64,000 bases of DNA from Malacoraja senta (Eukaryota): positions 25,856,001 through 25,920,000 of the forward strand of contig CM075987.1 of assembly GCA_038087875.1 (NCBI GenBank). Reading direction: 5' to 3'. The notes beneath the pieces were generated by a model, which made no database searches, was not told the origin of the DNA, and was given only the letters and a program-made list of their open reading frames with translations. The translations under genes were made by a program, and so were the position numbers. Of this stretch, positions 1-64,000 are shown one piece after another (within the stretch, counting starts at the first letter, position 1; the number at the start of each line of letters is the position of its first letter).

Positions 1-646
1 GGTTTGTCTCATAACAGGTACCATTTAATTACGTGTGGGGGGAATTAACCAGCACGGCAGAACGTTTTACTTGACCTTTTCAATGTAAGACATCTTAAGA
101 AGCAATAATTTGTGAAAAGTTCTCAAAGAATTCAAAGTTGCTGTTAATTCACCCAGAATTTAAGAATACATCAAAATAACCTCCTTCAGAGTGTTATGCA
201 GGCACAGTTTGATTGATTGAAAGAAACAGGATGGAAACAGGCCCTTCAGCCCACCAAGTCTATACTGACCTGCAGATCACATGTTCGCACTGGTTCTATG
301 TTATCCCATTGTTGCATCCATTGCCTATATCTATCTATCATGGGCAATTTCCAGAGGCCAATCGACCTGCAAACCCTCACGCCTTTGGGATGTGGGAAGA
401 GACCGGAGCAACCAGAAGAAACCCAAGCAATCACAGTGAGAATGTGCAAACTCCACACAGACAGCAGCCGAGGTCAGAATTGAACCCCTGTCTCTGTCGC
501 TGTGAGACAACAGCTCTACCAGTTGCATCATTGTGCCGCTATAAATTTATTGTTTCCTTCCGAGAGACCATTGGCTCCTTGTTGATGTGCCGACCAGTGG
601 GAAATACTTTTATTCCAGAGGCTCTTGTATATAGGAAGGAACTACA

Positions 647-891
647 GGTACACAAAAATGCTGGAGAAACTCAGCGGGTGCAGCAGCATCTATGGAGCGA
701 AGGAAATAGGCAACGTTTCGGGCCGAAACCCTGAAGGAAATAGGCAACGTTTCGGTCCGAAACCCGGAAGGGTTTCGGTCCGAAACGTTGCCTATTTCCT
801 TCGCTCCATAGATGCTGCTGCGCCCGCTGAGTTTCTCCAGCATTTTTGTGTACCTTCGATTTTCCAGCATCTGCAGTTCCTTCTTTAACAC
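647..891. mobile_element. Penelope-like PLTR fragments in inverted (fold-back) arrangement, nested in another PLTR fragment
   Basis: 647-732 is the reverse complement of about 770-853. The direct repeat aaggaactacaggt occurs at 636-649 and 892-905. The same PLTR-type sequence follows a GIY-YIG-like peptide at 26901. Confidence 0.7.
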
Positions 892-1274
892 AAGGAACTA
901 CAGGTGCTGGTTTAAACCGAAGATAGACACAAAATGCTGGAGTAACTCAGCGGGACAGGCAGCATCTCCGGAGAGAAGGAATAGGTGATGTATCAGGTCG
1001 AGACCCTTCTTCAGACCTTGGAGAGAGGAGGAGAACCTCTTCAGTTGGAGAGAACATCTAAAGCGTCTGAAGAAGGGTCTTGACCTGAAACTGTCACCCA
1101 TTCCTTCTGTCCAGAGATGCTGCCTTTCCTGCTGAGTTACGCCAGCATTTTGCGTCTATCTCAGCTCTTGTATATACATGCACTCGCAGAAATGCAGGCA
1201 CAACCGCACAGCAACAAACTATGTGGACCCACTTGGGACCCGCTTGGCCCACGCTCAATACCGTTTGCAAGTAG

Positions 1275-1676
1275 GATGAGGAAGGACCTCATTAAAATGT
1301 ACTGAATAGAGAAAAGGCCTGGATAGAGTGGATGTGGGGAGGATGGTTCCACTAGTGGGAGAGTCTAGGTCCAGAGGCCATAGCCTCACAATAAAATGAT
1401 GTTCCTTTAGGAAGGAGATGAGGAGGAAATTCCTTAGTTAGAGGGTAGTGAATCTGTAGAATTAATTCATTGCCACAGAAGGCTGTGGAATCCAAGTCAA
1501 TGGATATTTTTAAGCCAGAGAGATAGATTCTTGATTAGTACGGGTGTCAGGGGTTATGGGAAGAAGGCAGGTGAATGGGTTTTGTGAGGGAAAGAAAGAT
1601 CAGCCATGATTGAATGGCAGAGTAGACTTGATGGGCTGAATTCTGCCTCCATCACTTACAAATTTAAGAACTTATG
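1275..1676 (+). mobile_element. CR1/HER1-type LINE 3' fragment, decayed
   Basis: Matches the RT C-terminal coding region (GESR.RGHSL, RVVNLWNSLP) and 3' UTR seen intact at 17389-18125. Confidence 0.8.
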
Positions 1677-1860
1677 AAGTCTGCTTTTTATCACACTCCA
1701 GTTAACCTCACCGGCATGTCTTTCAATTAAGTGTCCATTATTCATGAGTTGACATTGACAGTGGAAGCAAAACACTATTTGTCCAGGGTTCTGAATCTTC
1801 AATTCTGCAATGATAGATAATGATCAAGACTGGGAATTATAAAGACCAATCTCCCTTCTT

Positions 1861-2207
1861 CATGTTCATAAGTTCCGGGAGGCCATTCGGCCCATCGAGT
1901 CTACTCCGCCATTCAATCATGGCTGATCTATCTTTCCCTCTCAACCCCATTCTCATGCCTTCTCCCCACTAACCCCTGACACCCGTACTAATCAAGAATC
2001 TCTCTATCTCTGCCTTAAAAAATATCTATTGGCGGTCTCCACAGCCGTCTGTGGCAATGAATTCTGCAGATTCACCACCCTCTGATTAAAGAAATTGCTC
2101 CTCATCTCCATCCTATTTAATTCTGAGGCTATGGCCTCTGGTCCTAGACTCACCCACTAGTGGAAACATCCTCTCCACATCCTCTCTATCCAGGCCTTTG
2201 ACTATTC
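1861..2207 (-). mobile_element. CR1/HER1-type LINE 3' fragment
   Basis: Reverse-complement match to the CR1 3' end. Confidence 0.8.
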
Positions 2208-3076
2208 TCAGGTGACTCAGACCAACAAAACAGCACTCCAATCCAAGCGTTTACTCTGTGATGCAGCTCGAATGACTCATTAAGTAAACCCCATTGAGCT
2301 GGATTGAACAGTCGTGATGAATTTAATGAAAACTTTTCAAATGTTATTGACATGGTAAAAGCATATTGCTAATCTGTGAGTTTGGCTGTCTGCTGGAACA
2401 ATCATATATTGCTATAAAAATAAAAAATAAATCATATTTTGCTGGTGTGGGCAATTGCCTTAATAATCAACTTCTATTTGAACTTAGCCATTTACATTGA
2501 TCTCCATTTTGATTTCCAATCACAGTGCAGATTCAAAAGCTATTGCAGTAATGCCTTATTACTTCCCTTTCAATGAAGAGATTGGTTTCTTTTAGTCATT
2601 GAGCAATATTGCATGGAAACAGGCCCTTCGGCCCAATTTGCCCACACCGGCCAACATTCCCTTCTGCACTAGTCCCACCTTTGGCCCATATCCCTCTAAA
2701 TCTGTCCTATCCATGTACCTGTCTAATTGTTTCTTAAACGTTGTGATAGTCCCTGCCTCAACTACCTCCTCCGGCAGCTCGTTCCCTACACCCTACACCC
2801 ACTTTGTGTGAAAAAGTTACCCCTCAGATTCCTATTAAATTTTTTCCCCTTCACCTTAAACCAATGTCCTCTAGTTCTCGATTATCCTTCTCTGGGCAAG
2901 AGATGCCGGACTATCAATGTAATACCTGATTGTACATTTAATGCATTAACCCAATCGATTCCTCTCATGATTTTCGACACCTCTATAAGATCATTTCGAA
3001 TTGTTGTTATAGTACCTTCCTCAACTACCTCCTCTGGCAGCCTCGTTCCATACACCCACCACCTTCATGTGCTTTA

Positions 3077-3301
3077 TGGGCCTGTCCCACAGGCAATTTT
3101 TTCGACGACTACAGGCGACTGCCGCAAAATTTTCAACATGTTGAAAAATTTTCTGCGATAGTGGCGACAATTTTTGTTGTCGTAGTTTGACGTAGGTGCT
3201 GCCGTAAGTTGTCGCCAGGTGTGGTAGGTGTGGTAGGTGAATTCCATTCAAAACTAGTCCCTGGCAGTCGCCAAAAGAGTCGCCTAAGTGGGACAGGCCC
3301 A
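3077..3301. mobile_element. PIF/Harbinger-like MITE
   Basis: TIR gggcctgtcccac...gtgggacaggccc, shared with the copies at 15500, 25820, 30380 and 44501. Confidence 0.7.
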
Positions 3302-4075
3302 TATCAGCAGCAGAGAAAATGCAGAAGGAAAACAGTGTACCTTGTGAGTGGTGCAAAAAAAAAGCCAATGATATTGAATTTTCCTTTCATAACCATCACG
3401 CCTTGTGATAGAATTTCGAGGCTCCTGCGGTGTGACATTTTCACAGTCCATTAACACAGGGACTCTTTGCTAACGTCACCTCCTCATCCCACTCTGAATG
3501 AATGTGAATAATTTGAAAGGTTTTACTCGCTGTTGCAGCTCCACACTCAAATTAGACAACATCCTGTGTAATGACTGCATGGAGGAAACGTCGACCTTAA
3601 AGTAGCAGTATGGATAAATGAAAGTTTTCAAACATGCTTCTACTATAACTATTAGGGGCGGCATGGCGGCACAGCGGTAGAGCTGCTGACTGACAGGGCC
3701 AGAGACCCAAGTCAAGTCAAGTCAAGTGAGTTTATTGTCACGTGTTCCTGATAGGACAATGAAATTCTTGCTTTGCTTCAGCACAACAGAACATAGTAGG
3801 CATTGACTACAAGGCATTCGCTAAATATATACACGCAAATATATAGATCCGGGTTTGTTCCTGGCTACGGGTGCTATCTGCACGGAGTTTGTATGTTCTT
3901 CCCGTTAAATCGTGGGTTTTCCATGGGTGCTCCGGTTTCCTCCCACATACCAAAGACGTACAGGCTTGTAGATTATTTGGCTTGGTAAAATTGTAAATTG
4001 TTCCTGGTGACCATACCACCATACTCATTATGTTAACACTTTCCTCAAATTAAAACAGCAACAAATTGTCTGTAT

Positions 4076-4527
4076 CATAGATACATAGATACATAAAAAA
4101 ATAGGTGCAGGAGTAGGCCATTCGGCCCTTCGAGCCTGCACCGCCATTCAATATGATCATGGCTGATCATCCAACTCAGTATCCCGTACCTGCCTTCTCT
4201 CCATACCCCCTGGACCCCTTAGCCACAAGGGCCACATCTAACTCCCTCTTAAATATAGCCAATGAACTGGCCTCAACTACCCTCTGTGGCAGAGAGTTCC
4301 AGAGATTCACCACTCTCTGTGTGAACAAGTTTTTCCTCATCTCGGTCTTAAAGGATTTCCCCCTTATCCTTAAGCTGTGACCCCTTGTCCTGGACTTCCC
4401 CAACATCGGGAACAATCTTCCTGCATCTAGCCTGTCCAACCCCATAAGAATTTTGTACGTTTCTATAAGATCCCCTCTCAATCTCCTAAATTCTAGCGAG
4501 TATAAGCCAAGTCTATCCAGTCTATAG
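4076..4527 (-). mobile_element. young CR1/HER1 LINE 3' end
   Basis: ORF 4176-4616 carries RLDRLGLYSLEFRRLRGDLIETYKIL...GYGEKAGTGY and a (tatctatg)n tail. Nearly identical to the 3' end of 16914-18124. Confidence 0.9.
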
Positions 4528-4712
4528 ACTCCTGTTACTTGTTGGAAAGATAGATATGATTCAATCCTAAAGCTGGCAGATCCTGGAATGAATGTTAAAT
4601 GCAGAGTTCCACACATGTCACCGTTTTTAAACTGTTTAAAGTATTTTAAATAATTAAAAGCTGATTAAAACATTAATATTTAAAACCATGACATTTAAAT
4701 CCATACCTCCCA

Positions 4713-5007
4713 GGGCGGCACGGTGGCGCGGCGGTAGAGTTGCTGCCTCACAGCGCCAGAGACCCGGGTTTGATCCTGATCACGGGTGCTGTCTGTACGG
4801 AGTTTGTACGTTCTCCCCGTGACCATGTGGGTTTTCTCCAGGTGCTCCAGTTTCCTCCTACATTTAAAAGACGAGCAAGTTTGCAGGTTGATTGGCTTCT
4901 GTAAATTGTCCCTAGTGTGTCGGATTGAACTAATGTATGGGGCTGATTGCTGTTCGACATGTACTGAATGGCCTGTTTCCATGCTGTATCTCTAAACTGA
5001 ACTGAAC
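4713..5007 (+). mobile_element. HE1-like tRNA-derived V-SINE, full length
   Basis: tRNA-like head with A box (tggcgcggcgg) and B box (gtttgatcc), V-domain core (gttctccccgtg...ttcctcc) and CR1-derived tail ending in (aactg/aaact)n. Confidence 0.85.
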
Positions 5008-6902
5008 ATAAAAGGTCTCGACCTGACACATCACCTATCCGTGTTCTCCAGAGATGCTGCCTTGACTTCCTGAGTTACTCCAGCACTGTGTGTTCTTTAG
5101 GGTATTCACCAGCATTTACAGTCCTTTCATTATACCAGGTGATGTTTTGGGTCAGGACCTCCTTTAGTCAGAGGGCAGTGAATCTGTGGAACTCATTGCC
5201 ACGGAGGGCTGTGGAGTCCAAGTCAGTGGATATTTTTTAAGGCAGAGATAGACAAATTCTTGTTTAGAACGGGTGTCAAGGGTTTATGGGGAGACGGCAG
5301 GAGAATGGGACCAGGAGGCAGAGATCAGCCATGATTGAATGGCGGAGTTGACTTGTAACTTGTGTACTTGTGAACCTGAAATGTCATCTATCCATTCCCT
5401 CCACAGATGCTGCCTGACCTGGTGATTTCCTCCAGCTCTTGACGTAGACTCGATGGGCCGAAGGGCCTCTTTCCACGCAGCATCTCTACACTAAGCTCAA
5501 ATAAACTAAACTAATGCAATCTAAACTAATCTCAACTCAACTATCTCCTCTCCCTCCATTTGCAACTGTTAACAGTACACAATGAGACTCGACAGCTTCA
5601 GTGAGTCTTTAATGATGAATTACTTTTTATCGTGCTCTCTCATTAAACACAAGCTGGGCGGCAACATCCAACATTGTGGTCGAGTTTGGCGAGCCCAAAC
5701 CTTATAGACCTAAAACCTTTGGTTGGGTCTCCCTCAAGCAATTTTTTTTCATCCATTGGAACCACTCTCCAGACCAATTTTCTTTTAGCCAACCTTTTAA
5801 ATGAAAAAAAAAATCACAATGCCACCACACTTAGCTTGCAAAGTCAAAAGATCACTTTCCTTCTGCGAGTGTACTAACTGCGCCTCTGGCTGCTCATTTC
5901 TCTGCTCGGAGTACTTACCCTCATTAATTATTTAGTCATATCAATGACAATGTCAAACACTGGGTTGTATACTTCCAGTCAAAATAAATCATTCGGTCTT
6001 TATTAAGCTTCTGCATAGTTAATGGACAAAGACGCAGATTGCTTTCTCTATTATGTACCTTCTCGAATGTTGCAGGAGACACCTGGCCGATAACTTCAAT
6101 CTGGTCCATTCAGCTGCGACAGGATGCTTCAACCACGGCTGTTTAAACAAATCTTCGCTGATCTTCGGGTTGGATGCAAACCAGCATTTCAGTTTAGTTT
6201 GTTGTCGCGTGTACCGAGGTACAGTGAAAAGCTTTTGTTGCATGCTAACCAGTCAGCGGAAAGACAATGCATGGTTACGATCGAGCCGTTCACAGTGTAC
6301 AGATACATGAAGGGGGAATGACGTTTAGTGCAAGGTAAATCCTGCAACGTCCCAGCAAGGATAGTCCGAGTGTATAAGGAAGAACTGCAGATGCTGGAAA
6401 AATCAAAGATGCTGGAGAAACTCAGTGGGCGAGGCAGCATCTATGGAGCAAAGGAAGAGGTGACGTTTGAGGTAGAGACCCTTCTTCAGTCCGAGGGTCA
6501 CCAGGCACCATCACAAGCCATGTTCATACAAACCTACCCCAGCAAGAAAGCAATCATTCTGTATTTAGTTTTAACATTAGGTTTAGAGATACAGCACGGA
6601 AACAGGCCCTTCGGCCCACCGAGTCCGTGCCGACCAGCGATCCCCACACACTAATACTATCCTACACACACTAGGGACAATTTACAATTTTACCAAGCCA
6701 ATTAACCTACAAACCTGTACGTCTTTGGAGTGCAAACACGTTTGAAGTAAGCATTGCAAGATTACGTTGATAATGTTAAAGGTACAGCGATTTGTTTAAT
6801 GGATTGGAATTGATTATTGAATCCGTTGGCAAGGTGTTTTCCCCAAGTTTCCACAAATTCATTTAAACGTAAAATCGGCCAAGTTATTGCTAGAACTTGA
6901 GG

Positions 6903-7218
6903 TGCGGCACGGTGGCGCAGCGTAGAGTCACTGCCTTACAGCGCCAGATACCCGGGTTCGATCCTGACTACGGGTGCTGTCTGTACGGAGTTTGTACGTT
7001 CTCCCCGTGACCTGCGTGGGTTTTCTCCGGGTGCTCCGGTTTCCTCCCACACTCCAGAGACGTGCAGGTTTGTAGGTTAATTGGTATTTGGTGAAATTTG
7101 TAAATTATCCCTAGTGTGTGTAGGATAGTGTTAATGTGCAGGGATCGCATGTCAGTGCGGACTCGGTGGGCCGAAGGGCCTTATTCCATGCTGTATCTCT
7201 AAACTAAACTAAACTAAA
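6903..7218 (+). mobile_element. HE1-like V-SINE, full length
   Basis: Same architecture. Further full or partial copies lie near 226-540, 3656-4005, 6573-6733, 8365-8535, 12170-12448, 13230-13910, 21255-21558, 27665-27888, 29557-29968, 36205-36850, 38125-38692, 46017-46250, 58580-58850 and 61060-61185. Confidence 0.9.
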
Positions 7219-9639
7219 ATATAAGAGAGCATTTAAAACCTAATGTTATATTTTCAAAATCTGCTTCAAGACATATTCCTTGGTTTGTTTAAGAGTGCTT
7301 GTTTTGTAATGTTTAATAATTTGATAACAATTAACGCAGCACTGATGGATTAGTTGCAGAAAATTATTTTTTAATCAAAATGTATTCTTCATCGGTGAGC
7401 AGATTTCTAAATATACCGAATCAGTCTTTAAAATAACCCAGCAGTATGAATATTGACTTCTCTAACTTCAAGTAACCCTTGCTTTCCCTCTCTCTCCATT
7501 CCCCCCCCACCCTAGTTCTCTGACTAGTTTGACTATCCTCCTGATTAAATTTAACATTGTATGCTTCGTTGTCAGCTTCCCCTCAGCTATCAATGATCTA
7601 TTCTATATTTTCCTTGATCCGCATTCCCTTTGATACCTCATTTTCACACCTTACCCTTCCATATGTCTCCCTCTCCCCTGAATCTCAGTCTGAAGAAGGG
7701 CCTCGATCCCAAACGTCACCTATTCCTTCTATCCAGAGATGTTGCCTTCCCCGCCGAACTATTCCTTCGCTCCATTCATGCTGAGTTTCTCCAGCATTTT
7801 TGTCCACCTTCGATTTTTCCAGCATCTGCAGTTCTTTCTTAAACTAAACTAAATGTTATTTGGTTATTTTTCTTTTCAATAAGACTGTGAGTGATCCTTG
7901 ACTTCTGCTCCATTCTTTCACAATCTCCCCGCCCCTCTTTGATTTCTGCAGTATCACAAGTTATATTGCACTAAATGTACTGAGTAAGAAAGTGAGGACA
8001 GCTCTGTGGGATACAGATTTGAAAGACATAAAAACCCTTTGAATGAAAACATTTCTTCTTATTCTCCATGGGGAACATCCTTCTTTCATATATCTTTAAG
8101 GATGTAATGCATTTCAATAAATTCATCCCAAATTCTCAGGAAGAGATTTCTCATCAACCATCTTTCTTCAGAAGACTGTTCCTTCGTCCTAGCAATAACA
8201 TTTACTTTAGGTTGAGGGGGGTCCTCGTTGAAACATACAGAATAAGTTTCTGTCCATCCTGCTACTTCTGAAAATCCCAGCAGATTCGTCAGGCAAGACC
8301 TTCCCGAATGATGGAGATTTATGTTGGTGGATAGGATAATTAACTGTTTTTGACTGTATTTTCAGTTTAGTTTAGATTAGTTTAGTTTAGAGAGACAGCG
8401 CGGAAATAGGCCATTCGGTCCACTGAGTCCATTCTCGCCCTAACCAGCGATCCCCGCAGATTAACTACACACACTGGGGACAATTTTACTTATAATACCA
8501 AGCGGATTAACCTACAAATCTGCACGTGTTTGGAGAGTAAGTCTTTCTGAAAGGAAACGCTGTAAAATTAAATTCTGTTAACACATATCATCTTCAGGAC
8601 AAATTCATTCCTGCTGCAATGGGAACGCAGATATACTCTAGAAGGAATAGAAGGGTGTGGATAGAAGCTGTATGTGTTATGTGGCTGTTCTCCAAAGAGA
8701 ATATTTCAAATTCTTAAACCCGCTGAAACGATCTACTTTGCATTTTTTCCCCCCAAAGAAACAGTTCTCAATTTATTGCTTTTGTTTCTTGATAATGTCA
8801 CATTGTACGCCGCATAGTTAATTTTATCTCGATTACATCTTGTCCAGAACATTCATTTTTCATCCCGACTCCTCTCAGGAATATGCCAGCCATGTCCTCC
8901 CATCTGTTTTTCTGTATTTAACAGCTTCTCATCAACGATACAATCTAACTACGCCAAATTGAGTGAACAATAACGTGTGTTTCCATCGTTTTGCTCCGGG
9001 GACTTTTGCAAAATTCACTCAGTTCCATTTGAAATGCTCTTTTTATTTTTTTTTTTTTTGTTTAAAATTTTAAAGCAAGTTTCAAGCCTACAATGTCCAA
9101 TTATCTAAGTGTCTATCAAACCTCAAGGAATGAATGGTGAATGAAAATTGTGTTGTGTTCAGTAATTGAACGAATCCTTTGCTTCCCAAGTGGTTGGATA
9201 ATTGGCAGTTCACTCTTTAGCTTTCTATCACCTCACATTTTAACATCCTCGTCTAAATCCGTGAAGCTTGAGAGAAAGGAAATCTACTTAATGTGAACAG
9301 CTCTTCATTCAAGAAAAATGTCACAGAATTGGAAGTCACACAGGGTGGCATTAGAGCGTTGAAATAAAAAAATAAAAACAAGCTTGCTCTTATTGCCACA
9401 GTATTTATTTTTAGTTTAGTTTAGTTTAGTTTAGAGATACAGAGTGGAAACGGGCCCTTTGATCTCCGCACATTAACACTATCCTACACACGCTCGGGGC
9501 AATTGACAATTTTACCAAGCCAATTAGCCTACAAACCTGCACGTCTTTGGAGTGGGAGAGGACATAGGCTCAAAATAAAAGGACGTACCTTTAGAAAGGA
9601 GATGAGGAGGAATTTCCTTAGTCAGAGGGTGGTGAATCT

Positions 9640-10035
9640 TTTTTTTTGTTTTTTTTATTTTTTTTTAAAAATAATTTATTATAAGCACATTACATTACAA
9701 CCACATACATTAGTACTCGTCACATATATCTTCTTACAATTAATGTACTCCGTTTGTTTTTTACACTAATAAAGGGAAAGGATGAGATTGAGAGAAAGAA
9801 GAAAGTGAAGGAAAAAGTGAGAGTGTAAAAAACGTGACAACAAGAAAGAACGAAGACCCTATAAGAACAAAATTAAAAACAAAAGAAAAATAGTTAAGAA
9901 ATAGACCCTAGAAAAGAAGAATAAAGAGAAAGAGGGAAAAGAGAAAAACAAATAGTTTTTGTAAGCATCACGCAAATGGGACATACCAACTCTCCAACTT
10001 TCATCCCCCCTTACCTGACCTCAGGTTTTTTTTTA
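9640..10035 (-). mobile_element. poly(A)-tailed L1/Tx1-like 3' UTR inserted into a CR1 fragment
   Basis: Poly-T on the plus strand and a 14-bp TSD agggtggtgaatct at about 9626-9639 and 10036-10049. A diverged homolog lies at about 30018-30233. Confidence 0.6.
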
Positions 10036-10975
10036 AGGGTGGTGAATCTGTGGAGTTCATTGCCACAGAAGGCTGTGAAGGCCAAGTCAATCGATACTTT
10101 TAAGGAGGAAATTGATAGATTCTTGATTAGTACAGGTGTCAGGGGTTATGGGGAGAAGGCAGGAGAATGCGGTTGAGAGGGAAAGATAGTTCAGCCTTGA
10201 TTGAATGGTGGAGTAGACTTGATGGACTGAATGGCCTAATTCTGCTCCTAGAACGTATGAACTTATAATGGGGCTGAGAAGGAAAGATAGAGAGAAGGTG
10301 TCTCGACCCGAAACGTCATCCATTCCTTCTCTCCAGAGATGTTGCCTGTCCTGCTGAGTTACTTCAGTTTTTGATGTCTATCTTCGATAGATCAGCCATG
10401 AATGAATGGCGGAGTAGACTTGATGGGCCGAATGGCCTAATTCTGCACCTAGAACTTATGAACAGAATCGGGCTGAGAGGGAAAGACAGGCCAGCCATGA
10501 TTGAACCTTGATGGGCAGAATGACCTAATTCTACTCCTATCTCTTATAAACACAATCTTTCCATGCAACCTCTCCACACAGAGCTATGGGATGATTCAGT
10601 GCTTGGTATCTGGTGCCCTGTGGGGAGGGAAGTGCTTTGTACCAGGTTCCTTGCGTAATACTATTTTCATTAATGCAACTCCATATGTGTTGTGGCTGTG
10701 AACTAAATCACTGGAGACTGAAGCTGGTAAACGTGAAAAGTCTTTACTCATCATGACAAGCAGGCTTTCTCACGAAGAGGCTCTCAGTGGAGTCTCAGTG
10801 TACTCCGAATGCATCAAGTTGTTATACTCTACAGAACAAAGATAACAGCAGGTGACTGAATACAACTTCAGTGGCTATAATGATATTGTTTTCTTCAATA
10901 TTGTGGAGTCCAACAAATAGTTTGGTTTAGTTTTGAGATACAGTGTGGAAACAGGCCCTTCAGCCCCCCTGAGTC

Positions 10976-11920
10976 AGCATTGTTGAGCAGAGGGATCTAG
11001 GAGTGCAGGTGCATGGTTCCTTGAAGGTGGATTCGCAGGTAAATAGGGAGGTCACAAAGGCTTTTGGCACATTGGCCTCCATCTGTCAGAGTATTGAGTA
11101 TAGAAGTTGCAGTTGTATATGACATTGGTGAGGCCGCATTTAGAATATTGTATTCAATTCTGGGCACCATGTTATAGGAAAGAAATTGTCAAGCTGGAAA
11201 GGGTACAGAGAAGATTGACGAGGATGTTGCCAGGACTAGAGGGTCTGAGCTATAGGGAGAGGTTAACTACACTGGGACTCAGGGGGGCTGAAGGGCCTGT
11301 TTCCACACTGTATCTCAAAACTAAACCAAACTATTTGTTGGACTCAACAATATTGAAGAAAACAATATTATTATAGCCACTGAAGTTGTATTCAGTCACC
11401 TGCTGTTATCTTTGTTCTGTAGAGTATACTTTGTTCTGTAGAGTATACAGAACTCTATCTATCCAATCTATTCCTTGGAGTGCAGGAGGATGAGGGATGA
11501 TCTTATAGAGGTGAATAAAATCATGAGAGGTATAGATTGGTAGATGCACAGAGACTCTTGCCCAGAGTCGAGAACCAGAGGACATAGGTTTAAGGTGAAG
11601 GGGAAGAGATTTAATAGGAATCTGAGGGATAACTTTTTCACAGACAGGGTGGGCGGTGTATGGAACAAGCTGCCAGAGGAGGTAGTTGAGGCTGGGACAA
11701 TCCCAACATTTAAGACCCAATCCTTCTCTCCAGAGATCCTGCCTGTCCCACTCAGTTACTCCAGTATTTTGTGTCTACCAACATTTAAGAAACAGACAGG
11801 TACATGGATAGGACAGGTTTGGAGGGATATGGACCAAACGTAGCCAGGTGGGACTAGTGTAGCTGGGACATGTTGGCCGGTGTGGGCAAGTTGGGCCGAA
11901 GGGCCTGTTTCCACGCTGTA
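10976..11920 (+). mobile_element. CR1 LINE 3' fragment interrupted by an inverted copy of its own flank
   Basis: Peptides LVRPHLEYCIQFWAP and RTRGHRFKVKGKRFNRNLR; insertion at 11276-11447. Confidence 0.85.
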
Positions 11921-12502
11921 TTAATCAATGACTTGATGTCAACTCTTTTTCTCCCTCCAAACTTTTAGCAAGCCTTTACCACAACCCCTTACACCAATTA
12001 GTTGCTTACCGATTAGTAACCAAATGTTGATTGAAGCTCAAACCCATATTGTTACAATTGGTAGACGTTTCTCTTACACCTTTCTTCTCCCCACTTGAAT
12101 GAGAACACAAGGAAGTCACCTGATTTAAAAAAAAAATGACAGGAGCCCATGAGAAAGATTCATTAGTATTTTAGTTTTGTGTGGAGATACAGCAGGGAAA
12201 GAGGCCCTTCGGCCCACCGAGTCAACACCGGCCAGTGCACTAACACCACCCTACACACACGAGGGACAATTCTATTTTTTTACACACTTATACCAAGCCA
12301 TTTAACCTACAAACCTGTACGTCTTTGGAGTGTGGGAAGAAACTGAAGATCTCGGAGAAAATCCACGCGGTCACGGGGAGAACGTGCAAACTCCGTACAG
12401 ACAGCACCCGTAAGGCAGCAACTCTACCACTGCGCCACCGTGCCGCCCTTAGAAGGATGTGGCCAAGAACTCAGAGGACCAACCATGGGGAAATATGTAA
12501 GA

Positions 12503-12729
12503 CAAGGGTTCCACAACCTGGGGTAAACTTACCCCTAGGGGTAAATTTCACCTACCCAGGGGGTAAATTTGTTGATTCTGGATATGTACATATTTTTTTC
12601 TTATTGACTGACTGTGTTTGGTTCTGGTATACCGGCATCATTAGTTGTTCATAAATAAGTGAAATAACATTGTTATGTGCTATTAAAGTGGCCAGTGGTA
12701 AACGGGACGAAAAAGGTTGGGAACCCCTG
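12503..12729. mobile_element. hAT (Charlie-like) MITE
   Basis: TIRs caagggttccacaacct / aggttgggaacccctg, 8-bp TSD atgtaaga / aggtaaga, and repeated ggggtaaa subterminal motifs. The duplicate copy starts at about 63120. Confidence 0.75.
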
Positions 12730-14302
12730 AGGTAAGACACACCAGGTAAATTAGGAAACAGGACTCACTTAACTGAAAAACCTGCAAAACGGGAGCGAAA
12801 AGAAAACTAAGGGATTACCCCAGTGTGAAATGTTAGAAAATAATGGACTGTGCTATTTTGGAATAGTTTAATAAATCTCAAATATCGCCATAAATGTAAT
12901 GAACGGATGGTGTTTGAGTCTGTTGGACATATGATAGAGGCCAAGATATCCAGTTTCTTCCCATATTCCGAAGACGTGGAAGTTGGTAGGTTAATTGACC
13001 TCTGTAACTTGTCCTTTGTGTGTAGGATAGAACTGGTGACGGCAAGTTGCCAACTTTGGGTAAATTTATCTCAATTACATCGCAGTAGAGATTGGTGGAT
13101 GTTTGCCGAGTGTTTGATTCTGGGGCCCTCGACTGTCAAAACTGTTCAAACTTCATCCCGGCCCAGGACTGATGCCCTCTGGTAAATGCAGAAGGACAGC
13201 AAGAGGGGGGAGTTTAGTATTACTTTCGGTTAGTTTGGAGATACAGCGTGGAAACAGGCACTTCGGCCCACGCCGACCAGCAATCACCCCGTTTACTAGT
13301 TCTATCCATGTAGGAAGGAACTGCAGATGCTGGTTTAAACCGAAGATAGATACAAAAAGCTGGAGTAACTCAGCGGGTCAGGCAGCATCTCTCGCTCCGT
13401 CCTCCCCCTTGCCTAGTCATTGTGCCAGTTTTACCGTCATCCTGGTGAGTCTCATTGTCTGTCACTCTTTTTCACCTAGCCCACAGCCTGTTTCCTTTAC
13501 CATCATTACTTTTTTGCATATCTTTCATTCATATGTTCTATATCTCTCTACATCACCGTCGATATCTCACATTTCCCTCTCCCCTGACTCTCCGTCTGAA
13601 GAAGGGTCTCGACCCGAAACGTCACCTATTCCTTTTCTCCAGAGATGCTGCCTGTCCCGCTGATTTACTCCAGCTCTTTGTGTCTATCGCTAGTTCTATC
13701 CTACGCAGGAAGGACAATTTGCCGAGGTCAATTAGCCTACAAACCTCCACGTCTTCGGAATATGGGAAGAAACTGGAGCACCCGGAGGAAACCCACGCAG
13801 GTACCGGGGAGAACGTTCAAATTACACACAGACAGCACCCGTGGTCAGGATCGAACCCGGGTCTCTGGCGCTGTGAGGCAGCAACTCTACCGCTGCGCCA
13901 CCGTGCCACCCCGGAGTTGATAGATTGAGTTGGCAGTGTTATTAAAGGTTAGTTATTCTGAGAGCAGGCTTGCCTGAGATTAGGCTGACCTGGATTCTCC
14001 AAGCGTTTGATGGGGAGTTTCTGGAGTGGCTGATCTGACCCAGAAATGACCACATTCCACTCCGGATAATAACACTCTGGAAAATAAAATGTTTTTCAGA
14101 GCCACCCTGATAAAAAAAATGGCACAACCCTTTTAAATTTTCTAGGACGGCAGCTTTTTCTTAAAGGTAAAGTGTAGTCAGGGACCAAACTACTCTGATC
14201 TTGCTGACTGTGATTTTAAATCAAACCTTAGTTTTGTTTAGAGACACAGCGTGGAAACAGGCCCTCCGGCCCACGAGTCCCCGCCGACCAGCAATCCCCG
14301 TA

Positions 14303-14627
14303 CAATACAATATAACTTTTTCCGCGATGTCTCCAGCGCTGTGCCGCCGCTGCTGAAGCTCTGGTCCGGTCCCCGGCAGGAAAGGCTGCGTCAATCCAGT
14401 TGGTAGGCCGCGAGGAGTGGGGCGTGGACTCGACTCGGTGAATAGTCGCATCCTCGCCAGGAAGTGACTGGGAAACGGTTTCCCCCTTACCCTCCCCCCC
14501 TCCCCCACATGGAAATACTAAAAAAATCCTCCAAGACATACTTTTAAACAAAATAAAAATAAAAATAAGATAGAAAAGCAGACAGACTGTAGGCAGAGGC
14601 TGCCATCATGTGTCGCCCCTAGTGGCA
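14303..14627 (-). mobile_element. CpG-rich non-autonomous retroelement fragment, unclassified
   Basis: Shares ggtaagggggaaaccg with 23852-24738 and ctccagcgctgtgccgcc with 32083-32100. Confidence 0.5.
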
Positions 14628-15499
14628 CACGTCTCTAGGATGTAAAAGAAAATGGAGGCACCAGGAGGAAACTCATGCGGTTTACAAGAAAAGACACAAA
14701 GTGCTGGAGTAACTCAGCGGGTCAGGCAGCATCTGTGGAGAACGTGGATAGGTGACGTTTCACAGAGTGCTGGAGTAACTCAGCGGGTCAGGCAGCATCT
14801 GTGGAGAACATGGATAGGTGACGTTTTGGGTCACGACACTTCTTCAGACTGATTGTGGTGGGGGGATTGAAGAAGGGTCTCGACCCGAAGCATCATCGGT
14901 TCCTTCTCTCCAGAGATGCTGCCTGTCCCGCTGAGTTACTCCAGCATTTTGTGTCTAATTTCAGTGCAGTTCCTTCCTACACAATGGATTACATTTCAGG
15001 TCGGCAGAAAGGAAATGTTTCTTCTGCCTAATGATATCATTGAGGTATCATAGGCGACAAAGCACTGAATATTGGAGGTGGAGAACATAAGGAAAGTCAT
15101 TATCCTGACAGAGATTGACTCTGAAGTATATTGCACATTATCACATCTGGTAGTTTCACTGCAATCCAAAGATATTCTTTTCCGAGAGGTTATAATATGC
15201 TTCAGTGCACTGCCATCTGAGATGACAGGAAGCTACAAATTTAGCATGCATAAAGAGGGAAAGGTAGAAATGGTGAGTGATTATGTTCTTGCACGTATCA
15301 ATACTCCTATCAATCAACTCCATCTACACTGCACGCTGCCTCGGCAAGGCCAGCAGCATAATCAATGACCAGTCTCACCGTGGTCACTCCCTCTTCTCCC
15401 CTCTCCCATCAGGCACGAGTTACAAAAGGCATGCGGGGTTGTAGGTCAAATGGCTTGGTGTGAATGTAAATTGTCCCTAGTGTGTGCAGGATAGAGTTA

Positions 15500-15727
15500 T
15501 GGGCCTGTCCCACTTGGGCGTCATTTGCGCGTCACGCAGGTGGCGTGCTAGGATTTTGAGAATCCCCAAATCCTGGGGCGGCGAGCGCTACCGCGCGTCA
15601 CTACCTACGTCACCACGTCTCACCACGCGCCATGCACGAGTAATGCACGCCATGCATGCTTTACGCGCGCGTCTTGCGTCATGGCACGTAAACGACGCGC
15701 AATTAACGCCCAAGTGGGACAGGCCCT
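15500..15727. mobile_element. PIF/Harbinger-like MITE inserted in a SINE
   Basis: About 22-bp TIR. TTA is duplicated on both sides within the SINE consensus gtgttagtgtg. Confidence 0.8.
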
Positions 15728-15809
15728 TTAGTGTGCAGGGATCGCTGGTCGGCGTGGATTCGGTGGGCTGAAGGGACGGTTTTCACGCTGTATCTCTAAA
15801 CTAAACTAT

Positions 15810-16380
15810 AAAAAGTACAGAAGTGTGAAAATGCACACTTTCAGATTCGGGGACAGTTACTTCCCAGCTGTTATCACCAAAATGAACCATGTTATCGCCA
15901 ACTAGAGAATGAACCATGCTATCACCAACTAGAGAATGAACCATGCTATCCCCAACTAGAGAATGAACCATGCTATCGCCAACTAGAGAATGAACCATGC
16001 TCTCGCCAACTAGAGAATGAACCATGCTATCGCCAACTAGAGAATGAACCATGCTATCCCCAACTAGAGAATGAACCATGCTATCGCCAACTAGAGAATG
16101 AACCATGCTATCGCCAACTAGAGAATGAACCATGCTCTCGCCAACTAGAGAACATGCCTGACCTCCAATCTGCCTCATTGGAGACCCTCAGACTTTTATT
16201 GGAATTCACTCGACTTCATCTCATACTAACCGTTATTCCCTTTATCCTGTATCTCTGTACACTGCGGACGGTTTGGTTATAATCATGTATCTATAGTCTC
16301 TTCACTGGTTGGATGGCATGCTGCAGAAAGGCTGTTCACTGCACCTCAGTACATGTGACAATAAACTAAACTAAACTAAA
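15810..16380 (+). mobile_element. Rex1/Babar-like LINE 3' end containing a minisatellite
   Basis: Motif ttcccagctgttatc and tail ...gtgacaataaactaaact. Related pieces at 6190-6370, 25710-26300 and 60020-60595. Confidence 0.55.
15882..16151. repeat. 27-bp minisatellite, 10 copies (atgaaccatgctatcgccaactagaga)
   Basis: Read directly; produces the MVHSLVGDS repeat ORF on the minus strand. Confidence 0.95.
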
Positions 16381-16913
16381 ATGCAGTTTGGAAGAGATTT
16401 TAGCCCAAACGCTGCACAATCAGTCCACATCGGGTTTGGAATGTGAATGGTTCTTATCTAAGATGTTAGGGATAAAGGAACCCACATTTGAGCTGGCTTG
16501 TAAGACATAGACAATACAGCACAGGAACAGGCCCTTCAGCCCACAATGTCCGTGCAGGACATGACGCCAAGTTAAATTATTCTTCTCTGCCTGCACGTGA
16601 TTTATAACCCTCCATTCCTTGCCTATCCACGTGTCGATATAAAAGCCTGCTCAATGCCACTATCGTATCTGCTTCCATCACCACCACTGGCCGCGTACTC
16701 CAAGCACTCACCACTCCCTGTGTAAAAAAAACCTCCAATGTAGAATTGATGTAGGTGGCAATCTTCATGTTCATAACTTCTAGGAGCAGAATTAGGCCAT
16801 GCGGCCCCTCAAGTCAATTCCGCCATTCAAAATCATGGCTGTGCTATCTTTCTCACTTAACCCCATTCTCCTGCCTTCTCCCCATAACCCCTGACACCCG
16901 CACTAATCAAGAA

Positions 16914-18124
16914 TGTGTTGTATCTGGACTTTCAGAAGGCATTCGACAAGGTACCACATAAGAGATTAGTATACAAACTTAAAGCACACGGTATTGGGGG
17001 TTCAGTATTGATGTGGATAGAGAACTGGCTGGCAAACAGGAAGCAAAGAGTAGGAATAAACGGGTCCTTTTCACAATGGCAGGCAGTGACTAGTGGGGTA
17101 CCGCAAGGCTCAGTGCTGGGACCCCAGCTATTTACAATTTATATTAATGAGCTGGATGAGGGAATTGAAGGCAACATCTCCAAGTTTGCGGATGACACTA
17201 AGCTGGGGGGCAGTGTTAGCTGTGAGGAGGATGCTAGGAGACTGCAAGGTGACTTGGATAGGCTGGGTGAGTGGGCAAATGTTTGGCAGATGCTGTATAA
17301 TGTGGATAAATGTGAGGTTATCCACTTTGGTGGCTAAAACAGGAAAGCAGACTATTATCTAAATGGTGGCCGATTAGGAAATGGGGAGATGCAGCGAGAC
17401 CTGGGTGTCATGGTACACCAGTCATTGAAAGTAGGCATGCAGGTGCAGCAGGCAGTGAAGAAAGCGAATGGTATGTTAGCTTTCATAGCAAAAGGATTTG
17501 AGTTTAGGAGCAGGGAGGTTCTACTGCAGTTGTACAGGGTCTTGGTGAGACCACACCTGGAGTATTGCGTACAGTTTTGGTCTCCAAATCTGAGGAAGGA
17601 CATTATAGCCATAGAGGGAGTGCAGAGATGGTTCACCAGACTGATTCCTGGGATGTCAGGACTTTCATATGAAGAAAGACTGGATAGACTTGGCTTATAC
17701 TCGCTAGAATTTAGGAGATTGAGAGGGGATCTTATAGAAACTTACAAAATTCTTATGTGTTTGGACAGGCTAGATGCAGGAAGATTGTTCCCGATGTTGG
17801 GGAAGTCCAGGACAAGGGGTCACAGCTTAAGGATAAGGGGGAAATCCTTTAAGACCGAGATGAGGAAAAACTTTTTCACACAGAGAGTGGTGAATCTCTG
17901 GAACTCTCTGCCACAGAGGGTAGTTGAGGCCAGTTCATTGGCTATATTTAAGAGGGAGTTAGATGTGGCCCTTGTGGCTAAAGGGATCAGGGGGTATGGA
18001 GAGAAGGCAGGTACGGGATACTGAGTTGGATGATCAGCCATGATCATATTGAATGGCGGTGCAGGCTCGAAGGGCCGAATGGCCTACTCCTGCACCTATT
18101 TTCTATGTATCTATGTATCTATGT
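16914..18124 (+). mobile_element. 5'-truncated young CR1/HER1 LINE, RT C-terminal half
   Basis: LYLDFQKAFDKVPH, SGVPQGSVLGP, KFADDTK, one in-frame TAA at 17335-17337, then a 211-aa ORF and a (tatctatg)n tail. Confidence 0.95.
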
Positions 18125-18799
18125 AATGAATGAGAGGGATCCTACCAATGAAAACATCTAAACGGGGAGAGGAATCCCTCTGTGTGAGAGAGAGGGGGAG
18201 TGTATAATGTGCAGCCTGATGCTTTGATTTGTGTGGCTTCTATGTATGAGAAGCGAAGACAGGGAAAATCAGGGCTCCACTCCACATGCATAGATGCCGC
18301 ACAAAATCAAAGCACCAGGTGCCGTATAACACAGGCTCCTTCTCGCGCTCAATGTTGAAGACTTTCTCTCCCTGTCAAGGTATTGCATTGGTAACACTGC
18401 TCTGATTAGTTACTTTCTGTTTGGATCTGCGACAGGACTTCAGAGTCACGGTGCTGAAACAAATATACATGTTGTTTGTACAACTGACTGACACAGGAAC
18501 AGATTGTTCCCTTAAGGCAGCGAGGCCGTTGATAAGAAATGTACTCACTCACCTTCCCAACAAAGCGCATTCAATCTCAAGGCGTAGATAGACACAAAAT
18601 ACTGGAGTAACTCAGCGGGACAGGCAGCATCTCTGGAGAGAAGGAACGGGTGACGTTTCGGGTCAAGACCCTTCTTCAGACTGAGATCTCAAGGCGTATA
18701 TAGGTGAATTTCTGGCAGTATTGTGGCAAATGCATTTCAGGGTCTGTGACAATGGCCGATAATTTCAAGGTATTGCCAATAATTGTAACTGATTGGCCG

Positions 18800-19102
18800 G
18801 CGCGGTGGCGCAGCGGTAGAGCTGGTGCCTTACAGCGCCAGAGACCCGGGTTCGATCCTGACCACCGGAGCTGACTGTATGGAGTTTGTATGTTCTCCCA
18901 TTGACCTGCGTGGGTTTTCTCCGGGAGCTCTGGTTTCCTCCCACACCCCAAAGACGTACAGGTTTGTTGGTTAATTGTCTTTGGTGAAATTGTAAATTGT
19001 CCCTAGTGTGTGTAGGATAGTGCTGGTGTATGGGGATGGCTAGTCGGTACGGACTCGGTGGGCCTGTTTCCACCCTGTATCTCTCAACTAAACCAAACGA
19101 AA
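18800..19102 (+). mobile_element. HE1-like V-SINE
   Basis: A/B boxes, V domain and tail. Confidence 0.85.
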
Positions 19103-19669
19103 CACGTTGCTTGTACAGCTGACTGACACAGGAATACTTTTGTGGTAGAAATACCTATGATAATAAATGTACCCACCCACCTGTAGAACAAGGTCAAGAC
19201 TGTATGGGTGACGTTCTGTCAGCACTGCGGCAAAGTACTCCAAAGACGTACAGGTTTGTAGGTTGATATAAGTGTAAAATTGGCCCTAGTATGTGTAGGT
19301 TAGTGTTAGTGTGCGGGGATCGCTGGTCGGTGCAGACTCAGTTGTCTGAAGGGCCTGTTTCCGCACTGTATCTCTAAACATAACTAAACTAAATTAAATG
19401 TATTGCATGGTCTATGGCATGGGCCAATAATTGCAAAGAAATGTCAATAATAGTCACTGACTACTATGCACAGTCTAAGTGATTAGTCAAGGATTGGTTT
19501 GGAAGTTCGTTTGGAAGGATGAATTCTTACTTTAAAACACTGAAACACAAATATGCTGAAATTTCAAAAAATTGGCTCATTGTGAGACATTCTTTCAGAA
19601 CTCAGCTTGTGACTATGGAGTTCATTTCTATGTTTACACAAAAAATTGATTCCTAACATTAACTACAAT

Positions 19670-19810
19670 ATCTTCTTCTTGCGTGTGGCGTGCACAGCCT
19701 AAAGTTGTAGGACAACTTGTTCTATTTGATCTTATTTGATTGTGCACGCCAGGTTGATTGCATTCGTCGAAACAGGGCGGACCACGTGAAGGTTGCAATC
19801 TCCCACCCCC
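19670..19810 (-). mobile_element. 141-bp ribozyme-headed short retroposon with (aag)n tail
   Basis: 9-bp TSD aactacaat at 19661-19669 and 19811-19819; 3' end ...ccacacgcaagaagaaga. Confidence 0.8.
19756..19809 (-). ncRNA. minimal HDV-like self-cleaving ribozyme (predicted)
   Basis: GGGGUGG GA GAUUGCA ACC UUCACGU GGU CCGCCCU GUUUCGA CGAA UGCAAUC. P1, P2 and P3 pair fully, with G1-U wobble, a 7-nt L3 and J4/2 CGAA. Confidence 0.8.
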
Positions 19811-19934
19811 AACTACAATTTAACAGATCATTTTTAATGTCAGTGTTCCAAAACCTTGTTCTGGCTGCACTTCACACCCACCACCCTCATCTTTGGACAC
19901 CCTGTGCGTAGGGGAGAGGGTAGGGCTGAAGATG

Positions 19935-20258
19935 TCTCCTGGGCCTGGCCAAGGCGGAAGAGGGCTCCGGCTGGCTGCCTGCCCCTTTTTTCCGGGGTTA
20001 CGTCCGCGCCTCGGTGGTGTTAGAGAGGGACTACCCGCTGTCTACGGGAGCTCTGGGGGATTTCCGGGACCGCTGGGCACCGCGGGGGTGGAACGCACCC
20101 ATAACAAGGATGGGGAAATAATAATTGAAGAATATTTGGTTTAACTTGTGCTATGGTGATAGGTTTCGTTTGAATCATTTAGTATTGTACATATTATTGT
20201 AAATAATTGAATCAATTCTTTTTGGTTAAAACATTTTTTTTAAATTATAAAATAAAAT
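19935..20258 (+). mobile_element. Tx1-type L1-clade ORF2 C-terminal remnant plus 3' UTR
   Basis: Frameshifted peptide LLGLAK...CLPLFRGYVR...LERDY...FRDRWAP...NKDGEIII, followed by an AT-rich UTR. Confidence 0.65.
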
Positions 20259-20497
20259 TTGAATTTCACATTGTCCTGAAGGCAGTTCCTAAATGAAGAT
20301 TCCTCCATCGTCAATCTCCACATGTGGAAACCTACTGAAGTATTTAATCTCTCAGTACACCAAGCCGATCTGCCATCTGCTACTAATTAAATATTAACAA
20401 ATATGTTGTTAAAAAAAAAGCCATGATCTTCATTATTAACTAGCTGGTCTGAAAAATGATCTGGAAGCTCAGGAGATCCTTTGATAAATGACGGCAT

Positions 20498-20800
20498 GGT
20501 GGCACGGTGGCGCAGCGGTGGAGTTGCTGCCTCACAGCCCCAGAGTCCGGGGTTTGATCCTGACTATGGATGCTGTCTCTACGGAGTTTGCACGTTCTCC
20601 CCCTGACCTGCGTGGGTTTTCTCCCGTGATATTCGGTTTCCTCCCACACTCCAAAGATGCACAGGTTTGTAGGTTAATTGGCTTGGTATAAATGTAAATT
20701 GTCCCTAGTGTGTGTGGGACAGTGTTAGTGTGCGGGGATCGCTGGTCGGCGCGGATTTGGTGTTTCCGCGCTGTATCTCTAAACTAAATAAACCAAACAA
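20498..20800 (+). mobile_element. HE1-like V-SINE
   Basis: A/B boxes, V domain and tail. Confidence 0.85.
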
Positions 20801-23104
20801 AGTCTAAAGAAGGGTCTCGACACGAAACGTCACCCATTCCTTCTCCCCAGAGATGCTGCCTGTCCCACTGAGTTACTCCAGCATTTTGTGTGTACCTACA
20901 AACTAAACAAAGTGCTGGAGTAACTCAACGGGTCAGGCAGCATCTCTGGAGAACATGGATAGGTGACGTTTTGGGTGGGGACCCTTCACTGTATTGAGAT
21001 GGGATTGAGAGGGTTGTAAACTGGAAGGGAATCACCCCAAAGACCTAGGCAAGCCACACGTTATCCTAACTCGAATGCATCTGGCCAATCTTTCATAGTT
21101 GCAAAGCTACCATTGTGATAGTGGCTTCGGCGCATGCACTGCAAAGCATCATGAGAAAGCCTGACCATTAATTTCCCAAATTGCTAATGGGTTGGATGGT
21201 AAATTCTGTCTGTGGTATCAATGGCAGCATTCCCTAAGAGTGAATCTTTAATTTAGTATTAGTTTAGTTTAGAGATACAGCACAAAAACTGGCCCTTTGG
21301 CCCATCAAGGCCGCAACAAGCAGCGATCCCCACACATTAACACTGTCCTACATACACCGGGGGACAATTTTACATTCATACCAAGCCAATTAATCTACAA
21401 ACCTGTGCGTCTTTGGAGTGTGGGAGGAAACCGAAGATCCTGGAGAAAACCCACGCAGGTCACGGGGAGAACGCACAAACTCCGTACAGTCAAGCACCCG
21501 TAGCCAGGATCTCGGTCGCAGTAAGGCTGCAGCTCTACTGCTGCACCTCCGTGCCACCCATTGTATTAGATTAGAAAAATGAGGAAAGAATCTTTGGAAA
21601 ACAAACTGGTATTCCAAAATGAAAACTTCTCAGCCGCAAACATTATTTCTGTTTACATGCAATTATCTTTTGTTTGTTACTCTGAACAAAAGAAGACCAG
21701 TTGTGATCGGCACGATGAATAATAAAGCAGCCAATAACATTAGCCTTCTTTACAGGCCGAGGTTTTAACTGCATTCCATTAGTGTACTGAACTCGACCAG
21801 CCACCTCGGTAAAAAAAAAAAGAAAATTACATATTGATTTATTCGTCCTAAGTCGCTTTGTTAAGGCTTCATGATTTTTGAGGCCATGAACAGGCCTGTG
21901 TGATTTATCCAAAAGTCTCTATGGAATTAACTTATTTACTCAAGAAATGCTTGCCCTGCCTCTTGTGAATTGAAGAACCTATGTTGCGTAGTCAGTCGTC
22001 GTTATTATAGATCATGATTTCAGAGTCTGAATGGATTTGGACAAACAAGTCGTGACTGCATGGCAACAATAATTGTTGAACACGTTTCAAGTTATCAACT
22101 TTCCCCGTGTCACTAAATTACATTTCCAGTCATTTTTCTAGCTCCGTGCATCAATTAAGCTAATACAACAGATTAGAAAAGAGTAGGCTTCAATATTTAC
22201 TTATTGTATGTTTTAATGGGGCATTGAAGTTTCAATGGCATGAACTGAATCTCAATGACTCTGTGCTCATTTATACAGATTCATTAACTCAACCACTCAA
22301 CACTTTCTCCTCCTTGACCTGCCTGTGCTTGACTTTCTGTTCCGGCTTTTGTTGAAATTTGCACATTTCTTTTGCATTTAGCTACGCAACAATCAGCAGG
22401 GCCTTCATACAAATATTAACAAATAAAATCACAGTGGATGTTAGATTTGAGAGCAGAGGGATAATGATGGGGCACCTGATAATGATGAGGGGGGGGGGGG
22501 GGCCTCATTGCAACGTACCGAACAGTGCAAGTGTGGGTGTGGAGAGGATGTTTCCACTAGTGGGAGAGTCTAGGACTGGAGGTCATAGCCTCAGAATTAT
22601 AGGGCGTTCCTTTAGGAAGATGAGGAGGAATTTATTTAGTCAGAGGGTGGTGAATCTGTGGAATTCTTTGCCGCAGAAAGATGTGGAGGCCAAGTCAATG
22701 GATATTTTTAAGGTAGAGTTAGATAGATTCTTGATTAGTATGGGTATTGGGAGTTATGGGGAAAAGGCAGGAGAATGGGGTTAGGAGAGGTAGATTAGCC
22801 ATGATTGAATGGCAGAGTAGACTTGATAGGCTGAATGGCCTAATTCTGCTCCTATCGCCTATGACCTTATGACCATTATTATACAGGCATTTAGATGGAC
22901 AAGCAGATGGACACAAAATGCTGGAGTAAATCAGTGGGACAGGCAGTATCTCTGGAGAAAAGGAATGGGTGATGTTTTGGGTCGAGACCCTTCTTCAGGG
23001 GAGGGGGAAACTCTCCAGAGGTGCTGCCTGAGTTACTCCAGCATTTTGTGTCTATCTTCGGTTTAAACCAGCATCTGCAGTTTCTTCCTACACATTTAGA
23101 TGGG

Positions 23105-25710
23105 CAAAAGCTGATTAGGGAGAGTCAGCATGGTATTGTACGTGGGAGGTTGTGTCTCACAAATCTGATTGGGTTTTGAAGACGTGACCAAAAACGTTGA
23201 TGAGGGCAGAGCTGTAGACATTGTATATCTAGATCTCAGCAAGGTATTCAACTAGGCTCCGTATGGTAGGCTGCTCTGGAAGGTTAGATCGCATGGGATC
23301 CAAGGAGAGATAGCAGAATGGATAGAAAATTGGCTTCATGGAAGGAAGCAGAGGGTGATGGTGGAAGGTTGCTTCTCAGAATGGAGGCCTGTGACTAGTG
23401 GTGTGCCTCTAGCTTCGATGCTGGGCCCATTGCCGTTTGTCATCTACATCAATTATATAGATGAGAATATGGCGTGAATACATGGCATGATTAGCAAGTT
23501 TGCAGATGTCACAAAAGTGTGGGGGGGAATTGTAGATATTGAAGATGGCTGTCAAATATTGCAGCAGGATCTTGATTGGTTTGGCAGGTGGGCTGAGGAA
23601 TGGTTGATGGAATTTAATACAGAGAAATGGAAGGTGTTGCAATTTGGGAAGTCTAACATGGGCAAGGCCGACACTGTAAAGGTAGGTCTCTGGGGAGTGT
23701 TGTTTAGCAGAGGGATCTATGAATGCAGGTGCATAGTTCCTTGAAAATGTCATCACAGGTAGATAGGGTGGTCATAAAGGGTTTCAGATCATTGCCCTTC
23801 ATCAGTCAGAGTATTGAGTATAGAAGTTGGGAGGTGATGTTGCAGTTATATGACCTCCCGACTGGGTAGGGGGTGCTGCTCTGGGCAGCGGCCATGTCAG
23901 CAGTGCATCAGTTTTTTCAACTTTTTCTTATTTTTTAGTATGTTTTAAAGTATGTATGGTGTGTTTCTTTGTGTGTCTTGTGTGGGGGGTGGTGTGGGGG
24001 GGTAAGGGGGAAACCGCTTCGGTCGCCTCCTCCATGGAGAGGCGACTTTTTCTAGCTCGCCTCCCCCGTGGCCTAACATCAAGGATCGGCGCGGTCTTTC
24101 CCAGAGACGTGCCCGGGGCTTCAGCGGCGGGCGCAGCGTGGACTCTCGGCGTGGAGCGGGTGAGCCCTCGCTGGGGCTCGCTGGAGGGGAACGCTCCGTT
24201 TCGCTGGCCCGGGGCAGCCGGCAGCCTGAAGTCGCAGCCTGAAGTCGCGTTCTGCAGAGCTCCAGCTGGTGCGGCGTCTACAGCCCGGGATCCCTCGTGG
24301 GGGACCCGGGGGAAGAAGAAGAAGCCATCACTGCCGGCCCGCGGCCAACTTCTACAGCGGGGCCGGCATGGACTTACCAACACCCCTGCAGGGGAGCTTC
24401 GACCGCCGGCCCTGCAGTCTACGGTGCTTCTGGCTGCGGCGGAGACTTTAAATCTCGACAGCCGGCCTGCGGCCTACAACAACTTAAAGCCGCGGTCTCC
24501 GGTGAGGAAGAGCCGATCCTGGACTGACTCTGGACTTTGGTCCTGTCCACGGAGGGGAAATGGAGGAGGATTGGCCAAATTTTTGTGCCTTCCACCACAG
24601 TGTTGAATGCCGTGGTGGATGTTTGTGTTATATTTTTTTATTGTGGTTGTGTGTTCTTTATTATTGTATCGCTGCTGACAACCCAAAAATTCCACCAGCT
24701 TGGCTGTGTGGTCATTAAAATACTATACTATACTATATTAAACGTCGGTGAGGCCACATTTAAAGTAATGAGTTTACTTTTGGTCACCATGTTGGAGGAA
24801 AGATGTTGTCAAGCTGAAGATGGTGCAGAGATTTACGAGGATGTTGCCAGGACTCACGGGCCTGACCTATAGGGAGCGGTTTATTCCTTGGAGCACAGGA
24901 AGATGCGGGATGATCTTGTAAGAGGTGTACAAAATCATGAGAGGAATAGATTGGGTAAATACACAAAGCCTTTTGCCCAAAGCAGGAGAATCAAGAACCA
25001 GAGTTTAGAAGGATGAGAGGAAATCACATTGAAACATATAAGATTGTTAAGGGCTTGGACACACTAGAGGCAGGAAACATGTTCCTGATGTTGGGGGAGA
25101 CCAGAATCAGGGGCCACAGTTTAAGAATAAGGAGTAAGCCATTTAGAACGGAGATGAGGAAACACTTTTTCTCCCAGAGAGTGGTGAGTCTGTGGAATTC
25201 TCTGCCTCAGAGGGCGGTGGAGGCAGGTTCTCTGGATGCTTTCAAGAGAGAGCTAGATAGGGCTCTTAAAAATAGGGGAGTCAGGGGATATGGGGAGAAG
25301 GCAGGAATGGGGTACTGATTGGGGATGATCAGCCATGATCACATTGAATGGCGGTGCTGGCTCGAAGGGCCAAATGGCCTACTCCTGCATCTATTGTCTA
25401 TTGTCTATTGTCTATAAGATGCGGGATGATCTTGTAAGAGGTGTACAAAATCATGAGAGGAATAGATTGGGTAAATACGCAAAGCCTTTTGCCCAAAGCA
25501 GGAGAATCAAGAACCAGAGGCTTAAGGTGAGAGAGGAAAGGTTTGATAGGAACCTGAGGGGTAACCTTTACACACTGAGGGTGGTGGGTGTATGGAATGA
25601 GCTGCCAGAGGAGGTAATAGAGGCAGGAACTATTACAATGTTTAAGAAACATTTAGACAGGTACATGAATAGGACGGGTATAGAGGGATGTGGGACAAAT
25701 GCAGACAGGT
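23105..25710 (+). mobile_element. older CR1 RT region with nested insertions (23852-24738 and 25004-25415)
   Basis: Decayed RT motifs (SQHG, LD.SK.F, TSGVP, ISKFAD) continuing into RVVGVWNELPEEV. Confidence 0.85.
23852..24738 (+). mobile_element. CpG-rich non-autonomous retroelement with (tacta)n tail
   Basis: Interrupts CR1 between cagttata and aaacgtcggtgagg; GC-rich body, T-rich spacers and microsatellite tail. Confidence 0.65.
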
Positions 25711-25819
25711 TCAGTTCAGTTTAGTTTATTGTCATGTGTACTGAGGTACAGTGAAACGCTTTTGTTGCATGCTATCCAGTCGGTGGAAAGAAAATACATG
25801 ATTGTAATCGAGCCATTTA

Positions 25820-26177
25820 AGGGCCTGTCCCACTGTACGAGGTAATTCAAGAGTTCTCCCGAGTTTTGCCTGATTCGAACTCGGAGAATGTCCGTAGCGG
25901 GTCTGTAGGAGTTCGTGGATGTCTCGTAGCGGCTCGTACAAGTAAAAAGTAACCATTTTTTTCATCACGAGTATTTTTTTTACTCGTGGACATTTTTCAC
26001 AGTGTTGAAAAAACGTCACGAGTCTACCGGATTTCCCGAGTACCTACCGCTACTCGTACGAGCCGCTACGAGGCATCCACGAGCTCCTACGGAACCGTTA
26101 CGGACATTCTCCGAGTTCAAATCAGGGGAAAACTCGGGAGAGCTCTTGAATTACCCCGTACAGTGGGACAGGGGCTT
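25820..26177. mobile_element. PIF/Harbinger-like MITE with long TIRs
   Basis: Imperfect TIRs of more than 60 bp starting agggcctgtcccactgtacg; flanks tta / ttg. Confidence 0.8.
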
Positions 26178-26900
26178 TGATGCGTGAAAAGGGAATAACG
26201 TTTAATGCAAGGTAACGCCAACAAAGTCTGATCCAGGATCGTCCGAGGGTCACCAATGAGGTAGATATGTAGTATTTCAGCACTGCTCTACGGGAATAGT
26301 GTTGATGGGGCATGTTGGTCGGGGTGGGCAAGTTGGGACAAAGGGTGTGATTCCACGCTGGATGACTCTATGACCAGGCACAGAATGGGAAATTAGGTAG
26401 AAAGGTGAGACTTGTCCGGCTAATGTAATTCCGTATGTAAGTGGACCAATGCAGGGCAGCAACACCATTGAAAGCATGGCCACAGATCTTAAACTTATTT
26501 TTAATATGTAAACAAAATTAATCAAAGACCTTAAAAGCCTTAATCCACAATGAGACTAAGCCTAAAGTAAGTGGGGAAGAATCCATAAGTCAAAGGGAAT
26601 ACATTAACTGCGAGAGTGACAAACATGAGTCATGAAAATAGAATGAAAGAAGGTAGACTGAATATCAATACAACGAGAACGATCTTGCAGTCTGTGTGAA
26701 GCCGAATTAAGTGTAAGAACGTATAAGTTCAGGACATGATTTCAGATCAATGGATTTACAAGATTAAGTTAAATCCATAACTAGCTTGTGAAAATAAGTT
26801 CATGAATATTCATGATGAACATTTTCAGAAACGAACATCAATTTAAACCTTTTTTTAAAAAACATGCAAAATCCATTATTTACTTTTTAAAAATATATAA

Positions 26901-27112
26901 ATGTGATCTCCCGGTTGCCAAACACTTTAATTCCCCTTCCCATTCCCACACTGACCTTTCTGTCCTGGGCCTCCTCCACTGCCAGAGTGAAGCCCAATGC
27001 AAATTGGAGGAACAGCACCTGATATTTTGCTTGTTTCACTGTCGTCCTGTTGAGTTACTCCAGCACTTTGTGTCCATCTCCGGTTTAAACCAGCATCTGC
27101 AGTTCCTCCATA
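26901..27112 (+). mobile_element. Penelope-like element: GIY-YIG endonuclease C-terminal remnant plus PLTR end
   Basis: Peptide DLPVAKHFNSPSHSHTDLSVLGLLHCQSEAQCKLEEQHLIF. Confidence 0.75.
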
Positions 27113-28778
27113 CTCCTCTGTATTTTCCCCTGTCTAGTGATGCACATATCAGTAATTAAAAGGATCCCAGCCAAATACAAGGTGCAGCATCATTCAGAAT
27201 TATACAAGTTGAAGATTTTATTTTAACTAACATTGACATTGACATTATCTATTTCATACCACACCCATCACTGACAATATTTCAAATTGGGTGTAAAATC
27301 AGGAAGTGCAAGAAAAGGGAAAAAGTGTAGAGGTGATGGGAAGATGTGCGACAGAAAGTTATGCCTAACAATGCCCTGTAGATAAAGAGGCTGAGGTACA
27401 ATGGAAAATAGACACAAAATGATGGAGTAACTCAGCGGGTCAGGCAGCTCCTCTGGAGAAAAGGAATAGGTGACATTTTCGGGGCGAGACCCTTCTTCAG
27501 ACATTGGCCCTTGTGGCATTACGCTGAGATTGGCTTGAAAAATCACATCTGCTTGCTTCCATTATAGAGAATAAAAACTGTAGTCTGAAATAATTTTGGC
27601 AAGGATTGCTTTAAATATCTCATTGCTAAATTATTTACTGTGTAATATTATGGAATGATTTACGTTTAGTTTAGAGATACAGAGTCGAAACTGGCCCTTT
27701 TGGCCCACCAAGTCCGCGCCGACCAGCAATCCCCGCACTTTAACACTATCCTACACACACTAAGGACAATTTTTACACTTATACCAAGCCAATTAGCCTA
27801 CAAACCTGCACGTCTTTGGAGTGTGGGAGGAAAATGAAGATCTCGGAGAAAACCCACGTGGTCATGGAGAGAATGTACAAACTCCGTAGAGTAAGTTGGG
27901 AACTAATATTTCCTGTTCTACATGAATGACGCATTAGCATTGTTATAGGGAAATCAATGTTATAGGGAAATTCATGTTATGGTTAATTGCAAACAAATTA
28001 AGTTCCACATTTAATGTTATATTATTAATATTATAATGCTTTGCAAGTTATCATATTCCACCTTGTTTGTAATAGGTAATGAAATAATATGTAATAATAT
28101 GCCAGTGAAAATATCTTCATGAAAGCTGAAAATGTTTATTTTCCACTTATCTAAAGAGATATCCCGGATGAGGGATTGCAGTCCAAGGTTTTCTGTGTAA
28201 CACTGAAATATGAAACAATCATTTTTTCAGAAGAGCTGAATTGGGAAGTGTGCTTAGTAACTTTTTAAAAACTTACCGTGAAAATAAAATATTTTTCACA
28301 TTTAATTTTCAGAGCCAACCCGCGTCTATCCAATACTATATTGGAAAATTCCAATTCATGTATAACCTCACGGACCCTAATTCCTTCCGATATTCCAGAA
28401 AACGCTGCACACCAGTTTTTAATTTAGTTTAGTTCAGAGATACAGCGCAGAAACAGGCCCTTCGGCTTGGAGAGAGTGGGAATGCCGAGGTTACTTGAAG
28501 TTAGAGAAATCAATCTTCATGCCACTGGGTTGTAAGGTGCCCAAGCGAAATAAGAGATGCTGTTCCTCCAATGTGCATTTAGCCTCACTGTACACCAGTT
28601 ATCCACTCCTTTCTGCACTCTTTTTAGCTTCATGGCAACTTTCCTGTAGTAGGGAACCAAAACTAAACACAATGATACAAATTAATTAGACCTTGGTCTT
28701 GTCACATAAATATAACATCCCAAATTCTATATTCAATACCCTGACTGGTGAAGGAAGGCTAATGTAACATAAGCCTGC

Positions 28779-29083
28779 TTAGTTTAGTTTAGTTTAGAGA
28801 TACAGCGCAGAAACAGGCCCTTCAGCCCAAGTCCGCACCGACCAGCGATCCCCGCACACTAACACGATCCTACACACACTATGGACAATCTACCATTTTT
28901 ACCAAAGCCAATTAACCTCCAAACCTGTACGTTTTTGGAGTGTGGGAGGAAACCGGAGCACCCGGAGAAAACCCATGCAAGGTCACGGGGAGAGCGTACA
29001 AATTCCGTACAGACAGCACCCGTGGTCGGGATCGAGCCTGGGTCTCTGGCGCTGTGAGGCGACAACTCTACCGCTGCGCCACC
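28779..29083 (-). mobile_element. HE1-like V-SINE
   Basis: Full architecture on the minus strand. Confidence 0.85.
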
Positions 29084-30939
29084 CCTTTTTTTCCTGTAAA
29101 GTAGAAAGTAAGAAACAAGTGTATTTTGCCGCAGGGTAAGATTTATTGGTAAGAAGCCCGGCTTCACTTACTGCAACAGGCTGGAACAAAAGGATTTAGT
29201 TCATGTTCATGAATAGGTTATGACTTAGCCTGTATCCTACAGCAGTTGGCATGTCATAAATTAAACATCTATGAAACAAAACGACAAGCTAATGGACCAT
29301 CATATGAGCTATGAATTTGAAAACATTTTAGTACTTGAAAATACATATGATAAATGTATAAAATGTAAGCACAAAAGATGGAAGGCTGTCGCTCAAAGCA
29401 GTCCTTCCTAAAACGATACTGTGGCTGCAGAGAGGTCTGTACCTCGCCCATTGAATTAGACTCAATGAAGCATCTTGCATTTTTATCATTGAACTTAATA
29501 CAACTTGCTTGAATGCAGTGAATGCCAATCAAGCAGGAGATGAGAGAAGCTTAAAAATACAGCGTGGGACAAGGTTCTTTGGCCCACCGAGTCCATGCTG
29601 ACCATCGGTCACCCGGAAACTGGTTCTGTGTTATCCTGCTTTCATATACTGTACGCTGGCACTTATAATTTTACCAAAGCTAATTAACCTGCCAAACCTG
29701 CACGTCTTTGGGGTGTGGGATGAAACCAGAGGGCCCGGAGAAATCCCACGCGGTTACAGGGAGAACGTACAATTTTGACCGAAGCCAATTAACCTGCAAA
29801 CCTGTACGTCCTCGTAGCGTGAGAGGACACCGGAGGACTTGGAAAAAAGCCACGCAGGTCACGGGGAGAACGTATAAACTTCGTACGGACAGCACCCCGC
29901 AGTCAGGATTGAACCAGGGTCTGTGGCGCTGACAAGCAGTAGCTCTACTGTTGCGCCAACCCTGCCACCCACTATACCAGGAAGTTCAAGGAGTTGTTGA
30001 AAACGTTGTGTAAATGTTTTAATTTTTTTTAATTTTATTTATTAGTACATTACATTACAAACAATTACATTAGTACACATCACGTATATCTTATTACAAT
30101 TAATGTACTCCTTCATTTTTTAAAGATAATAAAAAGAAAAGGTTGAAATTAAGAAGAAGGAGAAAGTGAAAGAAATTAGTGTTAGTGTAAAAGCGTGACG
30201 AAAGAAAAGAATAAAGACCCTATAGAAGAGAAAGTTGTGTACAAATTCACGCGGTAAAAACCTGTTGCTGTACCGTGGCTGACATCCAAGGAGATAGTCG
30301 GTGGATCGAGTGCCTGATTTAATGCTTAAAATCTTTTGGCGACATTGATATGACGCCGGCAGTCGCCGAAAATATCGCCAAGTGGGACAGGCCCTTTAGT
30401 TCATATATTAGGTAATGGTTAGGAGTTCCACTCTGCCTTAGTATTGTGGCTTTACATGGGAAAGGTATTCTCCATTTACAACCTTTCACAGATCTGTCTC
30501 GTTTTCTGGAGCAGCCCTGACAAAAACCTTTGAAATGGTGTTTCAATAGAAACATAGAAAAATACGTGCAGGAATAGGCCATTTGGCCCTTCAAGCCAGC
30601 ACCATCATTCAATATGATCGTGGCTGATCATCCAAAATCAGTACCCTTTTCCTGCTTTCTCCCCATATCCCTTGATTCCTTTAGCCCTAAGAGCTAAATC
30701 TAACTCTCCCTTGAAAACATCCAGTGAACTGGCCTCCACTGCCTTCTGTGGCAGAGAATTCTACAGATTCACAACTCATTCTACAGATTTAATACAACTG
30801 TTGAAGCCATGAGTGAAAAATATGAAGGGCCAACTTGCTCATTATGATTAATATTAAACTTTGCAGTAAAAAACTGAAGAACGGATTATGTGGAACGGGA
30901 GATTCAAGTAGTAGGTGTCAACAGAACACATTTAAGAGT

Positions 30940-31273
30940 GCGCACCTCTTAAGGAGGAATAGCACCTCACATTTCGCTTGGGCAGCTTACAACTCAGCGG
31001 TATGAGTATTGATTTCTCTAGCTTCAAGTAACTCTTGTTTTCCCTCTCTCTCCGTCCCGCCCCCACCCTAGTTCTCTGACTAGTTTCTCTGTCCTTATGA
31101 TTAATTTTACTTCTTGTATTCCTCCTTGTCAACTTCTCCTCAGCTAACAATGTCCCATTCTCAACCCAAAACTTAACCCATTCCTTCTCTCCAGAGATGC
31201 TGCCTGCCCCGCTGAGTTACTCCGGCATTTTGTGTCCATCTTCGGTGTTAGCCAGCATCTGCAGTTCCTTCCT
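30940..31273 (+). mobile_element. Penelope-like 3'/PLTR fragment with 15-bp TSD
   Basis: acacatttaagagtg at about 30925-30939 and 31274-31288. Confidence 0.7.
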
Positions 31274-31406
31274 ACACATTTAAGAGTGTACTGAAAGTGT
31301 AAGTGACTTCAGCGTAAGTGACTTCGGCCAAACGAGGGCAGGTGGGACTAGCGTAGATGGGGCATCTTGGGTGGCACAGGCAAGTGGGGCCGAAGGGCCT
31401 GTATCT

Positions 31407-32150
31407 ATAATAATAATAATAATCATTTTATTTACTGGCGCCTTTCTAAAACCCAAGGACACCTTACAATGCATAGAATCACAAAAAAAAATACAAAACA
31501 CATAATCGGAATAACTTAAATATAAAAACACCACAGTACACAAATCAAGGACAGAATTCAATTTCAAGAGCACCAAAAGAAAATAAGAAACACAATTTGA
31601 GGGGAGAGCAGCGGCGACCAATTCGCGCCAGCGTCCACTCTCCCCTCCGACCGCCATCTTGTACACGGACTAACAGGCACAACACACAAAAATCATCCCC
31701 CCACAATGACCACCACTGTGGGGGAAGGCACAATGTCCAGTCCCCAACCCAGTTCTCCCCAGAGTCAGGCCCATCGAGGCCACCACAGTTGCCTCTACGG
31801 AGGCCCGATGTTCCTGGCCGTCGGGAGAGTCCTCGGAGCGGCTGGAACGGCCGGTTTCCCAGCGGAGTCGATGGCACCTGAAGCCGACAAGGCCGCGCCG
31901 ATTTGGTGCCACGAGGCTCCCGATGTTGGAGTCGGCGCCGCCGCCCGTGGCTGGTCGTACCGCAGCCCCGCAGCCCGGAGGTGTTGATGTCGGCGGTCAC
32001 CACATACCGGAGCTCCAGCGCGTCGATCCAGCGCGGCGACCCAGGCAAGGAATCGCCCGCTACGCTCCGCTCCACGATAGCGCTCCAGCGCTGTGCCGCC
32101 ACCGAAGCTGAAGGTGCTGGGCGGTCCCCATCAGGAAAACGGCGCTCCAA
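31407..32150 (-). mobile_element. CpG-rich non-autonomous retroelement with L2-like tail
   Basis: 3' end tgtaaggtgtccttggg...aaaggcgcc...aataaaatg(att)n is L2-type; the body is GC-rich. Confidence 0.6.
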
Positions 32151-33512
32151 GACTCTATGGCTCTATCTGCCTTTCTGTTTCAAACAAACCCAAAGGCTCA
32201 CTTGCATTAACATTCCACCCCAAGGAGCGGAGTGCTTACTGATGGGAATTCTAACTGGATGGGATTGCTCTGGATGGGAATCTGGCTGCAAGGTTGGTCT
32301 AAAACATCCACATTGTCAAAGAGAAAATTAATAAAGAATTAAGGAGGATTTTTTTTTCCTTTTGAGAATTGAGTAAATCGGTTGGACGCACAGAGTCTCT
32401 TGCCCAGAGTAGGGGAATCGAGGACCAGAGGACATAGGCTTAAGGTGAAGGTGAAAAGATTTAATAGAAATCTGAGGGGTAACTTTTTCACACAAAGGTT
32501 GGCGAGTGTATGGAACGAGCTGCTAGAGGAGGTAGTTGAGGCTGGGGACTATTGAAATGTTTGAGAAACATTTAGACAGGTACATGGATAGGACAAGGTT
32601 TGGAGAGATGTAGGCCAAACACAGGCAGGTGGGAGTAGCAGGTGGCAGGTGGGCCTGTTTCTGTGCTATCACTCTATGAGACATGGAAAAAAGTGCACTC
32701 TGGCCTTCCCTTCCCATTCAATGCATTCCTAAGTCTAAAGAAGGGTCTCGACCCGAAACGTCACCCATTCCTTCTCTCCAGAGATGCTGCCTGTCCCGCC
32801 GATTTACTCCGGCATTTTGTGTCTACCTTTAATACATTCCTGATCTCCACGTGACACCTAGAAATGAATTGCAGTGACATTATGTATCTGTTGGTGGCAA
32901 GAAAGAAAATTGGATCCTTGTACCTTGAAAATATAGTCACACATAATTTGTTATGAATGACAATGCATAACCGGAATAACAAATGTAATACAAGAAAATA
33001 AACTTCAAAAACCCATTACAAGGATTCACAATTACATATGCAGAACACTGTTAACAATTTGAACACCACAATTTTTTCTCCTCCATTTTTTAATTGTACA
33101 AAAATCCTAAAGCATCCTAATTGGAGCTTTCAATCCTGTTGGTGCAAGCGCTTGAGGGATGAATATATATCAGTGCTTGCTGGAGGGTTTGATATGTTTC
33201 ATCTTTAGTAGCTCCCGTTTAGAAGGACTACGTCTATTCATGTGTGCGTTCTTACATTTGGAGGGATTGATTATTCATCAACATCAGAACCATTGTCCAT
33301 AAGTCACATGAAGATCTTTAATTGGGCTTGTCTTTAGTAAGGCAGCACATTGTTGGTTGAGACTTTATTTCAGTCAATGGATGGGTTGGAGTAGATTTCG
33401 GAACCAGAGCTTGCAGCACCGGAGACCCGGGTTCGATCCCGACAACGGGTGCTGTATGTACGCCTGTTTCCACACTGTAGCACTCTATGATTCTAGGTTT
33501 GTAGGCTAATCT

Positions 33513-33909
33513 TAGGCCCCCCTTCAGTCATGGCTGACCATGGGTGTCTCCAGGGTTGGAGGACGCCTGTGCGTGACTTTGTTTAACGTGGGGAGACTGG
33601 TGCACAGACAGCCACTGACAGATCTGGGTCAGGATCCAGTGGCATGGAGTCCAAGACGACCGGAGACCCTTTCCTGCTGCAGCCTTCATCCGCCTTCCCA
33701 GCCGTTGTGACGCTCCACTGAGGTCAGCCATCGTCCTCCGCCTGTTCCACCGTTGAGGTCTTGGTTGGATTGCTCTTTGTCAGAGACCTCCCCCTCGACC
33801 TTACCGCCATGGATGGCCCCACCAGGAGCATAGCTCCAGACGGCATCGCTCTCAGGATCTCAGGTCCACACAAGCTTCTCCACCACGACAAGGTGACAAT
33901 CCATGGAGG
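33513..33909 (-). mobile_element. non-autonomous RTE-derived element inserted in a V-SINE
   Basis: The 5' sequence caccttgtcgtggtggag...tctgacaaagagcaatcc resembles RTE-clade 5' UTRs; agg(c/t)taat is duplicated at the flanks. Confidence 0.6.
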
Positions 33910-34533
33910 TTAATAGGCTTGGTATAAATGTAGACTCTCTCCCTAGTGTGTGTAGGATAGAGTTAGTGAAGTGCAAATACTGATTCAGATATTGTCATAA
34001 AACTGAAAACTGTGGTCCATTTGTGGACCTGTATTCCTTGATTCCTCTTTGGATAATTTTCACTCGTTAGTTTAGCACAAGTTATCAAAAGTTTTCTTTC
34101 GTCTTCAGATGTCAATCTAAATTCTGAGCATTATTGCATTTCAAGTCCCTCGAACTCATGCAGTTATGTAAACAATCAGGTTAATGACTCCGGTTCAGGC
34201 AGCATCTCTAGAGAGAAGGAACAACTCCAGCATCTTGCAACCAACATCTGCAGTTCCTTCTTCACACAGGTTAGTTTGGCAAGGGGCATGTCAGAGCCTT
34301 GGTCATTTAAAACACTATTTCAAACACCTGAATCACATTAAGGCTTTGTTTACTCTGCTGCTCGTTGTCAATAATGCCATGGTGTATGCTCATTTGTAAG
34401 TGCAAATCACCACATTTCCTTTTCCTTTTCTCCAGAGATGCTGCCTGGCCCACTGAGTTACTCCAGCATTTTGTACCTATCTATGGTATACACTGGCATC
34501 TGCAGTTCCTTCCTTCACAATTCATCACCACAT

Positions 34534-34775
34534 TGTAGCGTCCATCACGTCGGGGTCACCAGTGTAGCGGCCTGAACGAGGTCAGTAAAAGGCCAGACGC
34601 CAGGCGGGTTCAAGTAGTAGACTTTAATGCTTACAGGGAGAGCACACCACACACACACACCTCGAGAGCACTAAATCCAGGGTCGACTGGAAACCCCGTG
34701 GCAGACCAGTCCCCTGTCCTTCACCCGGCGAGGGGGATGATCCAAGGAGTGGCTTACCCCCCAGGGACCGCCACA
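34534..34775 (-). mobile_element. LTR retroelement remnant: 213-bp LTR plus tRNA-Trp primer binding site
   Basis: TGT...ACA termini with 8-bp imperfect inverted ends (34563-34775), attaaa signal, and PBS tggtgaccccgacgtgat at 34544-34561. Confidence 0.8.
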
Positions 34776-34781
34776 CGATGC

Positions 34782-35103
34782 TAGTTTAGTTTAGTTTAAT
34801 TTCGTTCAGAGATACAGTGCGGAAACAAACACGTTCGGCCCACCGAGTCTGCGCCGACCAGCGACCCCCGCACATTAGCACGATCCTACACACTAGGGGA
34901 CAATTTACAATTCTAACCGAAGCTAATTAACCAACAAACATGTACGTCTTTGGAGTGTGGGAGGAAACCGGAGCACCTGGAGAAAACCCACGCAGGTCAC
35001 GGGGAGAACGTAAAACTCCGTACAGACAGCGCCCGTAGTTAGGTTCGTGCCCCGGTCTCTGGCGCCGTGAGGCAGCAACTCTACCGCTGCGCCACCGTGC
35101 CAC
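34782..35103 (-). mobile_element. HE1-like V-SINE
   Basis: Full architecture on the minus strand. Confidence 0.85.
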
Positions 35104-36357
35104 CTGTCCGTTACATGTGGTGATATATTGTATAGGAAGGAACTGCAGAGGCTGGTGAATGTCATAGATAGATACAACATGCTGGAATAACTCAGCGGCT
35201 AAGGCAGCAAGTCTGGAGAGAAGGAATGGGTTAAGTTTTGGGTTGAGAATGGGACATTGTTAGCTGAGGAGAAGTTGACAAGGAGGAATACAAGAAGTAA
35301 AATTAATCATAAGGACAGAGAAACTAGTCAGAGAACTAGGGTGGGGGCGGGACGGAGAGAGATGGAAAGCAAGAGTTACTTGAAGCTAGAGAAATCAATA
35401 TTCATACCGCTGGGTTGTAAGCTGCCCAAGCGAAATGTGAGGTGCTATTCCTCCTTAAGAGGTGCGCACTCTTAAATGTGTTCTGTTGACACCTACTACT
35501 TGCATCTCCCGTTCCACATAATCCGTTCTCCAAGTCTGGGGAGAAGAAATTGTTGATTTGCACTTGCTAATGACCATATACCATGGCATTCTTGCTAACC
35601 AGCAGCATAGTGAAAAGAGAGTAGTTCTTATACTATACATATCCCACCCCTGGACACGACCGCAGTCTGACAACAAAAGATGATGACAAGCTCGTGGAAA
35701 ACATGAATCACTACCTACACACTGGCAGTCACCTCCCAACAAGGGCAGGAATCGGTGAGGAAAATCACCATGGCCTTCGGTGAGCTAGTGCAGCCTTTAG
35801 TCATCTGAGGAAAGGAAAGTTTGAAGATCAAGACTTGACCTGACCTGAAATACATGCGGAGACTCACCTCCTGCATGCTGCTGGTAACAACCCTCACCTC
35901 AACACACAGGAGAGATGGTATCAACCATGGTATTTGCTGAGCCAGCACAGGAGAGCTGGCTCAGCAAAATCCTCTGAATTCATCAAATGGATATGTGAGA
36001 CACAAAGATACTTCTGCTCCCAGGCCAACAGTCATATGTTCATGAGTCCTAGGAGCAGAATTAGACCACTCGGCCCATTGAGTCTACTTCGCCATTCAAT
36101 CATGGCTGATCTATCTTCCCTTCTCAACCCCATTCTCCTGCCTTCTCCCCATAACCCCTGACACCCGTACCAATCAAGAACCTGTCAATATGTCAGGGTT
36201 AATCAGTTTAGTTTAGTTTAGAGATACGACACGGAAACAGACGCTTCGCCCACCGAGTGCGCGCCGACCAGCGATCCCCGCACACTAACGCTATCCTACA
36301 TATTCCAAAACGTGAGAAAACCCACGCAGGTCACGGGGAGAACGTACAAACTCCGTA

Positions 36358-36774
36358 CATAGAAACATAGAAACATAGAAAGTAGGTGCGAGAGTAGACC
36401 ACCAGGCCCATCGAGCCCGCACCGCCATTCGCTCATGGCTGAACACTAAACAGACACCCTTACCCACAAACAGTAGACACAAGACACAGAACACAAGACA
36501 CTACCCTCCCCTTTATATCGCTATCACCCCTCTCCACCCCAAGAACCGCGTGATCTCCTGGGGGAGGCAAAAAAACGGATAAAAACCCAGGTCCAATTCG
36601 GGAAAAAAATCCGGGAAATTCCTCTCCGACCCCAATCCAGGAGATCACTCAGGTCTTACTATACTAACCATACCTAGGTCCATATCCCTGCCCTCTCCCC
36701 GTAGCCCCTTATCCCCTTGGCAGCTAAAAAACCATCTATTTTAGACTTAAATATATTTAATGTTTCTGCTTCCA
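36358..36774 (-). mobile_element. CR1 subfamily 3' end with long 3' UTR, inserted in a SINE
   Basis: VEAETLNIFKSKIDGFLAAKGIRGYGERAGIWT followed by an extended UTR and a (tttctatg)n tail. Confidence 0.75.
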
Positions 36775-39400
36775 CAGACAAGCATCCGCAGTCAGGATCG
36801 AACCTGGGTCTCCGGCACTGTAAGGCAGCAACTCTACCGCTGCGCCACTGTGCTGGCTTGATATCTGCAGTTGTGTGCATGCATACAGTAAAGAATAAAA
36901 CCCATGTTTAGGGGAAGAGCTGAAACATGTTATTATGGAAACCAAATCACAATAACTTTGGCCAGATGACACTTTTAAAGTTACTTAAAACTTAACTGTT
37001 CCTTCAGTAAGTAACGCGCAGTTAAACCTCACCTTTGGCATATCTTCCTTAAGCAGTTTTTATAAAAATTGATTGATCAATCATTTCAGCTCTTTCAGTG
37101 AATAGCTTTGCAATTTCTGCATTCTTGCCCAACCATTAACGGCGTGTTGAGCAGACTAATTACACTCTCAAAGTGCCACCAGCAAATTATGCTTCAATTT
37201 TATCACTGATCAATGTTAAAATGAAGTCGGCTCACAGATTTATTGATCAGTGAGGAAGGCACCACTCAAATGGATGCACTTCTATGGTCGGGCATGGCTA
37301 GCATTGAAACACTAAAATGACCGTGGCTGTGACTTAGCCACTGTCATCCATCACGGTTCCCCGAACCAAGAACAATATTAGCACACATCAGACAGAAATA
37401 AAGGAGGGTAGGGGAGGTGTGGAAGGAGAAAGATCTACATGTGAGAAAATAATTGCACTTTACCTTGGTACAGGTGATAATAAAGGGAACATTGATCCAG
37501 AGGGACTCAGCAAAGGTGACATCAGAAAATGGTGCTGGTGTTAATCTCAAACCAGGTCTAGAAAAATAATTTCTCTAAAGTAACCCCTGCATTCCCTCAC
37601 TCTCCATCCCTCCCCCACCCAAGTCGCACCAGCTTCTCGTTCTCACCTAGCAAACGGCTAACAATGGCCTGTTTCCTTTATCATCGTTGCCTTTTTGCAT
37701 ATCTTTCATTCATTTGTTCTACATCTCTCTACATCGCCGTCTATATCTCTCGTTTCCCTCCCCCCTGACTCTCGGACTGAAGAGGAAGGGTCTCGACCCG
37801 AAACGGGTCACCCATTCCTTCCATCCAGAGATGCTGCCTGTCCCGCTGAGTTACTCTGGCATTTTCTGTCCACCTTCTGGAAAATGGGCGTTCTGTGGAG
37901 GAACATCAGTGAACCACGACGGTGGTCCTGAGATGTAAACTGAGGATCTAGCCCATCATTCTGTGTTTCACTCAAGAATCACGCTAGATGCCATCTTTTC
38001 AAGGAAGATTTAATTTAAGGGCAGCAGCGCAGCCTGTCGAGCCTAGGACTCGGGGAATCACAAGACACAGAAATGATCCCTTCAGCCCAACAAATCCATG
38101 ACAACCATTCTACCCATCTACACTAGTTTACTTTAGTTTATTTTTTAGTTTAGAGATACAGGAAACAGGCCCTTCGGCCCACCGTGTCCGCGCCGACCAG
38201 CGATCCCCTCACGTGAAGGGGATGTGCCAAAGGAGGAAACTAAAGATCGTGATCGATGAACCAAAGTTCTTGAGAAGTACGGGTGTCAGAGGTTATGAAT
38301 GAATGAATGAATAAGTTTATTGGCCAAATATTCACATACAAGGAATTTGCCTTGGTGCTCCGCCCGCAAGTGACAACAACGACATACAGTGACAGTTAGG
38401 AATGACACATAAAACATTAAACATTAATAATAAATAATTATGGGGAGAAGGCAGGAAAATGGGGTTAGGAGGGAGAGATAGATCAGCCATGATTGAATGG
38501 TGGAGTAGACTTGATGGGCGGAATGGCCTAATTCTGAACTTATCACTTATGATCTAATGATCTTGGAGATAACCCACGCAGGTCACGGGAAGAACGTACA
38601 AACTCCGTTCAGACAGCACTCACAGTCAGGATCGAACCTGGGACTCTGGCGCTGTAAGGCAATAGCTCTACCGCTGTGCCACCGTGCCGCCCAATACAAA
38701 TGGCAACTAAACTAATCCCATTTGCCTGCATTAGCTCCAAAGCCTTCAATGCCTGGACTATTCAAGTGGTTGTCTACATGCCTCTTAAGGTCTTAAGGTC
38801 ATAAGGTCATAAGAAATAGGAGTATAATTAGGCCATTCGACCCATCAAGTCTACTCAAGTCAAGTCAAACTAAAGTTTGATCTTTATTTTATGAGGAGTT
38901 ACGTTGGTGATTACGTGAAGAAGACCCGTCATGGCGCATGCGGTCCGCATGTGCGTCAATCTTCAAAGCAGCGGTATGAAATCACAGACAACACAATAAT
39001 TGAAGTAACATATTAAGATGAGGAACATGAGAACTACCATTACGACCTTTTTTCTATGAGAGAGGGTTGGGCGTGGCGGGCACGTAATCACCAACGTAAC
39101 TCCTCATAAAATAAAGATCAAACTTCAAACTGGTAAGTTCTCGTTTAATCTTACTATTTTACTTCGGAGTCACGTGAGTGACTACGTGAAGATTTCAAAG
39201 CTCTGTGATTTTATGCCGCAGATCAAAATCCCGGCTTCTCACTGCATCGATTGACTCTGAGTATAATCAATAATGCTGTAAACATGACATTGAATATCAT
39301 GCAAAAAAAACAGTTTTATTTTGGGTCATAAAACAAACAATAAACCCTCTTAATTTAGGGCAACTAACGAAACAGAATTAAACAGTATTGAAAACAGAAT

Positions 39401-40385
39401 TTAAACAATAGCAACAGCACTCAATATTGAGTTGGCAAACAGCCCTCCATCGGCAATCGGCCGATGGTAGTATTGCTGAAACACAAGTTCATTTTGCCAC
39501 CCTGCGGCTTTTAATATATGGTCGATGGGAACGTCCATTGCCCTGGCCGCCGATGTTGCTGCTGCCCTAGTGGAATGAGATGTAAACACATCAGTGTTAA
39601 TTCCTGCCTGAACCAACACTTGCTTTAACCACCTTGAGATAATCTGAACTGCCACTCTTTTATGTGGCTTCTTGTAACTGACAAATAATCCTGTTTCTTC
39701 ATGTCTTAAAGCCCTTGTGGCCTCAATGTAATGTAACCAATGTGTCCTTACTCATAAACATGGATCTGTAGGATATGCTGAGAACACAATCTTAAATCCT
39801 GTCACACCTGGCCTGCTTTGTTTGAGCAGGTCATAAATATAAAACATAACATTCTCTATAGTCACTTCCATTCTATCTAACTGAAGTTTTTGCAAAGTCT
39901 GCACTCTCTGTGCTGAAACCAATGCCATTAGCATAGCCAACTTTCATGGTTAATTTTGACAAAGTCATAGACGTGACAGGGACCCAATGACGAAGCATGT
40001 TAAGAACAACACTTACATCCCAGATAACCATATACCTAGGCTTAGGCGGTTTGGAATTAAAGATTCCTTTCATCAACCTAGATATGAGAGGGTGAGAACC
40101 TATACTTTGTGTCCGTGTACCTATTGCAAGATATGCGGACAAAACACTTCTAGCTGTATTGATAGCACTATAGCTAAGACCCTCATCATAATAAAGTGTG
40201 GATAAAAACTCTAACACATTTTCAATAACTACAGTATCATATTGAATATTCTTTCCAACACAATATTGTTCCCATTTTTTTACATAAGTCATATACTGCT
40301 GTTGAGTACTCTTTCTCCAGGCTGCAGTGAGCATATCCACCGTTCGCCTAGAAAGTCCTCGACCCATGTAAGGCCTTCTTAAAAC
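39401..40385 (-). pseudogene. DIRS A tyrosine recombinase, frameshifted
   Basis: LSYSAINTARS, PKPRY..IWDV, SAQRVQTL, HSTRAAATS, AAGW...F..YY. Confidence 0.9.
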
Positions 40386-43300
40386 TTGCAAATTAACAGA
40401 TCAATACGATCACATAACGGATGAACTTCACGCGTTACCGGATGCTCCAGCAAATTCCTACTCTTTGGAATCAGCAAAGGAGGTTGGATCGCTATCTGTA
40501 ACATCAAAGGGAACCATGGTTGAGTTGGCCAATTTGGTATCACCAAAACCCCTGAAGCGGCATCCTGCTTGATTTTTTTTTATTTTTTTAATCATCGACC
40601 TATGAGAAAGAATGGTGGGAAAATGTACACAAACATATTACTCCAATTTAATGAAAAAGCGTCAATTGCCACTGCCCCTGGATCTGGTTCCCATGAAACA
40701 TATTTTGGCTGCTGGTGGTTAAGCCTGGATGCAAACAAATCGATATCTGGCATTCCATATAGAAGTACTATGTTCTTGAACACATCCTGGTTCAACATCC
40801 ACTCTGTATTATCACAGAATTTTAGTGACCTGGCATCTGCTACTACATTAGGTGTCCCTGGCAGATGGATAGCTGAAATCCAAATATCTCTATCCATACA
40901 CCAGGTCCAAATTTGATTTGCCAACCTGTCACATGATAACGATTTGATTCCACCCATGTGATTAATATAAGCAACTGCTGTAGTGTTGTCTATTTGGCAC
41001 TGCACATGCAAGCTAGTTTTGTTAGTGCAATAAGCCTGGATCCATAAATACTCCTAAAAACTCTAAATGGTTAATTCCCCATGTTTGCAGAAGCAATGAC
41101 TCTTGCTCAGTCCATCTGCCTCCACAGCTGGATCTCGTATCAGTAGCACCCCACCCAAGTGCATTGACATCTGTCTGCAAAATCATGGAAGCTTGGTCCA
41201 ATAACACTTTAGAATTACTAGTGGACACATGCTGAATCGACCATTGTACATCAGCAACAGCCTCTACTGATAGACGCATAGGCCTGTTATAATGACCCAA
41301 ATGTATCCTCAGTGCTTGTTCCTTTGACCTTTGTACTGTTGATAATGAAGTGGCCCGTATTGAACTGCTGGAAATGCTGCCACCAATTTCCCAAGCAGGC
41401 TAGCCACCTGTCTAATTGAAGGCTGTGTGTCAGCAATCAACTTGATACAGCTCTCAATTAGCTCTACCCTTTTTTGCCTGGGCAAGGTCACAATCATGTT
41501 GATTGAGTCTATTGTGAACCCAAATAGTCAATTTGTGTCACAGGTGTTAATTTAGATTTCTCTGGATGGATTATGAAGCCCACACTTTGAAAAGTGGTTT
41601 TAACAACTGCCACTGATGCTTCAACTGTTTCCTTTGATTGTCCTACAATCAATATATCATCTAGTTAAGCCATGAGCACATGCCCTTGACTTCTCCTCAT
41701 GCCTAGAATAGGTTTTAACAACTTTGTAAAAACTCTAGGAGCTGAAGACAAACCATTAGGCAGTGCATTGTATTGCCATAATTGCCCCATCCAGCTGAAT
41801 TTTAAATATCTTCTATCCTGCAAATGAACAGACACTGAATAATACGCATCTTTAAGATCTATAGTTGCCATATAGCATCCTCTGGAAACAAGTTGCTTAG
41901 CCGTCACAAACGTTTCCATCTTAAAATGTCTATACCGTACAAAAGGGTTAAGACTAGTCAGGTCCAGTATAATTCTGCTTCCCTCATCCTTTTTTGGTCT
42001 GGGAAAGATATTGGACACAAACTGTTGGCTTTGGTAAACTGCCTTAGCAATTACACCTTTATTACATAAGCTTTCAAGTTCCACCTGAACTTCCAATTGT
42101 TCAGTGATACTGAAGTCAAAACTCCTTTTTGGAACATGTTGCATGGGTAATTCAGAATTTGCATTAAACTCTATTCGAAACCCTTCAATAACATTCAGTA
42201 TAAACATATCTGAGGTAATTTGTTTCCATTCCTCTAAGAACAGATGTAATCTTCCTCCAACTTTTAATTGTATTACTTTAGATCTGTCTACATGAGAACC
42301 AGACCCACATACCTCATTACAACCTGGCATCCTTCCCCGGCCTCGAGCTGGATATCCCACCTTCCCTGGCGCTGCTACAGCCGAACGCCAAATGCGCTGC
42401 ATCGTAGCTCGACTTGTCCCTTGCCCGGACCAGTCTCCTCGCTTATAGGGATACTTCCGCGTCGGTGGATATGTGGCTACTGGCTGCTTAATCAAGCCCA
42501 CCGTCTTGGCCTCCTCCTCCAGCTCCTTCACCTGCTTTGCGAAATCCTCGCCAAACAGTAGATTTGCCGGTTGCACTGTGCCAGGCTGGCAGAGTGAAGC
42601 ATATTTAGGATTGATGGTTGGTCTTATCGCCGTTTTGCGGAGGCAGTTGATCTCAAAGTGGGCACTACACAATAGCGCCAGCACCTCTTGTTCTAATTTG
42701 GTCATGGCCTCTCCATCCACCATCCTGGCAAAGCTAGTTATGCCTGATCCCAGCAATTTTAAAATATGCTGGAGCTTCACCACCTGGGCTCTCCTTTGTA
42801 TGCCCATCTGGCCCCAAATCATCCTGTTCACAACAGGAACTTTTAACAGGCCACAGTTGATTGGGGCTTCATGCTTCTTTACTGTCTCCTCCATCGTCAG
42901 CTCCTGTAGCTGGTGTGAGATTAAGTAATTAATACTGGTGGCTATTTCCTTACCCAGAGGCTCACCAGCTTCCGACGACTTGGCAAACCGTGCTGCACAC
43001 AGTGTCAGCTGTGGCAGCTGCCTGTCCTCCATTTCAAAGTCGTCGTCGGACTCAGGGTCAGAGCTTATCTGCCCTTCTGCACTCACCTCTTGAAAGAGGG
43101 TGCTTTCAAGCAGGCCTCTACCAGGCACTGCCGGCGGAGCCTTCCCCACGGCCTCCCTCCCACACAACTCCTCCTGGAGTGTGGCTTTGTGGAGCAGCCC
43201 CTGTATGAGCTGCTCCATTTTGGATAACCACTGGGGCACGGTATCCTGTCCCGGACGGGACTCTCCTGGCCCGACTCTGCCGAGTCAATGGGCCTAACAG

Positions 43301-43493
43301 ACTTGGCTTTTGCCTTCCGCCTGACTGGCGTTGGCTGTGTACCCGGCTGGGCACTTGGGAGTGCCAAGTCTGTCGCCGCACCGCTACCGACTTGCGACTC
43401 CCCAGAGGTGACAGGCTGCCTTTCAGAGACTGCGCTCCCGCAGCTCTCTCTCCCCTTTTCCGTTGCACGCCTGCACCTTGTTGATTTGTCCAT
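40379..43493 (-). pseudogene. DIRS A gag-RT-RNase H-methyltransferase region, disrupted
   Basis: HFKMET, TIDLKDAYY, LPNGLSSAPRVFTK; the catalytic YLDD reads *LDD (TAA at 41665-41667); TDVNALGWG, DNTTAVAYIN, DLFASRLN...FPPF; several frameshifts. Confidence 0.9.
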
Positions 43494-43707
43494 TATTCCT
43501 GTATTTTAGGGATAAACACAGCAACAATTTTTCTTATCTCCTAAATCCTCCAAAGTCTCCCCGACTTTGGTGGAGCTTCTAAACTACTCACCTGCAGGAG
43601 GAGCTCCTCTTCCTGCTGCCGTTCACGCCAATGCGTCAGACGTAATGACGCGCATGCGCCCTGACGGGTTTTCTTCACGTAGTCACTCACGTGACTCCGA
43701 AGTAAAA

Positions 43708-44210
43708 TCTATCTATCTCTGCCTTAAAAATATCCATTGACTTGGCCTCGACAGCCTTCTGTGGCAAAGAATTCCACAGATTCACCACCCTCTGACTAAA
43801 GAAATTCATCCTCATCTCCTTCCTGAAATGTCCTTTAATTCTGAGCCTATGACCTCTAGTTCTAGACTTTCCCACTAGTGGAAGCATCCTCTCCACATCC
43901 ACTCTATCCAAGCCTTTCACTATTCTGTACGTTTCAATGAGGTCCCCCCTCATTCTTCTAAACTCCAGCGAGTACCGGCCCAGTGCCGTCAAACGCTCAT
44001 CATAGGTTAACCTACTCATTCCTGGGATCATTCTTGTAAACCTCCTCTGGACCCTCTCCAGAGCCAGCACATCCTTCCTCAGATACGGTGCCCAAAATTG
44101 CTCACAATATTCCAAATGTGGCCTTACCAGCGCCTTATAGAGCCTCAGCGTTACATCTCTGTTTTTTTGTATACAAGCCCCCTTGAAATAAATGCTAGCA
44201 TTGAGTTTGC
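43708..44210 (-). mobile_element. CR1 3' fragment that is the target of DIRS A; its tail lies at 38788-38856
   Basis: ORF 43687-44115 EYCEQFWAPYLRKD...FKAEIDRF. Confidence 0.9.
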
Positions 44211-44500
44211 TTTAGTCATTATCTGTTTTGTAATGCGTCACCAGTGCATAATATTGATGGGTGAAAAATTATACCGAATAAATGTCATTGGATAAATATT
44301 CATCAATGTTCAGCGATAAAATGAACTTTAAAATTCCAAGCCTCAAGTTAAATTTTTCACATGAGAAAATTGGTCTTCAAAATGTTATCATCAACACTTC
44401 ATTCAAAGTGATAGGTAATACCAGTCAGTTAGGAGATGTTAGACAGATAGATGTTAGGATATGTTTCCCCTGTCCACTTTCCTAACTGGGTAGACACTTA

Positions 44501-44692
44501 AGGGCCTGTCCCACTTGCACAATTTTCTCGGCGACCCGCTGGCACCCGTCATAGTCGCAGCAGGTCACCGAAAATTTACAAAATGTTGAAAACCAGCGGC
44601 GACCAGAAAAAGGTACGACTCTTTGGGCGACTACTCACTACCAAACAGGCTTCATCCCGTGACCAAAAAACCGCGTAAGCGTGACAGGCCCT
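44501..44692. mobile_element. PIF/Harbinger-like MITE
   Basis: tta agggcctgtcccactt...gtgacaggccct. Confidence 0.7.
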
Positions 44693-44762
44693 TTTAGAGA
44701 TACTGGTAAAGGCTTATTTAAATAATGATAATTTTCATTTCATGTGCTCCATTTGCACAGAA

Positions 44763-45064
44763 TTTAGTTTAGTTTTAGTTTAGGGATACAGCGTGGAAAC
44801 AGGCCCTTCGGCCCATCGAGTCCGCGCCGACTAGCAATCTCTGTACATGAACACTATCCTACACACACTAGGGACAATTTACATTCATACCAAGCCAATT
44901 AAACTACAAACCTGTACGTCTTTGGAGTGTGGGAGGAAACCGAAGATCTCGGAGAAAACCCACGCAGGTCACGGGGAGGACGTACAAATTCCCTACAGAC
45001 AGCACCCGTAGTCAGGATCGAACCTGGGTCTCTGGTTCTCTACTGCTGCGCCACAGTGCCGCCC
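44763..45064 (-). mobile_element. HE1-like V-SINE
   Basis: Full architecture on the minus strand. Confidence 0.85.
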
Positions 45065-48000
45065 TGATCTCCTCCAAAATGATCATCTGCAAAAGATTTT
45101 GCACATGTAATTAAATCTAAGATATTACTACCCAACACGAAGCAATCTCAAGTAATTATTCCATTAAAATATCACCTTACATCAGCATGGTGGCGCAGCG
45201 GTAGAGTTGCTCCCATACAGCGCCAGAGATCTGGTCTTAAAAATATCCATTAACTTGGCCTCCACAACCTTTTACGCTGGGACCCTTCTTCAGACTGATT
45301 CAAAAAGCCATTACCTAGCACTCCAGGGTTAGCTCAGTCTGAAGAATGATCCTGATCTGAAACATTAACCGTTATAGTTAAAAATAAGTCTGTGAACTCC
45401 TTAGGATTTTTCACCAAAGCATAATTTTTTCAAGGCACTTTGAATCTGCCAAAGTATTTTTTTTTAAAATGTTTTTGTGATAGGAGCAGAATGAGGCCAT
45501 TTGGCCCATCAAGTCTACTCTGCCATTGAATCATGGCTGATCTATCTTTCCCTCTCAACCCCATTCTTCTGCCTTCTCCCCATAACCCCTGACATGTTTA
45601 TGGTCTCCAATACTGAAATAATAACTAACTAGAAAATCAACACACAGTTATTCTGCATCAATGTAATCCCGATATAAAGAAAATGTTTCCATATAACATC
45701 ATGAAAATAACTGATATTTTCATAAAGTGCTACCACAGATTTAGAGATACAGAAGTTGGGAGGTCGTTATATTAGACGTCTGTGAGGCCACATTTAGAGT
45801 ATTGTGTTCAGTTCTGGGCACCGTGTCGCAGGAAAGACGTTGTCAAACTGGAAAGGGCACAGAGAAGATTTACAAGGATGTTGCCTGTACTCGAAGGTCT
45901 GAGCAACAGGGAGAGGTTGAGTAGGCTGAGACTCTATTCCTTGTAGCGCAGGAGGCTGAGGGGTTGATCTTATAGATGTGTATAGAATCATGAGAGAAAC
46001 AGAGTCTAATGCCCAGAGGCGGTCACGGCTCCACAGCAGTAGAGTTGCTGCCTTACAGCAAAATGCAGCGCCGGAGACCCGGGTTCGATCCCGACTACGG
46101 GTGCTGTCTGTATGGAGTTTGTACCTTCTCCCCGTGACCTGCGTGGGTTTTCTCCGAGATCTTCGGTTTCCTCCCGCACTCCAAAGACGTGCAGGTTTGT
46201 AGGTTAATTGGCTTGATTAATTGGCTTGATAAAAATGTAAAATTGTCCAAGTTGGGGATATGCAGAGTACTGCCATGCTGACTACAAAATTCAGAAGGTT
46301 CAGAAGGAGTAGAGGAATCGAGAACCAGAGGACAGTGGTTTAAAGTGAAGAGGAAAGGATGAAAAGGAACCTGAGATGTAACTTTTACACAGAAAGGGTG
46401 GTGGGGGTGTGGAACGAGCTGCCAGAGGAGGTAGTTGAGGCAGGGATTATGGCAATGTTTAAGAAACTGTTGGATAGGTATTTGGATAGCACAGGTTTGG
46501 TTTGGAAGGATAGGGGCCAAACGCTGGTAGGTCGGACTAGTGTTGGCCAGTATGGGCAAGTTGGGCCGAAGGGCCTGTTTCCACGCTGTACCACTCTATG
46601 AATTTATGATAATTTTATGTGCAAACTTTTCCCAGCTCCCTTTGAATTTCACAAGTCAACCACTTTTCCTCAGAGGAAAAAAGTGATTTTGATTTCAAGA
46701 TAATCTTTGGAGTATTAGTGGTGAATAGTCTGCACTCCTTGACAATGCAGCGATGACAACTATTGAAACTGAAGAATAAATTATTTACAATGCAATAACT
46801 GACAGTACAATAACTGGGCATGTGACTGGCTCTAATAAAGGGAAAAAACAAACACATCTGACAACTGGCACAGAGGGAGCAATCAATAAGCACATTTGCA
46901 TTTTATTTTGTCTCGAATGCCCTTGGTAGTTGTGTATCCTGAATGTTTAGAACGAGCAATCAGAGAGACACAAAGAGAATTACAAGTATCTCAAAGAGCA
47001 GGACACAATTCCAAATAGAAATGTTGCCAAGAAACCCCTCTTGTCAATAGGCCATTACCGACCATTGTGGCAACAAGCGCCAATCGCAGATGTTCCGTGA
47101 TAAATCACCCAAGGATGGAAGTGCGATGGCTTTGTAGAGAATTAGAACACAGATGATAACATTCACAAAGAAGGTGACACGGAATAAGACAACACAATGT
47201 TATAAATGGCCAGAGTCTTGTCCTTGTATTTGAGGGAGGAACTCATTGAAACTCACCGAATAGTGAAAGGCTTGGATAGAGTGGATGTGCGGAGAGGATA
47301 TTTCCACTAGTGGGAGAGTCTAGGACCAGAGGCCATAGCCTCAGAATAAAAGGATGCTATTTTTGGAAGGAGATGAGGAGGAATCTCTGTAGTCAGAGGG
47401 GTGGTGAATCTGTGGAATTCATTGCCTCGAAAGGATGTCGAGGCCAGGTCATTGGAACCAAGAAACAGAGGACATCGGTTCAAGATGAGGGGGGAAAGGT
47501 TTCAAAGGGGTAACTTTTTTCAAACAATGGATGGTGGGTGTATAGAACGAGCTGCCGGAGGAGGTAGTTGAGGCAGATACTATCGGAAAATTTAAGAAGC
47601 ATTGAGACAGGCACATGGATAGGATAGGTTTAGAGGATATGCGTCAAATGCAGGCAGATGGGACTATTGTAGATGGGGCATGTTGGTCGGTGTGGGCAAG
47701 TTAGGCTGAAGGGCCTGTTTCGACGCTGTTTGACTATGACTCTGTGAATCTCCTTTGCTGATGACTAAATCTCTGACTGCTTTTCTGGGCAACATAAGAC
47801 TTCCTTTTTGATTTGACACTATTTTTACTTCCTTTAAGAATAACGATTCGACCACCTTACGTGTTGCAAATTTTGCCCTTAAATAGATATAAAAATATCA
47901 CAGTCAGGTTGAGAACCCTGCACTTACAATAACTGGTCTTAAAAATGGCACTAAACTGGCGACTCTGTATATTATCTCAGCTTACTCCTGCTAAACACTT

Positions 48001-48813
48001 CTCACTTATCTAAATATTTAAGTATTTGCCGTAGCTTTAGTTTAGTTTAGTTTAGAGATACAGCATGGAAACAGGCCCTTCGGCCCACCCAGTCTGCACT
48101 GACCAACGATCACCGCACATTAACACTATCCTACACACACTAGGGACAATTTACAAGTCAATTGACCTACAAACCTGTACGTCTTTCGTACCTCCTGCCT
48201 GATGGGAGAGGGGAGAAGAGGGAGTGACCACGGTGAGACTGGTCCTTGATTATGCTGCTGGCCTTGCCGAGGCGGCGTGAAGTGGAGATGGAATTGATTG
48301 ATAGGAGTATTGATACGTGCAAGAACATAATCACACGCTATCCTCCACACAGTGGGGACAATTTTACTTTTTTTTTCATACCAGGCCAATTTATCTTCAA
48401 ACCTGTACATCTATGGAGCTTGTTTCGTATCCTTTCTAATGCAGTTTCCAAATCTACAAAAGCAAACTCACACCTAATGCCTTTGTAAATCACTTTATTC
48501 TGATTTAAGACCCTGGTACCTATCAATTATTTTCAATTTTTATATAAAATTCTCATGTACTGTAAGCATTCTTCCCTGAAGCCCTTTGGTTATCAGATCA
48601 TCAAAGCCCCCTTTATACTTGCACATTACCAGATCTAAAACAACCTATTTATTTTGTGGTTCCTCAACATATTGATCTCACAATCTCCCATATACACTTC
48701 ATGAGTTCATCTTCCTGAGGCTAATTAGTCTTCCTCTGTCTATATGTTCATTAAATTCTTCCATGACTGTTGTATAATCTTTTTACATGCATCTTCGATG
48801 TCGATTCTTGTAT

Positions 48814-49120
48814 GGGTGGCCACGGTGGTGCAACGGTAGAGTTGCTGCCTTACAGCGCTTGCAGCTCCGGAGACCCGGGTTCGATCCCAACTACAGGTGC
48901 TGTCTGTACGGAGTTTGTACGTTCTCCCTGTGACCGCGTGGGTTTCCTCCGAGATCTTCTGTTTCCTTCCACACTCCAAAGGCGTACAGGTTTGTAGGTT
49001 ATTTGGCTTGGTGCATGTGTAAATTGTCCCTAGTGTGTGTAGGATAGTGTTAATGTGCGGGGATCGCCGGTCAGTGCGGACTCAGTTTCCGCCCCGTATC
49101 TCTAAACTGATCTAAACTAA
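48814..49120 (+). mobile_element. HE1-like V-SINE
   Basis: A/B boxes, V domain and tail. Another copy lies at 49418-49748. Confidence 0.85.
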
Positions 49121-50934
49121 ATTATCATTACGGTTGAGGGACCTAGTTACGATCCTCAGTGATATTTTCTGTTCTGTCTTTCAGCTTTACCCAACCTATT
49201 CTGAATCACTTGTCGGAAGGAACTGCAGATGCCAAAGACTGACACAAAATGCTGGAGTAAGTTTAAGGCAGAGATATATAGATTCTTGACTAGTACAGGT
49301 GTCAGAGGTTATGGGGAGAAGGCAGGAGAATGGGGTTAGGAGAGATAGACCAGCCATGATTGAATGGCAAAGTATTATTTTCCCCTGCTTTGAATGTAGT
49401 ACATGATGCACCCTAAAGGGCAGCAAGGTGGTGCAGCGGTAGAGTTGCTGCCTTCCAGTGCCAGAGACCCGGGCTCGATCCTGACTAAGGGTGCTGTCTG
49501 TACGGAAGTTTGCACGTTCTCCCCGTGACCATGTGGGTTTTCACCAGGTGCTCCGGTTTCCCCCCACATTCCAAAAACATGCAGGTTTGTTGGTTAATTG
49601 TCGGTTCTGCAAATTGCCCCTAGTGTGTAGGGTAGAACTAGTATACGGGGTGATCGCTGGTCGGCGCGGGCTTGGTGGGCTGAAGGGCCTGTTTCCACGC
49701 TGTATCGGTAAACTAAACTAAACTAAACTAAACTAAGCTAAACTAAACACTAAAGGACAAAAAATGCTGGAGTCTCAGGTTGAGACTCTTCATTAATAAT
49801 ATTTGCAAAGACTGTCCCTTCTTGATGGATTATCTTCACTCATTTTACTACTTCATGTTATCATTTTGCATTGCTGCCAACATTGGGTGAGAGTTGAGAG
49901 TGAGAAGTTGCGAGGGAGCGTAGCGACTGGGGGGGGGGGTGAGGGTGTGGGAGGGGGTGTTCCCCCTCCCACGGTAGGGAGCTTTTGCATTTTTCAGCTT
50001 GAAATTGTGCAATCTGGTGCATACTGTAGCGAGTCTTTTAACTTGCATTTGAATGCAACATTTACGCTTTAAATTGCATTAGGTATGAATAAGGTTAGGC
50101 TAAATTACATTCCTAATTACATTCCACAATAGAGACACGCTCTGATCAACAGGTGCAGCACATGAATGACTGTATTCATATATGGAAATCAGATTATATT
50201 CATGCTGTTATGCATATATATATATAGAAAGAAACTCAGAGAAACAAAGCAAAAGTCGGACTTCCATCACTGTTCTGCACAAATAAATCAATCAACCTTG
50301 TTCAAGAAGGAACTACAGATGCTGGAGAATCGAAGCTAGACAAAATTGCTGGGGAAACTCAGCGGGTGCGGCAGCATCTATGGAGCGAAGGAAATACGCA
50401 ATGTTTCGGGCCGAAACCCTTCTTCAGACGGTTTCAACCTTACCCTTTGCAGGGACCCTGCACTTCTTTCGGATATGGGAGAAACCAGAATATCCAGAGA
50501 AAACCCATGTGGCAGTAAGGCAGCAACTCTACCACTGCGCCTCCGTGCCACCCCATTAAATTATTTTTTCTGTAATATATTTATTATGGTGTCACGTGAA
50601 TAAAGATGAACACATGATTCTTATTTCTGCCCTTAGTTGGATAACACACATGTCCAGTCATTGTGTTTTATGGCTGGTTTTCAACCTCTTCAGGCTGAAG
50701 GTCTCGACTCGAAACATCACCCATTTTACTTCGGAGTCACGTGAGTGACTACGTGAAGAACCCCGCCAGTGCGCCTGCGCGTCATTACGTCAGACGCCTT
50801 GACGCAAACGGATGTGAGGAGCAGTGCTCCTCGAGTGGTTTGTAGGTTTTCAACTACAAGGTAAGTAAAAACTTTTTTACAGGTTTTCCAGGTCCGTTTA
50901 CTGCGGGTCTATGGCGATTTTTTCCACAGACGCC

Positions 50935-53900
50935 ATGGAAAAAACGGACAGGGGGAAGAGGCGAGCGACACAGCCGACAGAAGTCGGGAAAGTCGGGAGT
51001 CCGCGGTTAGAGACCAACCGCCTCTAAACCCCGGTACAGCCGCCAGCGGTGAGCATAGCGACTGTGGACCTGGGGCTGGTGAAAACACAGTCAGCGCCTG
51101 TCGGGCAAAAGACAAAGATTAAATCCCAACAGAGGGAGTCCCAGGCAATGAAGAAGCTCCAGGGCTAGATACTGCTTTAGAGCGTATTGCCCAAATAGAA
51201 AGCCTTTTACACAGGCTGTTGGAGCAAAGTTCACTCAGGGAGGAGTGTTCTGAAAGCCAAGCTGCTGGAAACAGCTCAAACAGCTCCTGGTACAGGGCTA
51301 GATACTGCTTTCGAGCGTATTGCCCAAATAGAAGCCTTTTTCATAGGTTGTTGGAGCAAAAGTTCACTCAGGAAGGAGTGTACTGTAATCCAAGCTGCAG
51401 GAGCAGCTTAACAGCACCTGGCTCAGGGCTGATGGAATGCACCCTCAGGAATGAGGAGCGTGCTACGGGTCATGAGATTTCAGACCCCGACTCTGACGGT
51501 GAGGCTGTACAAGGCGATGAAAGGCAGCTGCCAGATGTTCCACCCCTGGTAGTAGGATTCGCTGCCCCGTCAGGGTCGGGAGAGCTATTAGGAAGAACTG
51601 GCCTCCTTAATAAATTACTTGGTTTACCATTAGCTGGAACAGCATGAAATGGATGAGACTGCAAGAGTATCTGGAATCAGTTGCAGAGAATATTAAAGCT
51701 GCTGGGTTCTGGAATAACTGCTTTTACCAGAATAGCAGGTAACAACCAAAAGATGACGAAGTTGCATCAGCAAGCACTGGGGTTGCTATGCAGCACCCAC
51801 TTCGAGAAGTGCTATACGGTCTACTATGAATCCGAAATTCGCAGCACTCTGCAAACCAAGTAATATACAAATTACCCAACTTACTCTTTGGAGAGATCTC
51901 GGGAGACGTATTAAAGAGTTGGAAGATGAAGCGAAAACAGGATTGATGAAGACATCAATGGTTGTGAAGTCTGTAAAGAGGAAGTATCCTTTCAGACGTC
52001 ATACGGATCCTGGACCAAGTCGCTCATCAACGCAGGGACGTAGTTGGCGGCCTGCAGCGGGAGCAAGAACCAGTGGGCGTGCTTCCGGGAGAACCCAGGA
52101 ATCTCAGGGTACTCAATTGACTCAAGAGGTAGGTGGACCTGGTTCTCATGGGAACATACTAACTGGATTAAGTCCAAAAGTTGGAGGCAGGTTACATTTC
52201 TTCTATAATAATTGGAAGAAAATTACTTCAGATGTGGTAATCCTGAATAATATACAAGGATTTCGAATTGAATTCAATCCAAATTATGATTTGCCTGTTC
52301 AGCATGTTCCTAGCCGAACTCTGCACTTTGTACAAAAAGAAGTGATGGAGGTTCAGGTTGCAATTGAAATCCTATATAAAAAAGGGGTTATTGAAAAATC
52401 AGTCTACCAAAGTCACCAATTTGTGTCAAATATATTCCCTCGATCAAAAAAGGATGGAGGATGTAGGATTCTTGTAGATTTGATAAATCTGAATCCTTTT
52501 GTGCAATTTAGACATTTTAAAATGGAAACATTTGTGACTGCCAAACAGCTTATTTCAGAAGCATGTTATATGGCAACTATAGACTTGAAAGATGCATATT
52601 ATTCAGTGTCTGTTCATTCAGAAGATAGGAAGTATCTTAAATTTAAATGGATGAACCAGTTGTGGCAGTTCAAAGCTCTGCCTAATGGGTTAATATCTGC
52701 ACCCAGAATATTCACAAAAATTGTTAAAACCAATTCTGGGCTTGCTGAGTAGCCAGGGGCATGTACTAATGGCATATTTGGATGATGTCTTGATTATAGG
52801 AAAGACAAAACAGTCAACAGAAGTATCTGTTGCATTTGTGAAATCAACTTTTGAAAATTTGGGGTTTCTAATTCATCCACAGAAATCTAGGTTAACACCA
52901 TGTACCTCTATTAATTATTTGGGGTTCACAATTGATTCAGTCCAAATGAATATCACTTTGCCCAGGGAAAAGGGTGGATTTGATTAAAGATTGCAGTAAT
53001 CTCCTAAACGAACAAAAACCTTCAATTAGACAGGTGGCTCGTGTACTGGGAAAATTAGTAGCAGCATTCCCAGCAGTCCAATTCGGACCATTACATTATC
53101 AACAGCTGCAGAGACTTAAAGAACAGGCACCGAGAATGCATGTTGGTCATTTTGATAGAACCATGCAACTAACAACAAATGCTGTTTCTGATCTGCAGTG
53201 GTGGATTCTACATGTCTCAAGCAGTTCCAGCAAAGTGCTGATTGAACAACCTTCCATGATATTACAAACTGATGCCAGTGCACCAGGATGGGGTGCAACT
53301 GACTTAACATCTAGCTGAGGAGGCAGATGGAATCAGGAAGAGTCATTGTTACTGCAGACATGGGGAATTAACTATTTGGAGCTTCTAGGATGTTTCTATG
53401 GGCTCCAAGCTTATTGTTCTAACACAACTAATAAGCATGTTCAAGTTCAAATTGATAACACAACAGTGGTTGTTTATATTAATGATATGGAATTAAGTCG
53501 GTGTCTTGTGACAAAATGGTTAATCAACTTTGGGCTTGGTGTATTGAAAAGAACATTTGGATTTCAGCTATCTATCTACCAGGCAGAATGAACGATAGCA
53601 GACACCAAGTCACGAGAAGTTCCATGATAATAAAGAATGGATGTTGAATCAAGAGGTATTCAATGATATAGTCATCAGATTTGGAATGACCGACATCGAC
53701 TTGAATCATCAGCTATCGAGATATGTCTCATGGAAACCAGATCCAGGAGCAGTGGCGATTGATGCTTTCTCGCTACATTGGGGTGGTATGTTTTCATATA
53801 TATTTCCACCTTTCTGCCTCATAAGCCAATGTTTGCTTAAAATCAGGCAAGATGCTGCTTCAAGGGTATTGGTAGTACCAGATTGGCCTATACAGCCATG

Positions 53901-54035
53901 GTATCTGTTGATATTAGAATTAACAACACAAATGTTGATGAAAGTCCCAAAAAAGAGTAATTTATTGCTGCACCCTGTACAGGGGAACAACATCCATTAT
54001 ATGATCGTTTGGATTTGTTGATTTGCAGGTTTTAA
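50935..54035 (+). pseudogene. DIRS B gag-RT-RNase H-methyltransferase region, disrupted
   Basis: HFKMETF, IDLKDAYY, AYLDDVL, TDASAPGWG, INYLEL, DNTT, AIDAFSLHW...FPPF; multiple frameshifts and stops. Confidence 0.9.
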
Positions 54036-55000
54036 GAATGCCTTTTCTGGGACGAGGACTGTCTGAGCATACTGTGGACATGCTTACGGCAGCCTGGAGG
54101 AAGAGCACTCAAAAACAGTACCTTTCTTATATTAAGAAATGGGAAAAGTTCTGGGTACAAAAGAATGTGCAATAAAGTACTGCAGATATTTCAAATGTTT
54201 AGAATTTCTGTCAAAACTTTATTATGATGAAGGTCTGAGTTATAGTGTAATTAATTCAGCCAGAAGTGCATTGTCCTCATATTTGGTTCTGGATTCAGAA
54301 AGAAACTCAATTGGGTCACACCCAATTGTTTCCAGACTAATGAAAGGAATCTTTAATTCCAAACCACCGAAACCTAGGTACGTGACAATCTGGGATGTAA
54401 GTGTGGTACTGAAACTACTTCGTGATGGTTATCAAGTGTGTCTTTACCTTTGGTCAAGCTCAGTATGAAAGTATTCATGTTTATGGCATGAGTGACAGCA
54501 CAACGAGTGCAAACACTTGGAAAATTACAAATAGATACTATGGAAGTAACTGAAGACAAGGTTACATTCTATATCTATGACCTAATAAAGCAAATTAGGC
54601 CAGGTGTGACAGGATTTAAAATTATGCTGGCAGCATATCCAAATGATCCATGTCTTTGTATTAAGACATATTTATTACAATACATTGAGGTCACAAAGAA
54701 TTTGAGAATACGGAAACTGGGTTTTTGATCACACACAAGAAACCACACAAGAGAGTTTCAATACAGACTATTTCCAGATGGATAAAAGAAGTCTTAACAG
54801 CTGCTGGTATTAACACTTATGTTTTTACGTCTCACTCGACTAGGGCAGCAGAAATGTCGGCGGCCAGGGCAAAAGACGGCCCCGTCGACCATATCCTCGC
54901 AGCCGCCGGGTGGTCCAATGAGTTGATGTTTCAACATTTTTACCATCGGCCTATTGTTAATGCGGGGTTGTTTGCAGAAACTATTTTAAGTTCTGTGTAA
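54029..55000 (+). pseudogene. DIRS B tyrosine recombinase, frameshifted
   Basis: AAWRKSTQKQY, LSYSVINSARSALS, TAQRVQTL, HSTRAA, AAGW...F..FYHRP. Confidence 0.9.
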
Positions 55001-56349
55001 ATTCCTCTGGTTTAAAGGGGATCTGATTCATTTCATTCTTGAAATGAATTACTGCATTTGTGGTACAAATGTTATTATGAATGCATGATTGATTATTCTC
55101 GTTCCGAGTCAATCTATGCAGTGAGAAGCCGGGATTGATCCACGGCATGAAATCACAAAGCTTTAAAATCTTCACGTAGTTACTCACGTGATTCCGAAGT
55201 AAAATAGTAAGATTAAACGAGAACTTACCTAAGTTTGAAGTTTGATCTTTATTTTATGAGGAGTTACGTAGGTGATTACGTGCCCGCCACGACCCTACCC
55301 TCTATCATAAAGGTCAGATGGAAGTTCTTGTATTACTCGTTTTAGTATGAGACTATATTACTTCGGTTCTTGTTTTTTGTGATTTCACACCGCTGCTTTG
55401 AAGATTGACGCGCAGGCGCACTGGTGGGGTTCTTCACGTAATCACCTACGTAACTCCTCATAAAGTAAAGATCAAACTTCAAACTTAGGTAAGTTCTCGT
55501 TTAATCTTACTATTCTTTCTCTCCAGAGATGCTGCCTGTCCTGCTGAGTTTTTCTAGTTTTTAGTGTCTATCTTCAGTTTAAACCAGCATCTGCAATTCC
55601 TTCCTACACTATTTGTTAAGCAAAACAGGTCCTATTGTCATTATATAATGTTGTGATCAGCGTGAGAGCATGAGAGTTTTGTGAAATGCGTGAGTCTCAC
55701 GCTTAATGCGTGCGAGTTGGCAGCCCTGCTAATAATGCAAACATTTTATGCAAGTTGCAATTGTTTGGACAAAAATCACTTATTACTGCTTTATAACAGT
55801 TAAGTTACATTAAGACCATTTCAGAAATTATGGCAGTCAACAAAAAATCAACTAACAAATTAAAGCAAATTAAAAGAAAATAACATGTTCCCTTTCCTGA
55901 CTCTACCTCATAAGTACTTTAACGCTGTTAACAGAGCAAAGGGATATTAATCTCAAGAATCAAAATGGGGAAAGTGAGGGCAATTTTGTTTAAATGGTCA
56001 TTCTAAGCCCATTCAGATCTGCATAGAGTCAGAGTTATACAACATGTACATGGCTGGCCCAATTTGTCCATAATGATCAAGTTGGCATTCTGCGTGCCCA
56101 GGGACTGGCTGCCGTTCCCAGATCAGCTCACGTCCCAGGGACTGGCTGCAGTTCTCAGGTCGGCTTGCCTGCCCCGACCCCGTGAAAACGAATTGAAAAC
56201 CCCCCCGCGGTTTTTCAGGTTACGGGTCGGATTCGGCCCGTGTGCCGTAGGTTGCCGAACCCTGTCCTAGATGTTTGGCCTCATTGTGGTCCCCGCCCAT
56301 GTTTTACAACCAATTCACCTGGTTAGTTCTATCTCCGGCTGCTTCATGT

Positions 56350-56631
56350 TGTCGGCGGCTGCACATCCAACCAAGAAAGAAGAGAAGAGAAGAGATGCAA
56401 CGTCACTCACAGCCGCCAACTGACGCACTTCCCCAGACTGCACAGATCGCTGTGATGTGGCGCAATAGAGACAAACTGTGCAGGGACTGAAGACAGCGTG
56501 AGAATTCTGTCATCAGCGTGAGCATTATCTGAAATGCATGACTCTCACGCTCAAAGTGTGAGTGTTGGCAGCCCTGTCTAAGGCCAGGATGTGACAACAG
56601 ACACACAGGGAGACACATACACAAAGGAAGA

Positions 56632-56674
<43 letters not shown>

Positions 56675-58063
56675 CACACGCACACGCACACGCACACGCA
56701 CACGCACACGCACACGCACACGCACACGCACACGCACACACAGACACGCACACACACAGGGAGACACACATACACAGGAAGACACACACACACAAGGAGA
56801 TACACACACACAGGGAGACACACACACACAGGGAGACACACACACACAGGGAGACACCGACACACAGACACACACACACACACACAGGGAGACACACACA
56901 CACTGGGAGACACACACACACAGGGAGACACACACACACAGGGAGACACACACACACAGGGAGACACACACACACAGGGAGACACACACAGGGAGACAGA
57001 CACACAAACACACACACACACACAGGGAGACACAGACACACACACACACACAAGGAGACACACACAAGGAGACAGACACACAAGCACACACACACACACA
57101 CAGGGAGACACACACACACAGGGAGACACACACACACAGGGAGACACACACACACAGGGAGACACACACAGGGAGACAGACACACAAGCACACACACACA
57201 CACAGGAGACACAGACACACACACACACACAAGGAGACACACACAAGGAGACAGACACACAAGCACACACACACACACACAGGGAGACACACACACACAC
57301 AAGGAGACACACACAAGGAGACAGACACACAAGCACACACACACACACACAGGGAGACACACACACACAGGGAGACACACACACACACAGGGAGACACAC
57401 ACACACAAGGAGACACACACAAGGAGACAGACACACAAGCGCACACACACACACACCTTTTCTTCCCCCTCCCTCCATCCACCCCTTCCTCCCTCCTGCC
57501 CCCATCCTTCCCTCTTTCCTCCCCCTCCCTCTTTCTCCACTTTCTCCTTTCCTTCCTTCATCCCCTTTCTACATTCCCTCCCCTTGTCTCTCTTTGCCTC
57601 CATCCCTCCTTTTTTCCTTTCCCTCTCTCTCTCTCTCTCTCTCTTTCCCCCCTTCCTCTCTCTCCGGCCGCCCAATGGGGAGTCTGGCGGGCATGGTGTA
57701 GCGTGGATTGGCGACGCTGGCGTTGCCGTGTGAGTTGAAGGGCAGGAGGGAGGGAGGGAGGGAGGGAGGGAGGGAGCGAGGCTGCAGCGGCGGCCGGCAG
57801 CGCAGCGCTCACAGCCGGCACGTAGAGCTGCTGACACCCGCCCGGCGGCTGCACATCCAACCAAGACAGAAGAGACGCGACGTCACTCACAGCCGGCAAC
57901 CGACGCGCTTCCCCAGACCGTGCAGATCCCTGGCACGCGGCGCAAAGGGACAAACTGTGCAGGGACTGAACTCAGCGCGAGAACTCGGTCATGAGCGTGA
58001 GGGCGTGAGAATTTGCTCCAAGACGTGATTCTCACGATGAAAGCGTGAGAGTTGGCAGCCCTG
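56350..58063. mobile_element. hAT-like terminal segments in direct repeat (56350-56576, 57843-58063)
   Basis: Both end in gttggcagccctg with (g)cgtgaga subterminal motifs; a third such end is at 55728. Confidence 0.55.
56597..57456. repeat. compound CA-based micro/minisatellite ((CA)n, (CACACG)n, (CA)nGGGAGA), followed by a CT-rich tract
   Basis: Read directly from the sequence. Confidence 0.95.
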
Positions 58064-60045
58064 ATTATGTCCTTTTTTTTTCCTGCAGTCATCCACTCAA
58101 GATTCTAGAAACTCATACGTGTAAGACAAAGGATGGACAGATGCATCTTTCGTGCAGTCTCACTGTCGCACAGAGTCACACCTCTTATTCCTCCACCCAG
58201 AACGCTTCTACAATATTAAATTTAAGTTATATAAGAGCTTCCAGGAATCAAAGTATCCAAAGACCGACAACAGATCGACACAAAATGCCGGAATAACTCA
58301 GCGGGACAGGCAGCATCTCTGGAGAGAAGGATAGGTGATGTTTCGGGTCGAGACCCTTCTTCAGACTGAATCGGAGGGGGGGGGGGGGGGGGGGGAGGGA
58401 GATACAGAGATAAGGAAATGTAAGGTGTGAAAATGAGACAAAGTGGATGGAGATCAAGGAAAATGTAAAATAGATCATTCTTGGCGAGGAGAAGTTAACA
58501 ACAAAGCAAGCAGAGGTGTAATGTAAACAAGGACAGTCAGACTGGTCGGAGAACTGGGAAGGGGGAGGGATGGAGTGAAAGATACAGCGTGGAAACCAGC
58601 TCTTTGTCCTACTGAGTCCATGCCGACCAGTGATCTCCCGGTACGCTAGTTCTACCTTACACGCCAGGGACAATTTTACCGAAGCTAATTATCCTACAAA
58701 CCTGCACGTCTTTGGAGTGTGGGAGGAAACCAGAGCACCCGGAGAAAACCCACGCTGTCACAGGCAGAACGTACAGACAGCACCCGGTCAGGATCGAACC
58801 CGGGCCTCTGGCGCTGTGAGGCAGCAACTCTACCGCTGCGCCACCGTGCCGATGTAAGGTGATATTTTAACGTAATAATTACTTGAGATTGGTTCATGTT
58901 GAGTTGTAAGATCAATTTAATTACATGTGTAAAATATGGTAAATCCACGGGCAGAAGGTACAAACTCCGTACAAACAGCTGCCATAGTCAGGATCGAACC
59001 CGGGTCTCTGGCGCTGGAAGGCAGCGACTCTACCACCACGCCACTGTGCCACCCTGCATTAAAGAATACGGCAATGTAGTGACTATCCTGTGCATAGGGC
59101 AGTAAAAGTTGGTCACGGTATAAATATTGTCCAGAAAATGAAGGCATTTTGCAAAAAGTCCCAAGGATTGTCTACCTAAGTGGGTATACAGTACGTGGCT
59201 TCAGTTTAACACCTTGTTCAGCAGAAGTCAGCTCAGACCACTGCACTGCCCAGATTATGTTCTCAAATCCCTCGAGTGTGGGATGGGTCGATGATGTTCT
59301 CACGCTGAGACCACCATTGAACTGTGGCTACCAACGCCTATGTACAAAGAATGAAATGAACTGTGTTGTACTTTAATCCTATCACGCTCAGCTAAGCCCT
59401 GCAAAATAAAAAAAAATGACAAATGAAGAGCGCGTTGGAAAGAATTAATCCAGCAAGCGGTTTCTCAATTGGAATAAATGTGTTGCACACATCACTGTGT
59501 TGAAAAATAAAGCTGGAGCCATCAGTGCATAAAAGTCCCAAATACTCTTGGAAGAGTCATCTGTCTGTAAGTCAACAATTGATAACCTTGCTGCAGGGTT
59601 TGTAACAATTGAATAATGTTCTCAAATTAGCAATGTACTGAAATGTATTCTCAAAATACACAGTCCATTTATTTTATTCAATGTCGCCCCTCACTGCCGC
59701 AACAAAACATCTTAGGACTCAAAGTGCTGGAGTAGACAAAAGTGCTGGAGAAACTCAGCGGGTGCAGCAGCATCTATGGAGCGAAGGAGATAGGCCAATG
59801 TTTCAGACTGACAGTCCTCAGTTCCCCACAATCCTCAATACTTCTCAAGGGGTTGAAGGAGAAGAGAAATAAAGACACAAGGTTAACATTTTTTAAATTG
59901 AAACTATTTTTCAACCAGAAGTCAGTCAAAGCAACCAGGTGCGGGGATGAAGGGGCAAGAACAGAAGAGTTCTGGTTCATCTGACGTTTACGGAGAGTAG
60001 AATGTAAAAGGGACTGTGTCTTCCCAGCTGTTATCTGACAACTTA

Positions 60046-60360
60046 GGGCGGCACGGTGGCACTGTGGTAGAGTTGCTGCCTTACAGCGCCAGAGACCCGG
60101 GTTTGATCCTGACTACGGGCGCTGTCTGTAAGGAGTTTGTATGTTCTCCCTGTGACCTGCCTGGCTTTTCCCTGGGTGCTCAGGTTTCCTCCCACACTCC
60201 AAAGACGTACAGGTTTGTAAGTTAATTGGCTTGGTATAAATGTAAATTGTCCCCAGTGTGTGTGTAGGGTAGTGGTAGTGTGCGGGGATCGCTGGTCGGC
60301 GCGGACTCGGTGGGCCGAAGGGCCCGTTTCCGTGCTGTATCTCTAAACTAAACTAAGTTA
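60046..60360 (+). mobile_element. HE1-like V-SINE nested in a Rex1-like 3' end
   Basis: Full SINE lying between ttcccagctgttatctgacaact and aactatcctaccaacaactaga. Confidence 0.85.
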
Positions 60361-61209
60361 AACTGAACTATCCTACCAACAACTAGATAGCAGTCCTGAA
60401 CTATTATCTATCTCATTGGAGACCCTTGGATTATCTCTGATCGGACTTTATCTTGTACTAAATATTATTCACATTGTTCCCATTACCATGTGGATTGCTC
60501 GAGTGTAATCATGTGTAGTCTTCCCGCTGACTGGTTAGCGAGCAACACAAGCTTCTCACTGTACCTTGGTACACGTGACAATAAACTAAACTCAATCTCA
60601 AACTCAGGACTGCATTGGACTTGTCAAGTCTTGAGGTAATACATTTAATCCAGGCTCTGATCTGATTAAGAATACTTAATTGAAAATTTCTTCATTAAAA
60701 AACAATTAAATCTGGGGAAGTTAATTAAGCACAAGTCTTTTGGAAGCCCAAGGACTGGAATGTAAAGTGCTAAAATGATGAACTAGAGTTCTTTGTGGTC
60801 ATGACGTTGAGATTCATGTTAGTTTATTGTCATGTACACCAGGGTGCAATGAAATGTTGTGTTCAATTAAGCTCTGAGAGAAACCAGTAGACATACAGAA
60901 TTGTATAGGAAGGAACTGCAGGTGCTGGTTTACACTGAAGATAGACACAAAAAGCTGCAGTAACTCAGCGGGCTTTAAGAATAAGGGGTGGGCCATGTAG
61001 GACTAAGATGAGGAAAAACATTTTCATCAAGAGAGTTGTGAATCTGTGGAATTCTCTGCCAAACCTACAAACATGTACGTCTTTGGAGTGTGGGAGGAAA
61101 CTGAAGTTCTCGGAGAAAACCCACGCAGGTCACAGGGAGAACGTTCAAACCCCATACAGATAGCACCCGTAGTCGGGATCGAATCCTGAAACACTTCATT
61201 CTGGATTAT

Positions 61210-62100
61210 AGAGTCATAGTCATAGAGTGATATAGTGTGGAAACAGGCTCTTTGGCCCAACTTGACCACACCGGCCAACATGCACCAGCTACACTAATCC
61301 TACCTGCAACCGTGTTTGGTCCATATCCCTCCAAACCTGTCCTATCCATGTACCTGTCTAACTGTTTCTTAATGATGGGATAGTCGCAGCCTCAACTACC
61401 TCCTCCGGCAGCTTGTTCCATACACCCACCACCCTTGGTGTGAAAAAGTTACGAAAAAGTGTGAAAAGCTTCGCTTTGAACCTATGTCCACCAGTCCTCG
61501 ATTCACCTACTCTGGGCAAGACACCGTGCATCTACCTGATCTATTCCTCTCATGATGTTGTACACCTCTTTAAGATCAGCCCTCATCCTCCTGTGCTCCA
61601 AGGAATAGAGACCCAGCCTACTCAACCTCTCCCTATAGCTCACACCTTCTAGTCCTGGCAACAGCCTCATAAATCTTTTCTGAACTCTTTCAAGCTTGAT
61701 AATATCAATAGACAATAGACAATAGACAATAGACAATAGGTGCAGGAGTAGGCCATTCGGCCCTTTGAGCCAGCACCGTCATTCAATGTGATCATGGCTG
61801 ATCATCCCCAATCAGTACCCCGTTCCTGCCTTCTCCCCATATCCACTGACTCCGCTATTTTTAAGAGCCCTATCTAGCTCTCTCTTGAAAGCATCCAGAG
61901 AACCTGCCTCCACCGCCCTCTGAGGCAGAGAATTCCACAGACTCACCACTCTCTGTGAGAAAAAGTGTTTCCTCGTCCCCCTTCTAAATAGCTCACTCCT
62001 TATTCTTAAACTGTGGCCCCTGGTTCTGGAATCTGGTATCTTTCCTATAACATGGTGCCCAGAACTGAACACAATATTCTAAATGCGGTAATGGGCTAAC
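61210..62100 (-). mobile_element. nested CR1 3' fragments of two subfamilies
   Basis: KLERVQKRFMRLLPGLEG; inner copy 61706-62032 with a (ctattgt)n tail. Confidence 0.85.
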
Positions 62101-62138
62101 TTTGCATGGCACTTCAAGCACCAGTGGAGTAAGTTCAT

Positions 62139-62338
62139 NNNNNNNNNNNNNNNNNNNNNNNNNNNNNNNNNNNNNNNNNNNNNNNNNNNNNNNNNNNNNN
62201 NNNNNNNNNNNNNNNNNNNNNNNNNNNNNNNNNNNNNNNNNNNNNNNNNNNNNNNNNNNNNNNNNNNNNNNNNNNNNNNNNNNNNNNNNNNNNNNNNNNN
62301 NNNNNNNNNNNNNNNNNNNNNNNNNNNNNNNNNNNNNN
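62139..62338. other. assembly gap (200 N)
   Basis: Run of exactly 200 N. Confidence 1.
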
Positions 62339-64000
62339 GTTGAGGCTGGGACAATCCCAACATTTAAGACCCAATCCTTCTCTCCAGAGATCCTGCCTGT
62401 CCCACTCAGTTACTCCAGTATTTTGTGTCTACCAACATTTAAGAAACAGACAGGTACATGGATAGGACAGGTTTGGAGGGATATGGACCAAACGTGGCCA
62501 GGTGGGACTAGTGTAGCTGGGACATGTTGGCCGGTGTGGGCAAGTTGACTTGATGTCAACTCTTTTTCTCCCTCCAAACTTTTAGCAAGCCTTTACCACA
62601 ACCCCTTACGCCAATTAGTTGCTTACCGATTAGTAACCAAATGTTGATTGAAGCTCAAACCCATTTTGTTACAATTGGTAGACGTTTCTCTTACACCTTT
62701 CTTCTCCCCACTTGAATGAGAACACAAGGAAGTCACCTGATTTAAAAAAAAAATGACAGGAGCCCATGAGAAAGATTCATTAGTATTTTAGTTTTGTGTG
62801 GAGATACAGCAGGGAAAGAGGCCCTTCGGCCCACCGAGTCAACACCGGCCAGTGCACTAACACCACCCTACACACACGAGGGACAATTCTTTTTTTTTAC
62901 ACACTTATACCAAGCCATTTAACCTACAAACCTGTACGTCTTTGGAGTGTGGGAAGAAACTGAAGATCTCGGAGAAAATCCACGCGGTCACGGGGAGAAC
63001 GTGCAAACTCCGTACAGACAGCACCCGTAAGGCAGCAACTCTACCACTGCGCCACCGTGCCGCCCTTAGAAGGATGTGGCCAAGAACTCAGAGGACCAAC
63101 CATGGGGAAATATGTAAGACAAGGGTTCCACAACCTGGGGTAAACTTACCCCTAGGGGTAAATTTCACCTACCCAGGGGGTAAATTTGTTGATTCTGGAT
63201 ATGTACATATTTTTTTCTTATTGACTGACTGTGTTTGGTTCTGGTATACCGGCATCATTAGTTGTTCATAAATAAGTGAAATAACATTGTTATGTGCTAT
63301 TAAAGTGGCCAGTGGTAAACGGGACGAAAAAGGTTGGGAACCCCTGAGGTAAGACACACCAGGTAAATTAGGAAACAGGACTCACTTAACTGAAAAACCT
63401 GCAAAACGGGAGCGAAAAGAAAACTAAGGGATTACCCCAGTGTGAAATGTTAGAAAATAATGGACTGTGCTATTTTGGAATAGTTTAATAAATCTCAAAT
63501 ATCGCCATAAATGTAATGAACGGATGGTGTTTGAGTCTGTTGGACATATGATAGAGGCCAAGATATCCAGTTTCTTCCCATATTCCGAAGACGTGGAAGT
63601 TGGTAGGTTAATTGACCTCTGTAAATTGTCCTTTGTGTGTAGGATAGAACTGGTGACGGCAAGTTGCCAACTTTGGGTAAATTTATCTCAATTACATCGC
63701 AGTAGAGATTGGTGGATGTTTGCCGAGTGTTTGATTCTGGGGCCCTCGACTGTCAAAACTGTTCAAACTTCATCCCGGCCCAGGACTGATGCCCTCTGGT
63801 AAATGCAGAAGGACAGCAAGAGGGGGGAGTTTAGTATTACTTTCGGTTAGTTTGGAGATACAGCGTGGAAACAGGCACTTCGGCCCACGCCGACCAGCAA
63901 TCACCCCGTTTACTAGTTCTATCCATGTAGGAAGGAACTGCAGATGCTGGTTTAAACCGAAGATAGATACAAAAAGCTGGAGTAACTCAGCGGGTCAGGC
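62339..64000 (+). repeat. near-identical duplicate of 11685-13383
   Basis: Colinear, including unique sequence; a handful of substitutions and one deletion of about 37 bp. Confidence 0.97.

What the first reader, a model, noticed from the sequence alone, without database searches (positions are those of the whole stretch)
19670..19810. Tiny retroposon headed by a minimal HDV-like ribozyme
Seen: the minus strand reads (G)GGGGUGG-GA-GAUUGCA-ACC-UUCACGU-GGU-CCGCCCU-GUUUCGA-CGAA-UGCAAUC. This gives P1 GGGGUGG/CCGCCCU with G1-U, P2 GAUUGCA/UGCAAUC (7/7), P3 ACC/GGU, L3 UUCACGU, a G available for P1.1, P4 shrunk to a UUCG-sized loop, and J4/2 CGAA (putative catalytic C at 19766). The fold begins within 1 nt of the element 5' boundary, which is defined by a 9-bp TSD. 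The element ends in (aag)n. Established: HDV-like ribozymes process the 5' ends of R2, RTE and ingi/L1Tc retrotransposons, and genomic HDV has C75-G-A-A. Inference: this is a promoterless, ribozyme-released SINE-like family (no tRNA head) carrying one of the smallest possible HDV folds, mobilised by an RTE- or Ingi/Vingi-type LINE. I cannot tell whether it is already catalogued.
Basis: partly seen in the sequence, partly recalled or inferred. Interest (0 to 1): 0.92.

Follow-up and report, generated by a model that had tools for sequence, protein, structure and literature searches.

The report
Short retroposon headed by minimal HDV-like ribozyme
This is one copy of a young, abundant short mobile element that begins exactly with a 54-base HDV-type self-cutting RNA fold inherited from a longer parent element, a known strategy seen here in an unusually stripped-down form.

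Summary
On the minus strand, 19809-19756 is a 54-nt HDV-like nested double pseudoknot: P1 7 bp with G1.U, P2 7 bp, P3 3 bp, L3 UUCACGU, J4/2 CGAA with C at 19766, and no P4 helix. It sits one base inside a 9-bp target-site duplication, in a 139-nt element ending in (AAG)n. The family is real: 3142 exact hits of an internal 22-mer and 425 exact copies of the 54-nt fold in the 1.94-Gb genome. In an unselected sample, 23 of 29 copies with an unambiguous duplication start exactly at G1.

I found the parent. It is an RTE-like LINE (one endonuclease plus reverse-transcriptase ORF, about 3.1 kb) with the same 54-nt fold at its 5' end and the same last ~17 nt plus (AAG)n. Older short copies are plain internal deletions of it.

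Seven related RTE-like elements from metagenome contigs carry HDV-like ribozymes at the same place, with covarying P1, P2 and P3 and the same L3 and J4/2. Rfam recognises four of them. A model built from the relatives alone finds the window copy at E 2e-5.

Cleavage itself is untested. This is a known kind (RTE 5' ribozymes, R2 SIDEs, NARTc) in a new P4-less form.

The parts
19811..19819 (-). Target-site duplication, upstream copy (ATTGTAGTT)
   Evidence: repeated at 19661-19669. One search finds it as an 11-mer with 1 mismatch.
19810..19810 (-). One extra G between the duplication and G1 of the fold
   Evidence: Of the 30 best-matching copies, 6 have an unambiguous duplication; 4 of these (L001, L002, L013, L020; L001 and L002 are one duplicated locus) carry 5 G and 2 carry 4 G.
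19756..19809 (-). 54-nt HDV-like ribozyme fold: P1 19809-19803 / 19780-19774; J1/2 19802-19801; P2 19800-19794 / 19762-19756; P3 19793-19791 / 19783-19781; L3 19790-19784; G38, U39 and linker 19773-19767; J4/2 CGAA 19766-19763
   Evidence: Descriptor parse. Model R1, built from relatives only, matches 19809-19772 at 34.6 bits, E 1.9e-5. 425 exact copies in the genome.
19766..19766 (-). Putative catalytic cytosine, first base of J4/2
   Evidence: A C stands at this position in all 9 aligned ribozymes. It is not among the places where 10% or more of laid contigs differ (table 3).
19729..19755 (-). Spacer derived from the LINE 5' UTR (AACCTGGCGTGCACAATCAAATAAGAT)
   Evidence: Compare the LINE 5' ends L153, L154 and L155, which read AACCCGACGTGCACAAACAAATAGATG.
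19687..19750 (-). 3' domain: 10-bp long-range stem GGCGUGCACA (19750-19741) with UGUGCACGCC (19696-19687), enclosing the hairpin AAGUUGU (19718-19712) / ACAACUU (19708-19702)
   Evidence: Minimum-free-energy fold. Whole-element z-score is only -1.53.
19681..19693 (-). 3'-terminal block GCACGCCACACGC, shared with the LINE 3' end (GCA[T/C]GCCATACGC)
   Evidence: LINE 3' ends L145 and L147.
19670..19680 (-). Microsatellite tail AAGAAGAAGA(T)
   Evidence: All 30 copies shown end in (AAG)n.
19661..19669 (-). Target-site duplication, downstream copy

Best explanation
The element is a short, internally deleted, non-autonomous derivative of an RTE-like LINE. It is SINE-like in size and copy number but has no pol III head. 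It keeps the two ends of the parent that matter: the 54-nt HDV-like self-cleaving ribozyme at the 5' end, and the last ~17 nt plus the (AAG)n tail at the 3' end.

Inferred mechanism:
1. A copy is transcribed as part of a longer host or read-through transcript.
2. The ribozyme folds as it is made and cuts immediately 5' of G1. This gives an RNA whose first base is the first base of the element.
3. The LINE's endonuclease and reverse transcriptase recognise the 3' end and tail. They copy the RNA into a new site by target-primed reverse transcription, leaving a 7-16-bp duplication.

Shown here: the fold, its homology to HDV-family ribozymes of related elements, the exact 5' ends of genomic copies, and the shared ends with the LINE.

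Inferred, not shown: cleavage, dependence on read-through transcription, and which LINE copies supply the protein.
For: 1. Fold. All helices and core bases are present. L3 UUCACGU, the CCCUGU that ends P1 and runs on into P1.1, and J4/2 CGAA are identical to the CPEB3 ribozyme consensus printed. CPEB3 likewise has a P1.1 of one G-C plus a U.U and a 4-nt J4/2 (PMC4836649, passages read).

2. Exact 5' ends. In 60 copies taken in genome order from an anchor in the 3' half, 52 had both ends recognisable and 40 had a duplication. Of these, 29 were unambiguous: 23 start at G1 (4 G), 4 have 3 G, 1 has 5 G and 1 has 6 G. In contigs of four public runs, likeness to the family stops at 19809 in 41, 31, 1 and 195 contigs, which then run on into unlike sequence (table 7).

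3. Parent LINE.
- Its 3' ends L145 and L147 read ...CCCTTGATCTGCA(T/C)GCCATACGC(AAG)n after a CCHC-knuckle ORF end.
- L154 carries the same 54-nt fold, with T in place of G1, then a ~55-nt leader and the ORF start. L153 carries the fold from J1/2 on.
- A near-full copy spans about C1:194036900-194040000.
- The listed longer relatives are mostly about 1000 aa with endonuclease and RT domains, on contigs of about 3.2-3.4 kb.
- The older short copies L146 and L149 are simple LINE 5' plus LINE 3' joins.

4. Relatives.
- Seven distinct RTE-like elements from metagenome contigs (L158, L162, L172, L179, L208, L213, L223) have the same motif upstream of the ORF.
- Over 9 sequences, 151 of 153 helix cells pair, and 13 of 17 positions show changes on both sides.
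- P2 (63 of 63 cells paired) and J4/2 (CUAA, CUAAA, CCAA or CGAA) were not part of the search criteria.
- Rfam scores L213 as CPEB3_ribozyme at 55.6 bits (gathering score 35). It scores L162, L172 and L158 as HDV-F-prausnitzii at 41.6, 30.9 and 30.3 bits, E 1e-4 to 0.05.

5. Model test. Model R1, built from the 5' halves of the seven relatives only, finds window 19809-19772 at 34.6 bits (E 1.9e-5) and L154 at 32.1 bits. The next window hit scores 12.8 bits.

6. Variants. Within the fold, the places where 10% or more of laid contigs differ (table 3) are all compatible with it:
- J4/2 second base, G to U or A.
- P1 U5.G to U5-A.
- P1 G6-C to G6.U.
- A base of the linker.

7. HDV-like ribozymes at RTE 5' ends, and their role in freeing promoterless elements from co-transcripts, are described in PMC6765202 (passages read).
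Against: - No cleavage assay and no RNA 5'-end data exist for this element.
- Rfam finds no HDV-family match in the window copy at E up to 10, nor in the parent LINE's 5' end L154 at E up to 1.
- P4, which stacks under P1.1 in HDV and CPEB3, is missing. P1.1 is only one G-C pair plus a U.U. The activity could therefore be low.
- Part of the pairing count is by construction, because the sequences were picked by descriptors that require P1 and P3 (and also P2) to pair.
- Only 5 of the 24 metagenome loci with N-terminal cover gave a descriptor hit. The rest are unexplained: they may have a truncated 5' end, another ribozyme, or none.
- No intact ORF of the parent LINE was seen. The longest open frames were 422 aa among the 150 of 1179 N-terminal candidates scored, and 406 aa among the 150 of 3884 C-terminal candidates scored. 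So the present-day source of protein for a family with copies 98-100% alike is not identified.
- An internal promoter that starts transcription at G1 would give the same genomic 5' ends.
Confidence: 0.8

Rival explanations
1. Relic fold. The 54-nt sequence descends from a true RTE ribozyme, but loss of P4 has left it catalytically dead or very slow. The uniform 5' end comes from something else, such as transcription starting at G1 from an internal promoter (as Pr77 does in L1Tc/NARTc). The conserved structure would then serve protein binding or translation.
For: - P4 is absent and P1.1 is weak.
- Rfam models do not score it.
- L1Tc's first 77 nt are both a promoter and a ribozyme (PMC3383444, abstract read).
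- HDV-like ribozymes of R2 and L1Tc are proposed to aid translation and to bind R2 protein (PMC6765202, passages read).
Against: - P4-less 'minimal' HDV-like ribozymes have been reported active in vitro (preprint 10.1101/2023.06.13.544163, passages read).
- All core bases stay fixed between the LINE and all short-element subfamilies seen, while the adjoining spacer changed more. By my eye, that is 2 changes in 54 nt against about 4 in 27 nt.
- The frequent variants all preserve pairing.
Confidence: 0.13
2. An ordinary pol III SINE with an unrecognised head. The HDV-like pairings would be a chance resemblance, and GTTTCGA would be a degenerate B box.
For: - The size, copy number and duplications are SINE-like.
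- GTTTCGA loosely resembles the tRNA B box. The B-box consensus is recalled, not taken from a call.
- A loose descriptor hits once per roughly 64-128 kb by chance.
Against: - ARAGORN finds no tRNA, and Rfam finds no tRNA, 5S or 7SL likeness at E up to 10.
- The same 54 nt head a protein-coding LINE.
- The relatives' ribozymes are recognised by Rfam HDV-family models.
- Model R1 links them to this copy.
- The linker holding GTTTCGA is where relatives have a P4 hairpin.
Confidence: 0.03
3. The short element is moved by a different, still intact RTE-like family of this genome rather than by the LINE whose ends it shares. Candidates are the families at about 44% or 35% identity, with open frames of 886 to 1014 aa.
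For: - Intact-looking frames of those families appear.
- No intact frame of the parent family was seen.
Against: - The short element's 3' end matches the parent family's 3' end.
- 311 nt upstream of one 44%-identity copy (L156) gave no match to model R1.
- The 3' ends of those other families were not seen.
Confidence: 0.15

Closest known systems
HDV-like ribozymes at the 5' ends of RTE and other non-LTR retrotransposons (Ruminski et al. 2011, as cited in PMC6765202; the original paper was not held)
   Same: A double-pseudoknot ribozyme sits at base 1 of a promoterless single-ORF LINE. Cleavage 5' of G1 is taken to free the element from a co-transcript. The tail is microsatellite-like, which is typical of RTE-related retroposons (PMC6007223, abstract read).
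   Different: P4 is absent here and the whole ribozyme is 54 nt. The seven relatives found here measure 67-78 nt and have a P4 hairpin.
R2 SIDEs (short internally deleted elements; PMC3414825, abstract read) and NARTc of Trypanosoma cruzi (PMC3185411 and PMC3383444, abstracts read)
   Same: These are non-autonomous elements made of the parent's 5' HDV-like ribozyme joined to its 3' end, and they are moved by the parent's protein.
   Different: R2 SIDEs are rare and specific to rDNA sites. This family is dispersed, with at least 3142 copies. It has since reshaped its middle into a 10-bp long-range stem.
Mammalian CPEB3 ribozyme (Rfam RF00622; PMC4836649, passages read)
   Same: The L3 (UUCACGU) is identical. 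P1.1 is one G-C plus a U.U. J4/2 is the 4-nt CGAA. G1 pairs with U (consensus compared).
   Different: CPEB3 is a single-copy intronic sequence with a P4 stem. The P1 and P2 sequences differ. The CPEB3 model does not score the window copy.
Minimal P4-less HDV-like ribozymes: drz-Mtgn (Riccitelli et al. 2014, not held) and theta ribozymes of gut phages (preprint 10.1101/2023.06.13.544163, passages read)
   Same: P4 is missing and the length is about 50-55 nt.
   Different: Those come from metagenomes and phages, where they sit beside tRNAs. This one heads a retrotransposon of a large eukaryotic genome.

Membership tests
HDV-like (delta-like) self-cleaving ribozymes | Nested double pseudoknot: P1 and P2 cross, P3 lies inside, and P1.1 forms between L3 and the bases after P1 | tested here: met
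   One search gives the parse: P1 7 bp, P2 7 bp, P3 3 bp. P1.1 is C22-G38 plus U21.U39, read from the sequence. The topology is as described in PMC4908430 and PMC4836649 (passages read).
HDV-like (delta-like) self-cleaving ribozymes | Catalytic cytosine as the first base of J4/2 | tested here: met
   C at 19766. A C stands there in all 9 aligned ribozymes.
HDV-like (delta-like) self-cleaving ribozymes | Core L3 with U at its first position and G at its sixth (the U20.G25 pair), and a G1.U or G1-C cleavage-site pair | tested here: met
   L3 is UUCACGU and P1 opens with G1.U. All 9 sequences have L3 of the form U-Y-C-N-Y-G-Y.
HDV-like (delta-like) self-cleaving ribozymes | P4 helix | tested here: not met
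   Only a 5-nt linker UUCGA lies between P1.1 and J4/2. P4 is not essential to the class, since minimal variants lack it (preprint 10.1101/2023.06.13.544163, passages read).
HDV-like (delta-like) self-cleaving ribozymes | Match to curated covariance models (Rfam HDV_ribozyme, CPEB3_ribozyme, HDV-F-prausnitzii and others) | tested here: not met
   No match for the window copy at E up to 10, nor for L154 at E up to 1. Four relatives do match. A model built from the relatives finds the window copy at E 1.9e-5.
HDV-like (delta-like) self-cleaving ribozymes | Helices supported by covariation among homologues | tested here: met
   13 of 17 positions have changes on both sides, and 0 of 2000 shuffles reach the observed pairing. 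Caveat: P1 and P3 pairing was a selection criterion. P2 pairing was not a criterion.
HDV-like (delta-like) self-cleaving ribozymes | Site-specific, divalent-ion-dependent self-cleavage 5' of G1, lost when the catalytic C is changed to U | not testable with these tools
   Only indirect support: genomic copies begin at G1.
Internally deleted non-autonomous derivative of a LINE (SIDE type) | Shares both its 5' end and its 3' end with an autonomous element of the same genome | tested here: met
   5' end: L153, L154 and L155. 3' end: L145 and L147. Simple join forms: L146 and L149.
Internally deleted non-autonomous derivative of a LINE (SIDE type) | Insertions show the marks of target-primed reverse transcription: variable target-site duplications and the parent's tail | tested here: met
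   A duplication of 6-16 bp was found in 24 of the 30 best-matching copies. In the unselected sample of 60, it was found in 40 of the 52 copies with both ends recognisable. The (AAG)n tail is seen.
RTE clade of LINEs (the parent) | Single ORF of about 1000 aa with an AP-endonuclease and a reverse transcriptase, element of about 3.2 kb, short UTRs, microsatellite-like tail | tested here: met
   Relatives. ORF start ~55 nt after the fold. Span of one copy. That these features define RTE is partly recalled.
RTE clade of LINEs (the parent) | Phylogenetic placement of the RT among named RTE references | not tested
   No named reference sequences were at hand.
SINE in the strict sense | Head derived from tRNA, 5S or 7SL RNA with a pol III promoter | tested here: not met
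   ARAGORN finds none. Rfam finds none at E up to 10.

The most novel reading that the evidence does not exclude
This is a naturally P4-less, 54-nt, catalytically active HDV-like ribozyme in a large eukaryotic genome. It would be among the smallest natural members of the class and the first tied to a retrotransposon.

With 425 identical copies and thousands of near-identical ones, it would scatter self-cleaving sites through host transcripts.

Its core is base-for-base that of the mammalian CPEB3 ribozyme, and one related RTE-like element carries a 5' ribozyme that passes the Rfam CPEB3 threshold. Together these would make an RTE 5' ribozyme the likely ancestor of the CPEB3 ribozyme.
Probability: 0.3. 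Interest if true: 0.7.

Novelty: new variant of a known kind. Interest (0 to 1): 0.5.

Why it matters
If the 54-mer cleaves, it gives four things.
- A natural lower size limit for HDV-like ribozymes in a eukaryote.
- A case where a ribozyme plus about 17 nt of 3' end are enough for a retroposon to reach thousands of copies.
- A compact natural 5'-processing module.
- A concrete lead on the unexplained origin of the CPEB3 ribozyme, through the shared core and the CPEB3-like RTE ribozyme in L213.

It also means that hundreds of young, intact self-cleaving motifs lie scattered in this genome. Where they sit in sense orientation inside genes, they would cut host pre-mRNAs. That can be tested by looking for orientation bias.

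Tried and rejected
- Rfam on the window copy: nothing relevant at E up to 10. ARAGORN: no tRNA.
- The plain minimum-free-energy fold of the element is not unusual (z -1.53). It cannot show a pseudoknot.
- Searches for a LINE with an identical ribozyme 3' half, identical last 22 nt or identical spacer, using negated positions, gave only 16, 3 and 5 hits. Almost all were indel variants of the short element.
- L045 looked like a possible LINE 5' end but has no LINE ORF.
- The 30 best RVT_1 loci of the genome have no (AAG)n within 1.5 kb and belong to other LINEs.
- The parent was finally found through three odd hits of a 3-mismatch pattern search.
- The look-up of sequencing runs: no RNA holder listed.
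- Read laying used contigs only, so it shows no RNA starts, ends or strand.
- The 5' region of a second RTE-like family (L156, 311 nt) gave no ribozyme hit. The stretch may be too short.
- 19 of the 24 metagenome loci with N-terminal cover gave no descriptor hit. This was not resolved.
- MAFFT could not align the 3' halves of P4-less and P4-bearing ribozymes. I therefore counted pairs from descriptor parses and modelled only the 5' half.
- Earlier-findings look-ups gave nothing for this genome.
- Ruminski 2011, Webb and Luptak 2011 and Jimenez 2015 are not held. Riccitelli 2014 was not looked up.
- Literature searches listed no description of this family. Repbase and Dfam could not be searched.

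Full report
**What is there.**
Read on the minus strand, the stretch runs as follows:
- a 9-bp ATTGTAGTT (19819-19811);
- one G (19810);
- a 139-nt element (19809-19671), whose tail AAGAAGAAGA is followed by a T (19670);
- ATTGTAGTT again (19669-19661).

A descriptor scanner that I wrote parses the first 54 nt as an HDV-type nested double pseudoknot:
- P1: GGGGUGG / CCGCCCU, with G1.U and U5.G.
- J1/2: GA.
- P2: GAUUGCA / UGCAAUC.
- P3: ACC / GGU.
- L3: UUCACGU.
- Then G38 and U39, a 5-nt linker UUCGA, J4/2 CGAA (C at 19766), and the P2 3' strand.

There is no P4 helix.

**Is it a family?**
Yes.
- A DNA search of the window's own 1.94-Gb assembly gave 1479 candidates, and the 40 that were scored are 98-100% identical.
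- An internal 22-mer occurs 3142 times.
- The exact 54-nt fold occurs 425 times.
- All 30 best-matching copies end in (AAG)n, and a target-site duplication was found in 24 of them.
- Older subfamilies exist. They differ in J1/2 (AA for GA), in J4/2 (CUAA for CGAA), in the P1 partner of U5 (A for G) and in the spacer.

**Where copies begin.**
I took 60 copies in genome order, anchored only on the 22-mer in the 3' half.
- 52 had both end motifs recognisable by my regexes. By eye, the other 8 comprise 3 full-length but mutated copies and 5 truncated or interrupted ones.
- 40 of the 52 had a detectable duplication.
- In 29 of these 40 the duplication does not run into the G tract, so the first base is unambiguous.
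- Of the 29, 23 have exactly four G, meaning they begin at G1 of P1. Four have three G, one has five and one has six. L123 and L124 are one duplicated locus.
- In the 30 best matches, 6 copies are unambiguous. Four of them have five G (L001 and L002 are one duplicated locus) and two have four G.

In Logan contigs of four coded public runs, likeness to the family stops at 19809 in 41, 31, 1 and 195 contigs. These contigs then continue into mutually unlike sequence. At the other end, likeness stops at 19671-19675 (table 7).

The predicted cleavage site is therefore the family's modal 5' end.

**Chance.**
- With a loose descriptor, the 128,000 bases of the window (both strands) give 2 hits with C at the catalytic place and up to 5 with control letters. 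The fold alone is weak evidence.
- With P2 of at least 6 bp and no P1 mismatch, 353,492 bases of this genome give 1 hit, which is this one.
- With the same settings, 549,568 bases of metagenome loci give 8 hits. Seven are at RTE 5' ends.
- A hit beginning on the first base of a retroposon is far beyond that background.

**The parent LINE.**
Searches that demanded identical ends next to non-family sequence failed. A 3-mismatch pattern search then gave three odd tails. Two of them, L145 and L147, are LINE 3' ends: a CCHC-knuckle ORF end followed by ...CCCTTGATCTGCA(T/C)GCCATACGC(AAG)n. They share the last ~17 nt and the tail with the short element.

- The RT part (L152) has longer relatives that are mostly about 1000 aa, with Exo_endo_phos and RVT_1 domains, on contigs of about 3.2-3.4 kb. 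The best is P0001, 1019 aa and 63% identical.
- Searching with the N-terminus of P0001 found a near-full copy (C1:194037028 onward; its C-terminal match is at 194039893) and other 5' ends.
- Three 5' regions were fetched. L154 reads TACT, then (T)GGGTGGGAGATTGCAACCTTCACGTGGTCCACCCTGTTTCAACTAATGCAATC, then a ~55-nt leader and the ORF start MP(L/I)VTRNPNGPS.
- L153 has the fold from J1/2 onward, behind a piece of another repeat. L155 is truncated inside the fold.

The LINE thus begins with the same 54-nt P4-less fold. It has U5-A in P1 and CUAA in J4/2.

The old short copies L149 and L146 are simple joins of the LINE's first ~100-115 nt to its last ~25 nt. The window-type subfamily has since changed its middle. 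A 5'-UTR-derived GGCGUGCACA now pairs with the 3' UGUGCACGCC.

By my count, about 14 of the 36 hits to a 21-mer at the ORF start belong to this LINE. That compares with 3884 candidates for its 3' end. This is the usual 5'-truncation profile.

No intact ORF of this family was seen among the candidates scored.

**Relatives.**
An alignment of P0001 with 15 relatives was used to fetch 73 metagenome loci. Of the 24 with N-terminal cover, 5 gave a strict descriptor hit just upstream of the ORF.

A second search asked only for the L3 motif, P3 pairing and P1 with at most one mismatch, over all 73 loci. It found L158, L162, L172, L179, L208, L213 (L214 has the same sequence) and L223. It also found two rows in L226, which I dropped because they have no P2 and no J4/2.

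Every one of the seven has a perfect 7-8-bp P2 and a J4/2 of CUAA, CUAAA or CCAA, although neither was asked for in that search.

Over these seven plus the window copy and L154:
- 151 of 153 helix cells are standard pairs.
- 13 of 17 positions show changes on both sides.
- 0 of 2000 partner shuffles reach the observed pairing.

This count is inflated for P1 and P3, which were selection criteria.

The relatives measure 67-78 nt and carry a P4 hairpin exactly where this family has UUCGA. L223 is nearly identical to the window copy through P3, L3 and P1.

**Independent recognisers.**
Rfam scores L213 3575-3658 as CPEB3_ribozyme at 55.6 bits (gathering score 35, E 1e-12). It scores L162, L172 and L158 as HDV-F-prausnitzii at 41.6, 30.9 and 30.3 bits (gathering score 44). 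It scores L162 also as HDV_ribozyme at 32.6 bits. It does not score L223, L179, L208 or L154.

A covariance model of the 5' half (P1, P3, L3) built from the seven relatives only finds window 19809-19772 end to end at 34.6 bits, E 1.9e-5. It finds L154 at 32.1 bits. The next window hit scores 12.8 bits.

**Core.**
L3 UUCACGU, the CCCUGU that ends P1 and runs on into P1.1, and CGAA before P2 are identical to the CPEB3 consensus printed. CPEB3 is described as having a P1.1 of one G-C and a U.U, a 4-nt J4/2 holding the active cytosine, and a U20.G25 pair (PMC4836649, passages read). The same bases are present here.

**Variation.**
In the laid contigs, the ribozyme places where 10% or more differ are 19765 (J4/2 second base), 19768 (linker), 19778 (U5.G to U5-A) and 19779 (G6-C to G6.U). 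None breaks a pair or touches C19766 (table 3). The tool warns that a missing row does not prove sameness.

**Known context.**
- HDV-like ribozymes in RTEs and baggins elements, which lack their own promoters and are freed from co-transcripts, are reviewed in PMC6765202, which also mentions their use by some non-autonomous SINEs (passages read).
- Ribozyme-plus-3'-end derivatives are known for R2 (SIDEs; PMC3414825, abstract read) and for L1Tc/NARTc (PMC3185411 and PMC3383444, abstracts read).
- P4-less minimal HDV-like ribozymes are known from metagenomes and phages (preprint 10.1101/2023.06.13.544163, passages read).
- About 50 nt is given as the minimum for a proficient double pseudoknot (PMC4870747, passage read).

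My searches listed no paper describing this family or a P4-less HDV-like ribozyme on a retrotransposon. Repbase and Dfam could not be searched, and key primary papers were not held.

**Verdict.**
The site is a genuine member of the HDV-like ribozyme class by fold, core bases, position and homology. It heads an RTE-like LINE and that LINE's abundant internally deleted derivative.

Catalysis, promoter independence and the present protein source remain untested.

It is a new, minimal variant of a known kind, of moderate interest. The CPEB3-like core is a side lead worth following.

Noticed in passing
L213:3575-3658 (same sequence in L214): The 5' ribozyme of an RTE-like element on a metagenome contig, ending about 25 nt upstream of its ORF, matches Rfam CPEB3_ribozyme at 55.6 bits (gathering score 35, E 1e-12). 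This hints that the mammalian CPEB3 ribozyme descends from an RTE 5' ribozyme.
   Followed up: partly
window 19661-19830 and G000:C11:25927975-25928117 (L002): L001 (the window copy) and L002, 52 kb downstream and just outside the window, share the element and both flanks. The region is part of a recent segmental duplication. The pairs L123/L124, L132/L133 and L142/L143 on C1 are duplicates of the same kind.
   Followed up: no
window 19741-19750 with 19687-19696, minus strand: In the young subfamily, a segment derived from the LINE 5' UTR (GGCGUGCACA) has become perfectly complementary to the LINE-derived 3' end (UGUGCACGCC). This closes the 3' half into a long stem. In the LINE the two segments match only partly, by eye.
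   Followed up: no
L145 and L147, 3' ends: The LINE reading frame (...STLDLHAIRKKK) runs into the (AAG)n tail with no stop codon in either copy seen. The relative P0001 ends ...LDLNL.
   Followed up: no
L153:160-235; L048; L049: These are chimeric copies. In L153 the first bases of the LINE ribozyme are replaced by a piece of another repeat behind a long G run. In L048 and L049 unrelated repeat sequence is joined directly to the TGTGCACGCCATACGC(AAG)n tail. They look like template switches during reverse transcription.
   Followed up: no
window ~19300-19400, minus strand: Another short interspersed repeat lies 3' of the element (…gatacagtgcggaaacaggccc…). The same repeat type interrupts several family copies: L043, L044, L120 and L136.
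   Followed up: no
G000:C6:42561809-42562288, C1:165943516-165943995, C8:937080-937556, C4:35489081-35489557: Other RTE-like families of the genome, 44% and 33-35% identical to P0001's N-terminus, have open frames of 886 to 1014 aa and may be intact. Their ends were not seen.
   Followed up: partly
L212, minus strand, position 6936: This is the one HDV-descriptor hit in the metagenome loci that is not at a recognised RTE 5' end.
   Followed up: no
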